A stretch of DNA of 64,000 bases, taken from contig CACZEK010000004.1 of NCBI GenBank assembly GCA_902780135.1, positions 7,146 through 71,145 of the forward strand, in the 5' to 3' direction. The position numbers and the translations under genes are program-made. Below, one piece after another: positions 1-64,000 of the stretch (position 1 is the stretch's first letter; the number at the start of each line of letters is the position of its first letter). This DNA comes from an uncultured bacterium (GTDB lineage Bacteria; Verrucomicrobiota; Lentisphaeria; Victivallales; UBA1829). Below the pieces are notes generated by a model. The model saw only the letters and a list, made by a program, of their open reading frames with translations, was not told the origin of the DNA and did no database searches.

Positions 1-1772
1 TCGGGGAATTTCTCCGTGTTCGCGCAGAAGACGTGCCCGATCTCGAAGAAGCCGAGGTCGTAGTTTTTGCGCGCGACGTTGTAGCGGACGGCGTCGAGCA
101 GGCAGGGGAGGAGCGAGGGGCGCATGACCGCGAGGTCGAGGCTGATCGGGTTGTTGGGGCGGATCAGGTCGGCGGGCTCGAAGATGCCGCCGCGGATGGC
201 GGAGGCTTCGCTCATCATGCTGTTGCTGACGATCTCGAAGAGGCCGACGTCGGCGAGCTCTTCGCGCAGGTGCGTGATCGGCAGGATGGCGTCGCCGTGG
301 ATGTCGGACTGCGTCGCCTTGATCGGGACGTCCGGGAGTTTGTCGAGGCCGTGGATGCGGGCGACTTCCTCGGCGAGGTCCGCCGGGCCCATGACGTCGA
401 GTTCGCGCCAGGTGGGCACGCTGAAGGACGCGCCGCTTTCGGACTGGCGGACGGTGGCGAAGCCGAGCGAGTGCAGGATGTCGTCGATGCGGCGGTTGTC
501 CACGTCCATGCCGAGCACGCTGCGGACGCGGTCGTACTTGAGGTCGATGATGCGCGTGGGCGGTTCGGGCTGCGCGACCGAGACGAGCGGGGACACCACG
601 TCGCCGCTGGCGAGTTCGCGGATGAACTGAGCGGCGCGCATGCTTGCCGGGACGATCATGGCGCGGTCGGCGCCGCGTTCGAAGCGGTAGGATGCCTCCG
701 AGGAGAGTCCGAGGCGGCGGGAGGTCGCGCGGACGGACGCCGGGTCGAACCAGGCGCTTTCGAGGACGACGTCGGTGGTGTCGCTCACGACGCCGGAGTA
801 TTCGCCGCCCATGACGCCTGCGATGGCGACCGGCTTTTCGGTGTCGGCGATGACGAGGTCTTTTTCGGTGAGGCTGTACTGTTTGCCGTCGAGCGCGGTG
901 ATGGTCTCGTTCTCCTTCGCGCGGCGGATCACGAGGCGTTCGCCCTTCAGGAACCGCATGTCGAACACGTGCAGCGGCTCGCCGAGCTCCATCATGACGA
1001 AGTTCGTGATGTCGACGATGTTGTTGATGGGGCGGATGCCGACCGCGGCGAGGGATGCCTTCAGCCACGCCGGGCTTTCGCCGACCTTCACGTTGCGGAT
1101 GACGCGCGCGGTGTACAGCGGGCAGAGGTCCGGGGCTTCGACCGTGACCAGGTTGCTCCAGTCGCCGGCGAGTTCGGTCGGGACGCTTTCGGGCGCGGGG
1201 AATTTCACGGAGCCGCCGACGAGCGCGGCGATGTCGCGCGCGACGCCCCAGTAGGAGAGCCAGTCGGGGCGGTTCGGGGTGATTTCGAGCGTGTAGACGG
1301 TGTCGGTGGGGACGTAGTCCTGGAGCGGCTTGCCGAGCTCGAAGGTGCCGGGGAGCAGCATGAGGCCCTTGTGGTCCTCGCTGAGCCCGAGCTCCTTTGC
1401 GGAGCACATCATGCCGAAGGATTCCACGCCGCGGATCTTGCCCTTCTTGATCGTGAAGGTGCCGCCTTCGCCGTCCGGGAAGACGGTGCCGATGGTGGCG
1501 AGCGGGACGATGTTTCCGGTGTCGCAGTTCGGCGCGCCGCAGACGATCTGGAGCGTTTCCGTGCCGGTGAAGACTTCGCAGATGGAGAGGTGGTCGGAGT
1601 TCTCGTGCTTGCGGCGGGAGATGATCTTCGCGACGATCACGCCGTCCGGGATCTTGCCGACGGTTTCGATCTCCTCGACCTCAAGGCCCGCCATGGTGAG
1701 CGCGTTGGCGAGTTCCTCCGGGGAAAGGGTGACGTCGATGTAGTGTTTCAGTCTAAACAGGGAAAGTTTCAT
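1..1772 (-). CDS. pheT: Phenylalanyl-tRNA synthetase beta subunit (3'-partial, runs off window edge)
   Basis: Own translation of the minus strand from ATG at 1772: MKLSLFRLKHYIDVTLSPEELANALTMAGLEVEEIE..KIISRRKHENSDHLSICEVFTG (tRNA-binding OB region). Lies 16 nt downstream of pheS. Absent from the ORF track because there is no stop inside the window. The 33..1856 + ORF is its antisense artefact. Confidence 0.9.
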   Translation of the reverse strand, partial: MKLSLFRLKHYIDVTLSPEELANALTMAGLEVEEIETVGKIPDGVIVAKIISRRKHENSDHLSICEVFTGTETLQIVCGAPNCDTGNIVPLATIGTVFPDGEGGTFTIKKGKIRGVESFGMMCSAKELGLSEDHKGLMLLPGTFELGKPLQDYVPTDTVYTLEITPNRPDWLSYWGVARDIAALVGGSVKFPAPESVPTELAGDWSNLVTVEAPDLCPLYTARVIRNVKVGESPAWLKASLAAVGIRPINNIVDITNFVMMELGEPLHVFDMRFLKGERLVIRRAKENETITALDGKQYSLTEKDLVIADTEKPVAIAGVMGGEYSGVVSDTTDVVLESAWFDPASVRATSRRLGLSSEASYRFERGADRAMIVPASMRAAQFIRELASGDVVSPLVSVAQPEPPTRIIDLKYDRVRSVLGMDVDNRRIDDILHSLGFATVRQSESGASFSVPTWRELDVMGPADLAEEVARIHGLDKLPDVPIKATQSDIHGDAILPITHLREELADVGLFEIVSNSMMSEASAIRGGIFEPADLIRPNNPISLDLAVMRPSLLPCLLDAVRYNVARKNYDLGFFEIGHVFCANTEKFP

Positions 1773-1787
1773 GTCAGCCGTCCTTTC

Positions 1788-2810
1788 TCAGAACTGTTTG
1801 AGGAACCGCAGATCGTTGTCCGAGAAGATGCGCAGATCGTTGATGCGGTGCTTTAACATGGTGAGGCGTTCCAGCCCGAATCCGAAGGCGAAGCCCTGGA
1901 CCTCATCAGGGTTGTATCCGACGTTGCGGAGCACGGCGGGATTCACCATGCCCGCGCCCATGATCTCGATCCAGCCGGAGTTCTTGCAGACGCGGCAGCC
2001 CTTGCCGCCGCACATGACGCAGCTGAAATCGCATTCGACGCTGGGCTCCGTGAACGGGAAGAAGTGGGGGCGCATGCGGATCTGGACGTCCTTGCCGAAG
2101 AATTCCTTCGCGAACTTGAGGATGGTGCTGCGGAGGTCGGCGAGGGAGACGTCCTTGTCGATGTAGAGGCCCTCGAGCTGGTGGAAATGCACGCCGTGGG
2201 TGGCGTCCGGGGTGTCGCGGCGGTAGCAGCGGCCGGGGGAGACGATGCGCACGGGGGGCTTGGCGCCGAGCATGGTGCGGATCTGGACCGGGGAAGTCTG
2301 CGTGCGGAGGAGGCGTCCGTCGGGGAGGTAGAAGGTGTCCTGCGGGTCGCGCGAGGGATGGTTCGCGGGCGCGTTGAGGGCGTCGAAATTGTACCAGACG
2401 GTCTCGAGTTCGGGGCCGGTGACGGCGATGAAGCCCATGCGCCGGAAGATGGAGCAGCAGGCGTCGATGGTCTGGCTGATCGGGTGCTTGCGTCCCATGG
2501 GCCAGGCGCGGCCGGGGAGCGTGACGTCGACCGCCGGGGCTTCTTCGGCCTTTTTCTCGTTGATGCGGGCGTTTGCCTCGTTGAGGGCGGCCTGGATGCC
2601 CTGTTTTGCCTCGTTGAACGCCATGCCTGCGGCGCGCTTGTCTTCGGCCGGCAGTTTTCCCATCATCGGGCTGAGGGCGGTAATGGCGCCGTTTCGGCCC
2701 AGCGTGCGGTTTTTGACTGCCTCGACGTCGGCCGGAGTCGAGGCTGCGGACAGAGCCGTTTTCGCATCGGCAGTGATTGCCTGAAGCTTTTGCAGCAGTT
2801 CTTCCAGCAT
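1788..2810 (-). CDS. pheS: Phenylalanyl-tRNA synthetase alpha subunit
   Basis: 340 aa. Class II aaRS motifs (FFPFTEPSVECDF, GAGMVNP..GFAFGFGLERL). AAGGAG SD 8 nt upstream of ATG. Confidence 0.96.
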   Translation of the reverse strand: MLEELLQKLQAITADAKTALSAASTPADVEAVKNRTLGRNGAITALSPMMGKLPAEDKRAAGMAFNEAKQGIQAALNEANARINEKKAEEAPAVDVTLPGRAWPMGRKHPISQTIDACCSIFRRMGFIAVTGPELETVWYNFDALNAPANHPSRDPQDTFYLPDGRLLRTQTSPVQIRTMLGAKPPVRIVSPGRCYRRDTPDATHGVHFHQLEGLYIDKDVSLADLRSTILKFAKEFFGKDVQIRMRPHFFPFTEPSVECDFSCVMCGGKGCRVCKNSGWIEIMGAGMVNPAVLRNVGYNPDEVQGFAFGFGLERLTMLKHRINDLRIFSDNDLRFLKQF

Positions 2811-2837
2811 GTTGAAAACTCCTTAAAGGAAACTTGG

Positions 2838-2878
2838 AAAAAGAAAAACGCGGGTCTGCCGGGAGGCGGCAGCCCGCG
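2838..2878 (-). terminator. Intrinsic terminator/attenuator-like hairpin between rplT and pheS
   Basis: Minus strand reads GCGGGCUGCCGCCUCCCGGCAGACCCGC followed by GUUUUUCUUUUU. It is preceded by a second hairpin, GGACGCC..GGCGUCC. Confidence 0.65.
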
Positions 2879-2940
2879 AATCGCAGATAGTCTGTCTGGG
2901 GGGACGCCCGGCGCAGGGCAGGGCGTCCGGATCGAGTTCG

Positions 2941-3291
2941 TCAGCAGGCGGCCTTTGCCTTTTCGAGCAGGGCCGTAAATGCCGCGGGATCCTTGACTGC
3001 GAGGTCGGCGAGAACCTTGCGGTTCAGGTCGATGTTCGCCTTCTTGAGTCCGTCGATGAACTTGCTGTAGGTCATGCCCTGGGCGCGGCAGGCGGCGTTG
3101 ATACGCACCGTCCAGAGGCGGCGGTACTGGCGCTTTTTCTGCTTGCGTCCTTCGTAGGCGTGGACGTTCGCTTTGTCGACGGCATCGTAAGCTGTGCGGA
3201 TGCGCTTGGAGCTGGCACCGTAGAAACCTTTTGCACGCTCAAGGACGCGTTTGCGGCGTTTTCTCGAATAAACAGCGCAAGTAACTCTCAT
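2941..3291 (-). CDS. rplT: 50S ribosomal protein L20
   Basis: 116 aa, [27 protein letters not shown], typical L20. Downstream of rpmI. Confidence 0.96.
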
Positions 3292-3315
3292 GATGATTTC
3301 TCCTGTTTTTCAAGC

Positions 3316-3513
3316 TCAGCCGTAGGGCAGGGCCTTTTTGATTCTCTGTGCGTGGGCGGCGTCGAGCAGACCGGCGTTGCGTTTCTGGCGCTTGTTCTTT
3401 CCGGACTTGTTCGTCATGAGGTGGCGGCGACCGGGCTTCGTGAACTTGTAGCCGCCGGAGGCGGTGCGTTTCACGCGCTTGGCGATACTCTTGCGAGTTT
3501 TCATTTTCGGCAT
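3316..3513 (-). CDS. rpmI: 50S ribosomal protein L35
   Basis: 65 aa, MPKMKTRKSIAKRVKRTASGGYKFTKPGRRHL, typical L35. Confidence 0.95.
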   Translation of the reverse strand: MPKMKTRKSIAKRVKRTASGGYKFTKPGRRHLMTNKSGKNKRQKRNAGLLDAAHAQRIKKALPYG

Positions 3514-3590
3514 CGTTTTGTCTCCTTATGTTAGAGGTTGGTCTCGACCGGGCAGGCAGACGCCATCAGCCTTGTCCGGCGGTTTTTGTA

Positions 3591-4103
3591 TCAGCCCTTC
3601 GGGTTGAAGGACATGTTGATGTTCTTTCCGAGCAGCTTCGCCGGCGCGTCCACGACGGCGACTTCCGCGAGGTCTTCCGTAATCCTTGTCACGAGTTCGA
3701 ATCCCATTTCCGGGTGCGAGAGTTCGCGGCCCTTGAACGTGATCGTCACGCGCAGCTTGTTCCCTTCGCCCAGGAACTCCTTCGCATGGTTGAGTTTCAC
3801 CTCGTAGTCATGCGTGTCGATGTGAAGGCGGAACTTGATCTCCTTCACCTTCTGGGCCTGCTGGTTCTTCTTCTGCTCCTTCAGCTTCTTCTTCTGTTCG
3901 TACAGGAGCTTCCCGAAGTCCATGATGCGGCAGACGGGCGGGTTGCTGTTTTCCGACACGAGCACGAGGTCCAGATGCGCGTTCTGCGCCGCCTGGCAGG
4001 CGGCCGCGAGTTTCATGACGCCCAGCTGTTCTCCGCCGGCCCCGATGACGAGCAGGGGCTTGTCGGAATACGCACGGTCATTGCTTTTCAGTAGCTTGGC
4101 GAT
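3591..4103 (-). CDS. infC: Translation initiation factor IF-3 (start placed at an in-frame ATC; the longest ORF extends to ATG 4163)
   Basis: IF3 N- and C-domain sequence (GEQLGVM..LDLVLVS..PPVCRIMDFGK..IKFRLHIDTHDY..). GGAGGG lies 8 nt upstream of ATC at 4103. The ATG at 4163 has no comparable SD and would add 20 atypical residues. Confidence 0.85.
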   Translation of the reverse strand: MAKLLKSNDRAYSDKPLLVIGAGGEQLGVMKLAAACQAAQNAHLDLVLVSENSNPPVCRIMDFGKLLYEQKKKLKEQKKNQQAQKVKEIKFRLHIDTHDYEVKLNHAKEFLGEGNKLRVTITFKGRELSHPEMGFELVTRITEDLAEVAVVDAPAKLLGKNINMSFNPKG

Positions 4104-4182
4104 AGTAAACGCCCTCCATGTGAGATGATATCGGTTGCTTCCGCCACGGCGGCGAAAGCGCATAAACCTATACTATAGCACG

Positions 4183-5910
4183 TCAAAGCTTATTTTCAAG
4201 CTCCGATTGCAATTTTTTGATGAAAGTTTCCAGATCCATGGCGCCGAGCTGGTCCTCTCTGCGGGAGCGGACCGCCATCGTGCCTTCGGACTGTTCCTTC
4301 TCGCCGATGACCGCCATGAACGGGATGCGCTGCAGGCGGGCGTCCTTGATCTTGGCGCCCATGCTCTCGGAGCGGACGTCGCACAGGACCTGGAATCCCG
4401 CCTTGCGGAGGCCGTCGGCGACCTTCTGCGCGTATTCGTGCTGCTTTTCGGTGATCGGGATCACGCAGACCTGCGTCGGGGCGAGCCACAGCGGGAACGC
4501 GCCCGCGTAGTGCTCGACCAGGATGCCGAAGAAGCGTTCCAGCGAGCCGAAGAGCGCGCGGTGGACCATGTAGGGCTGGTGAAGCGCGCCGTCCGCGCCG
4601 ACGTACGTGATGCCGAAGCGTTCCGGCAGGTTGAAGTCGAACTGGATCGTGGAGGTCTGCCATTCGCGTCCGATCGCGTCCTTGATCTTGAGGTCGATCT
4701 TCGGACCGTAGAACGCGCCGCCGCCCTCGTCCACTTCGTATTCGAGGCCGCAGCCTTCGATCGCCTGGACGAGCGACTTCTGCGCCTGTTCCCAGCGGGC
4801 GGGATCGCCGACCGCCTTGGCGGGACGGGTGGAGAGGTACGCCTTGATCTCCGGGAATCCGAAGGTCTTCCAGATGTAGAGGCAGAATTCGAGGACTTCC
4901 CTGATCTCGCTTTCGATCTGCTCCGGGGTGCAGATGATGTGCGCGTCGTCCTGCGTGAAGCCGCGGACGCGCATCAGGCCGTGGAGCACGCCGCTCTTCT
5001 CGTAGCGGTACACGGTGCCGAGTTCCGCCCAGCGGCAGGGGAGTTCGCGGTAGGAGCGCACGCGGCTCTTGTAGATCTCGATGTGGAACGGGCAGTTCAT
5101 GGGCTTGGCGTAGTAGTCGAACTCGTCGATCTGCATCGGGGAGTACATGCTCTCCTTGTAGAATCCGAGGTGGCCGCTGGTCTCCCAGAGCTGGCTGCGT
5201 CCGATGTGCGGCGTGTACAGCAGGTCGTAGCCGTGCGCCAGGTGCTCCTTGCGCCAGAACGTCTCGATGACGTTGCGGATGTAGGCTCCCTTCGGGTGCC
5301 ACAGCACGAGGCCGGGGCCGACCATTTCGGAGATGCTGAAGAGGTCGAGCTCCCTGCCGAGGCGGCGGTGGTCGCGCTTCTTGGCTTCCTCGATGCGCTG
5401 CAGATACGCCTTGAGTTCCTTCTTGTCGGCGAACGCGGTGCCGTAGATGCGCTGGAGCATCGGGTTCTTCTCGTCGCCGCGGTAGTAGGAACCGGCGACG
5501 GAGAGCAGCTTGAACGCGCCGATCTCGTTGGTGTTGGAGACGTGCGGGCCGCGGCAGAGGTCGGTGAAGTTTCCGCAGATGTAGAACGTGATCTCGCTGT
5601 CGTCCGGGATGTCGGCGAGGCGTTCGAGCTTGTAGTTCTGGCCGCGTCCGGCGAGGAACGCATGGGCGTCTTCGCGGGTCATGACCTTGCGTTCGAACGG
5701 GAGATGCGCCTTTGCGATCTCCTCCATCTTCGCTTCGATCTTCGCCAGGTCGTCGGCGGTGAGGCGCGTTTCCAGGTCGAAGTCGTAGTAGAAGCCGTCC
5801 TCGGTCGACGGACCGATGTCGAATTTAGCGTTCGGGTAGAGTTCCTGCACCGCCGCCGCCATCACGTGGGCCGCGCTGTGCCGAATGGTTTCCAACGGGT
5901 ATTTTCCCAT
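4183..5910 (-). CDS. thrS: Threonyl-tRNA synthetase (no N-terminal TGS domain)
   Basis: Starts MGKYPLETIRHSAAHVMAAAV (editing-domain His motif) with GAGGAAA SD. Class II core (FRDEL-like YRELPCRWAELGTVYRYE, RGFTQDDAHI) and an anticodon-binding tail. The ORF track extends to 6072, but that extension shows no TGS-like sequence. Confidence 0.93.
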   Translation of the reverse strand: MGKYPLETIRHSAAHVMAAAVQELYPNAKFDIGPSTEDGFYYDFDLETRLTADDLAKIEAKMEEIAKAHLPFERKVMTREDAHAFLAGRGQNYKLERLADIPDDSEITFYICGNFTDLCRGPHVSNTNEIGAFKLLSVAGSYYRGDEKNPMLQRIYGTAFADKKELKAYLQRIEEAKKRDHRRLGRELDLFSISEMVGPGLVLWHPKGAYIRNVIETFWRKEHLAHGYDLLYTPHIGRSQLWETSGHLGFYKESMYSPMQIDEFDYYAKPMNCPFHIEIYKSRVRSYRELPCRWAELGTVYRYEKSGVLHGLMRVRGFTQDDAHIICTPEQIESEIREVLEFCLYIWKTFGFPEIKAYLSTRPAKAVGDPARWEQAQKSLVQAIEGCGLEYEVDEGGGAFYGPKIDLKIKDAIGREWQTSTIQFDFNLPERFGITYVGADGALHQPYMVHRALFGSLERFFGILVEHYAGAFPLWLAPTQVCVIPITEKQHEYAQKVADGLRKAGFQVLCDVRSESMGAKIKDARLQRIPFMAVIGEKEQSEGTMAVRSRREDQLGAMDLETFIKKLQSELENKL

Positions 5911-5961
5911 TTGAGTTTCCTCGTCGATATGTGATTGTGAATAAAAAGCATGATTCCTTTT

Positions 5962-5989
5962 AATATACACGCATCCGGGCGAAATGCAA
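5962..5989 (-). promoter_or_regulatory. Candidate sigma70-type promoter of thrS operon
   Basis: Minus strand TTGCAT-N16-TATATT(A), about 50 nt upstream of the thrS ATG. Confidence 0.5.
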
Positions 5990-6051
5990 GCCCGCGCCGT
6001 CCGATACCGCGGCATTTCTTCTCTTTTTGCGGCGGATTCCGTCTTTCCCGC

Positions 6052-6080
6052 TTGATTTTTCGCCGTTTGCATATCATATT
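6052..6080 (+). promoter_or_regulatory. Candidate promoter of ankyrin-repeat gene
   Basis: TTGATT-N17-CATATT, 29 nt upstream of ATG 6109. Confidence 0.4.
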
Positions 6081-6108
6081 ATTTCCAAGCTTTTTCAGGA
6101 GATCCGAC

Positions 6109-7770
6109 ATGACCAGACGTTCCTGCCTCCGCATTCTTTCCGCATTGACCGGCGCGGCGCTTGCCGTCCTGCCGTCCGTTCTCCATGCCCAGGTGATCAA
6201 GCGCAGCCCGCTGAACGGCGCGTCCCTGGGCGGGCTTTCCGCCGGAACGGTTACGAATCTCCCCGTCATCCGGACCGAGGACGCCGCCTATGCGGAGATC
6301 GTGGCCGCCGTCCGGCGCGGCGCGCCGTCGCTGCTGGAACGCGTCCTGCAGAACTACGCGCATTCGCCGCGGTTTCTGGACGAGCACCTGAACTACTACG
6401 AAACGCCGGTCATTTTCTACGCGGTTTCCGAAGCCAAGCTCGAGCACTGCAAGCTCCTGATCCAGTACGGCAGCATCGTGAATTACCAGCTCACGGACAC
6501 GCAGTTCCGCAAGTTCCAGAAGGGCGTCACCCGGAAACTGGATTACAAACAGACGGTCAAGGGGGCCTGCACGCCGCTCGCCTACGCCTGCCATCTCCCC
6601 GTCCTTTCCAATTCGCAGAAACGCGACGCGCTGGCGGTCATGAAGCTCCTGATCGACAGCGGCGCGGACTGCAATCTGCCCGGATTCGAGGGCAAGCCGC
6701 CCGTCCAGATCCTGGGCGAACAGGACCGCATCGAGGAGCTGAAATTCGTGTTGTCCTACAAGACGGTCGAATTCAAGTCGCCGGTCCTGGAGGAGTATAT
6801 GCAGACGCACAAGGAGGACGAGGCGGTCAGGATCCTGGCCGCGTACCGGCTCGAACGCGAGGCGGAACTCGCGAAAAACGCCGCCTCGGCCGCGAAAAAC
6901 GCGAAGAAGCCGCCCTACACGGGGAAGCCGACGCTGTCCTTCGACAAGGCGGTCCTCACAAACAACACCTCCGAGATCCTGAAGCACCTCGGCGCGATGA
7001 AGGACGTCGACGACCCGCTGCCCGGCGACGACAACAAACTCGAACAGACCCCGCTGATCCGCGCCGTCGTGCTGGAACGCCCCGCCGCCGTGCGGCTGGT
7101 CCTGGACGCCGGAGCTGACGTGAACAAGGCCGACGGAACGACCTGCAATCCGCTGGTCTGCGCGGAGATGAAGGGCCTCGACGAGATCGCCGCCATGCTG
7201 AAGGAGGCGGGGGCGAAACTCCCCGTCTGCGCCGACATGGAGGAGGCCGCCAAACAGGACCGTCCCGACGAACTCGACCGTCTGTACAAGGAAGCCGTCG
7301 CGAAAAAGGTCAGGACCGCCCCTCTGCTTGCTCAGGCGATGATCGCCGCGGTCGGGCTGGAGCGCGGCCGCGCCTTCGCGAAGTGCATCAGGCTCGGCGG
7401 CAATCCGAACCAGATCAAAGTCAATAAGCAGGTCCCGCTCGTGTTCCACCTGATCGACAAAAACCTCGACGCGTTCCTGCTGTCCTGCAAAGACGCCTCG
7501 ACCCCGCTCGACCTGAAGGTCCGGCATCCGCTCGTCAAGCTCCCGCCCCTGCTGTACGCCGCGAACGGCGCGAAGACGAAGCCCGAGGTCATCCAGGCGC
7601 TCGTCAAGCTCGGCGCCAGCCCGAATTCCAAAGGCGCGAAGAACAAGACCGCGCTGATGTATGCCGCCGAGTCGGGCAACGCCGCCGTCGTGAACGCCCT
7701 GCTGAAGCTCGGCGCGGACCCGAAAGCCGTCGACTCCGACGGGAAGACGTATCAGGACTACGAACCGTAA
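6109..7770 (+). CDS. Secreted ankyrin-repeat protein
   Basis: Signal peptide MTRRSCLRILSALTGAALAVLPSVLHAQV. Multiple ANK-like repeats (TPLIRAVVLERPAAVRLVLDAGADVNKAD; TALMYAAESGNAAVVNALLKLGADPKAVD). Confidence 0.8.
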   Translation: MTRRSCLRILSALTGAALAVLPSVLHAQVIKRSPLNGASLGGLSAGTVTNLPVIRTEDAAYAEIVAAVRRGAPSLLERVLQNYAHSPRFLDEHLNYYETPVIFYAVSEAKLEHCKLLIQYGSIVNYQLTDTQFRKFQKGVTRKLDYKQTVKGACTPLAYACHLPVLSNSQKRDALAVMKLLIDSGADCNLPGFEGKPPVQILGEQDRIEELKFVLSYKTVEFKSPVLEEYMQTHKEDEAVRILAAYRLEREAELAKNAASAAKNAKKPPYTGKPTLSFDKAVLTNNTSEILKHLGAMKDVDDPLPGDDNKLEQTPLIRAVVLERPAAVRLVLDAGADVNKADGTTCNPLVCAEMKGLDEIAAMLKEAGAKLPVCADMEEAAKQDRPDELDRLYKEAVAKKVRTAPLLAQAMIAAVGLERGRAFAKCIRLGGNPNQIKVNKQVPLVFHLIDKNLDAFLLSCKDASTPLDLKVRHPLVKLPPLLYAANGAKTKPEVIQALVKLGASPNSKGAKNKTALMYAAESGNAAVVNALLKLGADPKAVDSDGKTYQDYEP

Positions 7771-7935
7771 TCCGTCCGATTCCGTCTCCCGCGTGCATCT
7801 TAAACAAACTTAAAGGCGTCAGTCCGGGACCGGAAACCCGGTTCCGCGCCTTGCCCGGATGCGGGCGGACGGATGCGTTTCAGGCAGGAAAGAGCATCCT
7901 GTATTCCGATAATCTATAAAAAAGCGGAAGGGCGC

Positions 7936-7963
7936 TTGCATTTTCCGTCTTCCGGTGTATATT
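7936..7963 (+). promoter_or_regulatory. Candidate promoter of rpsB-tsf
   Basis: TTGCAT-N16-TATATT. Implies a leader of about 165 nt. Confidence 0.5.
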
Positions 7964-8133
7964 ATATGCTACGTTTTCTCAACGCATCCGGGCCGGCCGT
8001 ATGCCGGTTCCCCCCGCACCCAACCAACCCCGCGGGCGGATGCGCACAACTGAACAAGAAGGTATCTTGCTCCGCGCCAACCGACAACAACCGCGGAGGA
8101 AAAGAGCCGGAACGAAGAAAGGCGGATGGAATT

Positions 8134-9063
8134 ATGGCCATCTCTGTCAAAGACCTGTTGGAAGCCGGGTGCCATTTCGGGCATCAGACGAAGCGCTGGA
8201 ACCCCAAGATGAAAGATTACGTCTACGGGGCGAAGAACGGTATCTCGATCATCGACCTCACCAAAACCATCCGCCAGATCGGCGACGCCTGCAATTTCCT
8301 GCAGCGTGAAGTCATGAAGGGATCCCGCATCCTGTTCGTCGGCACGAAGCGCCAGGCGCAGCAGGTCGTCCGCAACGCCGCGGAAGAAACCGAAATGTTC
8401 TACATGTCCGAACGCTGGATGGGCGGCACGCTCACCAACATCGAAACGATCCGCAAGTCCGTGAAGAAGATGCGCGAGATCGACGACATCGTGAACGACG
8501 AGGAAAACTCCAACCTCAAGAAGAAAGAGATCGTCCGCCTGGCGCGCCAGGGCGTCAAGCTGCACCGCAACCTCGACGGCATCGCCGACATGAAGCGCCT
8601 GCCCGACGTGGTCGTGGTCGTCGACGTCTGCCACGACGAGACCGCCGTGAAGGAAGCCCAGAAGCTCAACATCCCGATCATCGCCATCGTCGATACCAAC
8701 GGCAATCCTGAAAACATCGCTTACCCGGTCGCCGCCAACGACGACGCCGTGAAGTCCATCAAGATCATCATGGACACCTTCGTCGCCGCCATCAACGACG
8801 CCCTCGGACTCTACAAGGTCAAAGTCGCCGAAGACAAGGCGAAGGCCGAAGCCGAACGCGCCGAGAAGAAGGGCGCCGATGACAAGGCGGCAAAGAGCGA
8901 CGAGCGTCCCGCCCGCCGTCCGTCCCGCCGCCCCGCGGCCCGCAAGGATGCCGCTGCCGCCGACGGCGAGAAGAAGGCCGCTCCGCGCCGCAAGGCTCCC
9001 GCCAAGGAAGTCAAAGACCTGTCCGAACTCAAGAAATCCGATGTGAAACCCGAGGAGAAATAA
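8134..9063 (+). CDS. rpsB: 30S ribosomal protein S2 with Lys/Ala-rich C-terminal extension
   Basis: MAISVKDLLEAGCHFGHQTKRWNPKM, the canonical S2 N-terminus. About 80 aa K/A/E/R-rich tail. Confidence 0.95.
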   Translation: MAISVKDLLEAGCHFGHQTKRWNPKMKDYVYGAKNGISIIDLTKTIRQIGDACNFLQREVMKGSRILFVGTKRQAQQVVRNAAEETEMFYMSERWMGGTLTNIETIRKSVKKMREIDDIVNDEENSNLKKKEIVRLARQGVKLHRNLDGIADMKRLPDVVVVVDVCHDETAVKEAQKLNIPIIAIVDTNGNPENIAYPVAANDDAVKSIKIIMDTFVAAINDALGLYKVKVAEDKAKAEAERAEKKGADDKAAKSDERPARRPSRRPAARKDAAAADGEKKAAPRRKAPAKEVKDLSELKKSDVKPEEK

Positions 9064-9065
9064 TC

Positions 9066-9869
9066 ATGGCAGCTATCACCCCGCAAATGGTCAAGGAACT
9101 GCGCGACAAGACCGACGCAGGCATGGGCGAGTGCAAGAAGGCCCTCATCGAAGCGAACGGCGACATTGAAGCCGCTGTCGATATCCTCCGCAAGGCCGGT
9201 ATCGCCAAGAGCGCGCACCGCGCCGACCGCGCCACCGCAGAAGGCAAGATCTTCGTCGCCGTCGACGGCAACCAGGCGCTCATGCTCGAAGTCTGCTGCG
9301 AGACCGACTTCGTCGCCAACAACGAAAAGTTCCTCGAATACGGCAACGGCGCCGCGAAGAAGATCCTCGCGAACACCACCGGCGACGGCGACGTCACCGA
9401 GGCCGCGCAGAAGTCCGAAGAGACCGAGCTCGCCGCCCTGTTCTCCAAGTTCGGCGAGAAGATGATCATCCGCCGCGCCCTCCGCTACACCACCGACCAG
9501 AAGATCGCCTACTACATCCACTTCAACGGAAAGATCGGCGTCCTCCTCGACATCGGCGGCGAAATCGACGAAGCCGGCATCAAGAACACCTGCCTCCAGA
9601 TCTGCGCCTCCAATCCGCAGTACGTCAACTCCTCCGAAGTCCCGGCCGACGCGATCGCCCACGAAAAGGAAATCGCCACCGCCCAGCTCAAGGAGAGCGG
9701 CAAGCCCGAGAACATCATCGAGAAGATCGTCGCCGGCAAGATCAACAGCTGGTACGGCGAGATCTGCCTCGTGAACCAGCCCTGGATCCTTGACAACAAG
9801 ACCACCTTCGGCAAGCTCTTCCCGAAGGCCACCGTCAAGCGTTTCGCCCGCTGGGCCGTCGGTCAGTAA
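9066..9869 (+). CDS. tsf: Elongation factor Ts
   Basis: MAAITPQMVKELRDKTDAGMGECKKALIEANGDIEAAVDILRKAG (UBA-like N-terminus of EF-Ts). Immediately after rpsB. Confidence 0.95.
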   Translation: MAAITPQMVKELRDKTDAGMGECKKALIEANGDIEAAVDILRKAGIAKSAHRADRATAEGKIFVAVDGNQALMLEVCCETDFVANNEKFLEYGNGAAKKILANTTGDGDVTEAAQKSEETELAALFSKFGEKMIIRRALRYTTDQKIAYYIHFNGKIGVLLDIGGEIDEAGIKNTCLQICASNPQYVNSSEVPADAIAHEKEIATAQLKESGKPENIIEKIVAGKINSWYGEICLVNQPWILDNKTTFGKLFPKATVKRFARWAVGQ

Positions 9870-9901
9870 TTCACTCCCGACAGTTTCTCCGAAACTCCGA
9901 A

Positions 9902-9940
9902 CCCGATCCGGTTTCCGCCGGACCGGGTTTTTGCTTTTTT
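9902..9940 (+). terminator. tsf intrinsic terminator (its 3' half is also the first copy of the repeat boundary motif)
   Basis: CCCGATCCGG-TTTCCG-CCGGACCGGG followed by TTTTTGCTTTTTT. Confidence 0.7.
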
Positions 9941-10171
9941 GCGCTTACGCGAAGCAGAGTGCTGCAGCAGTCAAGGACCAGTTCATGTGCCGTCGCGAAG
10001 CACGGCACTGCTAAAGTGGAGGACTTGTCCTCCCCGCCGGACCGGTTTTTTGCTTTTTTGCGCTTACGCGAAGCAGAGCGCTGCAGCAGTCAGGGACCAG
10101 TCCTTGTGCCGTCGCGAAGCACGGCACTGCTAAAGTGGAGGACTTGTCCTCCCCGCCGGACCGGGTTTTTT
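9915..10171. repeat. Tandem 119-bp structured intergenic repeat: two full units plus the boundary motif of a third
   Basis: CCGCCGGACCGG occurs at 9915, 10034 and 10153, an exact 119-bp period. The units differ at about 6 positions. Each holds hairpin GTGCCGT-C-GCGAAGC-ACGGCAC, hairpin GGAGGA-CTTG-TCCTCC and CCGGACCGGG+T-run. Confidence 0.9.
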
Positions 10172-10307
10172 CATGTCGCCCCCCCCTGCCTTGTTGAACT
10201 AAAAAACGTTGCCGTTCGCGTTTCGCGGAAAAAAGACAGTCGAGCGTAAGCGAGCTTACCGAGGCGGCGCAGCCGCCCCCAGCGAAGCGTGACGCATTGC
10301 GTCCTAA

Positions 10308-10375
10308 GTGCCGGAAGCGAAGCCCGGCACTGCTAAAGTGGAGGACTTGTCCTCCCCGCCAGACCGGGTTTTTCA
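10308..10375. repeat. Diverged extra copy of the 3' module of the 119-bp repeat
   Basis: GTGCCGG-AA-GCGAAGC-CCGGCAC then TGCTAAAGTGGAGGACTTGTCCTCCCCGCCAGACCGGGTTTTT. The last ~48 nt are near-identical to units 1 and 2. The first hairpin is kept through a compensatory T:A to G:C change. Confidence 0.85.
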
Positions 10376-10381
10376 TGTCTG

Positions 10382-10534
10382 TCACATTGGAATCTGCAGC
10401 AAATGAAGCAATGCCTTACAAAATTCTACTCCGAGTTGAAAAAGTGTGATGATCGTGTCGGGTCCCAGGTTGTGCATGATAAGTGATACATAGCCCAGAC
10501 GGCTCCAGTAAAAAGATACTATGTTCTTATTCAT
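10382..10534 (-). CDS. Hypothetical 50-aa ORF in a low-GC islet (speculative)
   Basis: Own translation: MNKNIVSFYWSRLGYVSLIMHNLGPDTIITLFQLGVEFCKALLHLLQIPM. GGAAGGAG SD 7 nt upstream of ATG. Not in the supplied ORF track. Local GC is visibly lower than the flanks. Confidence 0.3.
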   Translation of the reverse strand: MNKNIVSFYWSRLGYVSLIMHNLGPDTIITLFQLGVEFCKALLHLLQIPM

Positions 10535-10747
10535 AGTATTTCTCCTTCCGAGTGCGGTTGTTTATGAATGCACTCTGTCGAAACCGGGGCGTCAAAAAGG
10601 GGGAAAGAAACCGATGCTGGCATTTCCCGCGTAACCTCAGGGCAGGAAGGTTGAGAGCCTGCAACGGAGAGATGGTTCCGGAAACCGCCTTTTTTCCCAT
10701 TTGTCCGGCCCGTACGCGAAATAATAAGAAAAAAGCGGGAAAGCGGA

Positions 10748-10776
10748 TTGAAAATCAGGAGAAAAGGGTGTATATT
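10748..10776 (+). promoter_or_regulatory. Candidate promoter of tig
   Basis: TTGAAA-N17-TATATT. Followed by inverted repeat CTCAAA-N5-TTTGAG (10782..10798). Confidence 0.55.
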
Positions 10777-10880
10777 ACATACTCAAATCTTTTTTGAGAA
10801 GGTCCCCGCAACCGCGCGGGACCGTCCGGATCCGTTACCGACACAACATTCAGATAACCAATCACGAAGGCAAGACGAAC

Positions 10881-12209
10881 ATGTCCAATCCCACCTGGAA
10901 AGAACAATTCACCCTCACCATCACCGACACCGACGTCTGCGGCCGCGACGCGAAATTCGTGCTCCCCGCGGAAGCCTCCAAAGACCTTTTCCTGACCGCC
11001 GCGAAGGGCGTCGCCCGCAAGGCGCAGATCCCCGGATTCCGTCCCGGCAAGGCCCCGATCGCCATGGTGAAGGCGCGCTATAAAGGCTACATCGACGAGG
11101 AAGCCGGACGCCTGGTCCAGGTCGCCGCGTACGACCTGCTCTCCAAGAAGGCCGACGAGCTCGACATCATCTCCTATAGCAAGCTCGAGCCGGAAGGGAC
11201 GCTCGAAGAGGGCAAGGAATTCACGATGAAATGCGATTTCGAGATCGCGCCCGAATTCGAGCTCCCGGACTACAAGGACCTCGGCGAAGTCGCGGCCTCC
11301 GAGGACGTCGCCAAGATCGAGGAAGACCTCATCGAACGCGCCAAGGCGCAGTACAGCAGCTTCGTGAAGATCGAGGACGCTGCGAAGGAAGGCGACATGC
11401 TCCACGTCTCCTACGAGAGCGATTTCGCGCTCCCCGAAGACGCCTCCGATTCCCTGAAGCGCGCGGTCAAGAACGATTCCGCCTGGATCTACCTGATCGG
11501 ACAGGAAATGATCCCCGGCGTGAACGCCGCGCTCACCGGCGCGTCCGTCGGCGACGAACGCGAATTCACCGCCGAGTTCCCCGCCGACTGGCGCGAGGAA
11601 GGCCTCCGCGGCAAGAAGGTCACCTACAAGATGAAGATCCACGACGGCCAGCGCCGCGAGCCGATCGAAGACATGGCGAAGCTCGCCGAGAAGATGGAGT
11701 TCAAGTCCGCCGAAGAGCTGACGAAGTTCTACCACGACCTCGCGACCCGCCAGGCGGAGATCATGAGCCGTTCCAAGACGATGGAGTCCATCCAGGCCGC
11801 CATCCTCGAAAAGGCGCCGCAGTTCGACCTGCCGAAGAAGTCGCTCGAGACCGCCACGGACAACGAGTACAAGCTGCTCCAGTACGCGGTCGGACAGGAC
11901 AAGGAAGCCCTTGAGAAGTTCGAAGCCGAGAAGGACCAGCACATGGAAGAGGCGAAGAAGAAAGCCTCCGAACAGCTCCGCAAGAACTTCATCATGCGCA
12001 AGATCGCCAGGATCGAGGAAGTCAAGCTCTCCGAGCAGGAAATCGCCCAGGCGATCCAGAACATGGCGCAGCAGACCCGCATGGAGCCCGCCCGCCTCGC
12101 CGAGATCCTCCAGCGCACCGGCCGTCTCAACGAGCTTGAGATCGAGCTCCTCGTGGAGAAGACCCTCGGCGTGCTCGCGGAACGCCGCATGAAAGCCGCC
12201 GCGAAGTAA
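10881..12209 (+). CDS. tig: Trigger factor
   Basis: [13 protein letters not shown].. with [16 protein letters not shown] (ribosome-binding signature GFRxGxxP). Upstream of clpP-clpX as in many bacteria. Confidence 0.93.
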
Positions 12210-12220
12210 AAAACGAACGG

Positions 12221-12257
12221 AACGCCGGAGGAGTACCAGCTCCTTTCGGCGTTTTTT
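12221..12257 (+). terminator. tig intrinsic terminator
   Basis: AACGCCGGAGGAG-TACCAG-CTCCTTTCGGCGTT followed by a T-run. Confidence 0.7.
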
Positions 12258-12372
12258 ATCAAGGACTGGCCATTCCGCCAGCAGAATGACCGGCCTTTGC
12301 GCGTCGAAAGAAGCACGAAGGCCGCGCATTTTTGACAGAGAATCGAAAACAAGAAGACAAGGAGATGAAACC

Positions 12373-13008
12373 ATGAAACCGACCGGAACCCGCAACACCC
12401 TCGTGCCCATCGTCGTCGAACAAACCGGAAACGGCGAACGTTCCTATGACATTTATTCCCGTCTGCTCCGCGACCGCATCATCCTGCTGGGCGATCCCAT
12501 CGACGACGCCATCGCGAACCTCGTCGTGGCGGAACTGCTGTTCCTGAAGAGCGAGGACCCGAAGAAGGACATCTCCCTGTACATCAATTCGCCGGGCGGC
12601 GTGGTGACCGCCGGGCTCGCCATCTACGACACGATCCAGTCGCTCCCGTGCGACGTCTGCACGTTCTGCATGGGGCAGGCGGCGTCTATGGCGGCGGTGC
12701 TGCTTTCCGCCGGAACGCAGGGCAAGCGCTACGCCCTGCCGTCCGCGCGCATCATGATCCACCAGGTCCTCGGCGGCGCGGAAGGCCAGGCGACGGACAT
12801 CGAGATCCACACGAAGGAGATCCTGCGGACGAAAGCCGCGCTGAACGCCATCCTGGCGAAGCACTCCGGCCAGACGCTGAAGAAGATCGAACGCGACACC
12901 GAGCGCGACTACTTCATGTCCGCCGAGGAAGCCGTGGCGTACGGCCTTGTCGACCATGTCCTGCCGCCCCGCGCGGACGTCGCCGCCCTCAAAGTCAAGG
13001 GGAGCTGA
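12373..13008 (+). CDS. clpP: ATP-dependent Clp protease proteolytic subunit
   Basis: [63 protein letters not shown] (Ser-His-Asp context). Confidence 0.96.
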
Positions 13009-13011
13009 GCC

Positions 13012-14349
13012 ATGAAGAAACCCGAACGCTGTTCGTTCTGCGGACGCACGGAAGACGAGGTGAAGGGCGGCCTGCTGACCGGGCCGAGCGGCGCGTCCAT
13101 CTGCCGCGGCTGCGTGTCCATCTGCGACACGCTGTTCAGCCGGAACGGCTTTCCCGGCACGCCGCCGAAAAGCCGTGTGACGGTCGATGGCGCGGACGAC
13201 GATTTCGAACCCGCCGCCGAAAAGTCCGGCCGCCTGCCGTCGTTCGTGGACCATCTGGACGTTCCGACGCCCGCTGACATCAAGGCGGAGCTCGACCGCT
13301 ACGTGATCGGCCAGGAACAGGCGAAGAAGATCCTGTCCGTCGCCGTTCACAACCACTACAACCGCCTGAAATCGAAAAACCTCTACGATTCCTCCGACGT
13401 CGACCTGGACAAGAGCAACGTCCTGCTGATCGGCCCCACGGGCAGCGGCAAGACGCTCATCGCGCGCACCCTCGCGAAGATGCTCGACGTGCCGTTCTGC
13501 ATCACCGACGCCACGACCCTGACGGAAGCCGGGTACGTGGGCGAGGACGTGGAAAACATCATCCTGCGCCTCGTGCAGGCCGCCGACTACGACCTCGACC
13601 GCGCGCAGGTCGGCATCATCTACGTCGACGAGATCGACAAGATCGCGAAGAAGAGCCAGAACGTCTCCATCACGCGCGACGTTTCCGGCGAAGGCGTGCA
13701 GCAGGCGCTGCTGAAGATCCTCGAAGGCACCGTCTCCAACGTCCCGCCGAAGGGCGGCCGCAAGCACCCGCAGCAGGAATACCTGCACGTCGACACCTCG
13801 AACATCCTCTTCATCTGCGGCGGCGCGTTCGTGGGGCTGGACAAGATCGTCCAGCGCCGCGTGGGGCGTCACGTGCTCGGCTTCACGCAGGGCACGGAGA
13901 ACGCCAGCGAGGAGGACAAGCGCACCGAGGAGGAGAACAGGCTCCTGCTCGAATCGCCGCTCTCCGCCGTGGAGCCGGAGGATTTCGTGCATTTCGGCAT
14001 GATCCCCGAGTTCATGGGCCGCATGCCCGTCACGGCCGCGCTCACCCCGCTCGACGAGGAGGCGCTGAAGCGCATCCTGACCGAGCCGAAGAACTCGATC
14101 GTGCGCCAGTACACCGCGCTCATGGAAATGGAAGGCGTGAAGCTGTCCTTCACGGACGGCGCCATCGCCGCGCTCGCGAAGAAAGCCTACGAAAAGGGCA
14201 CGGGCGCGCGCGGCCTCCGCTCCATCATGGAGAGCATCATGCTGGACGTGATGTACGACGTGCCGTCGCGCAAGGACGTGGCGGAATGCGTCATCACGGA
14301 GGAAGCGGTGAACGGCGGCGCGGCGAAGCTCGTGATGAAGAAGAAATGA
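13012..14349 (+). CDS. clpX: ATP-dependent Clp protease ATP-binding subunit ClpX
   Basis: N-terminal Zn finger [14 protein letters not shown]. Walker [20 protein letters not shown]. Confidence 0.97.
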
Positions 14350-14413
14350 ACGGGCGCGCGCCTCACGGAAAAACGCAACGACAAACAAATCATATACGGA
14401 AAGGCAGACAAAC

Positions 14414-15076
14414 ATGGAACTTTTTCAGCAGAACGTCAAAGCCGCTCTTGACCGCCTGAGCGCGATCCGGATCGTCCCGGTCCTGGTCCTCGACAACCTC
14501 GAAGACGGCCTCAAAATGTGCTCGGTCCTCCAGGAGAAACAGCTTCCGGCGGCCGAGATCACGTTCCGCACCGAAGCCGCGGAGAGCGTCATCCGCGCGG
14601 CCGCGAAGGAGTTCCCCGGCCTCTACCTGGGCGCGGGCACCGTGCTGAACGTGCGCGACCTGCACCGGGCGTTCGAGGCGGGCGCGAAGTTCGCCGTGGC
14701 ACCTGGCTTCAACCCGACCGTCGTGAAGGAAGCCGTGAAATGCGGATTCCCGTTCGCGCCGGGCGTGTGCACCCCGTCCGAGGCGGAACAGGCGATGGAG
14801 CTGGGCTGCCGTTTCCTGAAGTATTTCCCGGCGGAGGCCGCGGGCGGCGTGAAGTTCCTGAAGTCCCTGATTGCGCCCTATAAGCATCTCGGCGTCCGCT
14901 TCATGCCCACCGGCGGCGTGACGAGCGCGAACGCGGCGGACTACCTGGCGGTCCCGGAGATCGCGGCGGTCGGCGGCACCTGGCTCGGCAAGACCGCCGA
15001 CATGCGCGCCGGAAACTGGGACGCCATCGGACAGGCGGTCGCCGACGCCGTGGCGCTCGTGCGCAGCCTGGCATAA
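14414..15076 (+). CDS. eda: 2-dehydro-3-deoxyphosphogluconate / 4-hydroxy-2-oxoglutarate aldolase
   Basis: 220 aa. IVPVLVLD..AAEITFRT..GAGTVLN..FAVAPG..PGVCTPSE..LKYFPAE..GG..MPTGGV, typical of KDPG aldolases. Confidence 0.85.
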   Translation: MELFQQNVKAALDRLSAIRIVPVLVLDNLEDGLKMCSVLQEKQLPAAEITFRTEAAESVIRAAAKEFPGLYLGAGTVLNVRDLHRAFEAGAKFAVAPGFNPTVVKEAVKCGFPFAPGVCTPSEAEQAMELGCRFLKYFPAEAAGGVKFLKSLIAPYKHLGVRFMPTGGVTSANAADYLAVPEIAAVGGTWLGKTADMRAGNWDAIGQAVADAVALVRSLA

Positions 15077-15094
15077 TCCCCCCGGAGACGACGA

Positions 15095-16189
15095 ATGACC
15101 ATTGACGAAGTCAAAGCGCACGGCGCGGACCTGACCGAACGCCTGTCGAAGCTGTCGAGCTATCTGCACGTGGACGAGACTCTGGCGCAGATCGCCGAGA
15201 TCGAAAAGACCATGGCGCAGAACGATTTCTGGGACGACAAGGAGAAGGCGCAGGCGACCGTGCAGAAACTCTCCTCCTGCAAGAACATCGTGGAGCCGTT
15301 CAACAAGCTCAAGCGCGAGGCGGACGACTTCCTCGCGATCGCCGAACTCGCCGAGGAGGACCCGTCGTTCCTGGAGGAATCCGACGACGCCTGGGCGAAG
15401 CTCGAAGCCGCGCTTTCCAAGCTCGAGATCGTGAGCTTCCTTTCCGGCAAGTTCGACCGCTGCAACAGCTTCGTGTACATCCATGCGGGCGCGGGCGGCA
15501 CCGAGTCCTGCGACTGGGCAAGCATCCTGCTCCGCATGTACCGCCGCTGGTTCGAACGCCGCGGATTCCAGGACGAGATCATCGACATGCAGCCCGGCGA
15601 CGAGGCAGGCATCAAGAGCGCGGTCCTGAAAGTGACCGGCGAGTTCGTCTACGGCTACATGCGCGCCGAACGCGGCGTGCACCGCCTCGTCCGCATCTCC
15701 CCGTTCGACGCCAACGCGCGCCGCCATACGTCGTTCGCCTCCGTCGACGCCTTTCCGGAGATCGAGGACGAGATCGACATCGAGATCGACGAGAAGGACC
15801 TCCGCGTCGACACCTACCGCGCGTCCGGCGCGGGCGGCCAGTACGTGAACCGTACGGACAGCGCGGTCCGCATCACCCACCTGCCGACCGGCGTGGTCGT
15901 CTCCTGCCAGGTGGAACGCTCCCAGCACAAGAACCGCGCGATGGCGATGCAGATGCTGAAGGCTCGCCTGTACGAACTCGAAGAGGAAAAACGCCGTCAG
16001 CAGGCGGCGCAGATCTCCGGCGAGAAGACGGACAACTCCTGGGGCAACCAGATCCGCTCCTACGTGCTTCAGCCGTATCAGATGGTGAAGGATCTCCGCA
16101 CCGGCGTGGAGACGGGCAACACCGCCGCCGTGCTCGACGGCGACCTGGACCAGTTCGTCGAAGCCTGGCTTCGCTCCGGCACGAAATAA
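15095..16189 (+). CDS. prfB: Peptide chain release factor 2 (single uninterrupted frame)
   Basis: SPF tripeptide (RISPFDANARRHTSFASV) and GGQ (SGAGGQYVNRTDSAVRITH). 364 aa with no in-frame UGA near codon 25. Confidence 0.95.
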   Translation: MTIDEVKAHGADLTERLSKLSSYLHVDETLAQIAEIEKTMAQNDFWDDKEKAQATVQKLSSCKNIVEPFNKLKREADDFLAIAELAEEDPSFLEESDDAWAKLEAALSKLEIVSFLSGKFDRCNSFVYIHAGAGGTESCDWASILLRMYRRWFERRGFQDEIIDMQPGDEAGIKSAVLKVTGEFVYGYMRAERGVHRLVRISPFDANARRHTSFASVDAFPEIEDEIDIEIDEKDLRVDTYRASGAGGQYVNRTDSAVRITHLPTGVVVSCQVERSQHKNRAMAMQMLKARLYELEEEKRRQQAAQISGEKTDNSWGNQIRSYVLQPYQMVKDLRTGVETGNTAAVLDGDLDQFVEAWLRSGTK

Positions 16190-16214
16190 GTCCTGTCCGG
16201 CATGTATTCACAGT

Positions 16215-16250
16215 CCCCGCTCCGGAAACGGCGCGGGGGCTTTCCTTTTT
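16215..16250 (+). terminator. prfB intrinsic terminator
   Basis: CCCCGCTCCG-GAAA-CGGCGCGGGG followed by CTTTCCTTTTT. Confidence 0.7.
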
Positions 16251-16291
16251 ACGCCCGTGCGGGGGGGAATGTCTTTTATTTTCTTTTTCGA

Positions 16292-16320
16292 TTGGAAAAG
16301 GCGCGGAGAAGTGATATATT
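16292..16320 (+). promoter_or_regulatory. Candidate promoter of activase-fusion gene
   Basis: TTGGAA-N17-TATATT. Confidence 0.55.
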
Positions 16321-16323
16321 ATA

Positions 16324-16341
16324 TAGATAATTTTTTATCTA
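16324..16341. promoter_or_regulatory. Perfect 7-4-7 palindrome at predicted +1 (candidate operator)
   Basis: TAGATAA-TTTT-TTATCTA, starting 4 nt after the -10 hexamer. Confidence 0.35.
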
Positions 16342-16366
16342 ACACATTTGCTTTTGGGTGCTTTTG

Positions 16367-18499
16367 ATGAAATATTACCTCGGGATCGATATCGGGTCCA
16401 CGACATTCAAGGCCGTCGTCATCACCGACAAGGGGCGCGTGGTGCATACGACCTACCAGCGCACGAAGCCCGTCGAATCCGGACAGCTTTCCTGCTCGGG
16501 CCGCTGCAATTCCTGCGGCCGCTGCAACATGGGCGCGCTGAAAAAGACTTTGGCGACGTTCTTCTCCGAAGCCGGAATCGACGCCGGCGGGCTCGTCGGC
16601 GATGCCGCGCGGGACGCGTCCGGGAATATTTCCACGGGGGACATCGCCTGCACGGTCGTGACGGGCAGCCAGATCGTGGAGGACACGAAGCGCTTCATCC
16701 CGTACGATTTCCAGGTCAGCGAAGTCTCCGCGCATGTGGCCGGGGCGAAACGCTACTATCCGAATGTCGACGCGATCATCGACTGCGGCGGGCAGGACAG
16801 CAAGTGCATGGTGTTCAACCACAAAATGGGCATGTGGGTGTCCATGATGTCCGGCGTGTGCGCCGCGGGCACGGGCAGCTACCTCGACAGCGTCGCCGCC
16901 AAGCTCGGCATCCCGGTCGAGGAAATGGCGGACAAGGTGAACTACGACGCGAAGACCGAGTTCAGCTCCGTCTGCGCCGTGCTCTCCGCCACGTCCATCA
17001 ACAAGTTCAAAAACCGCATCCCGATGGGCGACCTGCTCGCCGGGGCATGCCGGGCGCAGGCGCGCACGATCCTGAACGGCGTCGGGCAGATGCTGATGCA
17101 CCACGACCCGTCGCACCCGATCCTGTTCCAGGGCGGCGTGGCGTCGAACCATGCCGTGGCGTACTTCATGAAGGAGATCACCGGGTGCGAGATCATCATC
17201 CCGGAATTCCACAACGTGATGGGCGCGCTCGGCGCGGCGGTCCTCGCGCTCGAATACAGCAAGCTGCGCGGCAAGCTCGACCCGGACCCCGTCCAGTACG
17301 AGCCCACGCGCCAGAAATCCGTCGCCATGCGCGTGGTCGGCAACAAACGCACCTTCCTCTTCGGGGAAAAGGACAAGCCGACCGTCTGGCGCAACCTCTT
17401 CTTCCCGACCGAGATCCTGAACGCGTTCGGCGCGCGGATCCTGACGCTGGAAACGTACGCCGCGCTCTTCGGACGCAGCACGAAGCGCGTGAAAGCCGCG
17501 CTCGACACCGCGGCGCGCAGGGGATTCGACCAGCAGACCTGCTCCTTCCTGCGCATGCTGGAGGGGCTGCCGCTGAAGACGCCGGATTTCGCCGTCTCCA
17601 CCAGCCAGCCGTGCCAGCAGGGCGAACGCATCTTCGCCGACCTCGCGCGCACCTACGGCTTCGAGGACCGTTTCTTCTCGCTCCAGACGCCGATCAGCAT
17701 CATGAACACCAACGCGGTCGGGCAGATCGCCGACGGCCTGCGCCAGTCCGTGGAGCGGATGGAGGAGGCGTTCGGCCGCAAGCTCGATCCGGCGCGCCTG
17801 GAGGAGGCGTGCGTGCTGTCCAATATCGCGACGGACTACTCGCGCAAATGCAACGAACTGCGCTGGACCTCGCCGCCGCTGATCCGCGGGTCGCAGGCGG
17901 TGTACAACGCGGTCATCTTCAGCCAGCTCTGGGGCACGCAGGAGCTCGTCGACATCCAGAAGACCTACTACGAGGAGCTGCTCCAGAAGAAGGAATGGGC
18001 GGAAAAACGCTATTCCATCGACGACACCCACCGCCTGCTCTGGCTCCATCTGCCGCCGTTCTACGACTCCAAGCACCTCGACTATATCGAGACCGTCTGC
18101 AACGCGCCGATCGTGTTCGAGGAGACCAATTTCGTCGGCTGGGGACCGCTCGACCCGAAGCACCCGTACGAATCGCTCGCCCGGAAGCTCCTCACGACCG
18201 GATTCCTGGACCCGAAACTCCGCGTGAAGTACGTGAAGGACATTTCGGCGAAGGCGAAGTTCACCGGCTGCATCCTGTACACGCACGGGTTCGGACGGTG
18301 CAGCCTCGCAGACCGTCCGTTCACGAAGCTTCTCCGCGAGGAGCTCGAGGAGGTCGGCCTGCCGATGCTGGCGCTCGAGGGCGACTGCATGGACGCCTCC
18401 ATCGACCCGTGCTCCACCACAACCAAGATCGCGTCGTTCGTCGAGTCCCTGAACCTGAAGAAATACGGCAATCTCTTCGGACGCATGAAGAACGCCTGA
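16367..18499 (+). CDS. Fusion protein: BadF/BadG/BcrA/BcrD-type (HgdC-like) activase ATPase + 2-hydroxyacyl-CoA dehydratase D-component-like domain
   Basis: N-terminus MKYYLGIDIGSTTFKAVV..IIDCGGQDSK..VCAAGTGSYLD..FQGGVASN (ASKHA-fold activase). The C-terminal ~400 aa resemble HgdB/YjiM-type subunits (FFPTEILNAFGA..). Extra motif CSGRCNSCGRC. The ORF could begin 3 codons earlier, at 16358. Confidence 0.8.
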   Translation: MKYYLGIDIGSTTFKAVVITDKGRVVHTTYQRTKPVESGQLSCSGRCNSCGRCNMGALKKTLATFFSEAGIDAGGLVGDAARDASGNISTGDIACTVVTGSQIVEDTKRFIPYDFQVSEVSAHVAGAKRYYPNVDAIIDCGGQDSKCMVFNHKMGMWVSMMSGVCAAGTGSYLDSVAAKLGIPVEEMADKVNYDAKTEFSSVCAVLSATSINKFKNRIPMGDLLAGACRAQARTILNGVGQMLMHHDPSHPILFQGGVASNHAVAYFMKEITGCEIIIPEFHNVMGALGAAVLALEYSKLRGKLDPDPVQYEPTRQKSVAMRVVGNKRTFLFGEKDKPTVWRNLFFPTEILNAFGARILTLETYAALFGRSTKRVKAALDTAARRGFDQQTCSFLRMLEGLPLKTPDFAVSTSQPCQQGERIFADLARTYGFEDRFFSLQTPISIMNTNAVGQIADGLRQSVERMEEAFGRKLDPARLEEACVLSNIATDYSRKCNELRWTSPPLIRGSQAVYNAVIFSQLWGTQELVDIQKTYYEELLQKKEWAEKRYSIDDTHRLLWLHLPPFYDSKHLDYIETVCNAPIVFEETNFVGWGPLDPKHPYESLARKLLTTGFLDPKLRVKYVKDISAKAKFTGCILYTHGFGRCSLADRPFTKLLREELEEVGLPMLALEGDCMDASIDPCSTTTKIASFVESLNLKKYGNLFGRMKNA

Positions 18500-18614
18500 C
18501 GCCTGAGCCGCCGGAGGTCTCTGCGGGGGATGCGGTCCCGTTCCGGCGTGCCGGGCGGGGCAGGGGGGCTCCGGCGCGTCGTACGCTTTTTTCGAAAAAA
18601 AAGCGCCGCGCGGT

Positions 18615-18642
18615 TTGTTATTTCCGGTTGCCGTTGTATATT
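18615..18642 (+). promoter_or_regulatory. Candidate promoter of manA-argS unit
   Basis: TTGTTA-N16-TATATT. Confidence 0.5.
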
Positions 18643-18683
18643 GTATAAGCAAAAAGTTAAAAACATGAACGGATTTTCTGCCG

Positions 18684-19685
18684 ATGACAACTCTTTCCAA
18701 AGATGAACTGTACCCGCTGCTGTTCGAGCCGATGTACCGCCGGACGTCGTGGGGCGGCGTCAAACTCGCGCGCGTCCTGAACCGCGAACTTCCCGCGGAG
18801 GAAGGCAGGTTCGGCGAGGCGTGGGACATCTGCGACCGCGAGGGCGCGGAGAGCGTGATCTCGAACGGTCCCCTGGCGGGAAAGACGCTGCACGAACTCT
18901 GCACGATGCTCGGGCCGTCCTACCTGATCGGGGACATGACGCGCGAAACGCGGTTCCCGCTGCTCGTGAAGATCATCGACACGGGCGAACGCATCCCGCT
19001 CCAGGTGAATCCGGACGAGAACGCCGCCCGTCAGATCGGCAACGGCGCGGAGCCGAAGACGAAGATGTGGTACGTGCTGGACGCCGAACCGGGGACGAAG
19101 ATCATGGTCGGCATCCGCGCGAACGCCACGCGGCACTGGTTCCTGGAACTGCTGTCCACGCCCGACGTGGAGAGCGTGCTCCAGTCCTTCGACGCCGTGG
19201 CGGGCGACGCGTACTTCGTGAACGCCGGGCGCGTACACTGCATCGACCCCGGAAACCTCGTGCTCGACATCCAGCAGAACAGCAACACCGACTACCTGCT
19301 GAACGACTGGGGACGCCCCGATCCCGACCAGGAGCTTCACGTCGAGGAAGGGCTCCGCTGCATCGACTTCGTGGACCGCACTCCGGCACGCATCACGGGC
19401 GTCAGCGACAAGGCGGCGCGCAACCGCAAATACGCGATCATCAACCGCTGCCCGCAGTTCCACTGCGACGAGCTCCGCCTCGTCGGAGACTGGCCGGACA
19501 CGACCCGCTCCACGCGCAGTTTCCATCTGCTGACCGCCATCAGCGGCCCGGTGGACGTGGAGGTGCGCGGCGCGGTGACGACCATCCCGCGCTGCATGAC
19601 CGCTCTGCTCCCCGCCGCGCTCGGGGACTATGTCATCCGCGTGAAGCCGTCCGCCCCGGTCACGCTGATCCGCACAACGCATTAA
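18684..19685 (+). CDS. manA: Mannose-6-phosphate isomerase, class I (cupin)
   Basis: LYPLLFEPMYRRTSWGG..GEAWDI..FPLLVKIIDTGERIPLQVNPD..KTKMWYVLDAEPG..AGRVHCI, typical short type I PMI. Confidence 0.85.
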   Translation: MTTLSKDELYPLLFEPMYRRTSWGGVKLARVLNRELPAEEGRFGEAWDICDREGAESVISNGPLAGKTLHELCTMLGPSYLIGDMTRETRFPLLVKIIDTGERIPLQVNPDENAARQIGNGAEPKTKMWYVLDAEPGTKIMVGIRANATRHWFLELLSTPDVESVLQSFDAVAGDAYFVNAGRVHCIDPGNLVLDIQQNSNTDYLLNDWGRPDPDQELHVEEGLRCIDFVDRTPARITGVSDKAARNRKYAIINRCPQFHCDELRLVGDWPDTTRSTRSFHLLTAISGPVDVEVRGAVTTIPRCMTALLPAALGDYVIRVKPSAPVTLIRTTH

Positions 19686-19715
19686 TCTTTCCCCATACCA
19701 ACCTCTTTCTGCTTC

Positions 19716-21509
19716 ATGAAAATCCAATGCCTCTCCCGTCTGGCGGATTCGTTCCGCGCCTCGCGTTCCCTTGATGCCTCGTTCGATATCCCGTGGGAGC
19801 CGTGCCCCGCCGGCATGAACGGCGACCTGACCGTGAACTGTTTCCGCCTCGCGAAGGCGCTGAAAAGCGCGCCGGACGCGCTGGCGGCTGAGACCGCCGG
19901 GCTCCTGATGAAGGACCCGGACGTGGTTTCCGCCGAAAAGATCAAGGCGTTCGTGAACATCACGCTCAAGCCCGCCGCGCTGTTCCGCGACTCCGCCGCG
20001 GACGTGAAGTCGCTCCTCGCCGACGTGCCGTTCCCGGAGGGCTCCCGCCGCAAGATCCTCATCGAGTTCTCCGCGCCGAACACGAACAAGCCGCAGCACC
20101 TCGGCCACGTCCGCAACAACTGCATCGGCATGTCGCTCGCCAGCGTGATGGCGCGCGCCGGACATACGGTCGTGCCCGTCAACCTCATCAACGACCGCGG
20201 CATCCATATCTGCAAATCCATGCTCGCCTACAAGCTGACCGGAAACGGCGTCACGCCGGACCAGGCGGGGATCAAGGGCGACCACTACGTCGGCAATTTC
20301 TACGTCAAGTTCAACCAGATGCTGTCCGACGAGGTCAAGGCGCTGAAAGCCGCGCGGCCCGAACTCGCCGACAAGTCCTCCGACGACCTCTTCCTCGAGA
20401 CCGAGCTCGGCAGGCAGGCGCAGGAGATGCTCCGCAAGTGGGAAGCCGGCGACCCCGAGGTCCGCGCCCTGTGGACCACCATGAACAAGTGGGTGATCGA
20501 CGGGTTCAACGAGACGTACCGCCGCATGGGCGTGCATTTCGACAAGACCTACCTCGAAAGCCAGACCTATCTGCTCGGCAAGGACGTCATCGCCGACGCC
20601 CTCGCGAAGGGCATCTTCGGCAAGCGCGCGGACGGCGCGGTCACGGTCGACCTGGGCAAGCTCGGCGAAAAGGTGCTCCTCCGCAAGGACGGCACCAGCG
20701 TCTACATCACGCAGGACATCGGCACCACGATCCTCAAGCACGAGGAGCACCGCCCGGACACCATGATCTGGGTCGTCGGCGACGAACAGAACCTGCATTT
20801 CCGCATGCTCTTCACGATCCTCGGCCGCCTCGGCTACCCCTGGGCGGACAGCCTGTTCCACCTCTCCTACGGCATGGTCAACCTGCCGTCCGGCCGCATG
20901 AAGAGCCGCGAGGGGACCGTGGTCGACGCGGACGACCTCTTCGACGAGATGCACAGCCTCGCGAAGTCCGCCGCGCTGGAACGCGTGAAGGAAGGCGAGG
21001 AGCCGCCCGCCGACCTGGAAACGCGCAGCGAGACCATCGGCATGGGCGCGCTGAAGTTCATGCTGCTGAAGTTCAACCCGAAGACCACGATCATGTTCGA
21101 CCCGCAGGCGTCGCTGAAATTCGAGGGCGACACCGGCCCCTACGTGCAGTACGTCTGCGCCCGCATCAACTCCATCGTGCGGAAGTGCCAGGACGCGGGC
21201 ATCGCGTTCGACCCCGCCTCGGTCGACTGGTCGCTGGCGGATTCGCCGGAGGAAAAGTCGCTCGCCGTGGCGTCCCTGCGCTACGCCGACGCCATCCGGT
21301 CCGCCGCCGACAAGATGGACTGCTCCATCCTCGTGAACTACCTGCTCGACCTCGCGAAACTCTTCAACCGCTTCTACCGCGAGAAACAGGTGCTGAACGC
21401 CGGCGACCCCGCGGTCCGCACGATGCGCCTCGCGCTCTGCTTCGCCGTGCGCGACATCCTCGCGGACGGGCTTGCCGCCCTGACGATCGGCATCCCCGAC
21501 GCCATGTAA
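19716..21509 (+). CDS. argS: Arginyl-tRNA synthetase
   Basis: 597 aa. FSAPNTNKPQHLGHVRN (HIGH region), class I fold, C-terminal DALR-type anticodon-binding domain. Confidence 0.95.
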   Translation: MKIQCLSRLADSFRASRSLDASFDIPWEPCPAGMNGDLTVNCFRLAKALKSAPDALAAETAGLLMKDPDVVSAEKIKAFVNITLKPAALFRDSAADVKSLLADVPFPEGSRRKILIEFSAPNTNKPQHLGHVRNNCIGMSLASVMARAGHTVVPVNLINDRGIHICKSMLAYKLTGNGVTPDQAGIKGDHYVGNFYVKFNQMLSDEVKALKAARPELADKSSDDLFLETELGRQAQEMLRKWEAGDPEVRALWTTMNKWVIDGFNETYRRMGVHFDKTYLESQTYLLGKDVIADALAKGIFGKRADGAVTVDLGKLGEKVLLRKDGTSVYITQDIGTTILKHEEHRPDTMIWVVGDEQNLHFRMLFTILGRLGYPWADSLFHLSYGMVNLPSGRMKSREGTVVDADDLFDEMHSLAKSAALERVKEGEEPPADLETRSETIGMGALKFMLLKFNPKTTIMFDPQASLKFEGDTGPYVQYVCARINSIVRKCQDAGIAFDPASVDWSLADSPEEKSLAVASLRYADAIRSAADKMDCSILVNYLLDLAKLFNRFYREKQVLNAGDPAVRTMRLALCFAVRDILADGLAALTIGIPDAM

Positions 21510-21545
21510 CGTTCCGGGGCGCGTCCCCCGTCCGAAAGGCCCGCC

Positions 21546-23135
21546 ATGCCGAATCTGCTGTCCGTCGTGATCCCGGTCTTCAACGAGGAGAGGACCGTTG
21601 TGTCCATGCTCGACCGGGTGGCGGCGGCGCAGACGCCCGGCATGCCGCTGGAGCTCGTGATCGTGAACGACGGTTCCACGGACGCGTCTCCCGAGCTCAT
21701 CCGCGCCTGGATCGAAGCGCATCCCGGCGTGCAGGCGGTCTGCATCGACAAGGAGAACGGCGGCAAAGGCTCCGCCGTGAAGCGCGCGATCCCGGTCACG
21801 ACGGGCGAGGCGGTCATCATCCAGGACGCCGACCTCGAATACGACCCGCGCGACTACGCCGCCTGCGCGGCGCCGATCTTCAACGGCGAATGCGAGGTGG
21901 TGTACGGTTCGCGCGAGGAGAGCAACCGCAACCGCATCTACTCGTCGCCGGGGTACTACCTCGGCGCGCTCAGCCTCACGTTCCTGATCAATCTGATGTT
22001 CAACGCGAACCTCACGGACGAGGCGACCTGCTACAAGACGTTCCGCGGCTGCCTGATCCGCGCGCTGGCGGAGGACCTGGAGGGGGACGGATTCGAATGG
22101 GAGCCGGAGATCACGGCGAAGCTCCTGCGCCTCGGCATCCACCCGTATGAAGTGCCGGTCTCCTATTATCCGCGCAAGCCCTCGGAAGGAAAGAAAATAC
22201 GCTTCCGCGACGGCGTCCTTTCCATCTGGACCGCCTACGAATGGCGGTTCCGCAGCGTGAAGCCGATGCAGAAGCGCGTCGCCTCGCTCTCCGACGTCGA
22301 CGCGGAACACGTCCGGCACGTGAAATACGCGCAGGGGGCGTTCCTGCTGGCGATGCTTTTTGCCGTGATCCCGTTCGGCGAGTTCGCGCCGTCGCGCCTC
22401 GGCTATGTGGTCGCGGCGGGGCTGGTCTACCTGACCGCCCGCCTGTACCTGCCGTGGAAAATGGCGTTGCTGTGGAGCGCGCTGACCACGGTCATGCTGG
22501 ATCTGTTCCTGCCCGCGTCGTGCGAAGGGCTGATCCGCTCCATCATGTCGGGCGGGACGGAGCCGGCGATCGGCGCGCTGAACATGACCGTTTACCGCGG
22601 CCTGAAGCTCGATTTGTTCTTCCCGTATGCCGATCCGGCGTCGCTCGCGCTTGCCGGGTTCTGCCTTCAGATGTTTTTCTACCTCAAGTTCATGGCGTGC
22701 GGATTCGTGCTGTTCTTCGTGACGTCGATCCTGTTCTGCTGGGCGACTGCGCTGCTCATGCCGCTGAACATCTGGTGGATGGTCCCCGCGCTCGCCGGGC
22801 TGCTGCTCCAGCGCGGCAACAAATTCCGCGTGATGGGCGCGGCCGCCGCCGCGGTCCTGCTGCTGTGCCTGGTCCCGGCCGCCGTCTGGCTGGACTGGTC
22901 GCCGTTCGTCCCCGCGGTCTGCACGAACTGGACGCGCCTGATGCTTTGGGCCGCCGCCCCGCTTGCGGCGTTTGCCGTCGCGCCCGTGCTCTCCCTGCTG
23001 AAACAGAAGCCGCGCGCTCTGCTGCCGTGGACGCTGTTCACCGGGTTCCTGCCGTACTTCGCCGTCTGCCCGCCGTTCCTGTTCCCGTTCCTCGCGGCGT
23101 TCCGGGCGAAGCCGTCCCGTTTCAAACGGATGTGA
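21546..23135 (+). CDS. GT2 glycosyltransferase fused to a polytopic membrane domain
   Basis: N-terminus LSVVIPVFNEE..VIVNDGSTD..GGKGSAVK..IIQDADLEYDP (GT-A, DxD). The C-terminal ~290 aa hold about 8 hydrophobic segments. Confidence 0.8.
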   Translation: MPNLLSVVIPVFNEERTVVSMLDRVAAAQTPGMPLELVIVNDGSTDASPELIRAWIEAHPGVQAVCIDKENGGKGSAVKRAIPVTTGEAVIIQDADLEYDPRDYAACAAPIFNGECEVVYGSREESNRNRIYSSPGYYLGALSLTFLINLMFNANLTDEATCYKTFRGCLIRALAEDLEGDGFEWEPEITAKLLRLGIHPYEVPVSYYPRKPSEGKKIRFRDGVLSIWTAYEWRFRSVKPMQKRVASLSDVDAEHVRHVKYAQGAFLLAMLFAVIPFGEFAPSRLGYVVAAGLVYLTARLYLPWKMALLWSALTTVMLDLFLPASCEGLIRSIMSGGTEPAIGALNMTVYRGLKLDLFFPYADPASLALAGFCLQMFFYLKFMACGFVLFFVTSILFCWATALLMPLNIWWMVPALAGLLLQRGNKFRVMGAAAAAVLLLCLVPAAVWLDWSPFVPAVCTNWTRLMLWAAAPLAAFAVAPVLSLLKQKPRALLPWTLFTGFLPYFAVCPPFLFPFLAAFRAKPSRFKRM

Positions 23136-23218
23136 GCGTATTCCCGTTTCGTCGGGGGCGGGGGGAGGGCAGCCCGGCGGTCCGGGGAAGAAATTTTCTT
23201 TAAATATAAGAAACGCGC

Positions 23219-23247
23219 TTGATAAGCGTGGGGAAGCGGGGTATATT
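23219..23247 (+). promoter_or_regulatory. Candidate promoter of lpxA unit
   Basis: TTGATA-N17-TATATT. Confidence 0.55.
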
Positions 23248-23306
23248 ATGGGAGCATCTTTTTTTACAGGCGCGCCTCGTTGCGCCGGAACCCGAAAGGA
23301 CTTGTC

Positions 23307-24149
23307 ATGATTCACCCTACCGCGATCGTCTCCCCCGACGCCCAGATCGGCAAAAACGTCGAAATCGGGCCGTATGCCGTCATTGAAGACAACGTGAAGA
23401 TCGGCGACAACTGCTATATCGACGCCCACGTGAAGATCTGCCGCTATACCACGATCGGATCGGACTGCTGCATCTATATGAACGCCCTGGTCGGCGCGGA
23501 GCCGCAGGACCACCGTTTCTACCGCGGGCTCGTCTCCTACTGCGAGATCGGGCACCACACGGTCATCCGCGAGTTCGTCACGATCCACCGTCCGCCGTTC
23601 GAACAGCTGAAGACGGTCGTCGGCAACCACGTGCTGCTGATGGCGTTCGTGCATGTGGCGCACGACGTGGTGATCGGCGACCATGCGACGATCGCGAACC
23701 ACACGCAGCTCTCCGGCCACGTGCAGGTCGGCGACGGCGCGGTCATGAGCGGGTTCGTCCTGGTCCACCAGTTCTGCCGCATCGGCGCGCTGGCGATGGT
23801 CGCCCCGACCTCCCTGATCGGACAGGACATCCCCCCGTTCTGCATGCTCCGCGAGACGAACTTCATCTGCGGGCCGAACACGATCGGTCTGCGCCGCGCG
23901 AACATCAGCTCGGACGCCCGCCTGGCGATCCGCCGCGCGATCAAGACGTTCTTCTTCGAGGGGCTGAACAGCCCGCACGCGCTGGAGCAGATCGAGAAGA
24001 CCATCCCGAGCTGCCCGGAGGTCGAGCTGTTCGTGAACTTCATCAAGCAGTCGAACCGCGGCATCATGCCCGGCAATCCGAAGTATACCGGCGTCAACGA
24101 CGACGTGCGCGACGCCCTCGAATCCGGCGCGACGGCCCCCCGCGGCTGA
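23307..24149 (+). CDS. lpxA: Acyl-ACP--UDP-N-acetylglucosamine O-acyltransferase
   Basis: MIHPTAIVSPDAQIGKNVEIGPYAVI hexapeptide repeats, HVAHD, VHQFCRIG, and a C-terminal helical domain, as in LpxA. Confidence 0.9.
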   Translation: MIHPTAIVSPDAQIGKNVEIGPYAVIEDNVKIGDNCYIDAHVKICRYTTIGSDCCIYMNALVGAEPQDHRFYRGLVSYCEIGHHTVIREFVTIHRPPFEQLKTVVGNHVLLMAFVHVAHDVVIGDHATIANHTQLSGHVQVGDGAVMSGFVLVHQFCRIGALAMVAPTSLIGQDIPPFCMLRETNFICGPNTIGLRRANISSDARLAIRRAIKTFFFEGLNSPHALEQIEKTIPSCPEVELFVNFIKQSNRGIMPGNPKYTGVNDDVRDALESGATAPRG

Positions 24150-24225
24150 TCCCTGCCGGAACCATGCAGACGGTTTCCCGGCCGTGCGGAAACGGCGGGC
24201 GGGAACCGGAGAAAGCGACCGGAAA

Positions 24226-24813
24226 ATGAAGAAAACGACGAGAATCCTCTCCGCCCTGGCTGCGCTTCTGATCCTCGGCGCGTGCTCCGCCGAGCCCGGC
24301 GTGCAGCGCGAGTTCGACGAGACGAGGTATTTCCAGCAGGTCACGGCGAAAATGTCCCTGGAGCACGGCTACCTGCGCCTCGACTACACGCTCGGCGTGC
24401 CGAACCAGTCCATGACCTTCCTGCTCAAAAACCAGGACGTTTCGGTCGTCTCCGTCGACGAATGGTACATGAACGAGACGGACAACATCCGCCTGTACTA
24501 CGCATTCTGCGAGCCGGGCAAGTCCGGCGAACTCAAGGACGAGGACTGGAAGCTCGCCTGGCCCGACGAGATGCCCGGCGAGGACGCCCCGCGGAAATCC
24601 CATCCGCGCCGCTCCTCGCTCGTCCTCCAGCCGAACAACAGCGCGGTGCTCGACGTGCCGCTGACGTTCCTGGAGCACGTCGAACCTCCCAGGCGCAAGG
24701 CGCGCTACACCGTCGCGCTCTATGCCCAAATCGCCCTGAACACGCTCCAGACGAAATCCGAAGTGTTCGAGATCCCGGTCTTCCCGAAGACAAAAGACGT
24801 CGAGATCGAATGA
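24226..24813 (+). CDS. Hypothetical lipoprotein
   Basis: MKKTTRILSALAALLILGAC, a lipobox. No recognisable domain. Confidence 0.7.
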   Translation: MKKTTRILSALAALLILGACSAEPGVQREFDETRYFQQVTAKMSLEHGYLRLDYTLGVPNQSMTFLLKNQDVSVVSVDEWYMNETDNIRLYYAFCEPGKSGELKDEDWKLAWPDEMPGEDAPRKSHPRRSSLVLQPNNSAVLDVPLTFLEHVEPPRRKARYTVALYAQIALNTLQTKSEVFEIPVFPKTKDVEIE

Positions 24814-24849
24814 CAATGCCGCCCCGCGCGGCGAACGAAAGACGCGAAT

Positions 24850-27800
24850 ATGCCTGAACTGACGCAATACCCCGAGGCCGGAAAACATCTGCAGCGGTTC
24901 TGCGGGGATACCATTGAATTCGTGCTCACCGGATCCGAGCCCCTCGCCGGACGCGCGTTCCTCTGCACCAACATCGGAAATGCCGCCATCCGCCGCGACG
25001 AGATCATTCTCCATGCCGAAAGCCGGCTGAACCCGATCGGACAGGACTGGAACAACATCCCGATGCAGAGGACCGACGAGTATTCGTTCCGCGTCCGGCT
25101 TGCGCTTGCCGAGGTCGGCCATTTCGAGTGCAAATGCGGCATCGTGGACGACGACGGCAACACGGCGTGGGTCCGGGGCGACAATCTGCATCTGAACGTG
25201 ATCTCCGCCGACTACTGCGCCTCCAATACCGTCTACTGCGCGTTCGTCCGCCAGTTCGGCGCGAACAAGGCGCGTTCCGGCTCGGCGTTGCCGGACGGGC
25301 TGACGCAGGAAAGCATCGAAGCGCTCGACGGCGCCGGCTACTCCGTGATCCCGCCCGGCGGGACGTTCCGCGGCCTCATCCGCGAGCTCGACCACATCGT
25401 CGACCGCCTCAAATGCCGCATCATCCACCTGCTTCCGATCAATCCCGTCCCCACGACCTACGCCCGCATGGGGCGTTTCGGCAGTCCCTACGCCTCGCAG
25501 GACTTCACCGCGGTCGATCCCGCGCTGGCGGAGTTCGACACGAAGGCGTCGCCGCTGGAACAGTTCTTCGAGCTGGTCGACGCGGTCCACCGCAAAAACG
25601 CCTGCATCTTCCTCGACATCGCCATCAACCACACCGGCTGGGCGTCGAAGCTCCAGGAGGAGCATCCCGACTGGTTCGTGCGCCGGGACGACGGCACGTA
25701 CGTCTCGCCCGGCGCGTGGGGCATCACCTGGGGCGACCTGATTGAGCTCGACCACAAGAACCCGCCCCTCTGGAGCTACCTGGCGGACGTCTTCCTGACC
25801 TGGTGCCGCCGCGGCGTCGACGGATTCCGCTGCGACGCCGGATACATGATCCCGGAAGCCGCGTGGGAATACATCATCGCCACGGTGCGGCGCGAATTCC
25901 CGGACACGGTCTTCCTGCTGGAAGGGCTCGGCGGCGCGCCGGAAGTCACGCAGGCGCTGCTTGACCGCGCGAACATGGACTGGGCGTATTCCGAACTCTT
26001 CCAGAACTATTCCCGCCAGCAGATCGAAGGCTACCTGAACTACGCCTGGAACGAATCCTGCTCGAACGGCATCATGATCCATTACGCCGAGACGCACGAC
26101 AACAACCGTCTGGCGGCGTCCGGCGAACGCTACGCGATGCTCCGCACCGCGCTCAGCGCGCTGGCGTCCTCGTGCGGCGCGTTCGGGTTCACCAACGGCG
26201 TAGAGTGGTTCGCGACGGAAAAGGTCGACGTGCACCGGGACAGCGCGCTGAACTGGGGCGCGGACAGGAACCAGGTCGACTTCATCGCCCGCCTCAATAC
26301 CATTCTCGCCCTGCATCCGGCGTTCTTCAACGGCGCGTTCATCCGCTGCATCGACTCCGGTTCCCAGGACGCCGTGGTGCTGATCCGCACCAACCGGGAC
26401 GCGGAGCATTTCCTCCTCGCCGCCTTGAACCTGAACTGCGACCGCACCACGACCGTGGAATGGGACATCAGCTACGCCAGGTTTACGCGGGAGAAGATGT
26501 ACGACCTCATCTCCGGCCGCCGCATGGATATCCTGTTCATCCACGGAAACAAATGCAGCCTGCCGCTTTCGCCCGGCCAGGCGGTCTGCCTGACCCCGGA
26601 AGCCGACTGGCTCCCGAAGATCGAAAAGGCCGCCGCCTGCGGTCGCCTGGAATACGACCGCCTGGAGGAACAGCAGGCGGCCGCGTTCGTGCTCACGGCG
26701 CTGACCGCCAAGCGCAGGACCCCCGTGCTTGCCGACGACGACGTCCCCGCGCTCACGCGCCGCCTCCGCGAATCGCCGGAAGGCTTCCTGCAGGACATCT
26801 TCGACGACCGGCCGGAGATCCCCTTTGTGGTCTGGAACTGGCCGGCCGACCTTCGCCGCGAGATCATCATCGCGCCGGGCCGCTCGATCCTGGTGGCCGC
26901 GCCCGTGCGGTTCCGTTTCTTCATTTCCCGCGGCGACGGCCGCGTGATCGCCTCGGCCCGTTCGATCTCCTGCTCGGACGGGCGGTTCGTCTCCATCGTG
27001 CCGCCGCTGCCCGTGCCGGACAAGCCGACCGAGATGAAAGTGTCCATCTTCGTGTCCGAAGGCGACGACCTCCGCCGCGACACCGCCGCGCTGCTGCTCA
27101 TGCCGCCCGACATCGACAAGGCGGTCGTCTCCCTCAGCCGCGACGATTTCTTCCTGAAGGGGCGGACGTTCCTTCAGGCAAACGGACGCGGCGCCGCCGT
27201 GCATGTCTGCATCGAGTCGGGGCGCCTCCTCAGCCGTTACGACGCGATCATGCTGGCGAATCTCCATCCCGAGATCCCGGTCGACCGGCACATCATGTGG
27301 CGGCGGTTCCGCATGTGGATGATCTACCGCGCCAGACGCCAGATGATCACCAGCGGAATGATCGACCGGTTCCATATCGCGTCCGACGGCGGCGCGGTGT
27401 GGTATTTCAAGGTCCCCGTGGGGAACGCCCGCGTGGTCGGACTCATGCTCAAGCTCGCCATGATCCCGGACCGGAACGCCGTCCGGGCGTCGTTCCACCG
27501 GTACGCCTACACGGGATCCGGCGAGACGATCGCCGACGCCGAGTCCGTGCAGCTGATCATCAGCCCCGACCTGGAGGACCGCAATTTCCACTGCCTGACC
27601 AAGGCGTCCGAAGGCCCGCAGGACGCGTTCCCCGCCGCCATGGCGGAGTCCGCGCGCGGATTCGTGTTCAAGCCCGCCCCGGACCGCATTTTCCGCATGG
27701 CGGCGTCCGTCGGCACGTTCCGGCGTTCCGACGAATGGTCGTACATGAACTATCAGGAGAACGAGGCGGACCGCGGCCTTGATCCGAACTGCGACCTGTA

Positions 27801-29172
27801 CAGCCCCGGCTATTTCAAGTGCGCGCTGAACGGAAACGAAACGGTTCACCTGGTCGGGCAGATCATGACTTCCGAAGACGAGGAGAAGATCTCGCCCGTG
27901 CCGGAGGAAAAGCCGTGCTACGACCGGATGACCGACGACCTGCAGACCGTCATGCTGAACAGCCTGAAGGCGTTCGTCGTCAAGCGCGGCGGCCTCAAGA
28001 CCGTGATCGCCGGGTATCCGTGGTTCCTGGACTGGGGCCGCGACACGCTCATTTTCGTGCGCGGGCTGATGACGGAGCCGGCGTTCCACGAGGACGTCAA
28101 GCAAATTCTGCTTCAGTTCGCCTCGCTGGCGAAGGACGGGACCATCTGCAACATGATCGCCGGGACCGACACGGGAAACCGCGACACGTCCGACGCCCCG
28201 CTGTGGCTTTTCATCGGCGTGCGCGACATGTGCGCCGCGCTCGGCGGCAGGGATTTCCTGAAAACGAAGGTCGGGGACCGCGGGACGCTGCTGGACGTGC
28301 TCGTGGAGCTTGCCGAGGGGCTGGTCAAGGGCGCGCCGAACGGCATCGCGTGCGACCCGGAAAGCGGCCTCATCTTCAGCCCGGCGCATTTCACCTGGAT
28401 GGACACGAACTATCCCGCCGGAACGCCGCGCGAGGGCTATCCCGTCGAGATCCAGGCGCTCTGGTACGCCGCACTCCGGTTCCTCGCCGATTCGCTCCCC
28501 GAAAAGAAGGCCGCCCGCTGGGCGGAGCTTGCGGAACGCGTGAAAGAATCGTTCCTGAAGTATTTCCCGCTGAAGGACGAGGGCTATCTCTCCGACTGCC
28601 TCCACTGCGCGGCGGGGACTCCGGCGTCGAAGGCGGAGCCGGACGACCATCTCCGTCCGAACCAGCTGCTGGCGATCACGCTGGGGCTGGTCGAGGACAG
28701 GAAACTGCGGCGCACCATCCTCCTCAACACCTCCGAACTTCTCGTGCCCGGCGGCATCCGCAGCCTGGCGGACCGCCCCGTCAAATACCCGCTCCCGGTC
28801 TACGGCAGGGACGGCGCGCTGCTGAACGACCCGACGCACCCGTACCAGGGGCATTACTGCGGCGACGAGGATACCCGGCGCAAGGTGGCGTACCACAACG
28901 GCACCGCCTGGACGTGGCAGATGCCGCTCTTCCCGGAGGCGTACTATATCACGCACGGCGCATTCGGACGCGCCACCGCCATCAGCCTGCTGTCCTCCAT
29001 GGCGATCCAGCTGGACAACGGCTGCATCATGCACATGCCGGAGATCCTCGACGGCGACTGGCCCCACAAGCCGCGCGGCTGCGACGCCCAGGCATGGGGG
29101 CTCTCCGAATACTACCGCGTCTGGAAACTCCTTCACCCCGCTTCAAAATCCATCGGAAAAGACCATGAATGA
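24850..29172 (+). CDS. Large glucan-processing enzyme: GH13 (alpha-amylase superfamily) catalytic domain fused to an amylo-alpha-1,6-glucosidase (GDE C-terminal, GH133-like) domain
   Basis: GH13 regions I-IV are readable: DIAINH; GVDGFRCDAGYM; FLLEGLGG; YAETHDNN. C-terminal part: GYPWFLDWGRDTLI..DAPLW..FTWMDTNYPAGTPREGYPVEIQALWY..LRPNQL..YHNGTAWTW, typical of GDE_C. Confidence 0.85.
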   Translation: MPELTQYPEAGKHLQRFCGDTIEFVLTGSEPLAGRAFLCTNIGNAAIRRDEIILHAESRLNPIGQDWNNIPMQRTDEYSFRVRLALAEVGHFECKCGIVDDDGNTAWVRGDNLHLNVISADYCASNTVYCAFVRQFGANKARSGSALPDGLTQESIEALDGAGYSVIPPGGTFRGLIRELDHIVDRLKCRIIHLLPINPVPTTYARMGRFGSPYASQDFTAVDPALAEFDTKASPLEQFFELVDAVHRKNACIFLDIAINHTGWASKLQEEHPDWFVRRDDGTYVSPGAWGITWGDLIELDHKNPPLWSYLADVFLTWCRRGVDGFRCDAGYMIPEAAWEYIIATVRREFPDTVFLLEGLGGAPEVTQALLDRANMDWAYSELFQNYSRQQIEGYLNYAWNESCSNGIMIHYAETHDNNRLAASGERYAMLRTALSALASSCGAFGFTNGVEWFATEKVDVHRDSALNWGADRNQVDFIARLNTILALHPAFFNGAFIRCIDSGSQDAVVLIRTNRDAEHFLLAALNLNCDRTTTVEWDISYARFTREKMYDLISGRRMDILFIHGNKCSLPLSPGQAVCLTPEADWLPKIEKAAACGRLEYDRLEEQQAAAFVLTALTAKRRTPVLADDDVPALTRRLRESPEGFLQDIFDDRPEIPFVVWNWPADLRREIIIAPGRSILVAAPVRFRFFISRGDGRVIASARSISCSDGRFVSIVPPLPVPDKPTEMKVSIFVSEGDDLRRDTAALLLMPPDIDKAVVSLSRDDFFLKGRTFLQANGRGAAVHVCIESGRLLSRYDAIMLANLHPEIPVDRHIMWRRFRMWMIYRARRQMITSGMIDRFHIASDGGAVWYFKVPVGNARVVGLMLKLAMIPDRNAVRASFHRYAYTGSGETIADAESVQLIISPDLEDRNFHCLTKASEGPQDAFPAAMAESARGFVFKPAPDRIFRMAASVGTFRRSDEWSYMNYQENEADRGLDPNCDLYSPGYFKCALNGNETVHLVGQIMTSEDEEKISPVPEEKPCYDRMTDDLQTVMLNSLKAFVVKRGGLKTVIAGYPWFLDWGRDTLIFVRGLMTEPAFHEDVKQILLQFASLAKDGTICNMIAGTDTGNRDTSDAPLWLFIGVRDMCAALGGRDFLKTKVGDRGTLLDVLVELAEGLVKGAPNGIACDPESGLIFSPAHFTWMDTNYPAGTPREGYPVEIQALWYAALRFLADSLPEKKAARWAELAERVKESFLKYFPLKDEGYLSDCLHCAAGTPASKAEPDDHLRPNQLLAITLGLVEDRKLRRTILLNTSELLVPGGIRSLADRPVKYPLPVYGRDGALLNDPTHPYQGHYCGDEDTRRKVAYHNGTAWTWQMPLFPEAYYITHGAFGRATAISLLSSMAIQLDNGCIMHMPEILDGDWPHKPRGCDAQAWGLSEYYRVWKLLHPASKSIGKDHE

Positions 29173-30973
29173 CCTGACCCGCATCCGCAATTTCTCCATC
29201 ATAGCGCATATCGACCACGGGAAATCGACGCTTGCCGACCGCATGCTCGAGATCACCCACACGATCGAGAAACGCGACCTCGTCCACGCCCAGCTCCTGG
29301 ACGCCATGGACCTGGAGCAGGAACGCGGGATCACCATCAAGTCCCATCCCGTCCGCATGCTCTTCACCGCCTCAGACGGCCTCGAATACGAGCTGAACCT
29401 CATCGACACTCCCGGCCACGTGGATTTCTCCTACGAGGTGAGCCGTTCGCTCGCCGCCTGCGAGGGCGCGATCCTGGTGCTCGACGCCACGCAGGGCGTG
29501 CAGGCGCAGACCGTGGCGAACGTGAACCTCGCCATGCGCCACAACCTTTTCATCATCCCGATCATCAACAAGATCGACCTCGCCGCCGCCGACCTGCCGC
29601 TGTGCTACAACCAGCTGGAGGAGATCCTGGCGATTCCGCGCGAGGAGGTCCTGCTGGTGTCCGCGAAGGAGGGCACCGGCGTGCCGGAGCTGCTCGAAGC
29701 GATCGTGCAGCGCGTGCCGCCGCCGAAAAAGCCCGCGGAAACCGGGACCGCCGCGCTGATCTTCGACTCCATCTACGACGCCTACCGCGGCGTGGTGACG
29801 TACGTCCGCATGTTCAACGGCAGCCTGTCGCGCGGAAGCCGCCTCAAAATGTTCAGCACCGGCCTGGAAAGCGAGATCAAGGAAGTCGGCGTCTTCACGC
29901 CCGAGATGAAGCCCATGCCGGAGCTTGAGGCGGGGGACGTCGGATACATCATCCCGAACCTGAAGTCGCCCGCCGACGCGAAGATGGGCGACACGATCAC
30001 CGACGCCGCCGCGCCCTGCGCCGAGCCTCTGCCCGGATTCCAGGACGTGAAGCCCATGGTCTTCAGCGGCATCTACCCCATCGACACCGCCGACTACGAA
30101 CAGCTCAAGTTCAGCATGGCGAAGCTCCAGCTCAACGACCCGGCGTTCCACTACCAGTCCGAAACGTCCGCCGCCCTCGGCTTCGGGTTCCGCTGCGGAT
30201 TCCTCGGACTCCTCCACATGGAGATCGTGCAGGAACGCCTCCGCCGCGAGTACAACATGGACATCATCGCCACCTATCCGAGCGTGATCTACCACGTGTA
30301 CCTCCGCAACGGCGACATGCTGAAGATCGACAACCCGGTGCATCTGCCCGACCCCGCCGAGATCGACCACATCGAGGAGCCGCTCATCAACGCCCACATC
30401 ATGTCCCCCACCGAGTACATCGGCGACATCATGAACCTGGTGATGAACAAGCGCGGCATCTGCACGAACACGGAGAGCATCGACGCCAACCACGTGATGA
30501 TCACCGCCTGCATCCCCATGCACGAGATCCTGATCGACTTCCACGACCGCCTCAAATCCATCACGCGCGGCTACGGCAGCCTCGACTACGAGCCCGCCGG
30601 CTGGCAGACCGAAAAGCTCGTGAAGCTCGACATCCTCGTGAACGGCGAGCCGGTCGACGCCTTCGCCAGCATCGTCCACTCCGACCACGCCTACGCCCGC
30701 GGCCGCGAGATCGCCGAACGCCTCGCCGAGGTCATCCCGCCGCAGATGTTCCAGATCGCCATCCAGGCCGCCGTCGGCGGCAAGGTCATCGCCCGCGAGA
30801 CCGTCCGCCAGCTGCGGAAAAACGTGCTGGCGAAGTGCTACGGCGGCGACATCACCCGCAAGCGCAAACTGCTGGAAAAACAGAAGGAAGGCAAGAAGCG
30901 CATGAAGCAGATCGGGCGCGTCAATATCCCGCAGGAGGCGTTCATCGCCGTCCTGAAGAACAACGAGCAGTGA
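29165..30973 (+). CDS. lepA: Elongation factor 4
   Basis: IRNFSIIAHIDHGKSTLADR..DTPGHVDF..NKIDL, plus a LepA-specific C-terminus. 8-nt overlap with the preceding gene. Confidence 0.97.
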   Translation: MNDLTRIRNFSIIAHIDHGKSTLADRMLEITHTIEKRDLVHAQLLDAMDLEQERGITIKSHPVRMLFTASDGLEYELNLIDTPGHVDFSYEVSRSLAACEGAILVLDATQGVQAQTVANVNLAMRHNLFIIPIINKIDLAAADLPLCYNQLEEILAIPREEVLLVSAKEGTGVPELLEAIVQRVPPPKKPAETGTAALIFDSIYDAYRGVVTYVRMFNGSLSRGSRLKMFSTGLESEIKEVGVFTPEMKPMPELEAGDVGYIIPNLKSPADAKMGDTITDAAAPCAEPLPGFQDVKPMVFSGIYPIDTADYEQLKFSMAKLQLNDPAFHYQSETSAALGFGFRCGFLGLLHMEIVQERLRREYNMDIIATYPSVIYHVYLRNGDMLKIDNPVHLPDPAEIDHIEEPLINAHIMSPTEYIGDIMNLVMNKRGICTNTESIDANHVMITACIPMHEILIDFHDRLKSITRGYGSLDYEPAGWQTEKLVKLDILVNGEPVDAFASIVHSDHAYARGREIAERLAEVIPPQMFQIAIQAAVGGKVIARETVRQLRKNVLAKCYGGDITRKRKLLEKQKEGKKRMKQIGRVNIPQEAFIAVLKNNEQ

Positions 30974-30982
30974 GGTCGTCCC

Positions 30983-32239
30983 GTGAGCTTCCTTGAGGCA
31001 TTCTGGCGGAAGCGGTCCAACCGCAAGCTCCACCGCGAAATCGTCTCCTCCGTGCGCCACACGCTCGCGGAGGACGACGACATCCTGTCGGACGAGGAGA
31101 AGGTGCGTCTTGAGGAGTTTGCCCGGGCCGCCGACGACGCGAAGTCGAATCCCGACCCGGCGGAAAGCGCCGAAGCGCTGAAAAACGTCGCGCAGGAGTA
31201 CGCGGCGTATTCCGGACGGTCCACGTTCAAGGCGTGGATGTGCTCCGTGCTTGACGTGCTCGCCGTGGCGTTCGGCGTGGCGTTCGGACTGCGCGCGCTG
31301 TTCGTCCAGCCCTTCCAGATCCCGACCAGCAGCATGCAGCCGACCCTGTTCGGCATCCATTACATCGACCGCGAGGCGTCCGCCCCGTACCGCAACGCCT
31401 TCGTGAAACTCTGCACCCCGCTCGGCGCGTCCGACGCGAAGATCGTTTCGCCGCGCGACTTCGCGATGGTGGAATCCGACCCGGTCCCGGTCGTCCGGCC
31501 GTGGCTTTCGCTCATCCCGTCGCTGCTGCATCCGGGCGATCTCTACCGCACCGGCTCCGTCCTCCGGTTCGGCGGCGAGAATTTCCTGCTGCCGGGCGCC
31601 GACCCCCGCGACAACATCTTCCGGTATCTGCCGGAGGATCCCCGGATGCGCCCGTACCGGCAGGGCGAAACGGTGTTCGACGGCTGGGTTTCCTCCGGCG
31701 ACCATCTCTTCGTCGACCGCGTCTCCATCCACTTCAAACCGCTCAAACGCGGCGAGGTGTTCGTGTTCAATACGGAGGGGCTGTACTCGTCGCACGGGAC
31801 GCCGCTGACCGGCTATTACTACATCAAGCGCCTCGCCGGACTGCCCGGCGACACGCTCCGCATCCAGGACGGACACCTTTACATCCGGCCGAAGAACGAG
31901 AATACGTTCCGTCCGGCGGAATGGTTCAACCCGGCGTTCTGCAAGGTGTATTCCGGGCTGGGCGGCTACCAGGGGCATCACGGCATGGGCCGTCTGGAGG
32001 AAGGCGTGGAATTCACCGTGCCCGACGACTGCTGTTTCGCGCTCGGCGACAACACCGCGAACAGCCTGGACAGCCGCGACTGGGGACCGCTCCCCGTCAG
32101 GAACATCATCGGGCGCGCGCTTTTCGTCTTCTGGCCGGTTTCGCGCCGCGTCGGCGCGGTCGACCGTCAGTATCCGATCCAGGTCCCGACCGAGTATCCG
32201 CCGTCCTCCACGCAGCCGACGGCGATGAATCTGCAGTAA
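30983..32239 (+). CDS. lepB: Signal peptidase I (GTG start)
   Basis: IPTSSMQPTL (catalytic Ser box), GDHLFVDR, YIKRLAGLPGD, GDNTANSLDSRDWG. Follows lepA, the classic arrangement. Confidence 0.9.
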   Translation: MSFLEAFWRKRSNRKLHREIVSSVRHTLAEDDDILSDEEKVRLEEFARAADDAKSNPDPAESAEALKNVAQEYAAYSGRSTFKAWMCSVLDVLAVAFGVAFGLRALFVQPFQIPTSSMQPTLFGIHYIDREASAPYRNAFVKLCTPLGASDAKIVSPRDFAMVESDPVPVVRPWLSLIPSLLHPGDLYRTGSVLRFGGENFLLPGADPRDNIFRYLPEDPRMRPYRQGETVFDGWVSSGDHLFVDRVSIHFKPLKRGEVFVFNTEGLYSSHGTPLTGYYYIKRLAGLPGDTLRIQDGHLYIRPKNENTFRPAEWFNPAFCKVYSGLGGYQGHHGMGRLEEGVEFTVPDDCCFALGDNTANSLDSRDWGPLPVRNIIGRALFVFWPVSRRVGAVDRQYPIQVPTEYPPSSTQPTAMNLQ

Positions 32240-32317
32240 AAACTCCGCCGGACGTCCCGAAACCGTTCCGCATTTCACTTTTTCAAAAAAAAACTCGAAA
32301 AAAGTCCTTTCCGCCTG

Positions 32318-32346
32318 TTGATTTTTGCACGGAAAGGGGCTATAGT
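32318..32346 (+). promoter_or_regulatory. Candidate promoter of histone-like gene
   Basis: TTGATT-N17-TATAGT. Implies a leader of about 190 nt. Confidence 0.4.
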
Positions 32347-32540
32347 AACGTAGATTTCAGGAACCGGATCCTGTTCCCGGCGGACAGATCAATCGCAATT
32401 CATTTGAAATCAGCGGAAACTGTTTATTTATGACAAACGGCGCGATGCCGGGCGTCCGGAAAACGGTTCCGGCGGTTTCGATGCGCTGCGGCCCTCCGGC
32501 CTTCCGGCCCTAAAACATCAACGTGAATCGGAGCAAAAAC

Positions 32541-33050
32541 ATGAAAGAGATCTTCTGTGATGGCGTAGCACGTGTCATCTTATCCCGCGGACTTGTTACC
32601 ATTGACTTTTTCCACCTTGTTTATGAGGGAGACGGTCATAAGCCCGTTCCTTTTTTGACCCTTACAATCCCCTTGCGGGGCGTCCTGGACATGGTTGATC
32701 TGGGCGACAGAGTCATGGAGCATATGACCAAACTCGGATTGCTCGTAAACATTCCCGTCAACCCGGCTCCGGCGAAGAAGGCGGCTCCGGCGAAGAAGGC
32801 GGAATCCAAGCCCGCCGCGAAGTCCGCCGCTCCGGCGAAGAAGGCCGCCCCGGCGAAGAAGGCGGAATCCAAGCCCGCCGCGAAACCCGCCCCGGCTCCG
32901 GCGAAGAAGGCGGAATCCAAGCCCGCCGCGAAACCCGCCCCGGCTCCGGCGAAGAAGGCGGCTCCGGCGAAGAAGGCGGAATCCAAGCCCGCCGCGAAGC
33001 CCGCCGCTCCCGCGAAAAAGCCCGCAAAGGGAAAGAAGCCCGCGAAATAA
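32541..33050 (+). CDS. Small protein with globular N-domain and histone H1-like Lys/Ala/Pro repeat tail
   Basis: MKEIFCDGVARVILSRGLVTIDFFHL.. (about 75 aa), then 4x APAKKAESKPAAK-type repeats ending KKPAKGKKPAK. GGAG SD. An alternative GTG start lies at 32523. Confidence 0.8.
   Translation: MKEIFCDGVARVILSRGLVTIDFFHLVYEGDGHKPVPFLTLTIPLRGVLDMVDLGDRVMEHMTKLGLLVNIPVNPAPAKKAAPAKKAESKPAAKSAAPAKKAAPAKKAESKPAAKPAPAPAKKAESKPAAKPAPAPAKKAAPAKKAESKPAAKPAAPAKKPAKGKKPAK
32764..33020 (+). repeat. Imperfect nested tandem DNA repeats encoding the AKKA/ESKPAAK tail
   Basis: CCGGCGAAGAAGGCGGAATCCAAGCCCGCCGCGAA recurs four times, interleaved with GCTCCGGCGAAGAAGGC. Confidence 0.9.
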
Positions 33051-33086
33051 TCCGGGCGGATCCCGTTTCCTCGCAGCTTCCTTTCA

Positions 33087-33147
33087 CAGACAGGGGCCCC
33101 GTTTGAGAGCCTCTGTCTGTCCGTCTTCGCGCGCGAGCGCGTTTTTT
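33087..33147 (+). terminator. Two consecutive terminator hairpins after the histone-like gene
   Basis: CAGACAGGGG..CCTCTGTCTG, then CGCGC-GCGA-GCGCG followed by TTTTTT. Confidence 0.65.
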
Positions 33148-33159
33148 GCAAAAAAAGCC

Positions 33160-33188
33160 TTGACAACGGGGCGATTTTGTAGTATATT
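33160..33188 (+). promoter_or_regulatory. Candidate promoter of PFOR gene
   Basis: TTGACA-N17-TATATT, a consensus -35. Confidence 0.6.
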
Positions 33189-33190
33189 AA

Positions 33191-33205
33191 GAGAATATAA
33201 TTCTC
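33191..33205. promoter_or_regulatory. 6-3-6 palindrome at predicted +1 of PFOR promoter (candidate operator)
   Basis: GAGAAT-ATA-ATTCTC, starting 3 nt after the -10 hexamer. Confidence 0.3.
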
Positions 33206-33263
33206 CCAAATCATATATAGCGTTATTGCTAGACTTAACCCAAACCAGCAAAGGAAAACTCAA

Positions 33264-36200
33264 ATGCCGGGCAAAATCAACACTCAGGACGGCAACTACG
33301 CGGCCGCGTACGTTGCTTATGCGTTGAGCGAAACCGCCGCGATCTACCCGATCACTCCTTCGTCCACCATGGGCGAATGGGTCGACCAGTGGGCCGCCGA
33401 AGACAAGAGAAACATCTGGGGCAAGCAGGTCTCGGTCGTCGAGATGCAGTCCGAAGCGGGCGCCGCGGGCGCCGTTCACGGCTGTCTTGCCGCCGGTTCT
33501 CTCACGACCACCTACACGGCTTCTCAGGGCCTGCTCCTGATGATCCCGAACATGTACAAGATCGCCGGCGAACTCCTCCCGACCGTTTTCCATGTCACGG
33601 CGCGTTCGCTCGCCTGCCAGTCCCTCGCGATCTTCGGCGACCATTCCGACGTGATGGCGTGCCGCAACACCGGTTTCGCCATGCTCGCGGCCGCCAGCGT
33701 CCAGGAAGAAATGGACCTCGCGCTCGTCGCCCACCTCTCCACCTACAAGGCGAAAGTGCCGTTCCTCCAGTTCTTCGACGGTTTCCGCACCTCCCACGAA
33801 GTGCACAAGTTCGAAGAGATCCCCTATGAGGATATCGCCAAGCTCGTCGAGCCCCAGTACATCGAAGAGTTCCGCGCCCGCGCCCTCCGTCCCGAAAAGC
33901 CCGTCTGCAAAGTCGGCGCCCAGAACGGCGACGTTTACTTCCAGGGCCGCGAAACGGTCAACAAGTTCTATGAAGCCTGCCCGGCGATCGTCCAGGAAAA
34001 GATGGACGCCGTCGCGAAGCTCACCGGCCGTTCCTACCACCTGTTCGACTACGTCGGCGCCGCCGACGCCACCGACGTGATCGTCTCCATGGGCTCCAGC
34101 TGCGAAGCCATCGAAGAGACCATCAATTACCTCAACGCCAAGCGCGGCACCAAGTACGGCCTCGTCAAGGTCCGCCTCTACCGTCCCTTCTTCACGGAAG
34201 CCTTCCTCGCGGCTCTCCCGAAGACCGTCAAGCGCATCGCCGTCCTCGACCGCACCAAAGAGCCGGGCGCCATCGGCGAACCGCTCTACATGGACGTCAA
34301 GATCGCCGTCAACAACCCCGCCATCACCGTGATCGGCGGCCGCTACGGCCTCTCCTCCAAGGACTTCACGCCCTCCATGATCCTCGCCGTCTTCAAGCAC
34401 CTCGAAAAGGGCGGCTTCCACGGCTTCACCGTCGGCATCGACGACGACGTGACCAACACCTCCCTCCCGATCGACGAGCACATCACGACCGAGCCGGAAG
34501 GCACCACCGCCTGCATGTTCTACGGCCTCGGCGGCGACGGCACCGTCGGCGCGAACAAGACCACCATCAAGGTCATCGGCCACCTCACGGACAAGGACGC
34601 CCAGGCGTACTTCGCCTACGACTCCAAGAAGTCCTTCGGCCTGACCTGCTCCCACCTCCGCTTCTCCGACAGCCCGATCAAGTCCACCTACCTGATCACC
34701 AGCCCGGACCTCGTGTCCTGCTCCACGGCCGCCTACATCGGCCGCTACGACCTGCTGAAGGGCCTGAAGAAGGGCGGCACCTTCCTGCTGAACAGCCACT
34801 ACTCCGACGACGAAGTCTTCGGCCACCTGACCCGCGACATGCAGGAATACATCATCAAGAACGAGATCAAGTTCTACAACGTGAACGCCGAAGCCATCAT
34901 CAAGAACATGCCCGGCCTCCGCGGCAAGGGCGCGAACACCGTCATGATGGTCGCCTACTTCAAAGTCTCCGGCATCGTCCCGTTCGACAAGGCCGCCGCC
35001 GAAATGAAGCTCCTCAACGCCAAGACCTTCGCCAAGAAGGGCCAGAACGTCATCGACATGAACAACTCCCTGGTTGACCTTGCCGCCGACGCCTGCCACG
35101 AGATCAAGGTCCCGGCCTCCCTCGACGGCGTCCCGCACGCCGAACACCTCAAGCTCATCCCGGACGACGCGGACGAGTTCACCAGGAAGATCATCGAGCC
35201 CAGCATGCGCAACAACGGCGATTCCATCCCCGTTTCCGCCATGTCCATCGACGGCACGCTCCCGACCGGCACCGCCTGCCTCGAAAAGCGCGGCTTCGCC
35301 CCGAAGGTCCCGCGCTGGGTCGCCGCGAACTGCATCCAGTGCGGCATCTGCGCGAACGCCTGCCCGCACGCCGCCATCCGCACGAAGCTCTTCCGTGACG
35401 AAGCCCTCGCTTCCGCTCCGGCATCCTTCACCACCAAGGCTCCGGTCCCGGCGGTCGAAGGCCTCAAGTTCAAAGTCCAGGTCTTCATCGAAGACTGCAT
35501 GGCTTGCGGCGTCTGCCTCGACCAGTGCCCGATGACGGCGAAGGAAGGCAAGCAGGCCCTCGTCTGGTCCACCCTCGAAGAAGAACGCGCCGCCGGCGAA
35601 AACGCCAACGAAGCCTTCTTCGAAGCCGCCGAAGACAACATCATGGGCAAGAACACCGTCGCCACCGTCAAGGGCGCCATGCTCCGCAAGCCGCTCTTCG
35701 AGTTCTCCGGCGCCTGCGCCGGCTGCGGCGAGACCCCGTACGTCAAGCTCGTCAGCCAGCTCTTCGGCGAAAACGCCATCGTCGCGAACGCCACCGGCTG
35801 CTCCTCCATCTACTCCGGCACCTTCCCGACCATCCCGTACACCAAGACCAAAGCGGGCCGCGGTCCGGCATGGGCGAACTCCCTGTTCGAAGACAACGCC
35901 GAGTTCGGTTTCGGCATGCGCATGGCGGTCGATTCCAACCGCGTCCTCCTGAAGCAGGAAGTCGAAAAGGTCCTCGCCTGCGAAGGCGCTCCGGCGGACC
36001 TGAAGGACGCCCTGACCAAGGCGATGAGCTTCTGGGATAACTCCAAGACCGACGAAGCCATCGCCGCCCAGAAGGCCGCGAAGGCCGCCGTCGAAAAAGC
36101 CCTCGAAGGCTGCAACTGCGAATCCGGCAAGCCCACGCTCGCCAAGATCCTCGAGCTCTCCGACTACTTCTGCGACAAGTCCGTGTGGATCATCGGCGGC

Positions 36201-36818
36201 GACGGCTGGGCCAACGACATCGGCTACGGCGGCATCGACCACGTCGTCGCCATGGGCAAGAACGTGAACATCCTCGTCCTCGACACCGAAGTCTACTCCA
36301 ACACCGGCGGACAGTCCTCCAAGTCCACCCCGACCGCCGCGGTCGCCAAGTTCGCCGCCGGCGGCAAGAAGACCTACAAGAAGAACATGGGCTTCATGTG
36401 CATGAGCTACGGCTACGTGTACGTCGCCAGCGTCGCCCTCGGCGCCGACCGTGCCCAGACCCTCAAGGCCTTCCAGGAGGCCGAGGCGTGGAACGGCCCG
36501 TCCATCATCTTCGCCTACGCTCCCTGCATCGCGCACAACATCGACATGAGCAAGACGCAGACCGAGCAGAAGCGCGCCGTGGATTGCGGCTACTTCCCGC
36601 TGTACCGCTACAACCCCGCGAACGCCGATGCGCCGTTCACGTGGGATGTCAAGAAGCCGTCCGACGGCAAGTTCCAGGAATTCATCCGCAGCGAAGGCCG
36701 CTACAAAGCCCTGCTGAAGACCAACCCGGCGCACGCCGAGGAGCTCTTCGCCCAGGCCGAAAGCGACGCCGCCAAGCGCATGGAATTCTACCAGAACGTC
36801 GGCAAGCTCATGAAGTAA
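33264..36818 (+). CDS. nifJ: Pyruvate:ferredoxin (flavodoxin) oxidoreductase, single-polypeptide type
   Basis: 1184 aa. DGNYAAAYVAYALSETAAIYPITPSS. Two 4Fe-4S ferredoxin motifs (CIQCGICANACP, CMACGVCLDQCP). TPP-binding GGDGWANDIGYGG. Confidence 0.96.
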   Translation: MPGKINTQDGNYAAAYVAYALSETAAIYPITPSSTMGEWVDQWAAEDKRNIWGKQVSVVEMQSEAGAAGAVHGCLAAGSLTTTYTASQGLLLMIPNMYKIAGELLPTVFHVTARSLACQSLAIFGDHSDVMACRNTGFAMLAAASVQEEMDLALVAHLSTYKAKVPFLQFFDGFRTSHEVHKFEEIPYEDIAKLVEPQYIEEFRARALRPEKPVCKVGAQNGDVYFQGRETVNKFYEACPAIVQEKMDAVAKLTGRSYHLFDYVGAADATDVIVSMGSSCEAIEETINYLNAKRGTKYGLVKVRLYRPFFTEAFLAALPKTVKRIAVLDRTKEPGAIGEPLYMDVKIAVNNPAITVIGGRYGLSSKDFTPSMILAVFKHLEKGGFHGFTVGIDDDVTNTSLPIDEHITTEPEGTTACMFYGLGGDGTVGANKTTIKVIGHLTDKDAQAYFAYDSKKSFGLTCSHLRFSDSPIKSTYLITSPDLVSCSTAAYIGRYDLLKGLKKGGTFLLNSHYSDDEVFGHLTRDMQEYIIKNEIKFYNVNAEAIIKNMPGLRGKGANTVMMVAYFKVSGIVPFDKAAAEMKLLNAKTFAKKGQNVIDMNNSLVDLAADACHEIKVPASLDGVPHAEHLKLIPDDADEFTRKIIEPSMRNNGDSIPVSAMSIDGTLPTGTACLEKRGFAPKVPRWVAANCIQCGICANACPHAAIRTKLFRDEALASAPASFTTKAPVPAVEGLKFKVQVFIEDCMACGVCLDQCPMTAKEGKQALVWSTLEEERAAGENANEAFFEAAEDNIMGKNTVATVKGAMLRKPLFEFSGACAGCGETPYVKLVSQLFGENAIVANATGCSSIYSGTFPTIPYTKTKAGRGPAWANSLFEDNAEFGFGMRMAVDSNRVLLKQEVEKVLACEGAPADLKDALTKAMSFWDNSKTDEAIAAQKAAKAAVEKALEGCNCESGKPTLAKILELSDYFCDKSVWIIGGDGWANDIGYGGIDHVVAMGKNVNILVLDTEVYSNTGGQSSKSTPTAAVAKFAAGGKKTYKKNMGFMCMSYGYVYVASVALGADRAQTLKAFQEAEAWNGPSIIFAYAPCIAHNIDMSKTQTEQKRAVDCGYFPLYRYNPANADAPFTWDVKKPSDGKFQEFIRSEGRYKALLKTNPAHAEELFAQAESDAAKRMEFYQNVGKLMK

Positions 36819-36859
36819 GCCTCCGTTCCCGATCGGAACACGCGTTTCACGCGACATCC

Positions 36860-36897
36860 GGCCCGTCCGACCTTTCCCGGTTCGGACGGGCCTTTTG
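36860..36897 (+). terminator. PFOR intrinsic terminator
   Basis: GGCCCGTCCGA..TTCGGACGGGCC followed by TTTT. Confidence 0.7.
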
Positions 36898-36971
36898 CGT
36901 CTGTTCCTGTCGTTTTTCCCGTTTTCGGTTGTTTCATGCCGGAGTTTTTCAAAAAAAACGGTTTTCGCCTC

Positions 36972-37000
36972 TTTAAATTATAAAAGAGCGGTGCTATATT
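36972..37000 (+). promoter_or_regulatory. Candidate promoter of membrane protein-ileS unit
   Basis: TTTAAA-N17-TATATT. The -10 is part of the 10-bp palindrome ATATTAATAT. Confidence 0.4.
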
Positions 37001-37050
37001 AATATCTTGCAATAATTGGTCACACTATACTAACTGTAAGGGAACAAAAA

Positions 37051-37626
37051 ATGAGCGGAATCCTTGAATTCGTCAAAGAACTGTTTTCGCAGTTCGCCTC
37101 CGGTTCGGGCAGTTTCATCGATATTGCGAACGCGCAGCGCGGCTGGGGCTTCGGACTGTTCTTCCTCATCCTTGTCTGGCTGCTGTCCGGATTCGCGTCC
37201 TACGAATTCGCCAATTCGACCGGGATGAACGGCAGGAAGCATTTCTGGATCGGCCTGGTCCTGCCGGTCGTCTATCCGCTCTTCCTGCTCGTCCGCAAGC
37301 TCGTGATCTGCGCCAGGGCGGTTTCCGCTGCGAAGCGCGAATCCGAACGCATCGCTGCCGACCGCGACCGGATCGAGGCGGAACGCCGCCGCATCGACTC
37401 CACGCCGAACAAGGACAATTTCGCGAAGCTCAAAGGCTCATCCGATGCCTCCAGCATCAAGGCGCAGTTCCGCCTGGAGCTCGCCGACGGCTCCGCGCTC
37501 ATGGTCGCGAAGATCCTCGAGGTGCAGGACACGCTGTCCGTGCTCGAGCTCGAATCCAACGAGGGCGAGACGCCGCGCGTGCTCCGCATGCCGTACGCGA
37601 AGATGGCGCGCATCGAACGCCTCTGA
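37051..37626 (+). CDS. Hypothetical membrane protein (2 TM) with charged linker and small C-terminal beta-rich domain
   Basis: Hydrophobic segments WGFGLFFLILVWLLSGFA and FWIGLVLPVVYPLFLLV. No family recognised. Confidence 0.65.
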   Translation: MSGILEFVKELFSQFASGSGSFIDIANAQRGWGFGLFFLILVWLLSGFASYEFANSTGMNGRKHFWIGLVLPVVYPLFLLVRKLVICARAVSAAKRESERIAADRDRIEAERRRIDSTPNKDNFAKLKGSSDASSIKAQFRLELADGSALMVAKILEVQDTLSVLELESNEGETPRVLRMPYAKMARIERL

Positions 37627-37683
37627 TCTCCCTCATTTTCCCTGATTTTTACATTCACTTTCCCATACACGAGGTTTTGAATC

Positions 37684-40600
37684 ATGTTCAAAGCAGTTTC
37701 GGGGACCTCCGAGTTCCCCTCCATCGAAGAAGCCAATCTTGCATTCTGGGAACAGAACGGCACGTTTGAAAAGTCGCTTCAGAACCGGAAAGGCAATCCC
37801 GAATTCCTGTTCTACGACGGACCTCCGTTCGCCACCGGCCTGCCGCACTACGGCCACATCCTCGCCGGCACGATCAAGGACGTGATCCCGCGCTACCAGA
37901 CCATGCGCGGCAAATACTGCGAACGCACGTTCGGCTGGGACTGCCACGGCCTGCCGGTCGAGTACGAGATGGAGAAGCAGCTGAAACTCTCCGGCAAGAA
38001 GGAGATCGAGGACTACGGCATCGGCAAGTTCAACGAGGCCTGCCGCGGCATCGTGCTGCGCTACACCGGCGAATGGGAGTCGATCGTGAAGCGCATGGGC
38101 CGCTGGGTCGACTTCCGCAACGGCTACCGCACGATGGACATGAAGTACATGGAGTCTATCTGGTGGGTGTTCCGCCAGCTGTGGGACAAGGGCCTGATCT
38201 ACGAAGGCTACAAGATCCTGCCGTACTGCGCCCGCTGCTCCACCCCGCTCTCCAACTTCGAGGCGAACCAGGGCTACAAGGAAGTCACCGACCCCGCCAT
38301 CACCATCCGGTTCCGCCTGAAGGACGAGCCGGAGACGAGCGTGCTGGCGTGGACGACCACGCCGTGGACGCTGCCGTCGAACATGGCGCTCGCCATGGGC
38401 CCGGACATCGACTATGTGAAGGTGAAGGACGGAGACGACACGTTCATCCTCGCCGAATCCCGTCTGCACGCCTACTACAAGGCGGACGCCATGCCGGAGA
38501 TCGTCGCGCGCTTCAAAGGCACGGACATGGCGGGCCGCCGCTACATCCCGCTCTTCGACTATTTCGCGGACAAGGAAGCCGAGGGCGCGTTCCGCATCAT
38601 CAACGCCGACTACGTGAGCACCGAGGACGGCACGGGCATCGTGCACATCGCCCCGGGCTTCGGCGAAGACGACGCGGTCGCGGGCGCGGCGAACGGGGTC
38701 CCCGGCGTCTGCCCGCTCGACGCGGAATGCAAGTTCACGAACGAGGTCCCGGATTACGCCGGACGCTACGTGAAGGACGTCGACGCCGAGATCATCGCGC
38801 GCCTGAAATCCGAAGGCAAGCTCGTGCATCGCGGCACCATCAAGCACAGCTATCCCCACTGCTGGCGCGACGACTCCCCGCTCATTTACAAGGCGGTCTC
38901 CACCTGGTTCGTGAAGATCGACCCGATCAAGGAAAAAATGCTCCGCGCGAACTCGCAGATGACCTGGGTCCCCGCCCACATCAAGGAAGGCCGTTTCGGC
39001 AAGTGGCTCGAAAACGCCCGCGACTGGGCGATCAGCCGCAACCGCTACTGGGGCTGCCCGCTGCCGATCTGGCGCAACACGGAGACCGGCGAGACCGTCT
39101 GCGTCGGGTCCGTCGCCGAACTCGAAAAGCTCACGGGGAAGAAGGTCACGGACATCCATAAGCATTTCGTGGACGAGATGACGATCACGACCGAAAAGGG
39201 CACCGTGCTCCGCCGCGTGCCGGAAGTGCTCGACTGCTGGTTCGAAAGCGGCTCCATGCCGTACGCCCAGAAACACTATCCCTTCGAGGACAAGGAGCAC
39301 TTCGAGGAAGGCTTCCCCGCCGACTTCATCGCCGAGGGGCAGGACCAGACCCGCGGCTGGTTCTACACGCTCACGGTCCTCGCCAGCGCGCTCTTCGACA
39401 AGCCGCCCGCGATGCACGTGGTCGTGAACGGCATGGTCCTCGCGGAAGACGGGCAGAAGATGTCCAAGCGTCTCCGCAACTACCCCGACCCGATGCAGAT
39501 CGTGAACACCTACGGCGCCGACGCGCTCCGCCTGGTCCTGCTCGGTTCGCAGGTGGTCCGCGCCGAGGACCTGAAGTTCTCCGAGGCCGCCGTGAAGGAG
39601 GCCATGCGCAGCGTGATCCTGCCGATCTGGAACTCCTTCTCGTTCTTCACGACCTACGCGAACGTCGACAACTGGAAGCCCGCGCCCGGTCCGCTCGCCG
39701 CGCCGGAGAATCCTGCGAATCCGCTCGACCGCTGGATCCTCTCCAGCCTCGCCGACATGGTGCAGGAGATCCGCACGAACATGGACCAGTACCAGCTCCA
39801 GCCCGCCGCGAACCGCTTCGAGGCGTTCGTGGAGGACCTGACGAACTGGTACATCCGCCTCAGCCGCCGCCGTTTCTGGAAGAGCCAGGACGACCGGGAC
39901 AAGGCGGAGGCGTACGCCACGCTTTACTATGTGCTGGTGACCTTCGCGAAGGCCGCCGCGCCGTTCATCCCGTTCATCACCGAGGAGATTTACCGTTCGC
40001 TCCGCACCGAAGACATGCCCGAATCCGTCCACCTCTGCGACTTCCCCGAGCCGGAACTCTTCCGCCGCGACGAGAAGCTGGAGCGCCAGAACGCCCTCGC
40101 GCAGAAGGCCGTCTCGCTCGGCCGCTTCCTCCGCACGCAGCGTTCGCTGAAGGTGCGCCAGCCGCTGGCGCGCGCCGTGCTGGTGTCCATCGACCCCGAG
40201 GTGCGCGAGCTGCTCGCCCTGAGCGAGAGCGTGATTGCGGACGAACTGAACGTGAAGAAGGTCGAGATCTTCGGCGACGAGGAATCGCTGGTGCATCTCT
40301 CCGCGAAGGCGAACTTCAAGAGCCTCGGCTCCCGCCTCGGCCCGAAGATGAAGGCGTTTGCCGCCGAGATCGCAAAGCTGCCCTCGCACGTGATCTCCTC
40401 CATCATGGCGGGCTCTCCGTACGAACTGAAGCTGGAGGACGGCGCGACCTGCCTGCTCGGCGCCGCCGACATCGTGGTCAACCGCACCGAACGCCCCGGA
40501 TTCTGCGTGGCGGCGGACGCGTCGCTCACGATCGCGCTTGACACCGAGCTGAACGACGAACTTCTCGCCGAGGGCTACGCCCGCGAGCTCGTGAGCCGCA

Positions 40601-40818
40601 TCCAGAACCTCCGCAAGGAGATGGGCCTGCAGGTCTCCGACCGCATCAATGTGCGCGTGACCGCCGCTCAGGACCTGCTCGACGCCCTGGCGTCCGGCCG
40701 CGACCGCATCTGCGCGGAAACCCTCGCCTCGAACCTTGAATTCATCCCCGCCGGCAGCGAAGCCCTCGACGGCGACCTGAACGGCAAACCCTGCGGAGTC
40801 GAAGTCGGCAAAGCCTGA
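37684..40818 (+). CDS. ileS: Isoleucyl-tRNA synthetase (long, type-2-like)
   Basis: PPFATGLPHYGHIL (HIGH), KMSKRLRNYPDP (KMSKS), CP1 editing-domain region. 1044 aa. Confidence 0.96.
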   Translation: MFKAVSGTSEFPSIEEANLAFWEQNGTFEKSLQNRKGNPEFLFYDGPPFATGLPHYGHILAGTIKDVIPRYQTMRGKYCERTFGWDCHGLPVEYEMEKQLKLSGKKEIEDYGIGKFNEACRGIVLRYTGEWESIVKRMGRWVDFRNGYRTMDMKYMESIWWVFRQLWDKGLIYEGYKILPYCARCSTPLSNFEANQGYKEVTDPAITIRFRLKDEPETSVLAWTTTPWTLPSNMALAMGPDIDYVKVKDGDDTFILAESRLHAYYKADAMPEIVARFKGTDMAGRRYIPLFDYFADKEAEGAFRIINADYVSTEDGTGIVHIAPGFGEDDAVAGAANGVPGVCPLDAECKFTNEVPDYAGRYVKDVDAEIIARLKSEGKLVHRGTIKHSYPHCWRDDSPLIYKAVSTWFVKIDPIKEKMLRANSQMTWVPAHIKEGRFGKWLENARDWAISRNRYWGCPLPIWRNTETGETVCVGSVAELEKLTGKKVTDIHKHFVDEMTITTEKGTVLRRVPEVLDCWFESGSMPYAQKHYPFEDKEHFEEGFPADFIAEGQDQTRGWFYTLTVLASALFDKPPAMHVVVNGMVLAEDGQKMSKRLRNYPDPMQIVNTYGADALRLVLLGSQVVRAEDLKFSEAAVKEAMRSVILPIWNSFSFFTTYANVDNWKPAPGPLAAPENPANPLDRWILSSLADMVQEIRTNMDQYQLQPAANRFEAFVEDLTNWYIRLSRRRFWKSQDDRDKAEAYATLYYVLVTFAKAAAPFIPFITEEIYRSLRTEDMPESVHLCDFPEPELFRRDEKLERQNALAQKAVSLGRFLRTQRSLKVRQPLARAVLVSIDPEVRELLALSESVIADELNVKKVEIFGDEESLVHLSAKANFKSLGSRLGPKMKAFAAEIAKLPSHVISSIMAGSPYELKLEDGATCLLGAADIVVNRTERPGFCVAADASLTIALDTELNDELLAEGYARELVSRIQNLRKEMGLQVSDRINVRVTAAQDLLDALASGRDRICAETLASNLEFIPAGSEALDGDLNGKPCGVEVGKA

Positions 40819-40848
40819 CGTCGGATCCCGTTTGCGGAGGTATCGGCC

Positions 40849-41967
40849 ATGAAATGCGAACAATGCGGATTTCAAGTGGACACCCTGCCGGAAGGCGGGG
40901 GGGAATACCTCTGCCCGAACTGCGGCTGGGTCATGCGGAAAGGCGCGCCGGAATCCGAAGAAGCCGAACCGGCCTCCGCCGATTCGACCGGGACCGCCAC
41001 GCACCTGAAGATCGCCAAGACCGTGAACGTCGGCTTCGGCGACTTCGCATCCGTGCTCGCCGCCACGAACGCCAGCAAGATCGTCCCGGCGGACGCGCGG
41101 CGCGACGACGCCGACCGCACTCGGACGGTTTCCTCTTCGACGCTGAACGTGGAGGAGCCGGACGACGATGACGCGCTGTCCCCGCTCGACATTTACGACG
41201 AGGACGACGAATACGCCCGGATCCAGGCGGAGATCGCAAGCCGCAAGGCTTCGCTGGACGCCCGTGCCGCCGAGCTGGACGCCCGCGAAAAGTATCTGAA
41301 CAAAAAGCTCGACGAGATCATCGCCGAAAAGGAGTTCCTGCGGTCCGGGCTTGAAAAGACGGACGCGGAACGCGCCTCGTATCTGAAGCAGAAGAGCATC
41401 ATGGATGTGCAGAGGGGCGATTTCGAAAAGGAAATGGCGGCCCGCAAGGCTTCGCTGGACGCCCGCGCCGCGGAGATCGACCGGAAGAGCGAGGCCCTCG
41501 CCAAGACGCGCGCCGCGCTGGAGGAGCTCAAACGCGAGCTTGACTCCTCTCTGAACGGCGAACAGAACGGCGTCGGCATGGACCACACCACGTCGTCCGT
41601 CTCCATCCCGTACAGCGCGAAGCTGCTCCGCCAGAACAACCGGCTGGAACGCACCGTGCGCATCCGGACGCGCATCCTGATCTGCCTCGCCGCGCTCGCC
41701 GCGGTCCTGGCCGTGCTCCTGTTTGTGAAGGAGTCCGAGCTGAGGCGCGCCCGCACTGCGCCGGAACCCGTGCCGGAATCCGCCGCCCCCGCGGCGTCCG
41801 TCGGCATCATTGGCGGAGCGGACGGCCCGACCGCCGTTTTCCTGTCCTCCGAGCTTCTCAAGAAATCCGGCCAGTCCGCGGAGTCCGCCTCCGCGCCGGA
41901 ACTGGACGCTCCGAACCCCGAAACCCTTTCCGCGCCGGAGTCCGCGACTTCCGGCGGCGGCTTATGA
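40849..41967 (+). CDS. Hypothetical Zn-ribbon / coiled-coil / single-TM protein
   Basis: MKCEQCGF..CPNCGW. Duplicated segment RKASLDARAAE(L/I)D, with DNA copies 201 bp apart at 41242 and 41443. TM ILICLAALAAVLAVLLFV. Low-complexity tail. Confidence 0.7.
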   Translation: MKCEQCGFQVDTLPEGGGEYLCPNCGWVMRKGAPESEEAEPASADSTGTATHLKIAKTVNVGFGDFASVLAATNASKIVPADARRDDADRTRTVSSSTLNVEEPDDDDALSPLDIYDEDDEYARIQAEIASRKASLDARAAELDAREKYLNKKLDEIIAEKEFLRSGLEKTDAERASYLKQKSIMDVQRGDFEKEMAARKASLDARAAEIDRKSEALAKTRAALEELKRELDSSLNGEQNGVGMDHTTSSVSIPYSAKLLRQNNRLERTVRIRTRILICLAALAAVLAVLLFVKESELRRARTAPEPVPESAAPAASVGIIGGADGPTAVFLSSELLKKSGQSAESASAPELDAPNPETLSAPESATSGGGL

Positions 41968-42008
41968 CCATATCGTGCTGAACAGCACAGAAAGAAAGAC
42001 AACGAACC

Positions 42009-42977
42009 ATGAAACGAGTTTTGACCGGGATCCAGCCGTCAGGCGTCCTCCATATCGGGAATTATTTCGGGGCGATCCGCTCGACCGTGCGCCTTCAGGA
42101 AGAATGCGACGACGCGGTCGTCTTCATCGCCGACCTGCATTCGCTGACCGTCCAGCCGAAGCCGGAGGAACTGCGCGAACGCGTCCGCGGCGTGGCGGTC
42201 GATTTCCTCGCCTGCGGGCTTGACCCGGAGAAGGTCATCTTCTTCCGGCAGTCGGACGTGAACGTGGTGTGCGAGCTGATGTGGATCCTGAACTGCCAGA
42301 CGGGCGTCGGCCTGCTCGAGCGCGCCCACAGCTACAAGGACAAGATCGCGAAGGGGTTCTCCCCCAACAACGGCCTCTTCTCCTACCCCGTGCTCATGGC
42401 AGCCGACATCCTGCTTTACCACGCGAACCTCGTCCCGGTCGGCAAGGACCAGAAGCAGCACCTCGAAATGACGCGCGACATCGCCATCCGGTTCAACCAG
42501 CAGTACGGCGACGTCCTGACCATCCCGGAGCCGTACATCAGCGGCGAGGTGGCGGTGGTGCCCGGCACGGACGGGCAGAAGATGTCCAAGAGCTACAACA
42601 ACACCATCGAGATCTTCGGCGAACCGAAGGCGGTCAAGAAGAAGATCATGAGCATCCAGACCGATTCCAAGGGGCTGGAGGAGCCGAAGGACCCGGACAC
42701 CTGCACGATCTTCGCGCTGTACAAGCTTTTCGCCACGCCCGAACAGCAGGCGGAAATGGCGGCGCGCTACCGCGCCGGAAACTACGGCTACGGACACGCC
42801 AAGCTCGCGCTGTTCGACGCGTACATGGATTTCTTCGCGCCGATGCGCAAGCGCCGCGAGGAGCTGCTCGCCGATCCGGGCTACGTCGACGCCGTCCTGA
42901 AGCGCGGCGCCGAACGCGCCGCCGAACTTGCCAATGCAACGATGAACGAGATCAGGAAGGCGGTCGGTCTCCGCTGA
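42009..42977 (+). CDS. trpS: Tryptophanyl-tRNA synthetase
   Basis: TGIQPSGVLHIGNYFG (HIGH-like), GQKMSKS (KMSKS). 322 aa. Confidence 0.96.
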   Translation: MKRVLTGIQPSGVLHIGNYFGAIRSTVRLQEECDDAVVFIADLHSLTVQPKPEELRERVRGVAVDFLACGLDPEKVIFFRQSDVNVVCELMWILNCQTGVGLLERAHSYKDKIAKGFSPNNGLFSYPVLMAADILLYHANLVPVGKDQKQHLEMTRDIAIRFNQQYGDVLTIPEPYISGEVAVVPGTDGQKMSKSYNNTIEIFGEPKAVKKKIMSIQTDSKGLEEPKDPDTCTIFALYKLFATPEQQAEMAARYRAGNYGYGHAKLALFDAYMDFFAPMRKRREELLADPGYVDAVLKRGAERAAELANATMNEIRKAVGLR

Positions 42978-43071
42978 CGCGCCGGAAAGGACCGAACGAA
43001 AGGGAACAAAACGCGGACACCGCTGTCAATGGATTGTTCAGCCGGACCGCTTCAATATAAGGAGAGCAACG

Positions 43072-43953
43072 ATGTGGGACTATAACAACAAAGTCATGGA
43101 TTATTTCCTGAACCCGCGGAACGTGGGCGAGATCGCCGATGCGGACGCGGAGGCCGAGGTCGGCAACATGACCTGCGGCGACGCCCTCAGGATCTTCCTC
43201 AAGATCGACGAATCCACGCATAAGATCCTGGACGCCAAGTTCAAGACCTTCGGCTGCGCCAGCGCTATTGCCAGTTCGTCCATCCTGACCGAGATCGTGA
43301 TCGGCATGACGGTCGAGGAGGCCGCGCGTGTGACCAACCGCGACATCGTGGACCGTCTCGGCGAGCTTCCCGAAGAGAAGATGCACTGCTCCGTGATGGG
43401 CATGGAGGCGCTTCAGGCCGCCCTCGGCGAATACGCGAAGAAGCACGGCCTCGCGCTGCCCGAAGTGAAGAACGACGACCCGGACGACCACGAGGGCCGC
43501 ATCGTCTGCAAGTGCTTCGGCGTGACCGACGCGAAGATCCGCAAGGTCGTCCGCCTGAACCACCTCACCACCGTCGCCCAGGTGACCGAATACACCAAGG
43601 CGGGCGGCGCGTGCGGGACCTGCCTCGACCAGATCCAGCAGATCCTCGACGAGATGAACAACACGGTCCACGCCCCCGCCGAAATGGAGAAGCCGCAGGC
43701 CGGGTCGTTCGATACCCTGTCGCCCGTCAAGAAGGCGCTGAAGGTGCAGGAAGTGATCGACAAGGAGATCAAGCCCGCGCTCGAACGCGACGGCGGCAGC
43801 ATTGAGCTGATCGACCTCGACGGCGACGTCGTGAAGGTCTCTCTCCGCGGCGTCTGCGCGACCTGCCCGAACTCCAAGCTGACCCTGCGGAAACTCGTGC
43901 AGGGCAAGCTCCATGAATTCCTGTCCGACCGGCTCGTGGTCGAGGAGGCGTGA
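43072..43953 (+). CDS. nifU: NifU-type Fe-S cluster scaffold (IscU-like N, BFD-like 2Fe-2S middle, Nfu C)
   Basis: NPRNVGE..GNMTCGDAL..FKTFGCASAIASSS. CKCFGVT..GGACGTC. C-terminus GGSIELIDLDGDVVKVSLRGVCATCPNS. Confidence 0.93.
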   Translation: MWDYNNKVMDYFLNPRNVGEIADADAEAEVGNMTCGDALRIFLKIDESTHKILDAKFKTFGCASAIASSSILTEIVIGMTVEEAARVTNRDIVDRLGELPEEKMHCSVMGMEALQAALGEYAKKHGLALPEVKNDDPDDHEGRIVCKCFGVTDAKIRKVVRLNHLTTVAQVTEYTKAGGACGTCLDQIQQILDEMNNTVHAPAEMEKPQAGSFDTLSPVKKALKVQEVIDKEIKPALERDGGSIELIDLDGDVVKVSLRGVCATCPNSKLTLRKLVQGKLHEFLSDRLVVEEA

Positions 43954-43954
43954 C

Positions 43955-45142
43955 ATGAACGGCGAAGAACGCGTCATCTATCTGGACAACAACGCCACCA
44001 CGCGCACCGCGCCGGAGGCAGTCGCCGCCATGCTGCCGTATTTCTCCGAATACTACGGCAACGCGTCCAGCATCCATAAGTTCGGCGGCCGCCTGGCGAA
44101 GGTGGTCGAGGAGGGCCGCGCGAAAGTCGCGGCGTTCCTCGGCGCCGACCCGAGCGAGATCATCTTCACGTCCTGCGGGACCGAGGGCGACAACGCCGCC
44201 ATCCTGAGCGCGCTGGACGTCTGCCCGGTCCGCCGCCGCAAGATCGTGATTTCCACGGTCGAGCATCCCGCCATCCTCAACCTCGGCAAGGACCTCGAAC
44301 GCCGTGGCTACACCGTGGTGAAGATCCCCGTCGACAGCCTCGGCCGCCTCGACATGGACCGCGCCCGCGAAATGATCGACGAACAGACCGCGGTCGTCTC
44401 CGTGATGTGGGCGAACAACGAGACGGGCAACCTGTACCCGGTGGAAGCTCTCGCCGAACTCGCGCACCGCGCGGGCGCGCTCTTCCACACCGACGCCGTC
44501 CAGGCCGCCGGAAAGATCCCGTTCAAGCTCCGCGACATGAACATCGACATGCTCAGCGTGTCAGGACACAAGTTCCATGCCCCGAAGGGCATCGGCGCCC
44601 TGTACGTGCGCCGCGGCGTGCGGTTCCGTCCGTTCGTCGTCGGCGGACACCAGGAACGCGGACGCCGCGCCGGGACGGAGAACGTGCCGTACATCGTGGG
44701 CATGGGCGTGGCTGCCGAGCTCGCCATGGCGAACTTCGACACGGAGAACAACTACGTCCGCAAGCTCCGCGACGACCTGCACAACCGCCTCATCGCCGCC
44801 ATCCCGAGCGTCCGTGTGAACGGCGACGTGGAGCACCGCCTGCCGAACACCACCAACCTGTCGTTCGAGTACATCGAGGGCGAATCCATCCTGATGCACA
44901 TGGACATCCACGGCATCTGCGCCAGCAGCGGCAGCGCGTGCACGACCGGCAGCCTGGAGCCTTCCCACGTGATGCGCGCCATGGGCGTGCCGTACACAGC
45001 GGCGCACGGCGCGATCCGCTTCAGCTTCTCCCGCTACAACACGCAGGAAGACGTGGACACGGTCGTGGAAGTCCTGCCCGGCATCATCGAAAAGATCCGC
45101 GCGATCTCCCCGTACTGGGCGGATTTCGTGGCGAAACGCTGA
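43955..45142 (+). CDS. nifS: Cysteine desulfurase NifS
   Basis: IYLDNNATT..SGHKFHAPKGIGALY (PLP Lys)..SSGSACTTG (active-site Cys loop). ATG lies 2 nt after the nifU stop. Confidence 0.95.
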   Translation: MNGEERVIYLDNNATTRTAPEAVAAMLPYFSEYYGNASSIHKFGGRLAKVVEEGRAKVAAFLGADPSEIIFTSCGTEGDNAAILSALDVCPVRRRKIVISTVEHPAILNLGKDLERRGYTVVKIPVDSLGRLDMDRAREMIDEQTAVVSVMWANNETGNLYPVEALAELAHRAGALFHTDAVQAAGKIPFKLRDMNIDMLSVSGHKFHAPKGIGALYVRRGVRFRPFVVGGHQERGRRAGTENVPYIVGMGVAAELAMANFDTENNYVRKLRDDLHNRLIAAIPSVRVNGDVEHRLPNTTNLSFEYIEGESILMHMDIHGICASSGSACTTGSLEPSHVMRAMGVPYTAAHGAIRFSFSRYNTQEDVDTVVEVLPGIIEKIRAISPYWADFVAKR

Positions 45143-45168
45143 AAAAACGAAAAAAAACGGCAAAACGG

Positions 45169-45196
45169 TTTGACAAACCATATTCCGGCATATAAA
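45169..45196 (+). promoter_or_regulatory. Candidate promoter of Zn-ribbon/TatD/UbiA/HNH/LplA unit
   Basis: TTGACA-N16-TATAAA. Confidence 0.5.
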
Positions 45197-45252
45197 TTAC
45201 GGGCGATTTTCGAAACCGCTTTGCCTGAACCCCATCATAAGGAGACTGTAAC

Positions 45253-45549
45253 ATGGTCATGATCTGCCCCTACTGCGATACGGAGATCAACGAAAAGCAG
45301 ATGGAAGCCGAAGACGGGTGCTGCCCGGAATGCGGCGCCGTCCTGACGCAGTCCAATATCCTCAGCGATCCCGACGACCCCGACAACGGAGACGGGTACG
45401 ACGATTACGACGATGACGACGACGATTATTCCGCTTTCGGCGAGCGTTCCAGAGATTACGACGAGGAGTTCGACGAATTCGACGAGTTCCTCGAGGAAGA
45501 GGAAAAACGCGAACGCGACGAGGCGAAGAACCGCAACAAGAACAAATGA
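45253..45549 (+). CDS. Small Zn-ribbon protein with extremely acidic tail
   Basis: CPYCDT..CCPECG, then DPDDPDNGDGYDDYDDDDDDY..DYDEEFDEFDEFLEEEE and a basic end KNRNKNK. AAGGAG SD. Its stop overlaps the next ATG (ATGA). Confidence 0.75.
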   Translation: MVMICPYCDTEINEKQMEAEDGCCPECGAVLTQSNILSDPDDPDNGDGYDDYDDDDDDYSAFGERSRDYDEEFDEFDEFLEEEEKRERDEAKNRNKNK

Positions 45550-46376
45550 TGCCGGAGTGGATGTCCCAGGACTTCGAACTTTTTGACACCCATGCCCACC
45601 TCGGCGACGACGGATGCCCCGACGAAGCGGAGTTCTACCGGCGCGCGGAGGAGGCCGGGGTGCCGTGGCTCCTGCTGTGCGGCTCGGATTACGAGTCCAG
45701 CCGCCGCGCCGCGGAGTTTGCGTCGCATTTCGGCCGCGTCTTTTTCGCCGCCGGGCTTCATCCGCTGGACGCGGTGAAGCGTCCGTGCGAAGCGGCGGCG
45801 TTCGAGCCGTTCGCGGACGCTCCCCGGTTCGCCGCCGTCGGCGAGATCGGACTGGATTACTACTACGAACGGGATACGCGCGACACGCAGCTCGCGGTGT
45901 TCCGCGCGTTCCTGGAGCTGGCGCTCCGGCTGGACCGCCCCGCGATCGTCCACACGCGCGACGCCGACGGCAGCACGCTTGCCTACGACGACGCCTACGG
46001 ACTGCTTTCGGATTTCGCCCGCGCGGGCGGACGGTTCGTGCTCCATTCCTTCGCGGGGAGCCTCGACGACCTCGAACGCTTCGGCGCGCTCGGCGCATTC
46101 TTCGGATGCGGCGGCATGGTGACGTTCAAGAAGGCGGACAACATCCGCGCGCTCGCGCTCCGCTACCCTGAGGACCGCATCCTCCTCGAAACCGATTCCC
46201 CCTACCTGGCGCCCGTTCCGTTCCGCGGACAGGAAAACCACCCCGGATTCCTCCCGTGGACCGCCCATGCCCTCGCCGCCCTGCGCGGCTGGAGCATGGA
46301 GAAGACCGTGACCCTGACGACATCCAACGCCAAACGTTTTTTCAGGATACTCCCCGACCATGAAGAACTCAAGTAA
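45546..46376 (+). CDS. tatD: TatD-family metal-dependent hydrolase/DNase
   Basis: LFDTHAHL..AVGEIGLDYYY..IVHTRDA..VLHSFAG..LLETDSPYLAPVPFRG, the complete TatD signature set. Confidence 0.9.
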   Translation: MMPEWMSQDFELFDTHAHLGDDGCPDEAEFYRRAEEAGVPWLLLCGSDYESSRRAAEFASHFGRVFFAAGLHPLDAVKRPCEAAAFEPFADAPRFAAVGEIGLDYYYERDTRDTQLAVFRAFLELALRLDRPAIVHTRDADGSTLAYDDAYGLLSDFARAGGRFVLHSFAGSLDDLERFGALGAFFGCGGMVTFKKADNIRALALRYPEDRILLETDSPYLAPVPFRGQENHPGFLPWTAHALAALRGWSMEKTVTLTTSNAKRFFRILPDHEELK

Positions 46377-47295
46377 GCACGAAACGCTCCGCGGCTGGTT
46401 CCAGCTCACCCGTCTGCCCCATCTTTTCACCGTGCCCGGCGATCCGCTGATCGGCTTTCTGATCGCGGGCGGCATGATGCAGGAGGGCAGGGGCTATTTC
46501 CCCATTGCCGCGGTCTGCTTCATTTCGTTTGCCATGTCGCTTTTCGGCATTGTCACGAACGACCTGGCGGACATCCAGATCGACATGACGCAGCATCCCG
46601 ACCGGCCTCTGCCGCGCGGCGTGATCAGCCCGCGTGCGGCGTCGTATACGGCGCAGCTGTGCTTTCTGGCGGCGGTCGTGCCGGCGTTGTGCCTGGGCTG
46701 GCGTTTCACCTTCGTCACGCTTGTGGCTCTCATCAGCATCTACACCTACAATTTCTACGTCAAATACCGCCCGAAGCGCATGTCCACGATGATGGCGGTC
46801 ATGCGCGACCTGACGTTCGGGCTGGGCATCCTGATCGTGCCGGGCATCTCCTTCCCCCGGATCCTGCTGCTGGTGCTGTACGGCGTCGGGCTTTTCCTGT
46901 ACTACTGCGGCCTGAACGAGATCACGCGGTCCGAGACGCCTTCGAAGATCGTGCTGCCCGGCGGCGGCAAAATGCTTGCCGGGGCGTGCTGCTGCGCCAT
47001 CGTGCCGCTGGTCTTCGTCATCAAGCTTCTGCGCGACTCCACGGCGCTGATGCCGGTGGTCTTCGGCCTGCTGGCGATCCTGATGTGCGCCGTGTATCTC
47101 CTGATCGCGCTGTGGGTGTACCAGGTCTCCCGGACCGGGGCGTCGCCCGCGCGCGTCCAGAGGTCCGTGCATGTGTCGTTCCGGGCTGCCCTCCTGGTGC
47201 AGGCGGCCGCCGCCGCGTCCTGCGGCCTGGTCGTCCTGCCGGTGATCCTCCTGCTGTGCCTGGCGGGGTCCGCCCTCGCGGAAAAGTATTCCTGA
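46360..47295 (+). CDS. UbiA-superfamily prenyltransferase-like membrane protein
   Basis: About 8-9 TM segments. First Asp-rich motif NDLADIQIDMTQHPDRPLP. 17-nt overlap with tatD. Confidence 0.8.
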   Translation: MKNSSKHETLRGWFQLTRLPHLFTVPGDPLIGFLIAGGMMQEGRGYFPIAAVCFISFAMSLFGIVTNDLADIQIDMTQHPDRPLPRGVISPRAASYTAQLCFLAAVVPALCLGWRFTFVTLVALISIYTYNFYVKYRPKRMSTMMAVMRDLTFGLGILIVPGISFPRILLLVLYGVGLFLYYCGLNEITRSETPSKIVLPGGGKMLAGACCCAIVPLVFVIKLLRDSTALMPVVFGLLAILMCAVYLLIALWVYQVSRTGASPARVQRSVHVSFRAALLVQAAAAASCGLVVLPVILLLCLAGSALAEKYS

Positions 47296-47310
47296 CGCGG
47301 ATTCCGGACG

Positions 47311-47679
47311 ATGGAGGACTGGTTCGACATGCGGGTGGACCCCGCGCAGATCGCGAAGGAACGGGCGAAGGCGCGCGAACTCCGCCGCACCAACTGGTGG
47401 CAGGCGCAGATTCAGAAAGGCGTCTGCCATTACTGCGGCAGGAAATTCCCCCCGTCCGAGCTGACCATGGACCACGTCGTGCCGCTTTCGCGCGGCGGAC
47501 GCAGCACGAAAGGCAACATCGTGCCCTGCTGCAAGGAATGCAACAACGGCAAGAAATACACCATGCCCGTCGACGAGATCCTCGCCGAACTCGACCGCGA
47601 AGACCGCGAGCGCGAGGCCGCGCGGGACGCCGCGGACACGGATGCCGGATCGCCGGACGACTCTTCGCGGGACGTCTGA
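47311..47679 (+). CDS. Small HNH endonuclease-domain protein
   Basis: CHYCGRKF..TMDHVVPLSRGG..GNIVPCCKECNNGK (HNH with CxxC..CxxC Zn site). Acidic tail. Confidence 0.85.
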   Translation: MEDWFDMRVDPAQIAKERAKARELRRTNWWQAQIQKGVCHYCGRKFPPSELTMDHVVPLSRGGRSTKGNIVPCCKECNNGKKYTMPVDEILAELDREDREREAARDAADTDAGSPDDSSRDV

Positions 47680-47699
47680 GACCCGCCCCCGGAGCCCTT

Positions 47700-48686
47700 A
47701 TGGATTATTACTGGAACGAACGGACCGACCCCGCGTACAACCTGGCGCTGGAGGAGGTCATGGCGGAGCAGGCGGACGCGCCGTTCGCGATGCTCTGGCG
47801 GAACCGTCCCGCGGTGATCGTCGGGCGGAACCAGAACGCCTGCCGCGAGTTCAACGCCGCCTATGCCCGCGAGCACGGCGTCGCGGTCGTGCGGCGCATG
47901 ACGGGCGGCGGCGCGGTCTATCACGACCTCGGCAACCTCAATTTCAGCATCTTCGCGTTCGAGACGGACGCGAACAGGCGTTATGTCGACTTCGCGCCGT
48001 TCGCCGGACCCGTGCTTGCCGCGCTGCGGGCGCTGGGCGTGAAGGCGGAGTTTTCCGGGCGCAACGACATCCTCGTGGACGGGCGCAAGGTCTCCGGCAG
48101 CGCGAAGCGCGTCCACAACGGCCGCATCCTGTTCCACGGCACGCTCCTGTTCGACGTCGATTTCGAGGCGATGGCGGCTGTCCTGACGCCTCCGCAGGCG
48201 AAGATCGAGGCGAAGGGCGTCGCGTCCGTCCGGGCGCGCGTGGCGAACCTGAAGGAATTTCTGCCCGGCCTGGACCGCGAGACGTTCCGGCAGGCGATGG
48301 AACGCGAACTCCTCCGGCAGTTCGGACTGAAGGGGCCGCTCCCGATCATGGACAACCGGGTGCGCGAGGCGGAACGGACCGCCGACGAACGCTACCGGTC
48401 CTGGGAATGGAATTTCGGCGAGTCCCCGGATTTCACGTTCGAGCGCACGCGCCGGTTCCCGTGCGGGACCGTGACCGTGCATCTGGACGTGCATTCCGGC
48501 ATCATCCGGCGGGCGGCGTTCCGCGGCGATTTCTTCGGCTCCGCCCCTGCCGACGAACTTGCGTCCCTCCTGTCCGGCTGCCCCCACCGCGCCGACGCCG
48601 TCCGCGCGGCGTTGTCCGGGGCGGACGTCGGGCGGTATATCGCCGGGCTTGAGCCGGATTCCCTCGCGGATCTGCTCGCGCCGTAA
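47700..48686 (+). CDS. lplA: Lipoate-protein ligase A
   Basis: Own reading of the frame inside the long 46659..48686 track ORF: MDYYWNERTDPAYNLALEEV..VGRNQN..RRMTGGGAVYHDLGNLNFS..GRKVSGSA, typical LplA. Confidence 0.9.
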   Translation: MDYYWNERTDPAYNLALEEVMAEQADAPFAMLWRNRPAVIVGRNQNACREFNAAYAREHGVAVVRRMTGGGAVYHDLGNLNFSIFAFETDANRRYVDFAPFAGPVLAALRALGVKAEFSGRNDILVDGRKVSGSAKRVHNGRILFHGTLLFDVDFEAMAAVLTPPQAKIEAKGVASVRARVANLKEFLPGLDRETFRQAMERELLRQFGLKGPLPIMDNRVREAERTADERYRSWEWNFGESPDFTFERTRRFPCGTVTVHLDVHSGIIRRAAFRGDFFGSAPADELASLLSGCPHRADAVRAALSGADVGRYIAGLEPDSLADLLAP

Positions 48687-48766
48687 TGGCGCGGGATCGG
48701 TCTTCTCCTCGCACGGGCCGGTTTCCGTTTTTGCCTCCGTTTTTGGCATAGAATAATAAATTTGCC

Positions 48767-48795
48767 TTGAAAAATTGATTAGCATGTGATATATT
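48767..48795 (+). promoter_or_regulatory. Candidate promoter of RND efflux operon
   Basis: TTGAAA-N17-TATATT. Confidence 0.55.
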
Positions 48796-48811
48796 AATAT
48801 GATATTATCAT
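48791..48811. promoter_or_regulatory. Overlapping palindromes at the RND promoter (candidate MarR operator)
   Basis: ATATTAATAT (48791..48800) and ATGATA-T-TATCAT (48799..48811), overlapping and just downstream of the -10. Confidence 0.35.
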
Positions 48812-48843
48812 CAAGAAAAAACCAGGAACAGAGGTCCCCCGAT

Positions 48844-49953
48844 ATGAAAAAACTGTCAGTCATGAGTTTGACCGCGGCCGCGTTCGCCGCTCTCATCATC
48901 CCGATGTTCGCCCAGATGCCCGGCGCCGCCATGAAGCAGGTCGTCGGCGTCGCCGAGGTCGAAGAAGTCGCCAACGTCCAGAGCCGCCGTTACACGGGGC
49001 AGGTGGTCGCGCAGGCGGAGGTGAACGTGGTCTCGCGCGTGTCGGGCGAGATTCTGAAGCTCGGCTTCAACGACGGCGACTATGTGAAGAAGGGCCAGAT
49101 GCTGTACACGATCGAGAAGACGCCGTATGAGGCCGCCGTGAAGCAGGCGGAGGCCACGATCGCGGAATGCAAGGCGAGGCTTGAATATGCTCAGAGTACC
49201 TACGACCGCAACCAGATGCTCTATGAAGTGAACGCCACCAGCAAGGACACAATGGAGAATACGAAGTCCGCGCTGGATGCCATGCGTGCCGAACTCGCCG
49301 CCGCCGAAGCGGGGCTGGTCACGGCGCAGTACAACCTGGATCATACCACGATCACGGCCGCCATCGACGGCCAGGCCGGCGTGACCAAATTTACCGCGGG
49401 CAACTACATCACGCCTTCCTCCGGCACGATGCTCTCGATCATCCAGATGAAGCCCATCCGCGTGCGTTTTGCCATGAGCACGGGCGATTTCCTGTCCGGC
49501 TACGGCAATCTCGCCGCGCTGAAGGCGGACGGCCAGGTCTCCCTGAAGCTCGCCGACGGTTCGGAATACGCCGACGGCGGCAGGATCGAGTTCCTGAACA
49601 ACGAGGCGAACGTGAAGACCGACGCCGTCCAGGTGTACGCGTCGTTCCCGAACGCCGACCTGAAGCTGATCCCGGGCAGCACGGTCACGGTGACGCTGTC
49701 GAAGAAGTCCGCGGAAAAGATGCCCGCGGTGCCGCCGTCCGCCGTGATGCACGACGCGAAGGATTCCTTCGTGTACGTCCTCGCCGAAGGCAACAAGGTC
49801 GAGCGCCGCATGGTGGAGCTGGGCGACATGACGAAGACGCACCAGCTGATCAAGTCCGGCGTGAAGACGGGCGAAAAGGTCGTGTCTCAGGGCACGCACA
49901 AAGTGATGCCCGGCGACGAAGTCATCCCCGCCGCGTCCGAAGAGAAAAAGTGA
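48844..49953 (+). CDS. RND efflux membrane fusion (periplasmic adaptor) protein
   Basis: Signal/anchor MKKLSVMSLTAAAFAALIIPMFAQ. Lipoyl/hairpin pattern VSRVSGEILKLGFNDGDYVKKGQMLYTIE..YEAAV. Confidence 0.9.
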   Translation: MKKLSVMSLTAAAFAALIIPMFAQMPGAAMKQVVGVAEVEEVANVQSRRYTGQVVAQAEVNVVSRVSGEILKLGFNDGDYVKKGQMLYTIEKTPYEAAVKQAEATIAECKARLEYAQSTYDRNQMLYEVNATSKDTMENTKSALDAMRAELAAAEAGLVTAQYNLDHTTITAAIDGQAGVTKFTAGNYITPSSGTMLSIIQMKPIRVRFAMSTGDFLSGYGNLAALKADGQVSLKLADGSEYADGGRIEFLNNEANVKTDAVQVYASFPNADLKLIPGSTVTVTLSKKSAEKMPAVPPSAVMHDAKDSFVYVLAEGNKVERRMVELGDMTKTHQLIKSGVKTGEKVVSQGTHKVMPGDEVIPAASEEKK

Positions 49954-49971
49954 TCCCGGGGGCGACAAACG

Positions 49972-52900
49972 ATGTTTTCCAAGATATTCATTGACCGGCC
50001 GCGATTCGCGATCGTCATCAGCCTGATCATGGTCCTGGCGGGCGTGATCAGCCTCTCCAAGCTCCCCGTGGCGGAATACCCCGAGATCGCGCCGCCGTCG
50101 CTGTATGTGACCGCGATGTATCCCGGCGCCAGCGGCGAAGTGATCGCGCAGACCGTCGCCATGCCGATCGAAGACCAGATCAACGGCGTGGACGACCTGC
50201 TGTACTTCTCCTCGGCGTGCAGCAACGCCGGTTCCTATTCGTGCACCGTGACGTTCAAGAGCGGCACCGACACCGACATCGCGATGGTGAACCTGCAGAA
50301 CGCCATCAAGCGCGCCGAGCCCATGCTGCCGACCGACGTGACGAAGCTCGGCATCACCGTCGAGAAGCGCGGCAACGACATCCTCGCCGTGTACGCCTTC
50401 ACCACGGACGAGTCGACGCTGAACATGATGGAGCTGAACAACTACATCAACGTGAACGTGAAGGACGCCATCACGCGCCTTGACGGCGTGTCCTCGGCGG
50501 AAGTGATGTCGCTGGAGGAATACTCCATGCGCATCTGGCTCGACCCGCTCCGCATGGCGGGACTCGGCATCTCCACCTCGGATATTTCGCAGGCCGTGCA
50601 GTCGCAGAACATCCAGGCCGCCGCGGGCAGCATCGGCACGGAGAAGAGCAACAACTACATGTCGTTCAAGCTGAACGTGAAGGGGCGCCTCCAGACGGCG
50701 GAGGAATTCGAGAACATCATCCTGCGCCACGATTCGGACGGCAGCATCGTGCGTCTCCGCGACGTGGCGAAGGTCGAAGTCGGCTCCAGCTCCTACGCGG
50801 GCCGGAGCGTGTTCAACGGCCATCCCTGCGTGGCTCTGCTCGTGAACCGCACGCCGGACGCGAACGCCATGGGCACGGTCGGGCGCGTGAACGCCGAGCT
50901 CGAGCACTGGAAGACGCTTTTCCCGAAGGGCGTGAGCGTGGTCAGCGCGTACGACCCGACCGAGTTCATCGAGGTGTCGATGAGGGAGATCGTGATGACC
51001 ATCGTGCTCGCCCTGGCGCTGGTGGTGTTCATCACCTGGATCTTCCTTCAGGACTGGCGCGCCACCCTGATCCCGTCCGTCGCGATCCCCGTCGCCCTGA
51101 TCGGCACGATGACCTTCCTGTACGCGCTCGGCTACAGCATCAACGTCCTGACGATGTTCGGACTGATCCTGGTGGTCGGCTCGCTGTGCGACGACGCCAT
51201 CGTGGTGGTCGAGAACTGCCAGGGGCTGATGGAGCGCGAAGGCCTCGGCCCGAAGGCCGCCGCCGAAAAGACGATGCGCCAGATCACCGGCGCCATCATC
51301 TCCACCACGCTCGTGACCGTCTCCTGCTACGTCCCGCTGGCGTTCTACGGCGGCATGGTCGGCGTGATCTACGTCCAGTTCGCCGTCACCATGTGCATCT
51401 CGCTGTGCCTCTCCACGACGCTCGCCATGACGCTCAGCCCCGCGCTCTGCGCCATCCTGCTGCGCCGCCCGGACAACCACGTGCCGCTGCTGTTCCGCCC
51501 GTTCAACGCGGTGCTGGATTTCAGCCGCAAGATCTACCTCTTCTTCACCGGCTTCCTCGTGCGCGTCTGGCCCGTCGCCATCCTCCTGTTCGCCGGCGTG
51601 CTGTTCAGCGTCTACTACATGTTCACGCATTCCCTCAGCTCGTTCCTGCCGAGCGAGGACAAGGGCGTGCTCTTCTGCAACGTGGAGCTCCCGAGCGGCG
51701 CGTCCGTCGAACGCACGGACGCCGTCCTGGACGAGATCCGCGAGAAGCTCGCGGACATGAAGGGCATCCGCTCGACCCTTGCCGTGTCCACGTTCAGCAT
51801 GATGTCCGGCTCCGGCGAAAACGTCGGCATCGTGATCGCCGCGCTGGACCACTGGGACAAACGCAAGACGCCGGATCTCCAGCTCACTGCGCTTCAGGGG
51901 CAGATTCAGCAGCGCCTGTCGTCCATCCCGGACGCCAGCATCACGGTGTTCTCCCCGCCCGCCATCATGGGCCTGGGCATGGTCAACGGCGTGAGCGCGC
52001 AGGTGTGCGGCATCGGCGACGTCGACCCCATCGACCTCTCGAACGTGATGAAGAGCTACACCCGCGAGCTGATGGGGCATCGGGATATGATCGCGGTCGC
52101 CATGACGCCCTACAACGCCGATACGCCGCAGCTGTACCTTGACATCGACTTCGACAAGGCGCAGATCCTCGGCGTCTCCCCGATCAGCATCTACAACACG
52201 CTCCAGAGCAAGCTCGCCTCCCTCTACATCAACGATTTCACCATGATCAGCCGCAACTTCAAGGTGAAGATGCAGGCTTCCGCCGACTACCGTTCCACCC
52301 TCGACGACATCCGCGAGATCCAGGTGGTCAACGACGTCGGCGAAATGGTCCCGCTGACCTCGTTCGGCGAACTGAAGTACACCGTCGGACCGCGCCAGAT
52401 CTCCCGTTTCAACAAGATGACCAGCGCCGAACTGACCGTGAACGGACTTCCCGGATCGAGTTCGCGCCGCATCATGGACCTGATGGAGCAGGCGCACCTG
52501 CCCGACCAGTACCACCTGGAATGGACCGCGCTGAGCTACCAGGAACGCCAGAACGAAGGCCAGATCGTCTACCTCATGGCGCTCGCCCTGATGTTCGCCT
52601 ACCTCTTCCTCGTCGCCCAGTACGAAAGCTGGACGATCCCCGTGCCCGTGATGCTGACCGTGTCGTTCGCCGTCTGCGGCGCGCTGATCGGATTGAAGAT
52701 CGCGCATCTCGACCTCAGCATCTACGCCCAGCTCGGCATGGTCATGCTGATCGGGCTTTCCGCCAAGAACGCCATCCTCATGGTCGAATTCGCCAAGCAG
52801 GAGCGCGAGCACGGCAAGAGCATCGTGGAAGCCGCATTGAGCGGCGCGAGCCTCCGTTACCGCGCCATCCTGATGACCGCCTGGAGCTTCATCTTCGGCG

Positions 52901-53088
52901 TCTTCCCGCTGGTCGTGGCGACGGGCGCCGGATCCGGCAGCCGCCGCGCCATCGGCATCACCACGTTCTCCGGCATGGTCATGGCGACGCTGGTCGGCAT
53001 CATGTTCACGCCGGCGCTGTACGCGTTCTTCCAGCGCGTCCGCGAGACAGGCAAAAAGATCTTACACCTCGACCGTCCGAGAGATTAA
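49972..53088 (+). CDS. RND family efflux transporter (AcrB/MexB-like)
   Basis: MFSKIFIDRPRFAIVISLIMVLAG. 12-TM two-fold layout. 1038 aa. Confidence 0.95.
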   Translation: MFSKIFIDRPRFAIVISLIMVLAGVISLSKLPVAEYPEIAPPSLYVTAMYPGASGEVIAQTVAMPIEDQINGVDDLLYFSSACSNAGSYSCTVTFKSGTDTDIAMVNLQNAIKRAEPMLPTDVTKLGITVEKRGNDILAVYAFTTDESTLNMMELNNYINVNVKDAITRLDGVSSAEVMSLEEYSMRIWLDPLRMAGLGISTSDISQAVQSQNIQAAAGSIGTEKSNNYMSFKLNVKGRLQTAEEFENIILRHDSDGSIVRLRDVAKVEVGSSSYAGRSVFNGHPCVALLVNRTPDANAMGTVGRVNAELEHWKTLFPKGVSVVSAYDPTEFIEVSMREIVMTIVLALALVVFITWIFLQDWRATLIPSVAIPVALIGTMTFLYALGYSINVLTMFGLILVVGSLCDDAIVVVENCQGLMEREGLGPKAAAEKTMRQITGAIISTTLVTVSCYVPLAFYGGMVGVIYVQFAVTMCISLCLSTTLAMTLSPALCAILLRRPDNHVPLLFRPFNAVLDFSRKIYLFFTGFLVRVWPVAILLFAGVLFSVYYMFTHSLSSFLPSEDKGVLFCNVELPSGASVERTDAVLDEIREKLADMKGIRSTLAVSTFSMMSGSGENVGIVIAALDHWDKRKTPDLQLTALQGQIQQRLSSIPDASITVFSPPAIMGLGMVNGVSAQVCGIGDVDPIDLSNVMKSYTRELMGHRDMIAVAMTPYNADTPQLYLDIDFDKAQILGVSPISIYNTLQSKLASLYINDFTMISRNFKVKMQASADYRSTLDDIREIQVVNDVGEMVPLTSFGELKYTVGPRQISRFNKMTSAELTVNGLPGSSSRRIMDLMEQAHLPDQYHLEWTALSYQERQNEGQIVYLMALALMFAYLFLVAQYESWTIPVPVMLTVSFAVCGALIGLKIAHLDLSIYAQLGMVMLIGLSAKNAILMVEFAKQEREHGKSIVEAALSGASLRYRAILMTAWSFIFGVFPLVVATGAGSGSRRAIGITTFSGMVMATLVGIMFTPALYAFFQRVRETGKKILHLDRPRD

Positions 53089-53098
53089 GGAGCCAATC

Positions 53099-53602
53099 AT
53101 GGATAAAAAGGACAAAATCGAGTCGAATCTTCTGTTTCCCGTGCCGGATTCCGGCGATATCGCGAGCGACATGTGGCGTCTCATCCTGCGGAACAACGCG
53201 AAGATGCTGAACCTGCTGCTTCAGGAATGCCCGGACATCGCGCTCGGCCAGAAGATCACGTTCTCGCGCATCCGCGTGCTGACCTACCTCGCGCAGGCGC
53301 AGGGCGGGCTCGTGAGCATCCGCGACCTGGCGGAAGAGCTCGGCGTGACCTCCGGCGGCGTCTCCCAGATGGTCGACAGCCTCGTGAAGAGCGACATGGT
53401 CTGCCGCACCGCGTCGAAGGACGACCGCCGCGTCGTCTACCTCTCGATCTCGGAGTCCGCGAAAAAACGCCTTGAGATCCTCTCCAAATTCCTGCACGAC
53501 CGCGTGGCGAAGGCCATGCGGGACATCCCGGAACAGGACCGCGAGATCATGGCGCGTTCCCTCCGCACCCTCCTGAAAGCCTTCTACGAGGATGCCAACT
53601 GA
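53099..53602 (+). CDS. MarR-family transcriptional regulator
   Basis: Winged HTH: ITFSRIRVLTYLAQAQGGLVSIRDLAEELGVTSGGVSQMVDSLVKSDMVCRTASKDDRRVVYLSIS. Confidence 0.85.
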   Translation: MDKKDKIESNLLFPVPDSGDIASDMWRLILRNNAKMLNLLLQECPDIALGQKITFSRIRVLTYLAQAQGGLVSIRDLAEELGVTSGGVSQMVDSLVKSDMVCRTASKDDRRVVYLSISESAKKRLEILSKFLHDRVAKAMRDIPEQDREIMARSLRTLLKAFYEDAN

Positions 53603-53626
53603 CCCTCCGCGGAACGGACCGAACGG

Positions 53627-53669
53627 AAAAGCCCTCCTCGCCCCTGAACGGGCCGGAGGGCTTTGTTTT
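53627..53669. terminator. Bidirectional terminator between marR and the kinase operon (convergent)
   Basis: AAAAGCCCTCC..GCCC-CTGAAC-GGGC..GGAGGGCTTTGTTTT. Confidence 0.7.
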
Positions 53670-53688
53670 ATGCGTGCGCCGCGGGCGG

Positions 53689-55893
53689 TCAGAAGATGGT
53701 TTCGGGGACGGAGACGGTGGAGGTGACGTCGATCTTTTCGATGTAGTACCAGTCCTGGCTGGGGAGGTAGTTCACGCAGTAGATGATGCGGCGTCCGTTC
53801 TCCACGCGGGAGATCGTGCCGTATTTGGTCTCGGTGAACCGGCGGAAGAGATCCTCGTCGTCGAAGCGGATGGTGAGGGTGTCCTCCTTGTTCGTCTCCA
53901 TGGCTCCCGCGAATCTTGCTCCGGTGGAGAGCAGGATGAGGCCGGAGTCGTCCAGCAGGGTCTTCTCCAGGACGTTGTTTCCCGTGTTGCCGTGGGTGTT
54001 CAGGTCGCGGATGATCGTGTTCAGGTGCAGGTCGAATCCGGCGACGCCGAGGAAGTTGCCTGCGGTGTCCAGCATGGGGACGTTGCAGGAGAGCAGATAG
54101 CCCGCAGCGGCGGTGTTGCCGGGGTAGGGCTTGCTCCAGGCGAATTCGCCGCTGCTGGACTGGGCGGTCTTGTACCAGTGGCGGCCGCGCGGGTCGTAGC
54201 TCGACGCATAGGCGCCGCTGCCGGGATAGACGATGTACTGGCCGTCCGGGAAACCGAAGAGCAGCAGATGGAGGGGGATCCCCGTGAGGCGGAGATATTC
54301 GTTCTGTTCGGCGGCGGATGCGTTCCTGATGTCGTCGGGGAGGCGTTCGTGGAAGACGTCCATGATCGGTTCCCGCAGATGCGCGAGGACGTGCAGGCGG
54401 CGTTTTTCGGCGTCGGTGAGATCGTCGCCGTGGATGGTCTTGTGCGCGAAATGGGAGAAATCGATCTTGCGGTGGTATATGGAGGAATAGAGCAGCGAGG
54501 GGGGCGCGTTCTTCGAGTCGTCGCGGAGCGCGGAGACCGGCATCATGCAGTCCGGAGCGGTTTCCGTGCCGTCCGGGTCCGTCTCGCAGAGGAAGACGAA
54601 CTCCGAGGTGATGGCGGAGAGGAACTGTGCGTTGCGGGCGATGTTCGTTTCGATGTAGTCCGCGCACGCGGTGGACTGGACCTGCGCGACGGCGAGACCG
54701 TTGACGTATGCGTGCACGGAATTGATCTGGCGGACGCGGCGGTAGCAGGTCACGCCGATCGTGAGGAGGAGCGTGAGGATGCTTGCGACGGCGAACGCCA
54801 GGGAGGCGCGCTTGTGGTGCACGGCGAACGAAGCCATGCGCCCGAAGAGTCGGTACGGGTTCGCGCTGGTCTCCTCGCCGCCCATGTAGCGGCGGATGTC
54901 GGAGGCGAGTTCGCGGACGGTCTGATAGCGTTCGCTGCGGCTGTACGCGGTTGCCTTCGCGATGATCGCCTTCAGGTCGGGATCGATCTTGAACCCGTAT
55001 TTGTGGCGGGTTTCGGCGATGCGTCCTTCCCGGATCATGGAGACGACTTCGGCGCTGGTGCGCGCCATGTATGCTTCGCGGAGGGTGACGACCTCGAAGA
55101 GGATGAGCCCGAGCGCGTAGATGTCGGCGCGCTGGTCGGTGTGTTCGCCGTGAACGGCTTCGGGCGACAGGAATCTCGGCGTGCCGGAGATGGTGCTCGG
55201 TTTCACCCAGGTGGCGGGGTCGTATCCCGGCTCCTCGATCTGGCGCGCGATGCCCCAGTCCATGATGTAGGTCTCGCGGAATTCGCCGATGAGGATGTTT
55301 TCGGGCTTGAGGTCGCAGTGCATGATGTTGCGGCTGTGCGCGTAGTCGAGGGCGTCGCAGACGCGGAGCATGATCTCGAGACGGTACATCAGGGACTTGC
55401 GTTCGTCGAAGTGCCCGATGCCGGACGTGCGGTACTCGTGGTCGAGCTGTTCCAGATAGCTTTTCAGCGTCTTGCCGTCGACGAGCTTCATCACGAGGTG
55501 GAGCCCGTCCTTGTCGTCCGTGTTCAGCGAGTAGATCGGGATGATCGCGGGGTGGCTGAGCTGGGCGGTGACGCGCGCCTCCTGGATGAACTGGCCGCGC
55601 GCGGACTGGTCGTCCTGCTGCGGCTTGAGCGTCTTGATCGCCACGAGGCGGCGGAGGTTCAGGTCCATCCCCTCGCGGATGACGCCCTGTCCGCCCTCGG
55701 CGAAGACTTTGCCCTGCCGGTATTCCGCGTTGATGTCCTCCAGTTTCACGTCCAGTTTGTCGTCGAAGCGGACGTCGGAGCGGTCCACGTGCGTAAACGT
55801 GACCGAGGTGTCCTGCTCGCGGTTGAGGTTCTTCAAGCCGACCGAGATCGAGGTCACGGTCTGGACTTTGCCGGATGTCGCGCCTCGGTTCAT
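53689..55893 (-). CDS. Membrane Ser/Thr protein kinase (catalytic motifs intact) with extracytoplasmic Cache-like domain
   Basis: AEGGQGVI, VAIKTL, FIQEARV, MHCDLKPENILIG, MDWGIA, LSPEAV. TM ASLAFAVASILTLLLTIGV. Ectodomain with YDPRGRHWYKTA..W..PY..GVAGFDL (dCache hallmark). Its ATG overlaps the upstream gene's stop (ATGA). Confidence 0.9.
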   Translation of the reverse strand: MNRGATSGKVQTVTSISVGLKNLNREQDTSVTFTHVDRSDVRFDDKLDVKLEDINAEYRQGKVFAEGGQGVIREGMDLNLRRLVAIKTLKPQQDDQSARGQFIQEARVTAQLSHPAIIPIYSLNTDDKDGLHLVMKLVDGKTLKSYLEQLDHEYRTSGIGHFDERKSLMYRLEIMLRVCDALDYAHSRNIMHCDLKPENILIGEFRETYIMDWGIARQIEEPGYDPATWVKPSTISGTPRFLSPEAVHGEHTDQRADIYALGLILFEVVTLREAYMARTSAEVVSMIREGRIAETRHKYGFKIDPDLKAIIAKATAYSRSERYQTVRELASDIRRYMGGEETSANPYRLFGRMASFAVHHKRASLAFAVASILTLLLTIGVTCYRRVRQINSVHAYVNGLAVAQVQSTACADYIETNIARNAQFLSAITSEFVFLCETDPDGTETAPDCMMPVSALRDDSKNAPPSLLYSSIYHRKIDFSHFAHKTIHGDDLTDAEKRRLHVLAHLREPIMDVFHERLPDDIRNASAAEQNEYLRLTGIPLHLLLFGFPDGQYIVYPGSGAYASSYDPRGRHWYKTAQSSSGEFAWSKPYPGNTAAAGYLLSCNVPMLDTAGNFLGVAGFDLHLNTIIRDLNTHGNTGNNVLEKTLLDDSGLILLSTGARFAGAMETNKEDTLTIRFDDEDLFRRFTETKYGTISRVENGRRIIYCVNYLPSQDWYYIEKIDVTSTVSVPETIF

Positions 55894-58379
55894 CGCAGAT
55901 TGCCTTTCTGTTCCGTTTTGATGCTCCGCAGGAAATCCTTCAGCCGGATCTTTTCCACATACCATTCATCCATGGCGGGGACGTCCGCGAAGCAGTAGAC
56001 GAACTGGCCGTCGGGTTCCTTGCGGATGACGGATCCGTATTCCTTCCCGGCGACCCAGTCCCGCAGCCAGGGATCGGGATACAAGCCCTTTTCCAGGTTG
56101 ACCGTAGGAGCCTTTCCGGGACCGTTGTTGATGCGTTCCAGCTTGACGTGGCCGTTTCTCGCGATGAAATACTGCGAGACCATGCCGAGCGGGGAGTTGT
56201 TGGCTTCGCTCAGGATCTGGTCGAAATAGCGGCCGGAGACCAGGATCGCGGCAACGCCGAGCGGGGCGTCCGGCGGCCCCAGCGGGATCGAAACGGGCAG
56301 GATCACGCGTTCCGCCCCGGGGACGGCATTGTCCAGCCGTGCGGGAAGATGCCATGCGGCGGAAGCCACCCGGGAAGCCATGGTCTCGCGGTACCATTCG
56401 CTTTTGTGAAAATCGGGGCCGTCTTTGCTCGTGTACGGATAGAGCAGGGTCGAACCGTCGGCAAGCAGGATCTGGACGCGGTAGATGGGGCTGACGCTCT
56501 GGGTGAGACGGTGGATCTGCCTGTCGGGGCTTTCCTTGGTGATGTAGGCGTTCAGGGGCGCCTGCAGCATGTAGCGGAAAAGCGTGGGCTGGAGCAGGCC
56601 GAGGCGGGTGACTTCAGGATTGGAGATGTCCTCTTCGTGGCCGACTTCCACATTGCGGAAGCTGACGGAGTCGCCGTAGTAGGGGGAGTATTCGGTCTGG
56701 ATCCCGACGCTGCCGTCGACCAGCGCTTCGCTCGGCTGCACCAGATACTTTGTGCCGTGTTTGTTTTCCTCTGTGCGTTCGGAGAGCAGGAATTCGGTCT
56801 CGAATTTGATGGATTCGAGCATGTCGTTGATCTTTTCCGCCTGGAGGTTGAACTGATGGGCGGTTTTCCGGCATGAGGACTGCGCTTTGCCGAGCACATG
56901 GTCGTCGAGGTAGGATATCTGCGCCATGCGGACGTCGTTGAAGATGTTGTAGGCGAAGAGCGCGCCGACCAGGCAGATCAGCGTCAGGAACCAGAAGAAC
57001 ATGCGCCGGTGGTGCGCCCGGATAAGCTTCGCGAAGCGTTTCGAGAGGCTGATCCTGCGCACGGAGACTTCATCGGAGTGCAGGAACCGCCGGATGTCCT
57101 CGGCAAAGTCCTTCACGGTCGGATAGCGGTTCTCCGGATCGGACGCGATCGCCTTCTGGATGATCGCCTTCATGTCCGGGTCGATGGCTCCGCCGAAACG
57201 GTGCTCGATCGTGGGCTGGACGCCGTTGCGGAGGCGCTCCAGGATTTCCGGGGCGGTGGCGTCCGGGAACGGCGGATGGAGGGTGACGAGTTCGTAGAGG
57301 ATCATGCCGAGGGCGTAGACGTCGGACCGGACGGACGGTTCGGCGCCGGAGATGAGTTCGGGCGCGATGAACCGCGGATCGGTTATCTCGGGCGGCTTGC
57401 GCTTCTGCGCGGCGTCGTCCTGCGCGGTGATGGGCCGGGAGAAGCCCCAGCCCTTGATGTAGACCTCGTGGTATTCGCCGATCAGGATGTTCTGGGGATT
57501 CAGGTTTGCGTGCGCGATGTTCCGGCTGTGGGCGTAGACGAGCCCGTCCGAGACGCCGAGGATGAGTTCGAGGCGGAAGCTCAGGGACCCGGCTTCCTCC
57601 GCCGCGCGGAATCCCGCGTTGCGGTAATGCGAGGTGATCCTTTCCAGGTATTTGCGGAGATCGGTGCCGTCGGTCAGTTTCACGGCGGAATGCAGTCCGC
57701 CGCGGTAATCGCGGTTGATGCTGTAGACGGGCAGGACGGACGGATGGTCGAGCTGCGCCGAGATCTCCGCCTCGGCGATGAAGCTGGCGCGTTCATCCTC
57801 GTCCATGAGCTTTTCGTCGCGCAGGGAATAGATCGCCACCTTGCGCTCAAGTCCGAGGTCTTCGCCGATGGAGACCACGTACCGCCCGCCCTCGGCGAGC
57901 CTGCGTTCGATCTCGAACCGGTCTTCGACGTCGGTCAGGTGCGCGTGGGATTCATCCAGGTGCCCGACCTTGGCGCGTTCCCTGTGGTGGTCCTGTCCGT
58001 CGATCTTTGCTCCGACGTCCTCTTTGCCCGTGCCGGTCAGCGCGGACAGGATCGACGCCGGATTGTGCAGGATGCCGTGGAGGCGCGTGCGCGTGTCGCC
58101 GAACAGCGTCTGCGTGTCGTCCGGCGCGGCGCGCGTGACGCCGTTTTCCGCGTTCAGGACGATGGTCCGGTCGACCTGCGCCGTGTCCATTTTCATGGTC
58201 CGGTCGACCTGCGCCGTGTCCATTTTCATGGTCCGGTCGACCTGCGCCGTGTCCATTTTCATGGTCCGGTCGGGAAGCGGCGCGGACGGTTCGGACGGCG
58301 CGGACGGGGCGACGCCGGACGTGCTGCCGGAAGAGGTCCCGGCAGTTCCGTCTGTGTTGTGATTGAGTTCGTCCGCCAC
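55890..58379 (-). CDS. Paralogous membrane pseudokinase (kinase fold, catalytic residues substituted) with Cache-like ectodomain; GTG start uncertain
   Basis: Aligned to its neighbour: VAIYSL (Lys to Tyr), AHANLNPQNILIG (Asp to Asn, Lys to Asn), IKGWGFS (Asp to Gly). IAPEL is kept. TM MFFWFLTLICLVGALFAY. Ectodomain with HKSEWYRETM. The N-terminus is S/T/P-rich, then 3x DRTMKMDTAQV. Confidence 0.85.
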   Translation of the reverse strand: MADELNHNTDGTAGTSSGSTSGVAPSAPSEPSAPLPDRTMKMDTAQVDRTMKMDTAQVDRTMKMDTAQVDRTIVLNAENGVTRAAPDDTQTLFGDTRTRLHGILHNPASILSALTGTGKEDVGAKIDGQDHHRERAKVGHLDESHAHLTDVEDRFEIERRLAEGGRYVVSIGEDLGLERKVAIYSLRDEKLMDEDERASFIAEAEISAQLDHPSVLPVYSINRDYRGGLHSAVKLTDGTDLRKYLERITSHYRNAGFRAAEEAGSLSFRLELILGVSDGLVYAHSRNIAHANLNPQNILIGEYHEVYIKGWGFSRPITAQDDAAQKRKPPEITDPRFIAPELISGAEPSVRSDVYALGMILYELVTLHPPFPDATAPEILERLRNGVQPTIEHRFGGAIDPDMKAIIQKAIASDPENRYPTVKDFAEDIRRFLHSDEVSVRRISLSKRFAKLIRAHHRRMFFWFLTLICLVGALFAYNIFNDVRMAQISYLDDHVLGKAQSSCRKTAHQFNLQAEKINDMLESIKFETEFLLSERTEENKHGTKYLVQPSEALVDGSVGIQTEYSPYYGDSVSFRNVEVGHEEDISNPEVTRLGLLQPTLFRYMLQAPLNAYITKESPDRQIHRLTQSVSPIYRVQILLADGSTLLYPYTSKDGPDFHKSEWYRETMASRVASAAWHLPARLDNAVPGAERVILPVSIPLGPPDAPLGVAAILVSGRYFDQILSEANNSPLGMVSQYFIARNGHVKLERINNGPGKAPTVNLEKGLYPDPWLRDWVAGKEYGSVIRKEPDGQFVYCFADVPAMDEWYVEKIRLKDFLRSIKTEQKGNLR
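58164..58272. repeat. 3.3 perfect tandem copies of a 33-bp unit inside the pseudokinase N-terminus
   Basis: GGTCCGGTCGACCTGCGCCGTGTCCATTTTCAT at 58164, 58197 and 58230, with a partial copy at 58263. In frame at 11 codons per unit. Confidence 0.95.
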
Positions 58380-58404
58380 GGGTGTCTCTCAGGGGGTGAT
58401 CGGG

Positions 58405-59064
58405 TTATTTCGGGAATCCGACTGCCTGCGCGAGGATGACGGTCATCTTGCCGTCGAGCTTGAAGACCTTGCGGACGCCATTTTCATCGTACATGCCGAG
58501 GGAGACGGTGCCGAGTCCCTTCGAGGCGCAGTAGAGGTAGACGTCCTGCGAGGCTTCGCCGACGTGGATCGCGGGGTACTTGATGTCGTTCGGGAATTTG
58601 GTGGAATCGCTGGCGTAGACGAGGATCGCGGCGGCGTTTTTCGCCATGTTCTTGTTCATGATGAGCTCGGCGCGGAAATCGCCCGCGTCGATGCGCACGA
58701 GCTTGTTCGCCTTCGCGTCGTAGTGGTATGCGGCGCCCGGCAGAGCCACGTAGACTTCGAGGTCCTGCCTGTTCATCGCGGTCGGGATCGTGCGCTTGCC
58801 GTCGGGACGGTTCACGCCGTTGGCGGCGTAGAGGATTTCGGAGAGGGTGGCGGCGTCGAGTTCGCCGGGCTTGTAGTCGCGGACCGTCTTGCGTTCCGCG
58901 AGCGCCTGCATGAGCGGCATGCCGCCGGTCTTCGCGGGCGCGGGGAGGGCGACCGATTCGGCAGCCGGGTCGATCTTCGCGGAAGCGGCGGCGTCCTGCG
59001 CGGGGATGGAGAATGAGGCGAAAAGCGCGAGCGAGGCGGAGGCGAGAATAGCGAGATGTTTCAT
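58405..59064 (-). CDS. Nitroreductase-family (FMN) protein with N-terminal signal peptide
   Basis: MKHLAILASASLALFASFSIPAQD, then LMQALAERKTVRDY..LSEILYAANGVNR..GEASQDVYLYCASKGLGTV (nitroreductase fold pattern). Confidence 0.75.
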   Translation of the reverse strand: MKHLAILASASLALFASFSIPAQDAAASAKIDPAAESVALPAPAKTGGMPLMQALAERKTVRDYKPGELDAATLSEILYAANGVNRPDGKRTIPTAMNRQDLEVYVALPGAAYHYDAKANKLVRIDAGDFRAELIMNKNMAKNAAAILVYASDSTKFPNDIKYPAIHVGEASQDVYLYCASKGLGTVSLGMYDENGVRKVFKLDGKMTVILAQAVGFPK

Positions 59065-59106
59065 GGAGAAAGCTCCTTCCTTGCTGGAGTTGGTTGAAAC
59101 GGTGGT

Positions 59107-59916
59107 TCAGAAACTGTTTTCCGGGGCGGGGAAGGTCTTTCCCTTCACCTCGGCGATGTAGGCGGCGATGGCGTCCTGCGCCACGGTCCCGACGTGGCAG
59201 AACCGTCTGGCGTGCTTCGGCAGGAATCCCTCGGTGTAGCCGAGCAGGTCGCTGATGACCTGCACCTGTCCGTCGCAGTCCGGTCCCGCGCCGATGCCGA
59301 TGGTCGGCACGCCGACGGCGGCGGTGATCTTCGCGGCGAGTTCGGACGGGACGCATTCGAGCACCATGGAGAAGACGCCGGCGTCCTCAAGCTCCTTCGC
59401 GCGGGCGATGAGCTCGGCGGCCTCTTCCTCGCCGCGTCCCTGCACCCGGTAGCCGCCGGACGTCTTCACGGACTGGGGCAGCAGCCCGATGTGCCCCTGC
59501 ACGGGGATGCCCGCCTCGACCAGCGCGCGGACGGCGGGCAGGGTGGACGGGGTGCATTCGAGCTTGATGGCGTCGCATCCCGCCTCCTGCATGAACCGCG
59601 CCGCCTCGCGGAGCGTGTTCTCCACGCCGAGATGGCAGGTCATGAACGGCATGTCGCCGACGATGAAGGTGTTCGGGGCGCCGCGGCGGACGCACTGCGC
59701 GTGGTGGACCATGACGTCCATGGTGGCGGGGATGGTGTCGGCGTATCCGAGGGTGTTCATGGAGAGCGAGTCGCCCACGAGGATGAAGTCGATGCCGGCT
59801 GCCTCGGCGAACGCCGCGGTCGGCGCGTCGTAGGCGGTGATCATCACGATCTTCTCGCCGTTCTGCTTCATCTTCCGGAACGACCGGACTGTTTTCTTTA
59901 TGATGCTTTCGGACAT
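59107..59916 (-). CDS. panB: 3-methyl-2-oxobutanoate hydroxymethyltransferase
   Basis: MSESIIKKTVRSFRKMKQNGEKIVMITAYDAPTAAFAEAAGIDFILVGDSLSMN..GDMPF..KLEC. GGAGG SD. Confidence 0.93.
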   Translation of the reverse strand: MSESIIKKTVRSFRKMKQNGEKIVMITAYDAPTAAFAEAAGIDFILVGDSLSMNTLGYADTIPATMDVMVHHAQCVRRGAPNTFIVGDMPFMTCHLGVENTLREAARFMQEAGCDAIKLECTPSTLPAVRALVEAGIPVQGHIGLLPQSVKTSGGYRVQGRGEEEAAELIARAKELEDAGVFSMVLECVPSELAAKITAAVGVPTIGIGAGPDCDGQVQVISDLLGYTEGFLPKHARRFCHVGTVAQDAIAAYIAEVKGKTFPAPENSF

Positions 59917-60062
59917 GCGATGCCTCCAAATCTGAACTGAAAAAACTGTTTGCGTGCGTCCGGCGCCGTCCTGTGCGGGCTGCGGCGGGATCCCGCGGGG
60001 GGTCCCGGAGACTGCGCCCGCGTGCATGGTGAATTGTTGTATGGGACGGCTCCGGCTTAGAA

Positions 60063-60091
60063 AATATAACACGAAAACCAAAAAAGTACAA
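60063..60091 (-). promoter_or_regulatory. Candidate promoter of panB-nitroreductase-kinase unit
   Basis: Minus strand TTGTAC-N17-TATATT. Implies a GC-rich leader of about 140 nt. Confidence 0.45.
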
Positions 60092-60172
60092 CAAAAAAAG
60101 GCGGGAAAGCGGAAAAAGATTTGAATTTCTCTCTTTTCGTAGTAGTTTATCAGGAGGAAAGGCTTTTCAGTT

Positions 60173-62140
60173 ATGGCGAAATCGAAAAAACAAAACAGGC
60201 AGTCCCGAGCTCCGCGCAGGATCCTCTACAGCGGCGTCTTCTCCGCCGCGTCCGCCGGATTCGGCTTCGTGAAGGTCCCCGGCGACCCGTCCCTCGAATT
60301 CTTCATCCCGCGCAAGTACACCGGCCACGCGCTGGACGGCGACACGGTCGAGGTCGAGCAGATCCCGGACGAACGCGACTTTTCGTACAGCAAACGGAAA
60401 ACCGGCCCGGTCGGGCGCATCGTCTCCGTCACCGGACGCAGCCGCGAATTCGTGGTCGGGCGGCTGGACTCCCTGCACGAGATCCGTCCGCTGGACAAGC
60501 ATCTGCCGGAGACCATCCGCGTGAACTCCGCGCCCCGCAACGCGAAGAAGGGCGACTGGGTGCAGGTGCGTCTGCTCGACGACGGCGCGAACCACACGGA
60601 ACAGCTCCGCGGCCATGTGGAGCGTTCGCTCGGATCCGCGGGCGACGTGGCGCACGACCTGGACGCCATCGCCGCCGAATTCGGCCTGCCACCGGCATAC
60701 ACCGCCGAGGACGAAGCCGCCGCGCTGAAGATCGAGCCGCTTGAGATCGAACGCGAAGACCTTTCTTCCCTTTACACGCTCACGATCGACCCGGCGGACG
60801 CGCACGATTTCGACGACGCCATCTCCATTCAGCCCGCGGCGAAGGAGGGTGAGATCACGCTCGGCGTCCACATCGCCGACGTCGCGGTCTGGATCCGCCC
60901 CGGCTCCAAGTTCGACAAGGCCGCCGCGTACCGTTCGTTCTCCTCGTATCTCCCCGGCAAGTTCCTGCCGATGCTCCCGAAACCGCTCACCGCGAAGATC
61001 AGCCTCCGCGAAAAGGTCCTTTCCCCCGCCCACAGCGTGATCTTCACCGTGCGCCTCCGCGACGGGAAGATCCTCTCCTCGCGCCGCGTCCATTCGCTGG
61101 TGAAGGTGAAACGCCGCATGGACTACGATACCGTCCAGGCGTTCCTCGACGCCCCCGCGAAACGCCCGAAGGGCTGGAACAAGCAGGACGCTGAGAACGT
61201 GCTGCTCCTGCATAAGCTCGTGAAGAAGATGCGCGGCTGGCGCGCGAAGCACGAACAGTTCCTGTGGATCGACGCACCGGAGATCCGCGTGCTCTGCGAC
61301 GAGGCCACGCACGAGATCAAAGGTCTCCTGCGCCGCATCCCGTGCGCCGCGGACGGCATCGTGGAGGAGTGCATGCTCGCCGCGAACTCGGCGGTCGCCA
61401 ACGAGCTGATCGAACGCGGCGTGGGCGGCCTCTTTCGCGTCCACCCGGAACCCGACCCTGAGAAGCTGGGCGAGTTCGAAGGCTTCGTATCCGAGGCGTT
61501 CGGCATTTCCGCGGGCGACCTGTCTTCCGGCCGCGCCGCCTGCATGCGGTTCCTCGAAAACATCCCGGACGACCACCGCAAGCCCGTGATCCTGTCGCGG
61601 TTCCTGCGGGCGATGGCGCGCGCCAGCTACAGCGAGAACCCGGAGCTTCACTTCGGGCTCGGCAAGACGCGCTATTCGCACTTCACCAGCCCGATCCGGC
61701 GCTATCCCGACCTGGCGCTGCATCAGCAGCTCCTCGCCCTCGACACGAACAAGCGCCTGCGCTCCAAGCGCATGCTCGCCGAGATCGCCGTGCTGTGCTC
61801 GAAGAAGGAGGAGCGCAACGACAACGCCTTCTACGCCGCGAACGACCGCCTGAAGCTGCATTTCCTGAAGAACAGCGGCGCGCTGGAGAACACCACCATG
61901 TACGAGGCGATCATCCAGAAAGTCACCTCGTCCGGGCTTATGTGCGAGATACCGGAGCTGGGCATGCTCGGATTCGTGCCGACCTCGCGGTTCCGCACGC
62001 ACGTCGCGCGCCGGAACTCGCGCTATTCCTCGCGGATGGAGAGCGGGCACACCGGATACCGCCCCGGCGACTTCATCTACATCGCGCTGGACAGCATCGA
62101 CCTGGTGCGCGGCCATGCGCAGTTCCGCCCGGTCATTTAA
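60173..62140 (+). CDS. rnr: Ribonuclease R / RNase II family exoribonuclease
   Basis: Cold-shock-like N-terminus (GFGFVKV), RNB motifs (TIDPADAHDFDDAIS, RSFSSYLPGK..MLP, HFGL..YSHFTSPIRRYPDL), C-terminal S1-like domain. Confidence 0.92.
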   Translation: MAKSKKQNRQSRAPRRILYSGVFSAASAGFGFVKVPGDPSLEFFIPRKYTGHALDGDTVEVEQIPDERDFSYSKRKTGPVGRIVSVTGRSREFVVGRLDSLHEIRPLDKHLPETIRVNSAPRNAKKGDWVQVRLLDDGANHTEQLRGHVERSLGSAGDVAHDLDAIAAEFGLPPAYTAEDEAAALKIEPLEIEREDLSSLYTLTIDPADAHDFDDAISIQPAAKEGEITLGVHIADVAVWIRPGSKFDKAAAYRSFSSYLPGKFLPMLPKPLTAKISLREKVLSPAHSVIFTVRLRDGKILSSRRVHSLVKVKRRMDYDTVQAFLDAPAKRPKGWNKQDAENVLLLHKLVKKMRGWRAKHEQFLWIDAPEIRVLCDEATHEIKGLLRRIPCAADGIVEECMLAANSAVANELIERGVGGLFRVHPEPDPEKLGEFEGFVSEAFGISAGDLSSGRAACMRFLENIPDDHRKPVILSRFLRAMARASYSENPELHFGLGKTRYSHFTSPIRRYPDLALHQQLLALDTNKRLRSKRMLAEIAVLCSKKEERNDNAFYAANDRLKLHFLKNSGALENTTMYEAIIQKVTSSGLMCEIPELGMLGFVPTSRFRTHVARRNSRYSSRMESGHTGYRPGDFIYIALDSIDLVRGHAQFRPVI

Positions 62141-62166
62141 CCGTCATTCAGAAAGGGATTCCCGAT

Positions 62167-62826
62167 ATGAAACTGAAAACAGCATTCCGTTTCCTTCCGG
62201 CCGCCGTGCTCGGCATGGGCCTGTTCGCCTCCTGCAATACCACGACGTTCGAGGTGCCGAAGATCGGCTCGCGTTTCGACGACACGAAAAAATACCTGAC
62301 CTACGACACGTCGCTGAACGAGTACGTCATCCCGCTCTCCAAATACGAGACGCTCCAGTACGAGAAGTTCGACATCCTGGTCCCGCAGGACGACGTGGTC
62401 CAGTATTACGCCCCCGCGCTCTCCAACTCCTCCAACAACGCCGAACTCCGGGTGCGGAACCTGCCGCCCGAGACAGGCTTCCTCGGCCGCGCCATTTTAG
62501 CCCCGGACCAGGAGGGATGGAAGAGCCTTTCCGAAATGCAGCGGTATTTCGAGGAAAAGTTCTCGGCGGGGAAGGGGATCATCAGCCGCAAGGTGCGCAT
62601 CACGAGGTTTGAAGGCTGCAACTGCATTGAGTACGACGTCGTTTTGAACTCGGCGGAGGTCGGCAAGGTCGACGCCGTGCACGGATTCTGCATGTTCGAC
62701 CCGACGAATCCCGGCTATATCTTCGAGGTCTTTGCGGGGCGCACGGCATACAAGAAGGATATCGACAACGAATTCCTGATCCGGGCGTCCGGCATCTTCC
62801 TCGATTCCGTGAAGTTCCGCCCGTAA
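62167..62826 (+). CDS. Hypothetical lipoprotein
   Basis: MKLKTAFRFLPAAVLGMGLFASC, a lipobox. In frame within track ORF 61795..62826. Confidence 0.7.
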   Translation: MKLKTAFRFLPAAVLGMGLFASCNTTTFEVPKIGSRFDDTKKYLTYDTSLNEYVIPLSKYETLQYEKFDILVPQDDVVQYYAPALSNSSNNAELRVRNLPPETGFLGRAILAPDQEGWKSLSEMQRYFEEKFSAGKGIISRKVRITRFEGCNCIEYDVVLNSAEVGKVDAVHGFCMFDPTNPGYIFEVFAGRTAYKKDIDNEFLIRASGIFLDSVKFRP

Positions 62827-62854
62827 GCGGGCGGGACCGGGCTTGTTTCCGGCA

Positions 62855-62893
62855 AAAGAACGGGGCGGTGCGGAGAATGGTCCGCGCCGCCCC
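62855..62893. terminator. Shared hairpin terminator between convergent lipoprotein gene and pyrF
   Basis: GGGGCGGTGCGGA-GAATGG-TCCGCGCCGCCCC, a 13-bp stem with one G:U. The T-run is on the pyrF side (GTTCTTTT). Confidence 0.6.
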
Positions 62894-62928
62894 GAATGCT
62901 GTTCGGCGTTCGCCTGAATCCGCCGCGC

Positions 62929-63750
62929 TCAGCCCCGGAACGCGTTGATGGCGTCGCGAAGCTTGACGGCTTCGCGGCGCGCCGCTTCGGCGAAGTCCTC
63001 GCCGTTCGAGGCGAAGATGATGCCGCGCGAGGAGTTGATGACCAGCCCGGTCTTGTCCGCGGTGAGACCGTTGCGGAGCACGCCCTCCAGGTCGCCGCCC
63101 TGCGCGCCGATGCCGGGCACGAGCAGCGCCACGGAGTCGCCGACGCGCCTGCGGATCTCGCCGAGCTCGGCGGGGCAGGTCGCCCCGGTCACGAGCAGGA
63201 CGTTGCGGTTGTAGTTCCACACGGTGGAGATGCGTTCGGCGAGATACTGGTAGAGCAGTTCGCCGTTCTGAAGCACGAGTTCCTGAATTTCCTTCGCGCC
63301 GCCGTTCGAGGTGCGGCAGAGGACCACGACGCCCTTGTCGGCGCAGTCGAGGAACGGCTTGATCGCGTCCATGCCCATGTACGGGTTCACGGTCACGGCG
63401 TTCGCCTGATAGCGCTCGAACGCCTCGGAGACGTACATGCGCGTCGTGTTGCCGATGTCCGCGCGCTTGGCGTCCAGGATGACGGGCACGGACGGCGCGA
63501 CCTCGTGGATGTAGCGGATGGTCTCGGCGAGCTCGTCGTCGGCGTTCTGCGCGGCGTAGCACGCGGCCTGCGGCTTGTACGCGCAGACCAGGTCCTTCGT
63601 GGCGTCGATGATCGCCTTGTTGAACGCGAACACGGGTTTCTCCAGCCCGCGGACGCAGGCGGGGAGTTTGGCGGGGTCGGGGTCGAGCCCGACGCAGACC
63701 AGCGAATCGTTGTTGCGCCAGGCGGCGCGGAGTTTGTCGTAGAAATTCAT
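62929..63750 (-). CDS. pyrF: Orotidine 5'-phosphate decarboxylase (long type 2)
   Basis: LVCVGLDPD..ILDAKRADIGNT..VTVNPYMG..LVPGIGAQGG. Confidence 0.92.
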   Translation of the reverse strand: MNFYDKLRAAWRNNDSLVCVGLDPDPAKLPACVRGLEKPVFAFNKAIIDATKDLVCAYKPQAACYAAQNADDELAETIRYIHEVAPSVPVILDAKRADIGNTTRMYVSEAFERYQANAVTVNPYMGMDAIKPFLDCADKGVVVLCRTSNGGAKEIQELVLQNGELLYQYLAERISTVWNYNRNVLLVTGATCPAELGEIRRRVGDSVALLVPGIGAQGGDLEGVLRNGLTADKTGLVINSSRGIIFASNGEDFAEAARREAVKLRDAINAFRG

Positions 63751-63816
63751 GTCAGTCTCCGGATATGTTATGCTGGGTTGAATCGTTTCAAGTACGGATT
63801 TTGCCTCAGGCCCGCC

Positions 63817-64000
63817 TCATTTGCCCTTCACTTTCACCACGCGGATCGCGGTGAATTCCTTTCCGGGGAGTTCGAGGCGGAACCGCCCCTTCATGACACC
63901 CCGGTCGTCGATGGTCATGTTCCACGTGTCGATCACCTCCACATGGTAGGACGCCTCCGGGTCGAGGCGGTTGAAGTCGCGGTATTTCGGCTGGTTGCGC
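63817..64000 (-). CDS. C-terminal fragment of an unidentified protein (5' end outside window)
   Basis: Own translation: ..RNQPKYRDFNRLDPEASYHVEVIDTWNMTIDDRGVMKGRFRLELPGKEFTAIRVVKVKGK*. From memory it resembles beta-sandwich tails on some putative glycosidases. Not verified. Confidence 0.5.
   Translation of the reverse strand, partial: RNQPKYRDFNRLDPEASYHVEVIDTWNMTIDDRGVMKGRFRLELPGKEFTAIRVVKVKGK

Follow-up and report, generated by a model that had tools for sequence, protein, structure and literature searches.

The long spacer between tsf and tig in this uncultured member of the Victivallales is, in our reading, a cluster of interspersed repeats of the REP/BIME kind that has been locally re-duplicated, and we put the probability of this reading at about 0.8. 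The window, by which we mean the whole stretch of 64,000 nucleotides that was analysed, holds this cluster in a single place. Our conclusion draws on the anatomy of the spacer, on the membership of its modules in a dispersed family, on the covariation of their hairpins, on empty and one-unit forms of the locus, and on flanking duplications that we observed both here and elsewhere. The REP-like family is new, the kind of repeat is ordinary, and the insertion signature is unusual. An odd kilobase would thereby be explained as ordinary genome "litter" and not as an array of RNA genes, which spares a follow-up directed at small RNAs or terminators, and a previously undescribed repeat family, defined by a covariance model, is linked to a lineage of uncultured rumen Lentisphaeria.

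The gene order around the spacer includes rpsB upstream and clpP-clpX downstream, and the spacer itself is laid out as T-X-T-X-T-Y-T, where T is a terminator arm (Table 1). The original prediction had described a tandem array of two near-identical 119-bp units followed by a third, diverged copy. Indeed, TRF returned the 119-bp period at 9915-10171 with 2.2 copies, 95% matches and no indels, and a repeat search gave 96% identity between the units at 9915-10033 and 10034-10152; the near-identity holds, with five differences (at 9927, 9960, 9974, 9983 and 9985) in place of the roughly six that had been counted. A 57-nt sub-repeat recurs at 9995, 10114 and 10317 with 96-98% identity, and the window contains three copies of a 34-nt core, for which shuffles give an expectation of 0. 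We recovered the terminator 3' arm, CCGCCGGACCGG(G) plus T-run, at 9915, 10034 and 10153, together with all the hairpins that had been described, namely the 7-bp stem with its GCGAAGC cap, the linker TGCTAAAGT and the GGAGGA-CTTG-TCCTCC hairpin. The third copy is also present, as a partial one at 10306-10380, but what had been taken merely as its tail is a fourth terminator 3' arm, which starts at 10356 and has a diverged form (CCGCCAGACCGGG).

Table 1. Features of the tsf-tig spacer and its flanking genes (coordinates in the window).
Feature	Position	Strand	Basis or remark
tsf (elongation factor Ts)	9066..9869	+	upstream gene; Pfam EF_TS on identical protein
tsf intrinsic terminator, genuine	9899..9943	+	stem 9899-9930, then T-runs
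Target copy T0, terminator 3' arm + T-run (CCGCCGGACCGGGTTTTT)	9915..9932	+	repeat comparison
Module A1, diverged, two hairpins	9939..9984	+	cmsearch 21.1 bits, E = 1.7e-5
Module B1	9985..10033	+	cmsearch 70.5 bits; folded
Target copy T1, orphan terminator 3' arm + T-run	10034..10051	+	4-bp hairpin only
Module A2	10058..10103	+	cmsearch 29.9 bits
Module B2	10104..10152	+	cmsearch 71.0 bits
Target copy T2 (CCGCCGGACCGGGTTTTTTCATGTC), orphan arm + original downstream flank	10153..10177	+	
Family 2 element, about 95 nt, multi-hairpin	10210..10305	+	unrelated to modules; recurs in L109, L029
Module C	10306..10355	+	cmsearch 63.3 bits
Target copy T3, ancestral terminator 3' arm	10356..10379	+	comparison with L149 empty site
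50-aa ORF, convergent with tsf, outside the repeat	10382..10534	-	
tig promoter + leader, conserved	10708..10880	+	TTGAAA-17-TATATT at 10748-10776 (promoter scan)
tig (trigger factor)	10881..12209	+	downstream gene

The 119-nt unit is not elementary. Since the covariance model described below resolves two modules per unit, the unit is composite and consists of modules A and B, 18 nt copied from the terminator 3' arm and T-run, and a short T-rich joint. Module B1 runs from hairpin 1 (GTGCCGT-C-GCGAAGC-ACGGCAC) through the linker TGCTAAA to hairpin 2 (GTGGAGGACTTGTCCTCC); module C has GTGCCGG..CCGGCAC as its hairpin 1 and the same linker and hairpin 2 as B1, and in module A1 hairpin 2 is decayed and of the GTCAAGGAC..GTCCTTG type. 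The family 2 element (..CGCGTCTCGCG..GGCGGCGCAGCCGCC..GGACGCAACGCGTCC) immediately precedes module C; it is 86% identical to positions 930-833 of L109 and 75% identical to positions 274-370 of L029. With five modules of family 1 and an element of the different family 2 sitting together, the spacer is a mosaic of the kind seen in BIMEs. As had been stated before, it is not a CRISPR array, for the units abut, show 96% identity along their entire 119 nt and have no unique spacers. Coding by the array is unlikely because 119 is not divisible by 3 and the number of copies varies, and the same two properties speak against the spurious ORFs that cross it. The description of about 1 kb as non-coding was partly wrong, as a 50-aa ORF and the tig promoter and leader, the latter 82-89% identical across 13 related loci, lie inside it.

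Is the module confined to this locus? The search for further copies that the original prediction had proposed found them outside the window: the core module is shared by over 100 further metagenome contigs and by two related GTDB genomes (L013 and L022, with a tig product 94% identical), while the window itself holds a single cluster. For the metagenome scan we used the hairpin 2 pattern GTGGAGGRCTTGYCCTCCC as query and obtained at least 120 matching stretches, counted over all contigs, a few of them chance matches. Almost all the others share the same context, a module of about 47 nt in which hairpin 1, with the pattern GTG-NNNN-(N)-GC-GNA-GC-NNNN-CAC, is followed by a conserved 7-nt linker, T(A/G)C(T/C)N(C/A)A, and then by hairpin 2. 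The modules stand singly, in pairs or in spacer-less head-to-tail arrays with a period of 44-48 nt (L029, L040, L102 and L140).

We aligned 82 distinct modules, on which the covariance model R1 is based. In this alignment 95.5% of the stem cells are paired, and double compensatory changes are found at four hairpin-1 pairs and at one hairpin-2 pair (R-Y). The covariation score is 0.245 versus 0.088 in shuffles; none of 500 shuffles reaches it, and slid controls all stay at or below 0.10. Hairpin 2 is fixed in this alignment by the search pattern, which required GTGG, and an independent sample was drawn via hairpin 1 alone. There, too, hairpin 2 covaries, with the combinations GTCA..TG, GTCC..GG, GTTG..CA, GTAG..CT and GTGC..GC, and a second hairpin-2 type appears, CAC-NNN-loop-NNN-GTG, which has no GT(A/G)G-like head. 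Run unfiltered, R1, the kind of model whose construction had been proposed, reports five modules as significant in the 64-kb window; they all map to the + strand between 9939 and 10355. In 0.63 Mb of related loci it gives 168 matches.

The proposed check against Rfam gave no matches at gathering thresholds over the whole window; a permissive search of 9800-10950 gave nothing relevant, the top sub-threshold match being that of the tsf terminator to ctRNA_pGA1, at 23.8 bits where 45 are required. An exact 30-mer of the core, a query that is too specific, had no match in 185,579 GTDB species representatives, and the hairpin-2 pattern had none in viral contigs. In the literature we found no paper on the repeat sequence or on repeats in Lentisphaerae/Victivallales.

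Outside the window the modules have a preferred setting. Where both neighbouring genes of an extragenic module are known (39 cases, filtered ORF calls), modules lie between convergent genes in 26 instances, between tandem genes in 7 + 4 and between divergent genes in 2. Of 52 upstream genes, 42 are co-oriented with the module; many copies directly adjoin a stop codon, and in 7 of 79 modules a T-run follows hairpin 2 directly, which makes these copies terminator-like. The order found in the window, with tsf, the modules and a small ORF on the opposite strand, is a typical setting of the family. The modules occur in both orientations, and in two validated gene cases they lie in frame, where 48 nt provide 16 codons (read RAVAKQGTASVEDLSS) and add repeats of the form RAxAKxGTAxVEDLSS, 16 residues long, to real proteins. 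Orthologous genes for a PMT_2 membrane glycosyltransferase contain one module in L090 (1531-1579) and L024 (1926-1974) and three in L040 (3378-3522), and a gene for a HrpB-type helicase in L029 (2262-2455) contains, between the HA2_C and HrpB_C domains, four modules in tandem. We had also considered that many modules lie inside ORFs, but these ORFs proved to be mostly spurious read-through frames or start-codon extensions (L118, L135).

The history of the locus can be followed in its relatives. Twelve rumen MAGs (Lentisphaeria or Victivallales) encode proteins with 92-95% identity to the tig product, and the contigs in which Tsf is identical stem from several public metagenome assemblies. In all relatives the tsf terminator is present once; strains whose Tsf is identical have a single terminator and lack modules, and in two related species in which tsf adjoins tig the spacers, of 279 and 339 nt, are module-free. 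The locus L149 is an empty site, with tsf, one bidirectional terminator and a convergent small ORF (76% identical) with nothing between them. The locus L145 encodes the same small-ORF protein as the window and carries, besides a family-2 element and module C, precisely one A+B unit, which differs in sequence from both units of the window; a collapse in the assembly is possible for this locus. Two A+B units are found in the window and in the independent ENA contig L001. Based on the states of L149 and L145 and on its adjacency to the small-ORF stop codon, which it still adjoins, the arm at 10356-10379 is the ancestral 3' arm, and the arms at 9915, 10034 and 10153 are copies. Between the window and the module-bearing metagenome loci there are no orthologous filled and empty sites, and none of these loci overlaps the window.

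The surroundings of tsf vary as well. Four contigs (L002, L003, L008 and L009) have a 100% identical Tsf (267 aa), yet the gene downstream of tsf differs, being of the MBOAT family in L003 and L009 and replaced by other sequences in L002 and L008, and tsf lies upstream of tig in only 2 of the 12 tig relatives. The tsf neighbourhood is often rearranged within the group.

Are the duplicated arms of the window a general property of the modules? For 75 modules we compared the 40 nt past hairpin 2 with the 260 nt upstream. A direct repeat that starts 0-2 nt past hairpin 2 was found for 11 of the 75 modules, from about 8 independent loci, versus 2 of 134 controls (Fisher p = 3e-4), and about 85% of the modules are without a flanking duplication. 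The duplications measure 13-70 nt and produce a "target - modules - target" pattern with two kinds of target: the 3'-terminal 13-70 nt of the upstream gene, stop codon included (L077, L132/L026, L064, L092), or a terminator 3' arm with its T-run (the window, L009 vs L003, L084). The inserted DNA always ends at the foot of hairpin 2 on its 3' side, and its 5' end is variable. Modules flanked in this manner lie at 1727-1886 of L077, 7800-7960 of L132 and 4340-4620 of L026, and also in L064, L092, L054 and L084; in L026 a module and a 62-nt duplicate of the gene end together make up a tandem period of 111 nt.

We therefore propose for the window that modules landed in the terminator common to the convergent tsf and 50-aa ORF genes, and that each landing would have left the terminator 3' arm and T-run on both sides of the insert. 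One event would have brought in family 2 and module C, with 24-25 nt duplicated, and another modules A and B, with 18 nt duplicated. Recombination or slippage between the duplicated arms may then have doubled the A+B block, which would account for the exact 119-bp period. The order of these events is one that we infer from the compared loci. The duplications would arise during insertion, through staggered breaks or through priming at the precise end of hairpin 2, and the cluster probably has no dedicated function beyond providing stable hairpins in any read-through 3' UTR of tsf.

This insertion signature does not fit cut-and-paste by a RAYT or by an ordinary transposase. A precise 3' end, a variable 5' end and duplications of 13-70 nt recall target-primed, SINE-like insertion or the capture of hairpin-ended fragments at staggered breaks, the latter of which would occur at gene 3' ends and terminators. 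That the modules spread by such a mechanism, undescribed for bacterial REP-like repeats, we regard as unlikely; if it were true, the family would represent a new class of bacterial mobile element, non-autonomous and also capable of building peptide repeats in frame into genes. The target duplications offer a handle on how REP-like elements move in general. Two further ideas were discarded. Template switching with junction microhomology is contradicted by a strict overlap of only 0-2 nt, the C after CCTCC being forced by the search pattern, and a pairing of the duplicated gene ends as template and variable repeat, as in a DGR, by differences that are not adenine-specific and by tsf targets that are non-coding. 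Among 137 ORFs within 1.2 kb of modules Pfam revealed no recurrent transposase (25 of the 76 matched families were listed, all housekeeping), and a phmmer search of about 0.96 Mb in six frames with IS200/IS608 TnpA queries gave no match, a weak test at this scope. Since no RAYT or IS200-like transposase was found near the modules, the case for their mobility consists of the presence/absence comparisons and the target duplications.

Could the cluster instead be a set of small structured RNA genes or cis-regulatory RNAs, with 3' ends of their own and selected as RNA? The fold of the region is more stable than that of shuffles (z = -4.1), and this, like the covariation of the hairpins, the retention of G-N-A in the hairpin-1 loop on one strand, the usual co-orientation with the upstream gene and the occasional T-runs directly 3' of hairpin 2, would agree with an RNA. 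The array, however, has no promoter-like site on the + strand in the promoter scan, and only the first terminator passes the terminator scan. This tsf terminator (9899-9932 in the scan, -22.4 kcal/mol, z = -4.2) is the sole terminator-like site, so that the units do not each end in an intrinsic terminator; the arms at 10034, 10153 and 10356 fail, having no 5' partner. They are orphan 3' halves of the tsf terminator (CCGCCGGACCGGG plus T) and fold to 4-bp CCGG hairpins only. Moreover, G.T and A.C mismatches are equally frequent in the stems (13 each), so there is no strand asymmetry of the RNA type, the module occurs in both orientations and in frame within helicase and glycosyltransferase genes, Rfam holds no match, and the array is wholly absent from close relatives. 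An array of small RNAs with their own terminators, which the original prediction had listed as a candidate, is thus not borne out, and we judge a selection as RNA to be highly improbable. The candidate of a stacked terminator or insulator fared little differently. A selected back-up stack between tsf and the convergent small ORF or tig would match the location exactly at a bidirectional terminator between convergent genes, the T-runs within 12-13 nt of GC-rich hairpins, and the use of hairpin 2 as a terminator stem elsewhere (for example in the context of L084). It finds no support in the window, however, because the repeated arms are orphan 3' halves without a 5' partner, which fold weakly and fail the scan; the T-runs here are too distant from hairpin 2 for a canonical intrinsic terminator, a single terminator suffices in the relative with the same gene pair (L149), and the copy number differs between strains. 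We consider such a stack very unlikely.

A reading in which the terminator region was simply duplicated locally in tandem, or misassembled, and no dispersed family is involved would be in line with the absence of any other copy in the window and with the contigs L006 and L007, which break inside unit 1 as repeats that trouble an assembler do. It is exceedingly improbable, given that the module is found in more than 100 unrelated contexts and that the independent contig L001 carries an identical spacer of 1011 nt; the two units also differ at five positions, so reads can separate them. In addition to L006 and L007, the public contig L147 ends inside the first repeat unit or a module, and the family fragments short-read assemblies of genomes that bear it. 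The strain-variable copy number could serve as a strain marker.

We return to the REP-like reading and its closest known relatives. By the refined definition, a REP consists of GT(A/G)G and a palindrome, as in the Pseudomonas fluorescens element GTGGGAGGGGGCTTGCCCCCGAT (PMC3686654), and REPs are known inside ORFs, in mosaics and at gene ends (PMC3733652). The modules resemble REPs and BIMEs in their short GC-rich hairpins, hairpin 2 (GTGGAGGGCTTGCCCTCC) having the same layout of head, stem, CTTG and stem, in an apparent preference for extragenic positions at gene 3' ends and between convergent genes, in their mosaics with other repeats, in their variability between close strains, and in their occasional copies in ORFs or service as terminator stems. 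Hairpin 2 can be written as GTGG+AGGRCTTGYCCT+CC, but the GTGG was imposed by the search and in the sample drawn via hairpin 1 only GT is constant. Since positions 3-4 covary with the 3' end, the supposed tag belongs to the stem, and the GG of the module's GTGG is base-paired and covarying, unlike in a REP. Other differences are a fixed pair of unlike hairpins with a conserved linker, the GC-GNA-GC apex of hairpin 1, and a head-to-tail arrangement, in the window as in L029, L040, L102 and L140, in place of inverted REPIN doublets. No RAYT gene was found near modules in about 0.96 Mb, and no RAYT flanked by repeats (REPtron) in the module surroundings searched, both of which are weak tests. The insertions are flanked by target duplications of 13-70 nt, a property that we did not find described for REPs; the word "duplication" occurs 0 times in the text of PMC3733652. 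The original suggestion of a REP/MITE-like dispersed family is supported by the more than 100 contigs, the convergent sites and the covarying hairpins. Features of a MITE are lacking: the inserts bear no terminal inverted repeats, their 5' boundary varies, and the duplications, from 13 to about 70 nt, have no fixed length.

Other modular repeats can be compared as well. Pneumococcal BOX elements are built as boxA-boxB(n)-boxC with defined terminal modules, and mycobacterial MIRUs are not known to be hairpin pairs; both share with our family modular units of about 45-60 nt, strain-variable head-to-tail copies and an intergenic position by gene ends, but no sequence relationship. The Rickettsia palindromic elements (RPEs) are about 100-150 nt long and AT-rich and are not known to be tandemly arrayed. 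The modules are shorter than these, and the window copies are all extragenic. Elsewhere in the family the in-frame copies behave like RPEs (cited in PMC3733652 as refs 13-14), which are likewise palindromic repeats able to lie in frame in coding sequence while the gene stays intact. With its GC-rich hairpins, T-runs and regularly spaced repeats, the cluster looks like a series of intrinsic terminators or a CRISPR array, from which it differs in that the first copy alone is a complete terminator and unique spacers are missing.

The loop of hairpin 1 keeps G-N-A on one strand (GAA 42, GGA 12, GCA 10, GTA 7). The sequence GCGNAGC forms an exceptionally stable mini-hairpin in single-stranded DNA. 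The conserved loop may reflect a single-stranded form of one particular strand, as RNA or ssDNA, for example an intermediate, and because it is conserved on one strand a function of the modules is possible.

Part of the long spacer is accounted for by the 50-aa ORF (MNKNIVSFYWSRLGYVSLIMHNLGPDTIITLFQLGVEFCKALLHLLQIPM). It has a strong Shine-Dalgarno sequence, AAGGAG 7 nt before the ATG, and is called as a gene in L001 and in public assemblies, with the exact protein in 8 contigs. Among 5.8 billion proteins it has only two homologues, both of 50 aa and with 98% and 76% identity; the central 30 residues are conserved with synonymous changes, and no Pfam domain was found in it. The ORF shares its terminator with the convergent tsf and is absent where the tsf-tig spacer measures 279-339 nt. 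Together with its upstream region to about 10707 it forms a stretch of lower GC content (43-50%).

A last observation concerns a second site of the window. One gene of the window ends near 16189, and in two related species, L013 (9300-9326) and L022 (9290-9326), an inverted module stands directly past its stop codon. The window has no module at this gene end, and the last codons of the gene (GCCTGGCTTCGCTCCGGCAC) resemble an inverted hairpin 1; the match of the model at 16147-16184 on the - strand (15.6 bits, E = 0.0014) may be a relic or may be due to chance.

Follow-up and report, generated by a model that had tools for sequence, protein, structure and literature searches.

A receptor pseudokinase genetically coupled to a paralogous kinase with a predicted amino-acid-sensing ectodomain in Victivallales-like bacteria

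Why would a bacterium keep a receptor kinase that has lost its catalytic residues, and keep it joined to a catalytically complete copy of the same architecture? This question is raised by two neighboring genes in a 64,000-nt stretch of DNA (hereafter the window). Both genes, and all features described below, lie on the minus strand. The upstream gene, psk (55890–58379, GTG start), encodes an 829-aa receptor pseudokinase, and the downstream gene, kin (53689–55893), encodes a Hanks-type receptor Ser/Thr kinase of 734 aa counted from the ATG at 55893. The data from open reading frames, Pfam matches and hydropathy bore out the first-pass annotation of this DNA, in that each protein combines a kinase fold, a single TM helix (psk aa ~458–480, 56940–57008; kin aa ~361–385, 54739–54813) and an ectodomain (psk aa 481–829, 55893–56939; kin 53692–54738), and the two proteins are paralogues over 708 aa with 32% identity (E = 2e-94). 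The psk protein runs from a disordered N-tail through a dead kinase fold and the TM helix to a degenerate dCache domain; the kin protein runs from a short N-tail without Thr motifs through a kinase domain and the TM helix to a dCache_1AA domain.

The two genes share the letters ATGA at 55890–55893, where the TGA stop of psk overlaps the ATG start of kin, as the junction sequence (...ctgcgATGAaccg...) confirmed. A Shine-Dalgarno (SD)-like AGAAAGG lies at 55903–55909, within the 3' end of psk. Such a stop/start overlap would favor co-production of both proteins. A nitroreductase-family gene (58405–59064; PF00881, 64.3 bits) with a signal-peptide-like N-terminus lies 25 nt upstream of psk and is probably co-transcribed with it. 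Scans for promoters and terminators around the operon gave nothing above shuffle expectation, and an Rfam scan of the 64-kb window gave no matches.

We compared the kinase domains of both proteins with PknB. The catalytic domain of kin (aa ~56–345, 54859–55728) aligned to PknB at E = 2.4e-37 and matched Pfam Pkinase (PF00069) at 141.1 bits against a gathering cut-off of 31.7. It carries the canonical motifs VAIK, HCDLKPEN, MDWG and GTPRFLSPE together with the alphaC Glu (FIQEAR), and the KEDKND signature is present in all kin orthologues whose sequence covers those sites. By its complete catalytic residues, kin is a working Hanks-type Ser/Thr kinase in predicted activity. The corresponding domain of psk (aa ~151–440, 57060–57929) matched Pkinase at 89.8 bits and PknB structures at E = 3.5e-28, and AF2 modeled its fold (aa 150–440) with pLDDT >90. 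In the phmmer alignment to PknB structures, VAIY, HANLNPQN and KGWG of psk stand opposite VAVK, HRDVKPAN and MDFG of PknB. The beta3 Lys is thus replaced by Tyr184, the HRD Asp by Asn292 and the DFG Asp by Gly310, and the catalytic-loop Lys is Asn294. What psk retains is the alphaC Glu203 (FIAEAE), the catalytic-loop Asn297, the APE motif (IAPE) and a full-length activation segment (aa 310–341) that aligns to PknB. The assignment of a complete downstream kinase and of an upstream copy with all three essential residues replaced on a preserved fold, made earlier from the letters and their translations, therefore held in the alignment.

The losses are not peculiar to this locus. Among psk orthologues, 91 sequences have VA[IVL]Y, 91 have KGWG and one has RGWG, and HxN is present in all but two; the replacement residues Tyr184 and Gly310 are invariant. 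Four further psk lineages also lack the catalytic residues, with R, S or H at the Lys position and G, N or S at the DFG position, so that catalytic losses are found in all five lineages. We regard it as very improbable that psk keeps a non-canonical activity, be it WNK-like phosphotransfer through a basic residue of the glycine-rich loop or SelO/SidJ-like chemistry. Such an activity would fit the basic residue in or beside the loop, where four of the five lineages read GGRY, QGKH, RGKR and THRD, and the kept Glu203 and, in the rumen clade, Asn297; however, every lineage lacks both the catalytic Asp and the metal-binding DFG Asp, and the basic loop residue sits off the WNK position and shifts between lineages. 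The residues that stand in for the two Asp, like those at the Lys position (Y/R/S/H), differ between lineages, a pattern that points to relaxed selection at a dead active site, not to a re-engineered one. WNK-like rescue, in which a Lys or Asp placed elsewhere restores catalysis, had been raised as a doubt about the pseudokinase assignment and was rejected, because a comparison of the N-lobe between lineages turned up no other invariant Lys or Asp that could compensate.

Could psk instead be a functionless duplicate, a pseudogene in the making? Conservation was examined across ~90 psk orthologue clusters (59–99% identity), all with an intact reading frame and with an MxDEL start in common, and across 63 kin clusters (71–100% identity), of which 60 are full-length at an identity of at least 77%. 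The hosts are uncultured rumen and other Victivallales-like bacteria. The dN/dS values (NG86) by domain were 0.45, 0.23, 0.22 and 0.33 for psk and 0.23, 0.11, 0.24 and 0.26 for kin, indicating purifying selection on every psk domain. Decay would agree with the pseudokinase domain evolving about twice as fast as the kinase domain of kin (dN/dS 0.23 vs 0.11) and with an identity between genomes of 60–75% for psk against 81–87% for kin. But all of these clusters and each of the five lineages have an intact frame, dN/dS stays far under 1 in every domain, the substitutions Tyr184 and Gly310 do not vary and the overlap junction is conserved, which leaves decay with a negligible probability. A decaying duplicate, the other doubt raised by the first-pass annotation, was accordingly rejected on psk conservation, dN/dS and pair synteny.

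The synteny comprised four lineages with genomic context, namely the rumen clade, represented by 12 species-level genomes and metagenome contigs, and three distant lineages (L022, L025 and L026). Wherever a locus spans both genes, the pair is adjacent and overlapping (12 of 13 rumen Lentisphaeria/Victivallales loci and the three distant lineages), in agreement with the earlier prediction of an obligate pair. The junction, which has a GAAAGGAGG-like sequence 8–13 nt upstream, reads ATGA at 12 rumen-clade loci and TGATG at the thirteenth; in L022, L025 and L026 the two gene calls share 1, 8 and 4 nt, respectively. The genes flanking the pair differ in these three lineages; the nitroreductase-family gene is kept upstream of the pair in the rumen clade only (loci L001–L005) and is absent from the three distant contexts. 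As judged from these sequences, psk is a true, selected pseudokinase that is genetically locked to a predicted active Hanks-type kinase of the same architecture.

We then consider what the ectodomain of each protein may sense. The kin ectodomain matched Pfam dCache_1 at 52.2 bits (cut-off 45) and aligned by phmmer to the ligand-binding domain of PctA at E = 2.6e-9 with every motif residue aligned: Y566, R571, W573, Y574, Y590 and D621 (nt 54031–54198) form a Y-x4-R-x-W-Y...Y...D pattern in register with Y121, R126, W128, Y129, Y144 and D173 of PctA. This YRWYYD set is present in 62 of 64 kin orthologue sequences, the other two being fragments without the ectodomain, and nearly all of 61 distant homologues carry the full dCache_1AA motif. 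The motif therefore assigns the kin ectodomain to the dCache_1AA class, and we predict it to be an amino-acid sensor. The membership of kin in a described class of amino-acid-sensing Ser/Thr kinases (PMC8915833) had gone unremarked in the earlier reading of this DNA.

The psk ectodomain is related in fold but differs at the pocket. Its Pfam dCache_1 score is 31.6 bits, below the gathering cut-off of 45. A sequence search against the PDB gave no match, so the fold was confirmed by structure prediction and comparison: AF2 modeled the domain with a pLDDT of 90.5, and Foldseek returned dCache_1 ligand-binding domains as all top matches (PctA/B/C, Mlp24, Tlp3 and CtaA, probability 1.0). At the hallmark, psk reads K-S-E-W-Y, with Ser660 at the Arg126 position and Leu at the Asp173 position; across its orthologues Arg126 is replaced by S, T, A or I and Asp173 by Leu, the Tyr121 and Tyr144 positions vary, and only the W128 and Y129 equivalents (Trp662 and, usually, Tyr663) are kept. 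The motif is lost in all psk lineages. An R/K-x-WY dCache hallmark had been read in both proteins; it stands for kin, in register with PctA, and fails for psk. On these alignments and on the predicted model, the psk ectodomain keeps the dCache fold but has lost the amino-acid-binding motif.

The entropy profiles of the two proteins are opposite in pattern. In psk, the most conserved parts are the alphaC-beta4-beta5 region of the N-lobe and the juxtamembrane/TM/stalk helix (aa 441–520, 0.34–0.56 bits), the activation loop and the former pocket are variable, and the pocket (aa 641–680, 1.3–1.9 bits) varies more than any other part of the folded protein. In kin, conservation within the ectodomain peaks at the pocket region and the segment corresponding to the psk stalk/TM is among the most variable. 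These profiles bear on the model of the first-pass annotation, in which the pair has two different ligand-binding ectodomains and psk acts as a co-receptor that binds a second ligand, so that two signals are integrated. Although a confidently predicted dCache fold, purifying selection on the ectodomain overall (dN/dS 0.33) and the retained Trp662 and Tyr663 of the old pocket would suit such a co-receptor, psk no longer has the residues for binding the carboxyl and amino groups, their replacements vary among orthologues, as at the Arg position, and the hypervariable psk pocket contrasts with the conserved pocket of kin. We therefore consider a second ligand improbable, and the claim of two ligand-binding ectodomains is not supported.

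In addition to what it has lost, psk carries an element that its partner lacks. Its N-tail (AF2 pLDDT <50 at residues 1–27 and 29–119, predicted disordered) contains four tandem Thr motifs (58149–58274), PDRTMKMD three times and then VDRTIVL, which place Thr39, Thr50, Thr61 and Thr72. Three of the four are encoded by a perfect 33-nt tandem repeat (58162–58272; 3.4 copies at 100% match by TRF). The consensus of this repeated, N-terminal motif is [DE][RK]-T-phi-x-phi, which, with its hydrophobic residue at +3, may fit a kinase-substrate or FHA-binding consensus. A scan found 3.15 motifs per 100 aa in the N-tail and 0.07 elsewhere. This tail, which has no counterpart in the paired kin, is absent from the first-pass annotation.

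The distribution of the motif separates the two partners. It was found in 90 of 90 psk-family members, in none of 65 paired kin proteins and in 42 of 52 other homologues, and this partition is read as complementary loss after duplication. Pairing status was verified for four of the other homologues; three of these unpaired kinases have the motif, and the fourth, P0195, has the near-variant ERTIPL. All five psk lineages conserve the tail. The occurrence of the motif in the other homologues suggests that the [DE][RK]-T-phi-x-phi N-tail may serve the dCache-linked Ser/Thr kinases, a large family, as a general and so far undescribed signaling element; the kin family gave 1585 matches at E ≤ 1e-20 among 8000 candidates scored. 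At 50% identity, the small psk family comes down to five representatives. An exhaustive profile search of 1.84 billion representatives ranked the family's only five pseudokinase members as its top five matches, and all five lack the amino-acid motif. In a neighbor-joining tree, psk and the paired kinases were each monophyletic, and a sister relationship between them was recovered in 3 of 200 bootstraps. Long-branch attraction is the likely reason for this non-recovery, and the tree leaves duplication as the origin of the pair unproven.

Taken together, the data lead us to a working model, held with a little more confidence than doubt, in which psk and kin are two subunits of one amino-acid receptor kinase that arose by tandem duplication followed by complementary loss. 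The single-gene ancestor would have had an N-terminal Thr-motif tail, an active kinase, a TM helix and an amino-acid-binding dCache domain. After its tandem duplication, the two copies would have lost complementary parts: kin would have given up the tail but remained a catalyst and a ligand sensor (dCache_1AA), and psk would have given up catalysis and the ligand pocket but retained the disordered tail, expanding it to 3–5 motifs, as well as the strongly conserved N-lobe and the conserved juxtamembrane/TM/stalk segment. The two proteins would assemble in the membrane, amino-acid binding would activate kin, and kin would phosphorylate the psk Thr motifs in trans. The multi-phosphorylated tail could then recruit phospho-Thr readers, for example FHA-domain proteins. 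The pseudokinase domain itself may scaffold kin or regulate it allosterically, using the N-lobe interface by which PknB-type kinases dimerize. Both psk and kin conserve a Leu at the position of PknB Leu33, which is an N-lobe dimer contact, and the position of PknB Arg10 is an invariant Arg in psk and Glu in 61 of 69 paired kin proteins. What the sequences show is the anatomy, the lost residues and how widely the losses are conserved, the linkage of the genes, purifying selection and the complementary spread of the motifs; that the proteins associate, that kin phosphorylates psk in trans, that psk acts allosterically and what the output would be are inferred, with obligate linkage, complementary motif loss and the conserved N-lobe as indirect support for a heterodimer.

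Apart from the tree, two results argue against this working model. The psk stalk/TM is conserved and its kin counterpart is variable, an asymmetry that a symmetric stalk-to-stalk heterodimer does not predict. Furthermore, neither an FHA-domain gene nor a PP2C gene turned up in Pfam scans of ~40 genes in the window or in the annotated flanks of the related loci.

The same anatomy, with a conserved N-lobe, obligate linkage and the loss of both catalysis and ligand binding, would also fit a negative regulator or decoy that heterodimerizes with kin or competes with its homodimerization and holds it inactive, the Thr motifs being pseudosubstrates or a phosphate sink; a ligand-blind, catalytically dead partner indeed resembles a dominant-negative subunit. 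A pure inhibitor, however, leaves unexplained why kin lost a tail motif that is common among the other homologues, while psk kept and multiplied it and all five lineages conserve it. We consider this explanation unlikely, but better placed than a co-receptor with a second ligand. What gene order, overlap and complementary loss together name for psk is a partner, a probable input (amino acids) and probable phospho-acceptor sites. If the two-subunit model is correct, the pair would be a new architecture for bacterial Ser/Thr signaling, and gene order would for the first time point straight to the cognate kinase of a bacterial pseudokinase. The function of a bacterial pseudokinase would become a defined reconstitution question, and psk/kin would offer a clean natural example of subfunctionalization of a single-pass receptor.

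Amino-acid-sensing kinases and bacterial pseudokinases are each already known. We found no description of a psk/kin-type pairing in the literature, which suggests that the pairing has not yet been described in bacteria, as had been supposed at first. The dCache_1AA motif binds amino acids, and one Ser/Thr kinase with the motif has been validated by calorimetry on the ectodomain of an Enhygromyxa salina kinase (Gumerov et al. 2022, PMC8915833). Like these kinases, kin has the order Pkinase-TM-dCache_1 and every motif residue in PctA register. Unlike them, as they are described as single proteins, kin is always coupled to a degenerate paralogue, and unlike most of its single-gene relatives it has no N-terminal Thr motif.

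Bacterial pseudokinases are almost uncharacterized according to a 2025 review, which catalogues the families ActPs1–3, GLW, CP1, DYD and DLHK and mentions neither Cache domains nor Lentisphaerota (PMC12599244). As far as the family descriptions given there go, psk is set apart by Y, R, S or H at beta3, H-x-N for HRD and G/N/S-W-G for DFG. GLW pseudokinases carry a GLW motif instead of HRD and a poly-Leu motif instead of the beta3 Lys, which HANLNPQN and VAIY do not match. ActPs3 is actinobacterial and has an activation-loop deletion, whereas psk has a full-length segment and a Lentisphaeria/Victivallales host. CP1 has a COG3899 domain and no TM segment, in contrast to the TM helix and dCache ectodomain of psk. 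DYD and DLHK keep a canonical HRD and/or DFG, DLHK keeping the HRD Asp and having no TM segment, whereas psk lacks both Asp residues and has a TM helix. In the same descriptions, no catalogued family has an obvious cognate kinase; the psk/kin pair names one.

The nearest bacterial parallel is in Mycobacterium tuberculosis, where PknB phosphorylates the MviN pseudokinase on a tail Thr, which recruits the FHA protein FhaA (PMC12599244). Like the MviN pseudokinase (ActPs3), psk is membrane-anchored, with all three catalytic motifs degraded and the N-lobe dimer interface conserved. The MviN pseudokinase, however, is an actinobacterial flippase fusion with an activation-loop deletion that is neither paralogous to its kinase nor encoded beside it, whereas psk and kin are tandem paralogues that share one receptor layout, and the candidate acceptor tail is N-terminal and repeated. 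Outside bacteria, HER2/HER3 (ErbB2/ErbB3) likewise pairs a single-pass receptor pseudokinase with a paralogous active receptor kinase, and there the docking tail with the phospho-acceptors belongs to the dead partner, which can also be an allosteric activator. We propose tentatively, with slightly less confidence than doubt, that psk/kin is a bacterial counterpart of HER2/HER3, that is, an obligate two-subunit receptor in which one subunit would sense and catalyze while the other, dead in both domains, would carry a multi-site phospho-Thr docking tail and tune its partner allosterically. With independent origins, a bacterial ectodomain and Ser/Thr instead of Tyr as the acceptor, the likeness is one of analogy only, and the division of labor is reversed: in HER2/HER3 it is the pseudokinase that binds ligand, its active partner being ligand-blind, whereas here kin keeps the ligand motif and psk has lost it.

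We analyzed the gene pair formed by the receptor pseudokinase gene psk (55890-58379, minus strand; GTG start, 829 aa) and the downstream paralogous Hanks-type receptor kinase gene kin (53689-55893, minus strand; 734 aa counted from the ATG at 55893). The TGA stop codon of psk and the ATG start codon of kin overlap by 4 nt at 55890-55893 on the minus strand (junction sequence ctgcgATGAacc). Both proteins matched Pfam Pkinase (89.8 bits for psk and 141.1 bits for kin), each contains one hydrophobic helix (~aa 458-480 in psk and ~aa 361-385 in kin), and the two aligned from the kinase domain through the C-terminus with 32% identity over 708 residues (E=2e-94). Phmmer alignment to PknB crystal-structure sequences placed VAIY, HANLNPQN and KGWG of psk on VAVK, HRDVKPAN and MDFG of PknB, with the beta3 Lys replaced by Tyr184, the catalytic Asp by Asn292, the catalytic-loop Lys by Asn294 and the DFG Asp by Gly310. 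In the kin alignment to PknB, the motifs were canonical (VAIK, HCDLKPEN, MDWG and GTPRFLSPE). The first-pass annotation had therefore read the motifs of both kinase domains correctly. Across psk orthologues, VA[IVL]Y and KGWG were each present in 91 sequences, with RGWG in one; H-x-N was kept in all except two, and the residue at the catalytic-loop Lys position drifted (H/N/L/Q/T/V).

A search covering 5.8 billion protein clusters recovered psk orthologues in ~90 clusters (59-99% identity), beyond which the matches fell sharply to 30%. The scan of GTDB species genomes found psk in 12 genomes, all of them MAGs from the rumen that bear the label Lentisphaeria or Victivallales, or uncultured RUG isolates. 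We compared 13 rumen-clade loci: ten from genomes, two from metagenomes and the window itself. A full-length kin orthologue follows psk in 12/12 loci long enough for both genes; in the thirteenth, L016, the contig end cuts kin. The junction was readable in all 13 (ATGA in 12 and TGATG in one), and a GAAAGGAGG-like Shine-Dalgarno sequence lies within psk, 8-13 nt 5' of it. Nei-Gojobori dN/dS values from 66 genome pairs were, for psk and kin respectively, 0.45 and 0.23 in the N-terminal tail, 0.23 and 0.11 in the kinase fold, 0.22 and 0.24 in the juxtamembrane/TM segment, and 0.33 and 0.26 in the ectodomain; psk is under approximately two-fold relaxed yet clear constraint. Decay of psk as a redundant copy is ruled out by the conserved orthologue clusters, the synteny of the pair and the dN/dS values. 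A pair conserved nowhere else had been named at the outset as the mark of a decaying duplicate, and we found the pair kept in the rumen clade and in three distant lineages.

The kin ectodomain scored above the Pfam dCache_1 threshold (52.2 versus 45 bits) and aligned with the ligand-binding domain of PctA (E=2.6e-9), with kin Y566, R571, W573, Y574, Y590 and D621 opposite PctA Y121, R126, W128, Y129, Y144 and D173. This amino-acid-binding residue set (AA motif) defines the dCache_1AA amino-acid sensors, and Gumerov et al. found it in Ser/Thr kinases, one of which was validated by calorimetry (PMC8915833). It was intact in 62/64 kin orthologue sequences, the other two being fragments without the ectodomain, and almost all of the 61 distant homologues have it intact as well. 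The psk pocket keeps the Trp and usually one Tyr, with S/T/A/I at the Arg position, Leu at the Asp position and both remaining Tyr positions variable; the same loss was found in all five psk lineages. Thus, the R/K-x-WY hallmark initially ascribed to both ectodomains stands for kin, which has the full motif, and fails for psk, where the stretch in the window reads K-S-E-W-Y. Structure prediction indicates that psk retains the dCache fold in its ectodomain (AF2 pLDDT 90.5 from a 75-sequence alignment; top Foldseek matches all dCache_1 ligand-binding domains, probability 1.0). Within folded psk, sequence variability peaks in the former pocket (aa 641-680; 1.3-1.9 bits), whereas the matching kin stretch is the most conserved part of the kin ectodomain. 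This makes it unlikely that psk binds a second, conserved ligand, and the proposal of two ligand-binding ectodomains was not borne out.

The N-terminal extension of psk comprises ~150 aa, with AF2 pLDDT <50 at residues 1-27 and 29-119 and >90 over the kinase fold. It carries four copies of [PV]-D-R-T-[MI]-[KV]-[ML] at 11-residue spacing (Thr39, 50, 61 and 72), three of which belong to DRTMKMDTAQV units whose coding sequence is a perfect tandem repeat of 33 nt within psk (58162-58272, minus strand; 3.4 copies, 100% match). Counted across the family as [DE][RKP]-T-[ILMV]-[RKV]-[ILM], the Thr motif was present in 90/90 psk-family members, distant lineages included (P0353 has four copies), in 0/65 paired kinases and in 42/52 other kinase-dCache homologues. 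Of four kinases verified as unpaired, three carry the motif and the fourth, P0195, has the near-variant ERTIPL. Copy number ranges from 1 to 6, usually 3-4, among family members, which suggests that the array grows and shrinks through slippage or gene conversion. Single-gene relatives combine the tail, an active kinase and the amino-acid pocket in a single chain; the pair divides them, with the tail found solely in psk and both pocket and catalytic residues solely in kin. This complementary loss, read from sequence, is the strongest argument that psk and kin would work as one unit.

Related tails were seen in P0211 (ERTVRM, four copies), P0197 (DKTLVM and DKTIVM) and P0220 (DRTVVL, two copies), and many kinase-dCache homologues carry [FY]EPT[IVLM]R[IM][DE]R in their N-terminal tails. 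Members of a large dCache-linked Ser/Thr kinase family, with 1585 matches at E<=1e-20 among 8000 candidates scored, have in common a Thr motif in the N-terminal tail and, after it, a KRRDV-x3-I-like element. We found no description of this tail in the literature examined; it may serve generally in autophosphorylation or docking.

Homologues of kin at 43-50% identity from other lineages (GC 42-59%, different flanks) are each preceded by an overlapping psk-like gene: P0240 before kin P0185 at locus L022 (1 nt), P0241 before a truncated kin with canonical motifs at L025 (8 nt), and an 804-aa protein before kin P0187 at L026 (4 nt). These upstream proteins have also lost the catalytic residues, with replacements unlike those of rumen psk (VSIR/HCSLNPYR/AGWG in L022, VAMS/HGNLSSRR/AGWS in L025 and VLAIH/HGNLNPES/NWG in L026). 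As judged from these loci, the pair predates the rumen clade. The homologues at <=41% identity that were checked (P0195, P0224, P0191 and P0092) are unpaired. Because a SIS-CBS (KpsF-like) gene precedes both unpaired P0224 and the pairs of L022, L025 and L026, the data suggest that the duplication happened in place. The SIS+CBS genes (KpsF/GutQ-like sugar-phosphate isomerases) lie at 2480-3460 in L022, 5996-6985 in L025, 587-1570 in L026 and 4996-5979 in L024, and this neighbour may reflect a common ancestral locus or a functional tie to envelope sugar metabolism.

An exhaustive HMMER profile search was run against 1.84 billion cluster representatives. Among the ~105 single-domain family members in its top 150, 99 carry the canonical KEDKND signature (beta3 Lys, alphaC Glu, HRD Asp, loop Lys and Asn, DFG Asp), and the Lys and both Asp are missing from just five. 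These five, the rumen clade, P0240, P0241, P0353 and P0354, are also the five best matches, confirming psk as a small, coherent family. Neighbour-joining supported monophyly of psk in 200/200 bootstraps and of the paired kinases in 195/200. A sister grouping of the two was not recovered (3/200), which we attributed to the long psk branch, and that result was not relied upon. Separately, the 745-aa homologue P0094 has only the HRD Asp replaced (HNALKPEN), with the Lys and DFG Asp kept, LLDWT in place of MDWG and an intact AA motif; it may represent an independent partial step toward a pseudokinase.

Conservation in psk is highest in the N-lobe alphaC-beta4-beta5 region (aa 201-240, 0.19-0.28 bits) and across the juxtamembrane/TM/stalk helix (aa 441-520), and the psk activation loop is variable; in kin, the activation loop and catalytic core are conserved and the TM/stalk is variable. 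Both proteins conserve a Leu at the position of PknB Leu33, a back-to-back N-lobe dimer contact. The position of PknB Arg10, the salt-bridge residue of that dimer, is an invariant Arg in psk (Arg154, ~57918-57920, minus strand), Glu in 61/69 paired kinases (kin Glu57, ~55723-55725, minus strand) and variable in other homologues. This pattern is suggestive of charge complementarity, which may operate across a heterodimer interface.

In the rumen clade, the pair lies in a conserved block of divergent RNase R followed by panB, nitroreductase, psk and kin, and the genes 3' of kin vary between genomes. The nitroreductase-family gene (PF00881; 58405-59064, minus strand) ends 25 nt upstream of psk and is conserved there in the rumen clade only. 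Its product has a signal-peptide-like N-terminus (MKHLAILASASLALFASFSIPAQD...), and a flavin nitroreductase would not usually be exported. The rest of the window is housekeeping (PheS, ThrRS, ArgRS, IleRS, TrpRS, L20, S2, IF3, EF-Ts, trigger factor, ClpPX, RF, LepA, PFOR, NifU/NifS, and an RND pump accompanied by a MarR gene convergent on kin). It also contains a single 713-aa ORF fusing a BcrAD/BadFG-type activator ATPase to a 2-hydroxyglutaryl-CoA dehydratase D-component (16358-18499, plus strand), and a stand-alone gene for a small HNH endonuclease (122 aa; 47311-47679, plus strand), with a UbiA-family prenyltransferase gene on one side and the RND efflux operon on the other. An Rfam scan of window positions 1-64000 gave no family at gathering score, and no L20 leader, T-box or similar element, despite the wealth of ribosomal-protein and aminoacyl-tRNA synthetase genes.

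We propose that kin would detect extracytoplasmic amino acids through its dCache_1AA domain and that psk would join it in the membrane. Activated kin would then trans-phosphorylate the Thr motifs in the tail of psk, and the multi-phosphorylated tail would bring in phospho-Thr readers. A hydrophobic +3 residue would suit the substrate preferences of mycobacterial kinases as well as the specificity of FHA domains. The pseudokinase domain may also tune kin allosterically through the N-lobe. Against this mechanism, no FHA or PP2C gene was found near the pair among the window genes, and the asymmetric conservation of the stalk segment between psk and kin is a weak point.

On comparative grounds, the pair is real, conserved and mechanistically suggestive, and its distribution is limited to a small clade of uncultured bacteria. 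Ser/Thr kinases with amino-acid-sensing dCache domains are already known (PMC8915833), and seven families of bacterial pseudokinases have been catalogued: ActPs1-3, GLW, CP1, DYD and DLHK (PMC12599244). By their descriptions, which for DYD/DLHK are summaries, psk is set apart from GLW, ActPs3, CP1 and DYD/DLHK in motif, architecture or taxon. The same review mentions no Cache domains, Lentisphaerae or kinase-pseudokinase receptor pair, and full-text literature searching for a pseudokinase with a Cache domain gave no relevant match. Among bacteria, the nearest precedent is MviN, a pseudokinase that is phosphorylated by PknB and then recruits FhaA (PMC12599244); for psk/kin, the mechanism is one that we infer. 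The closest analogy overall would be HER2/HER3, although in psk/kin the ligand-binding role would fall on the active subunit instead.
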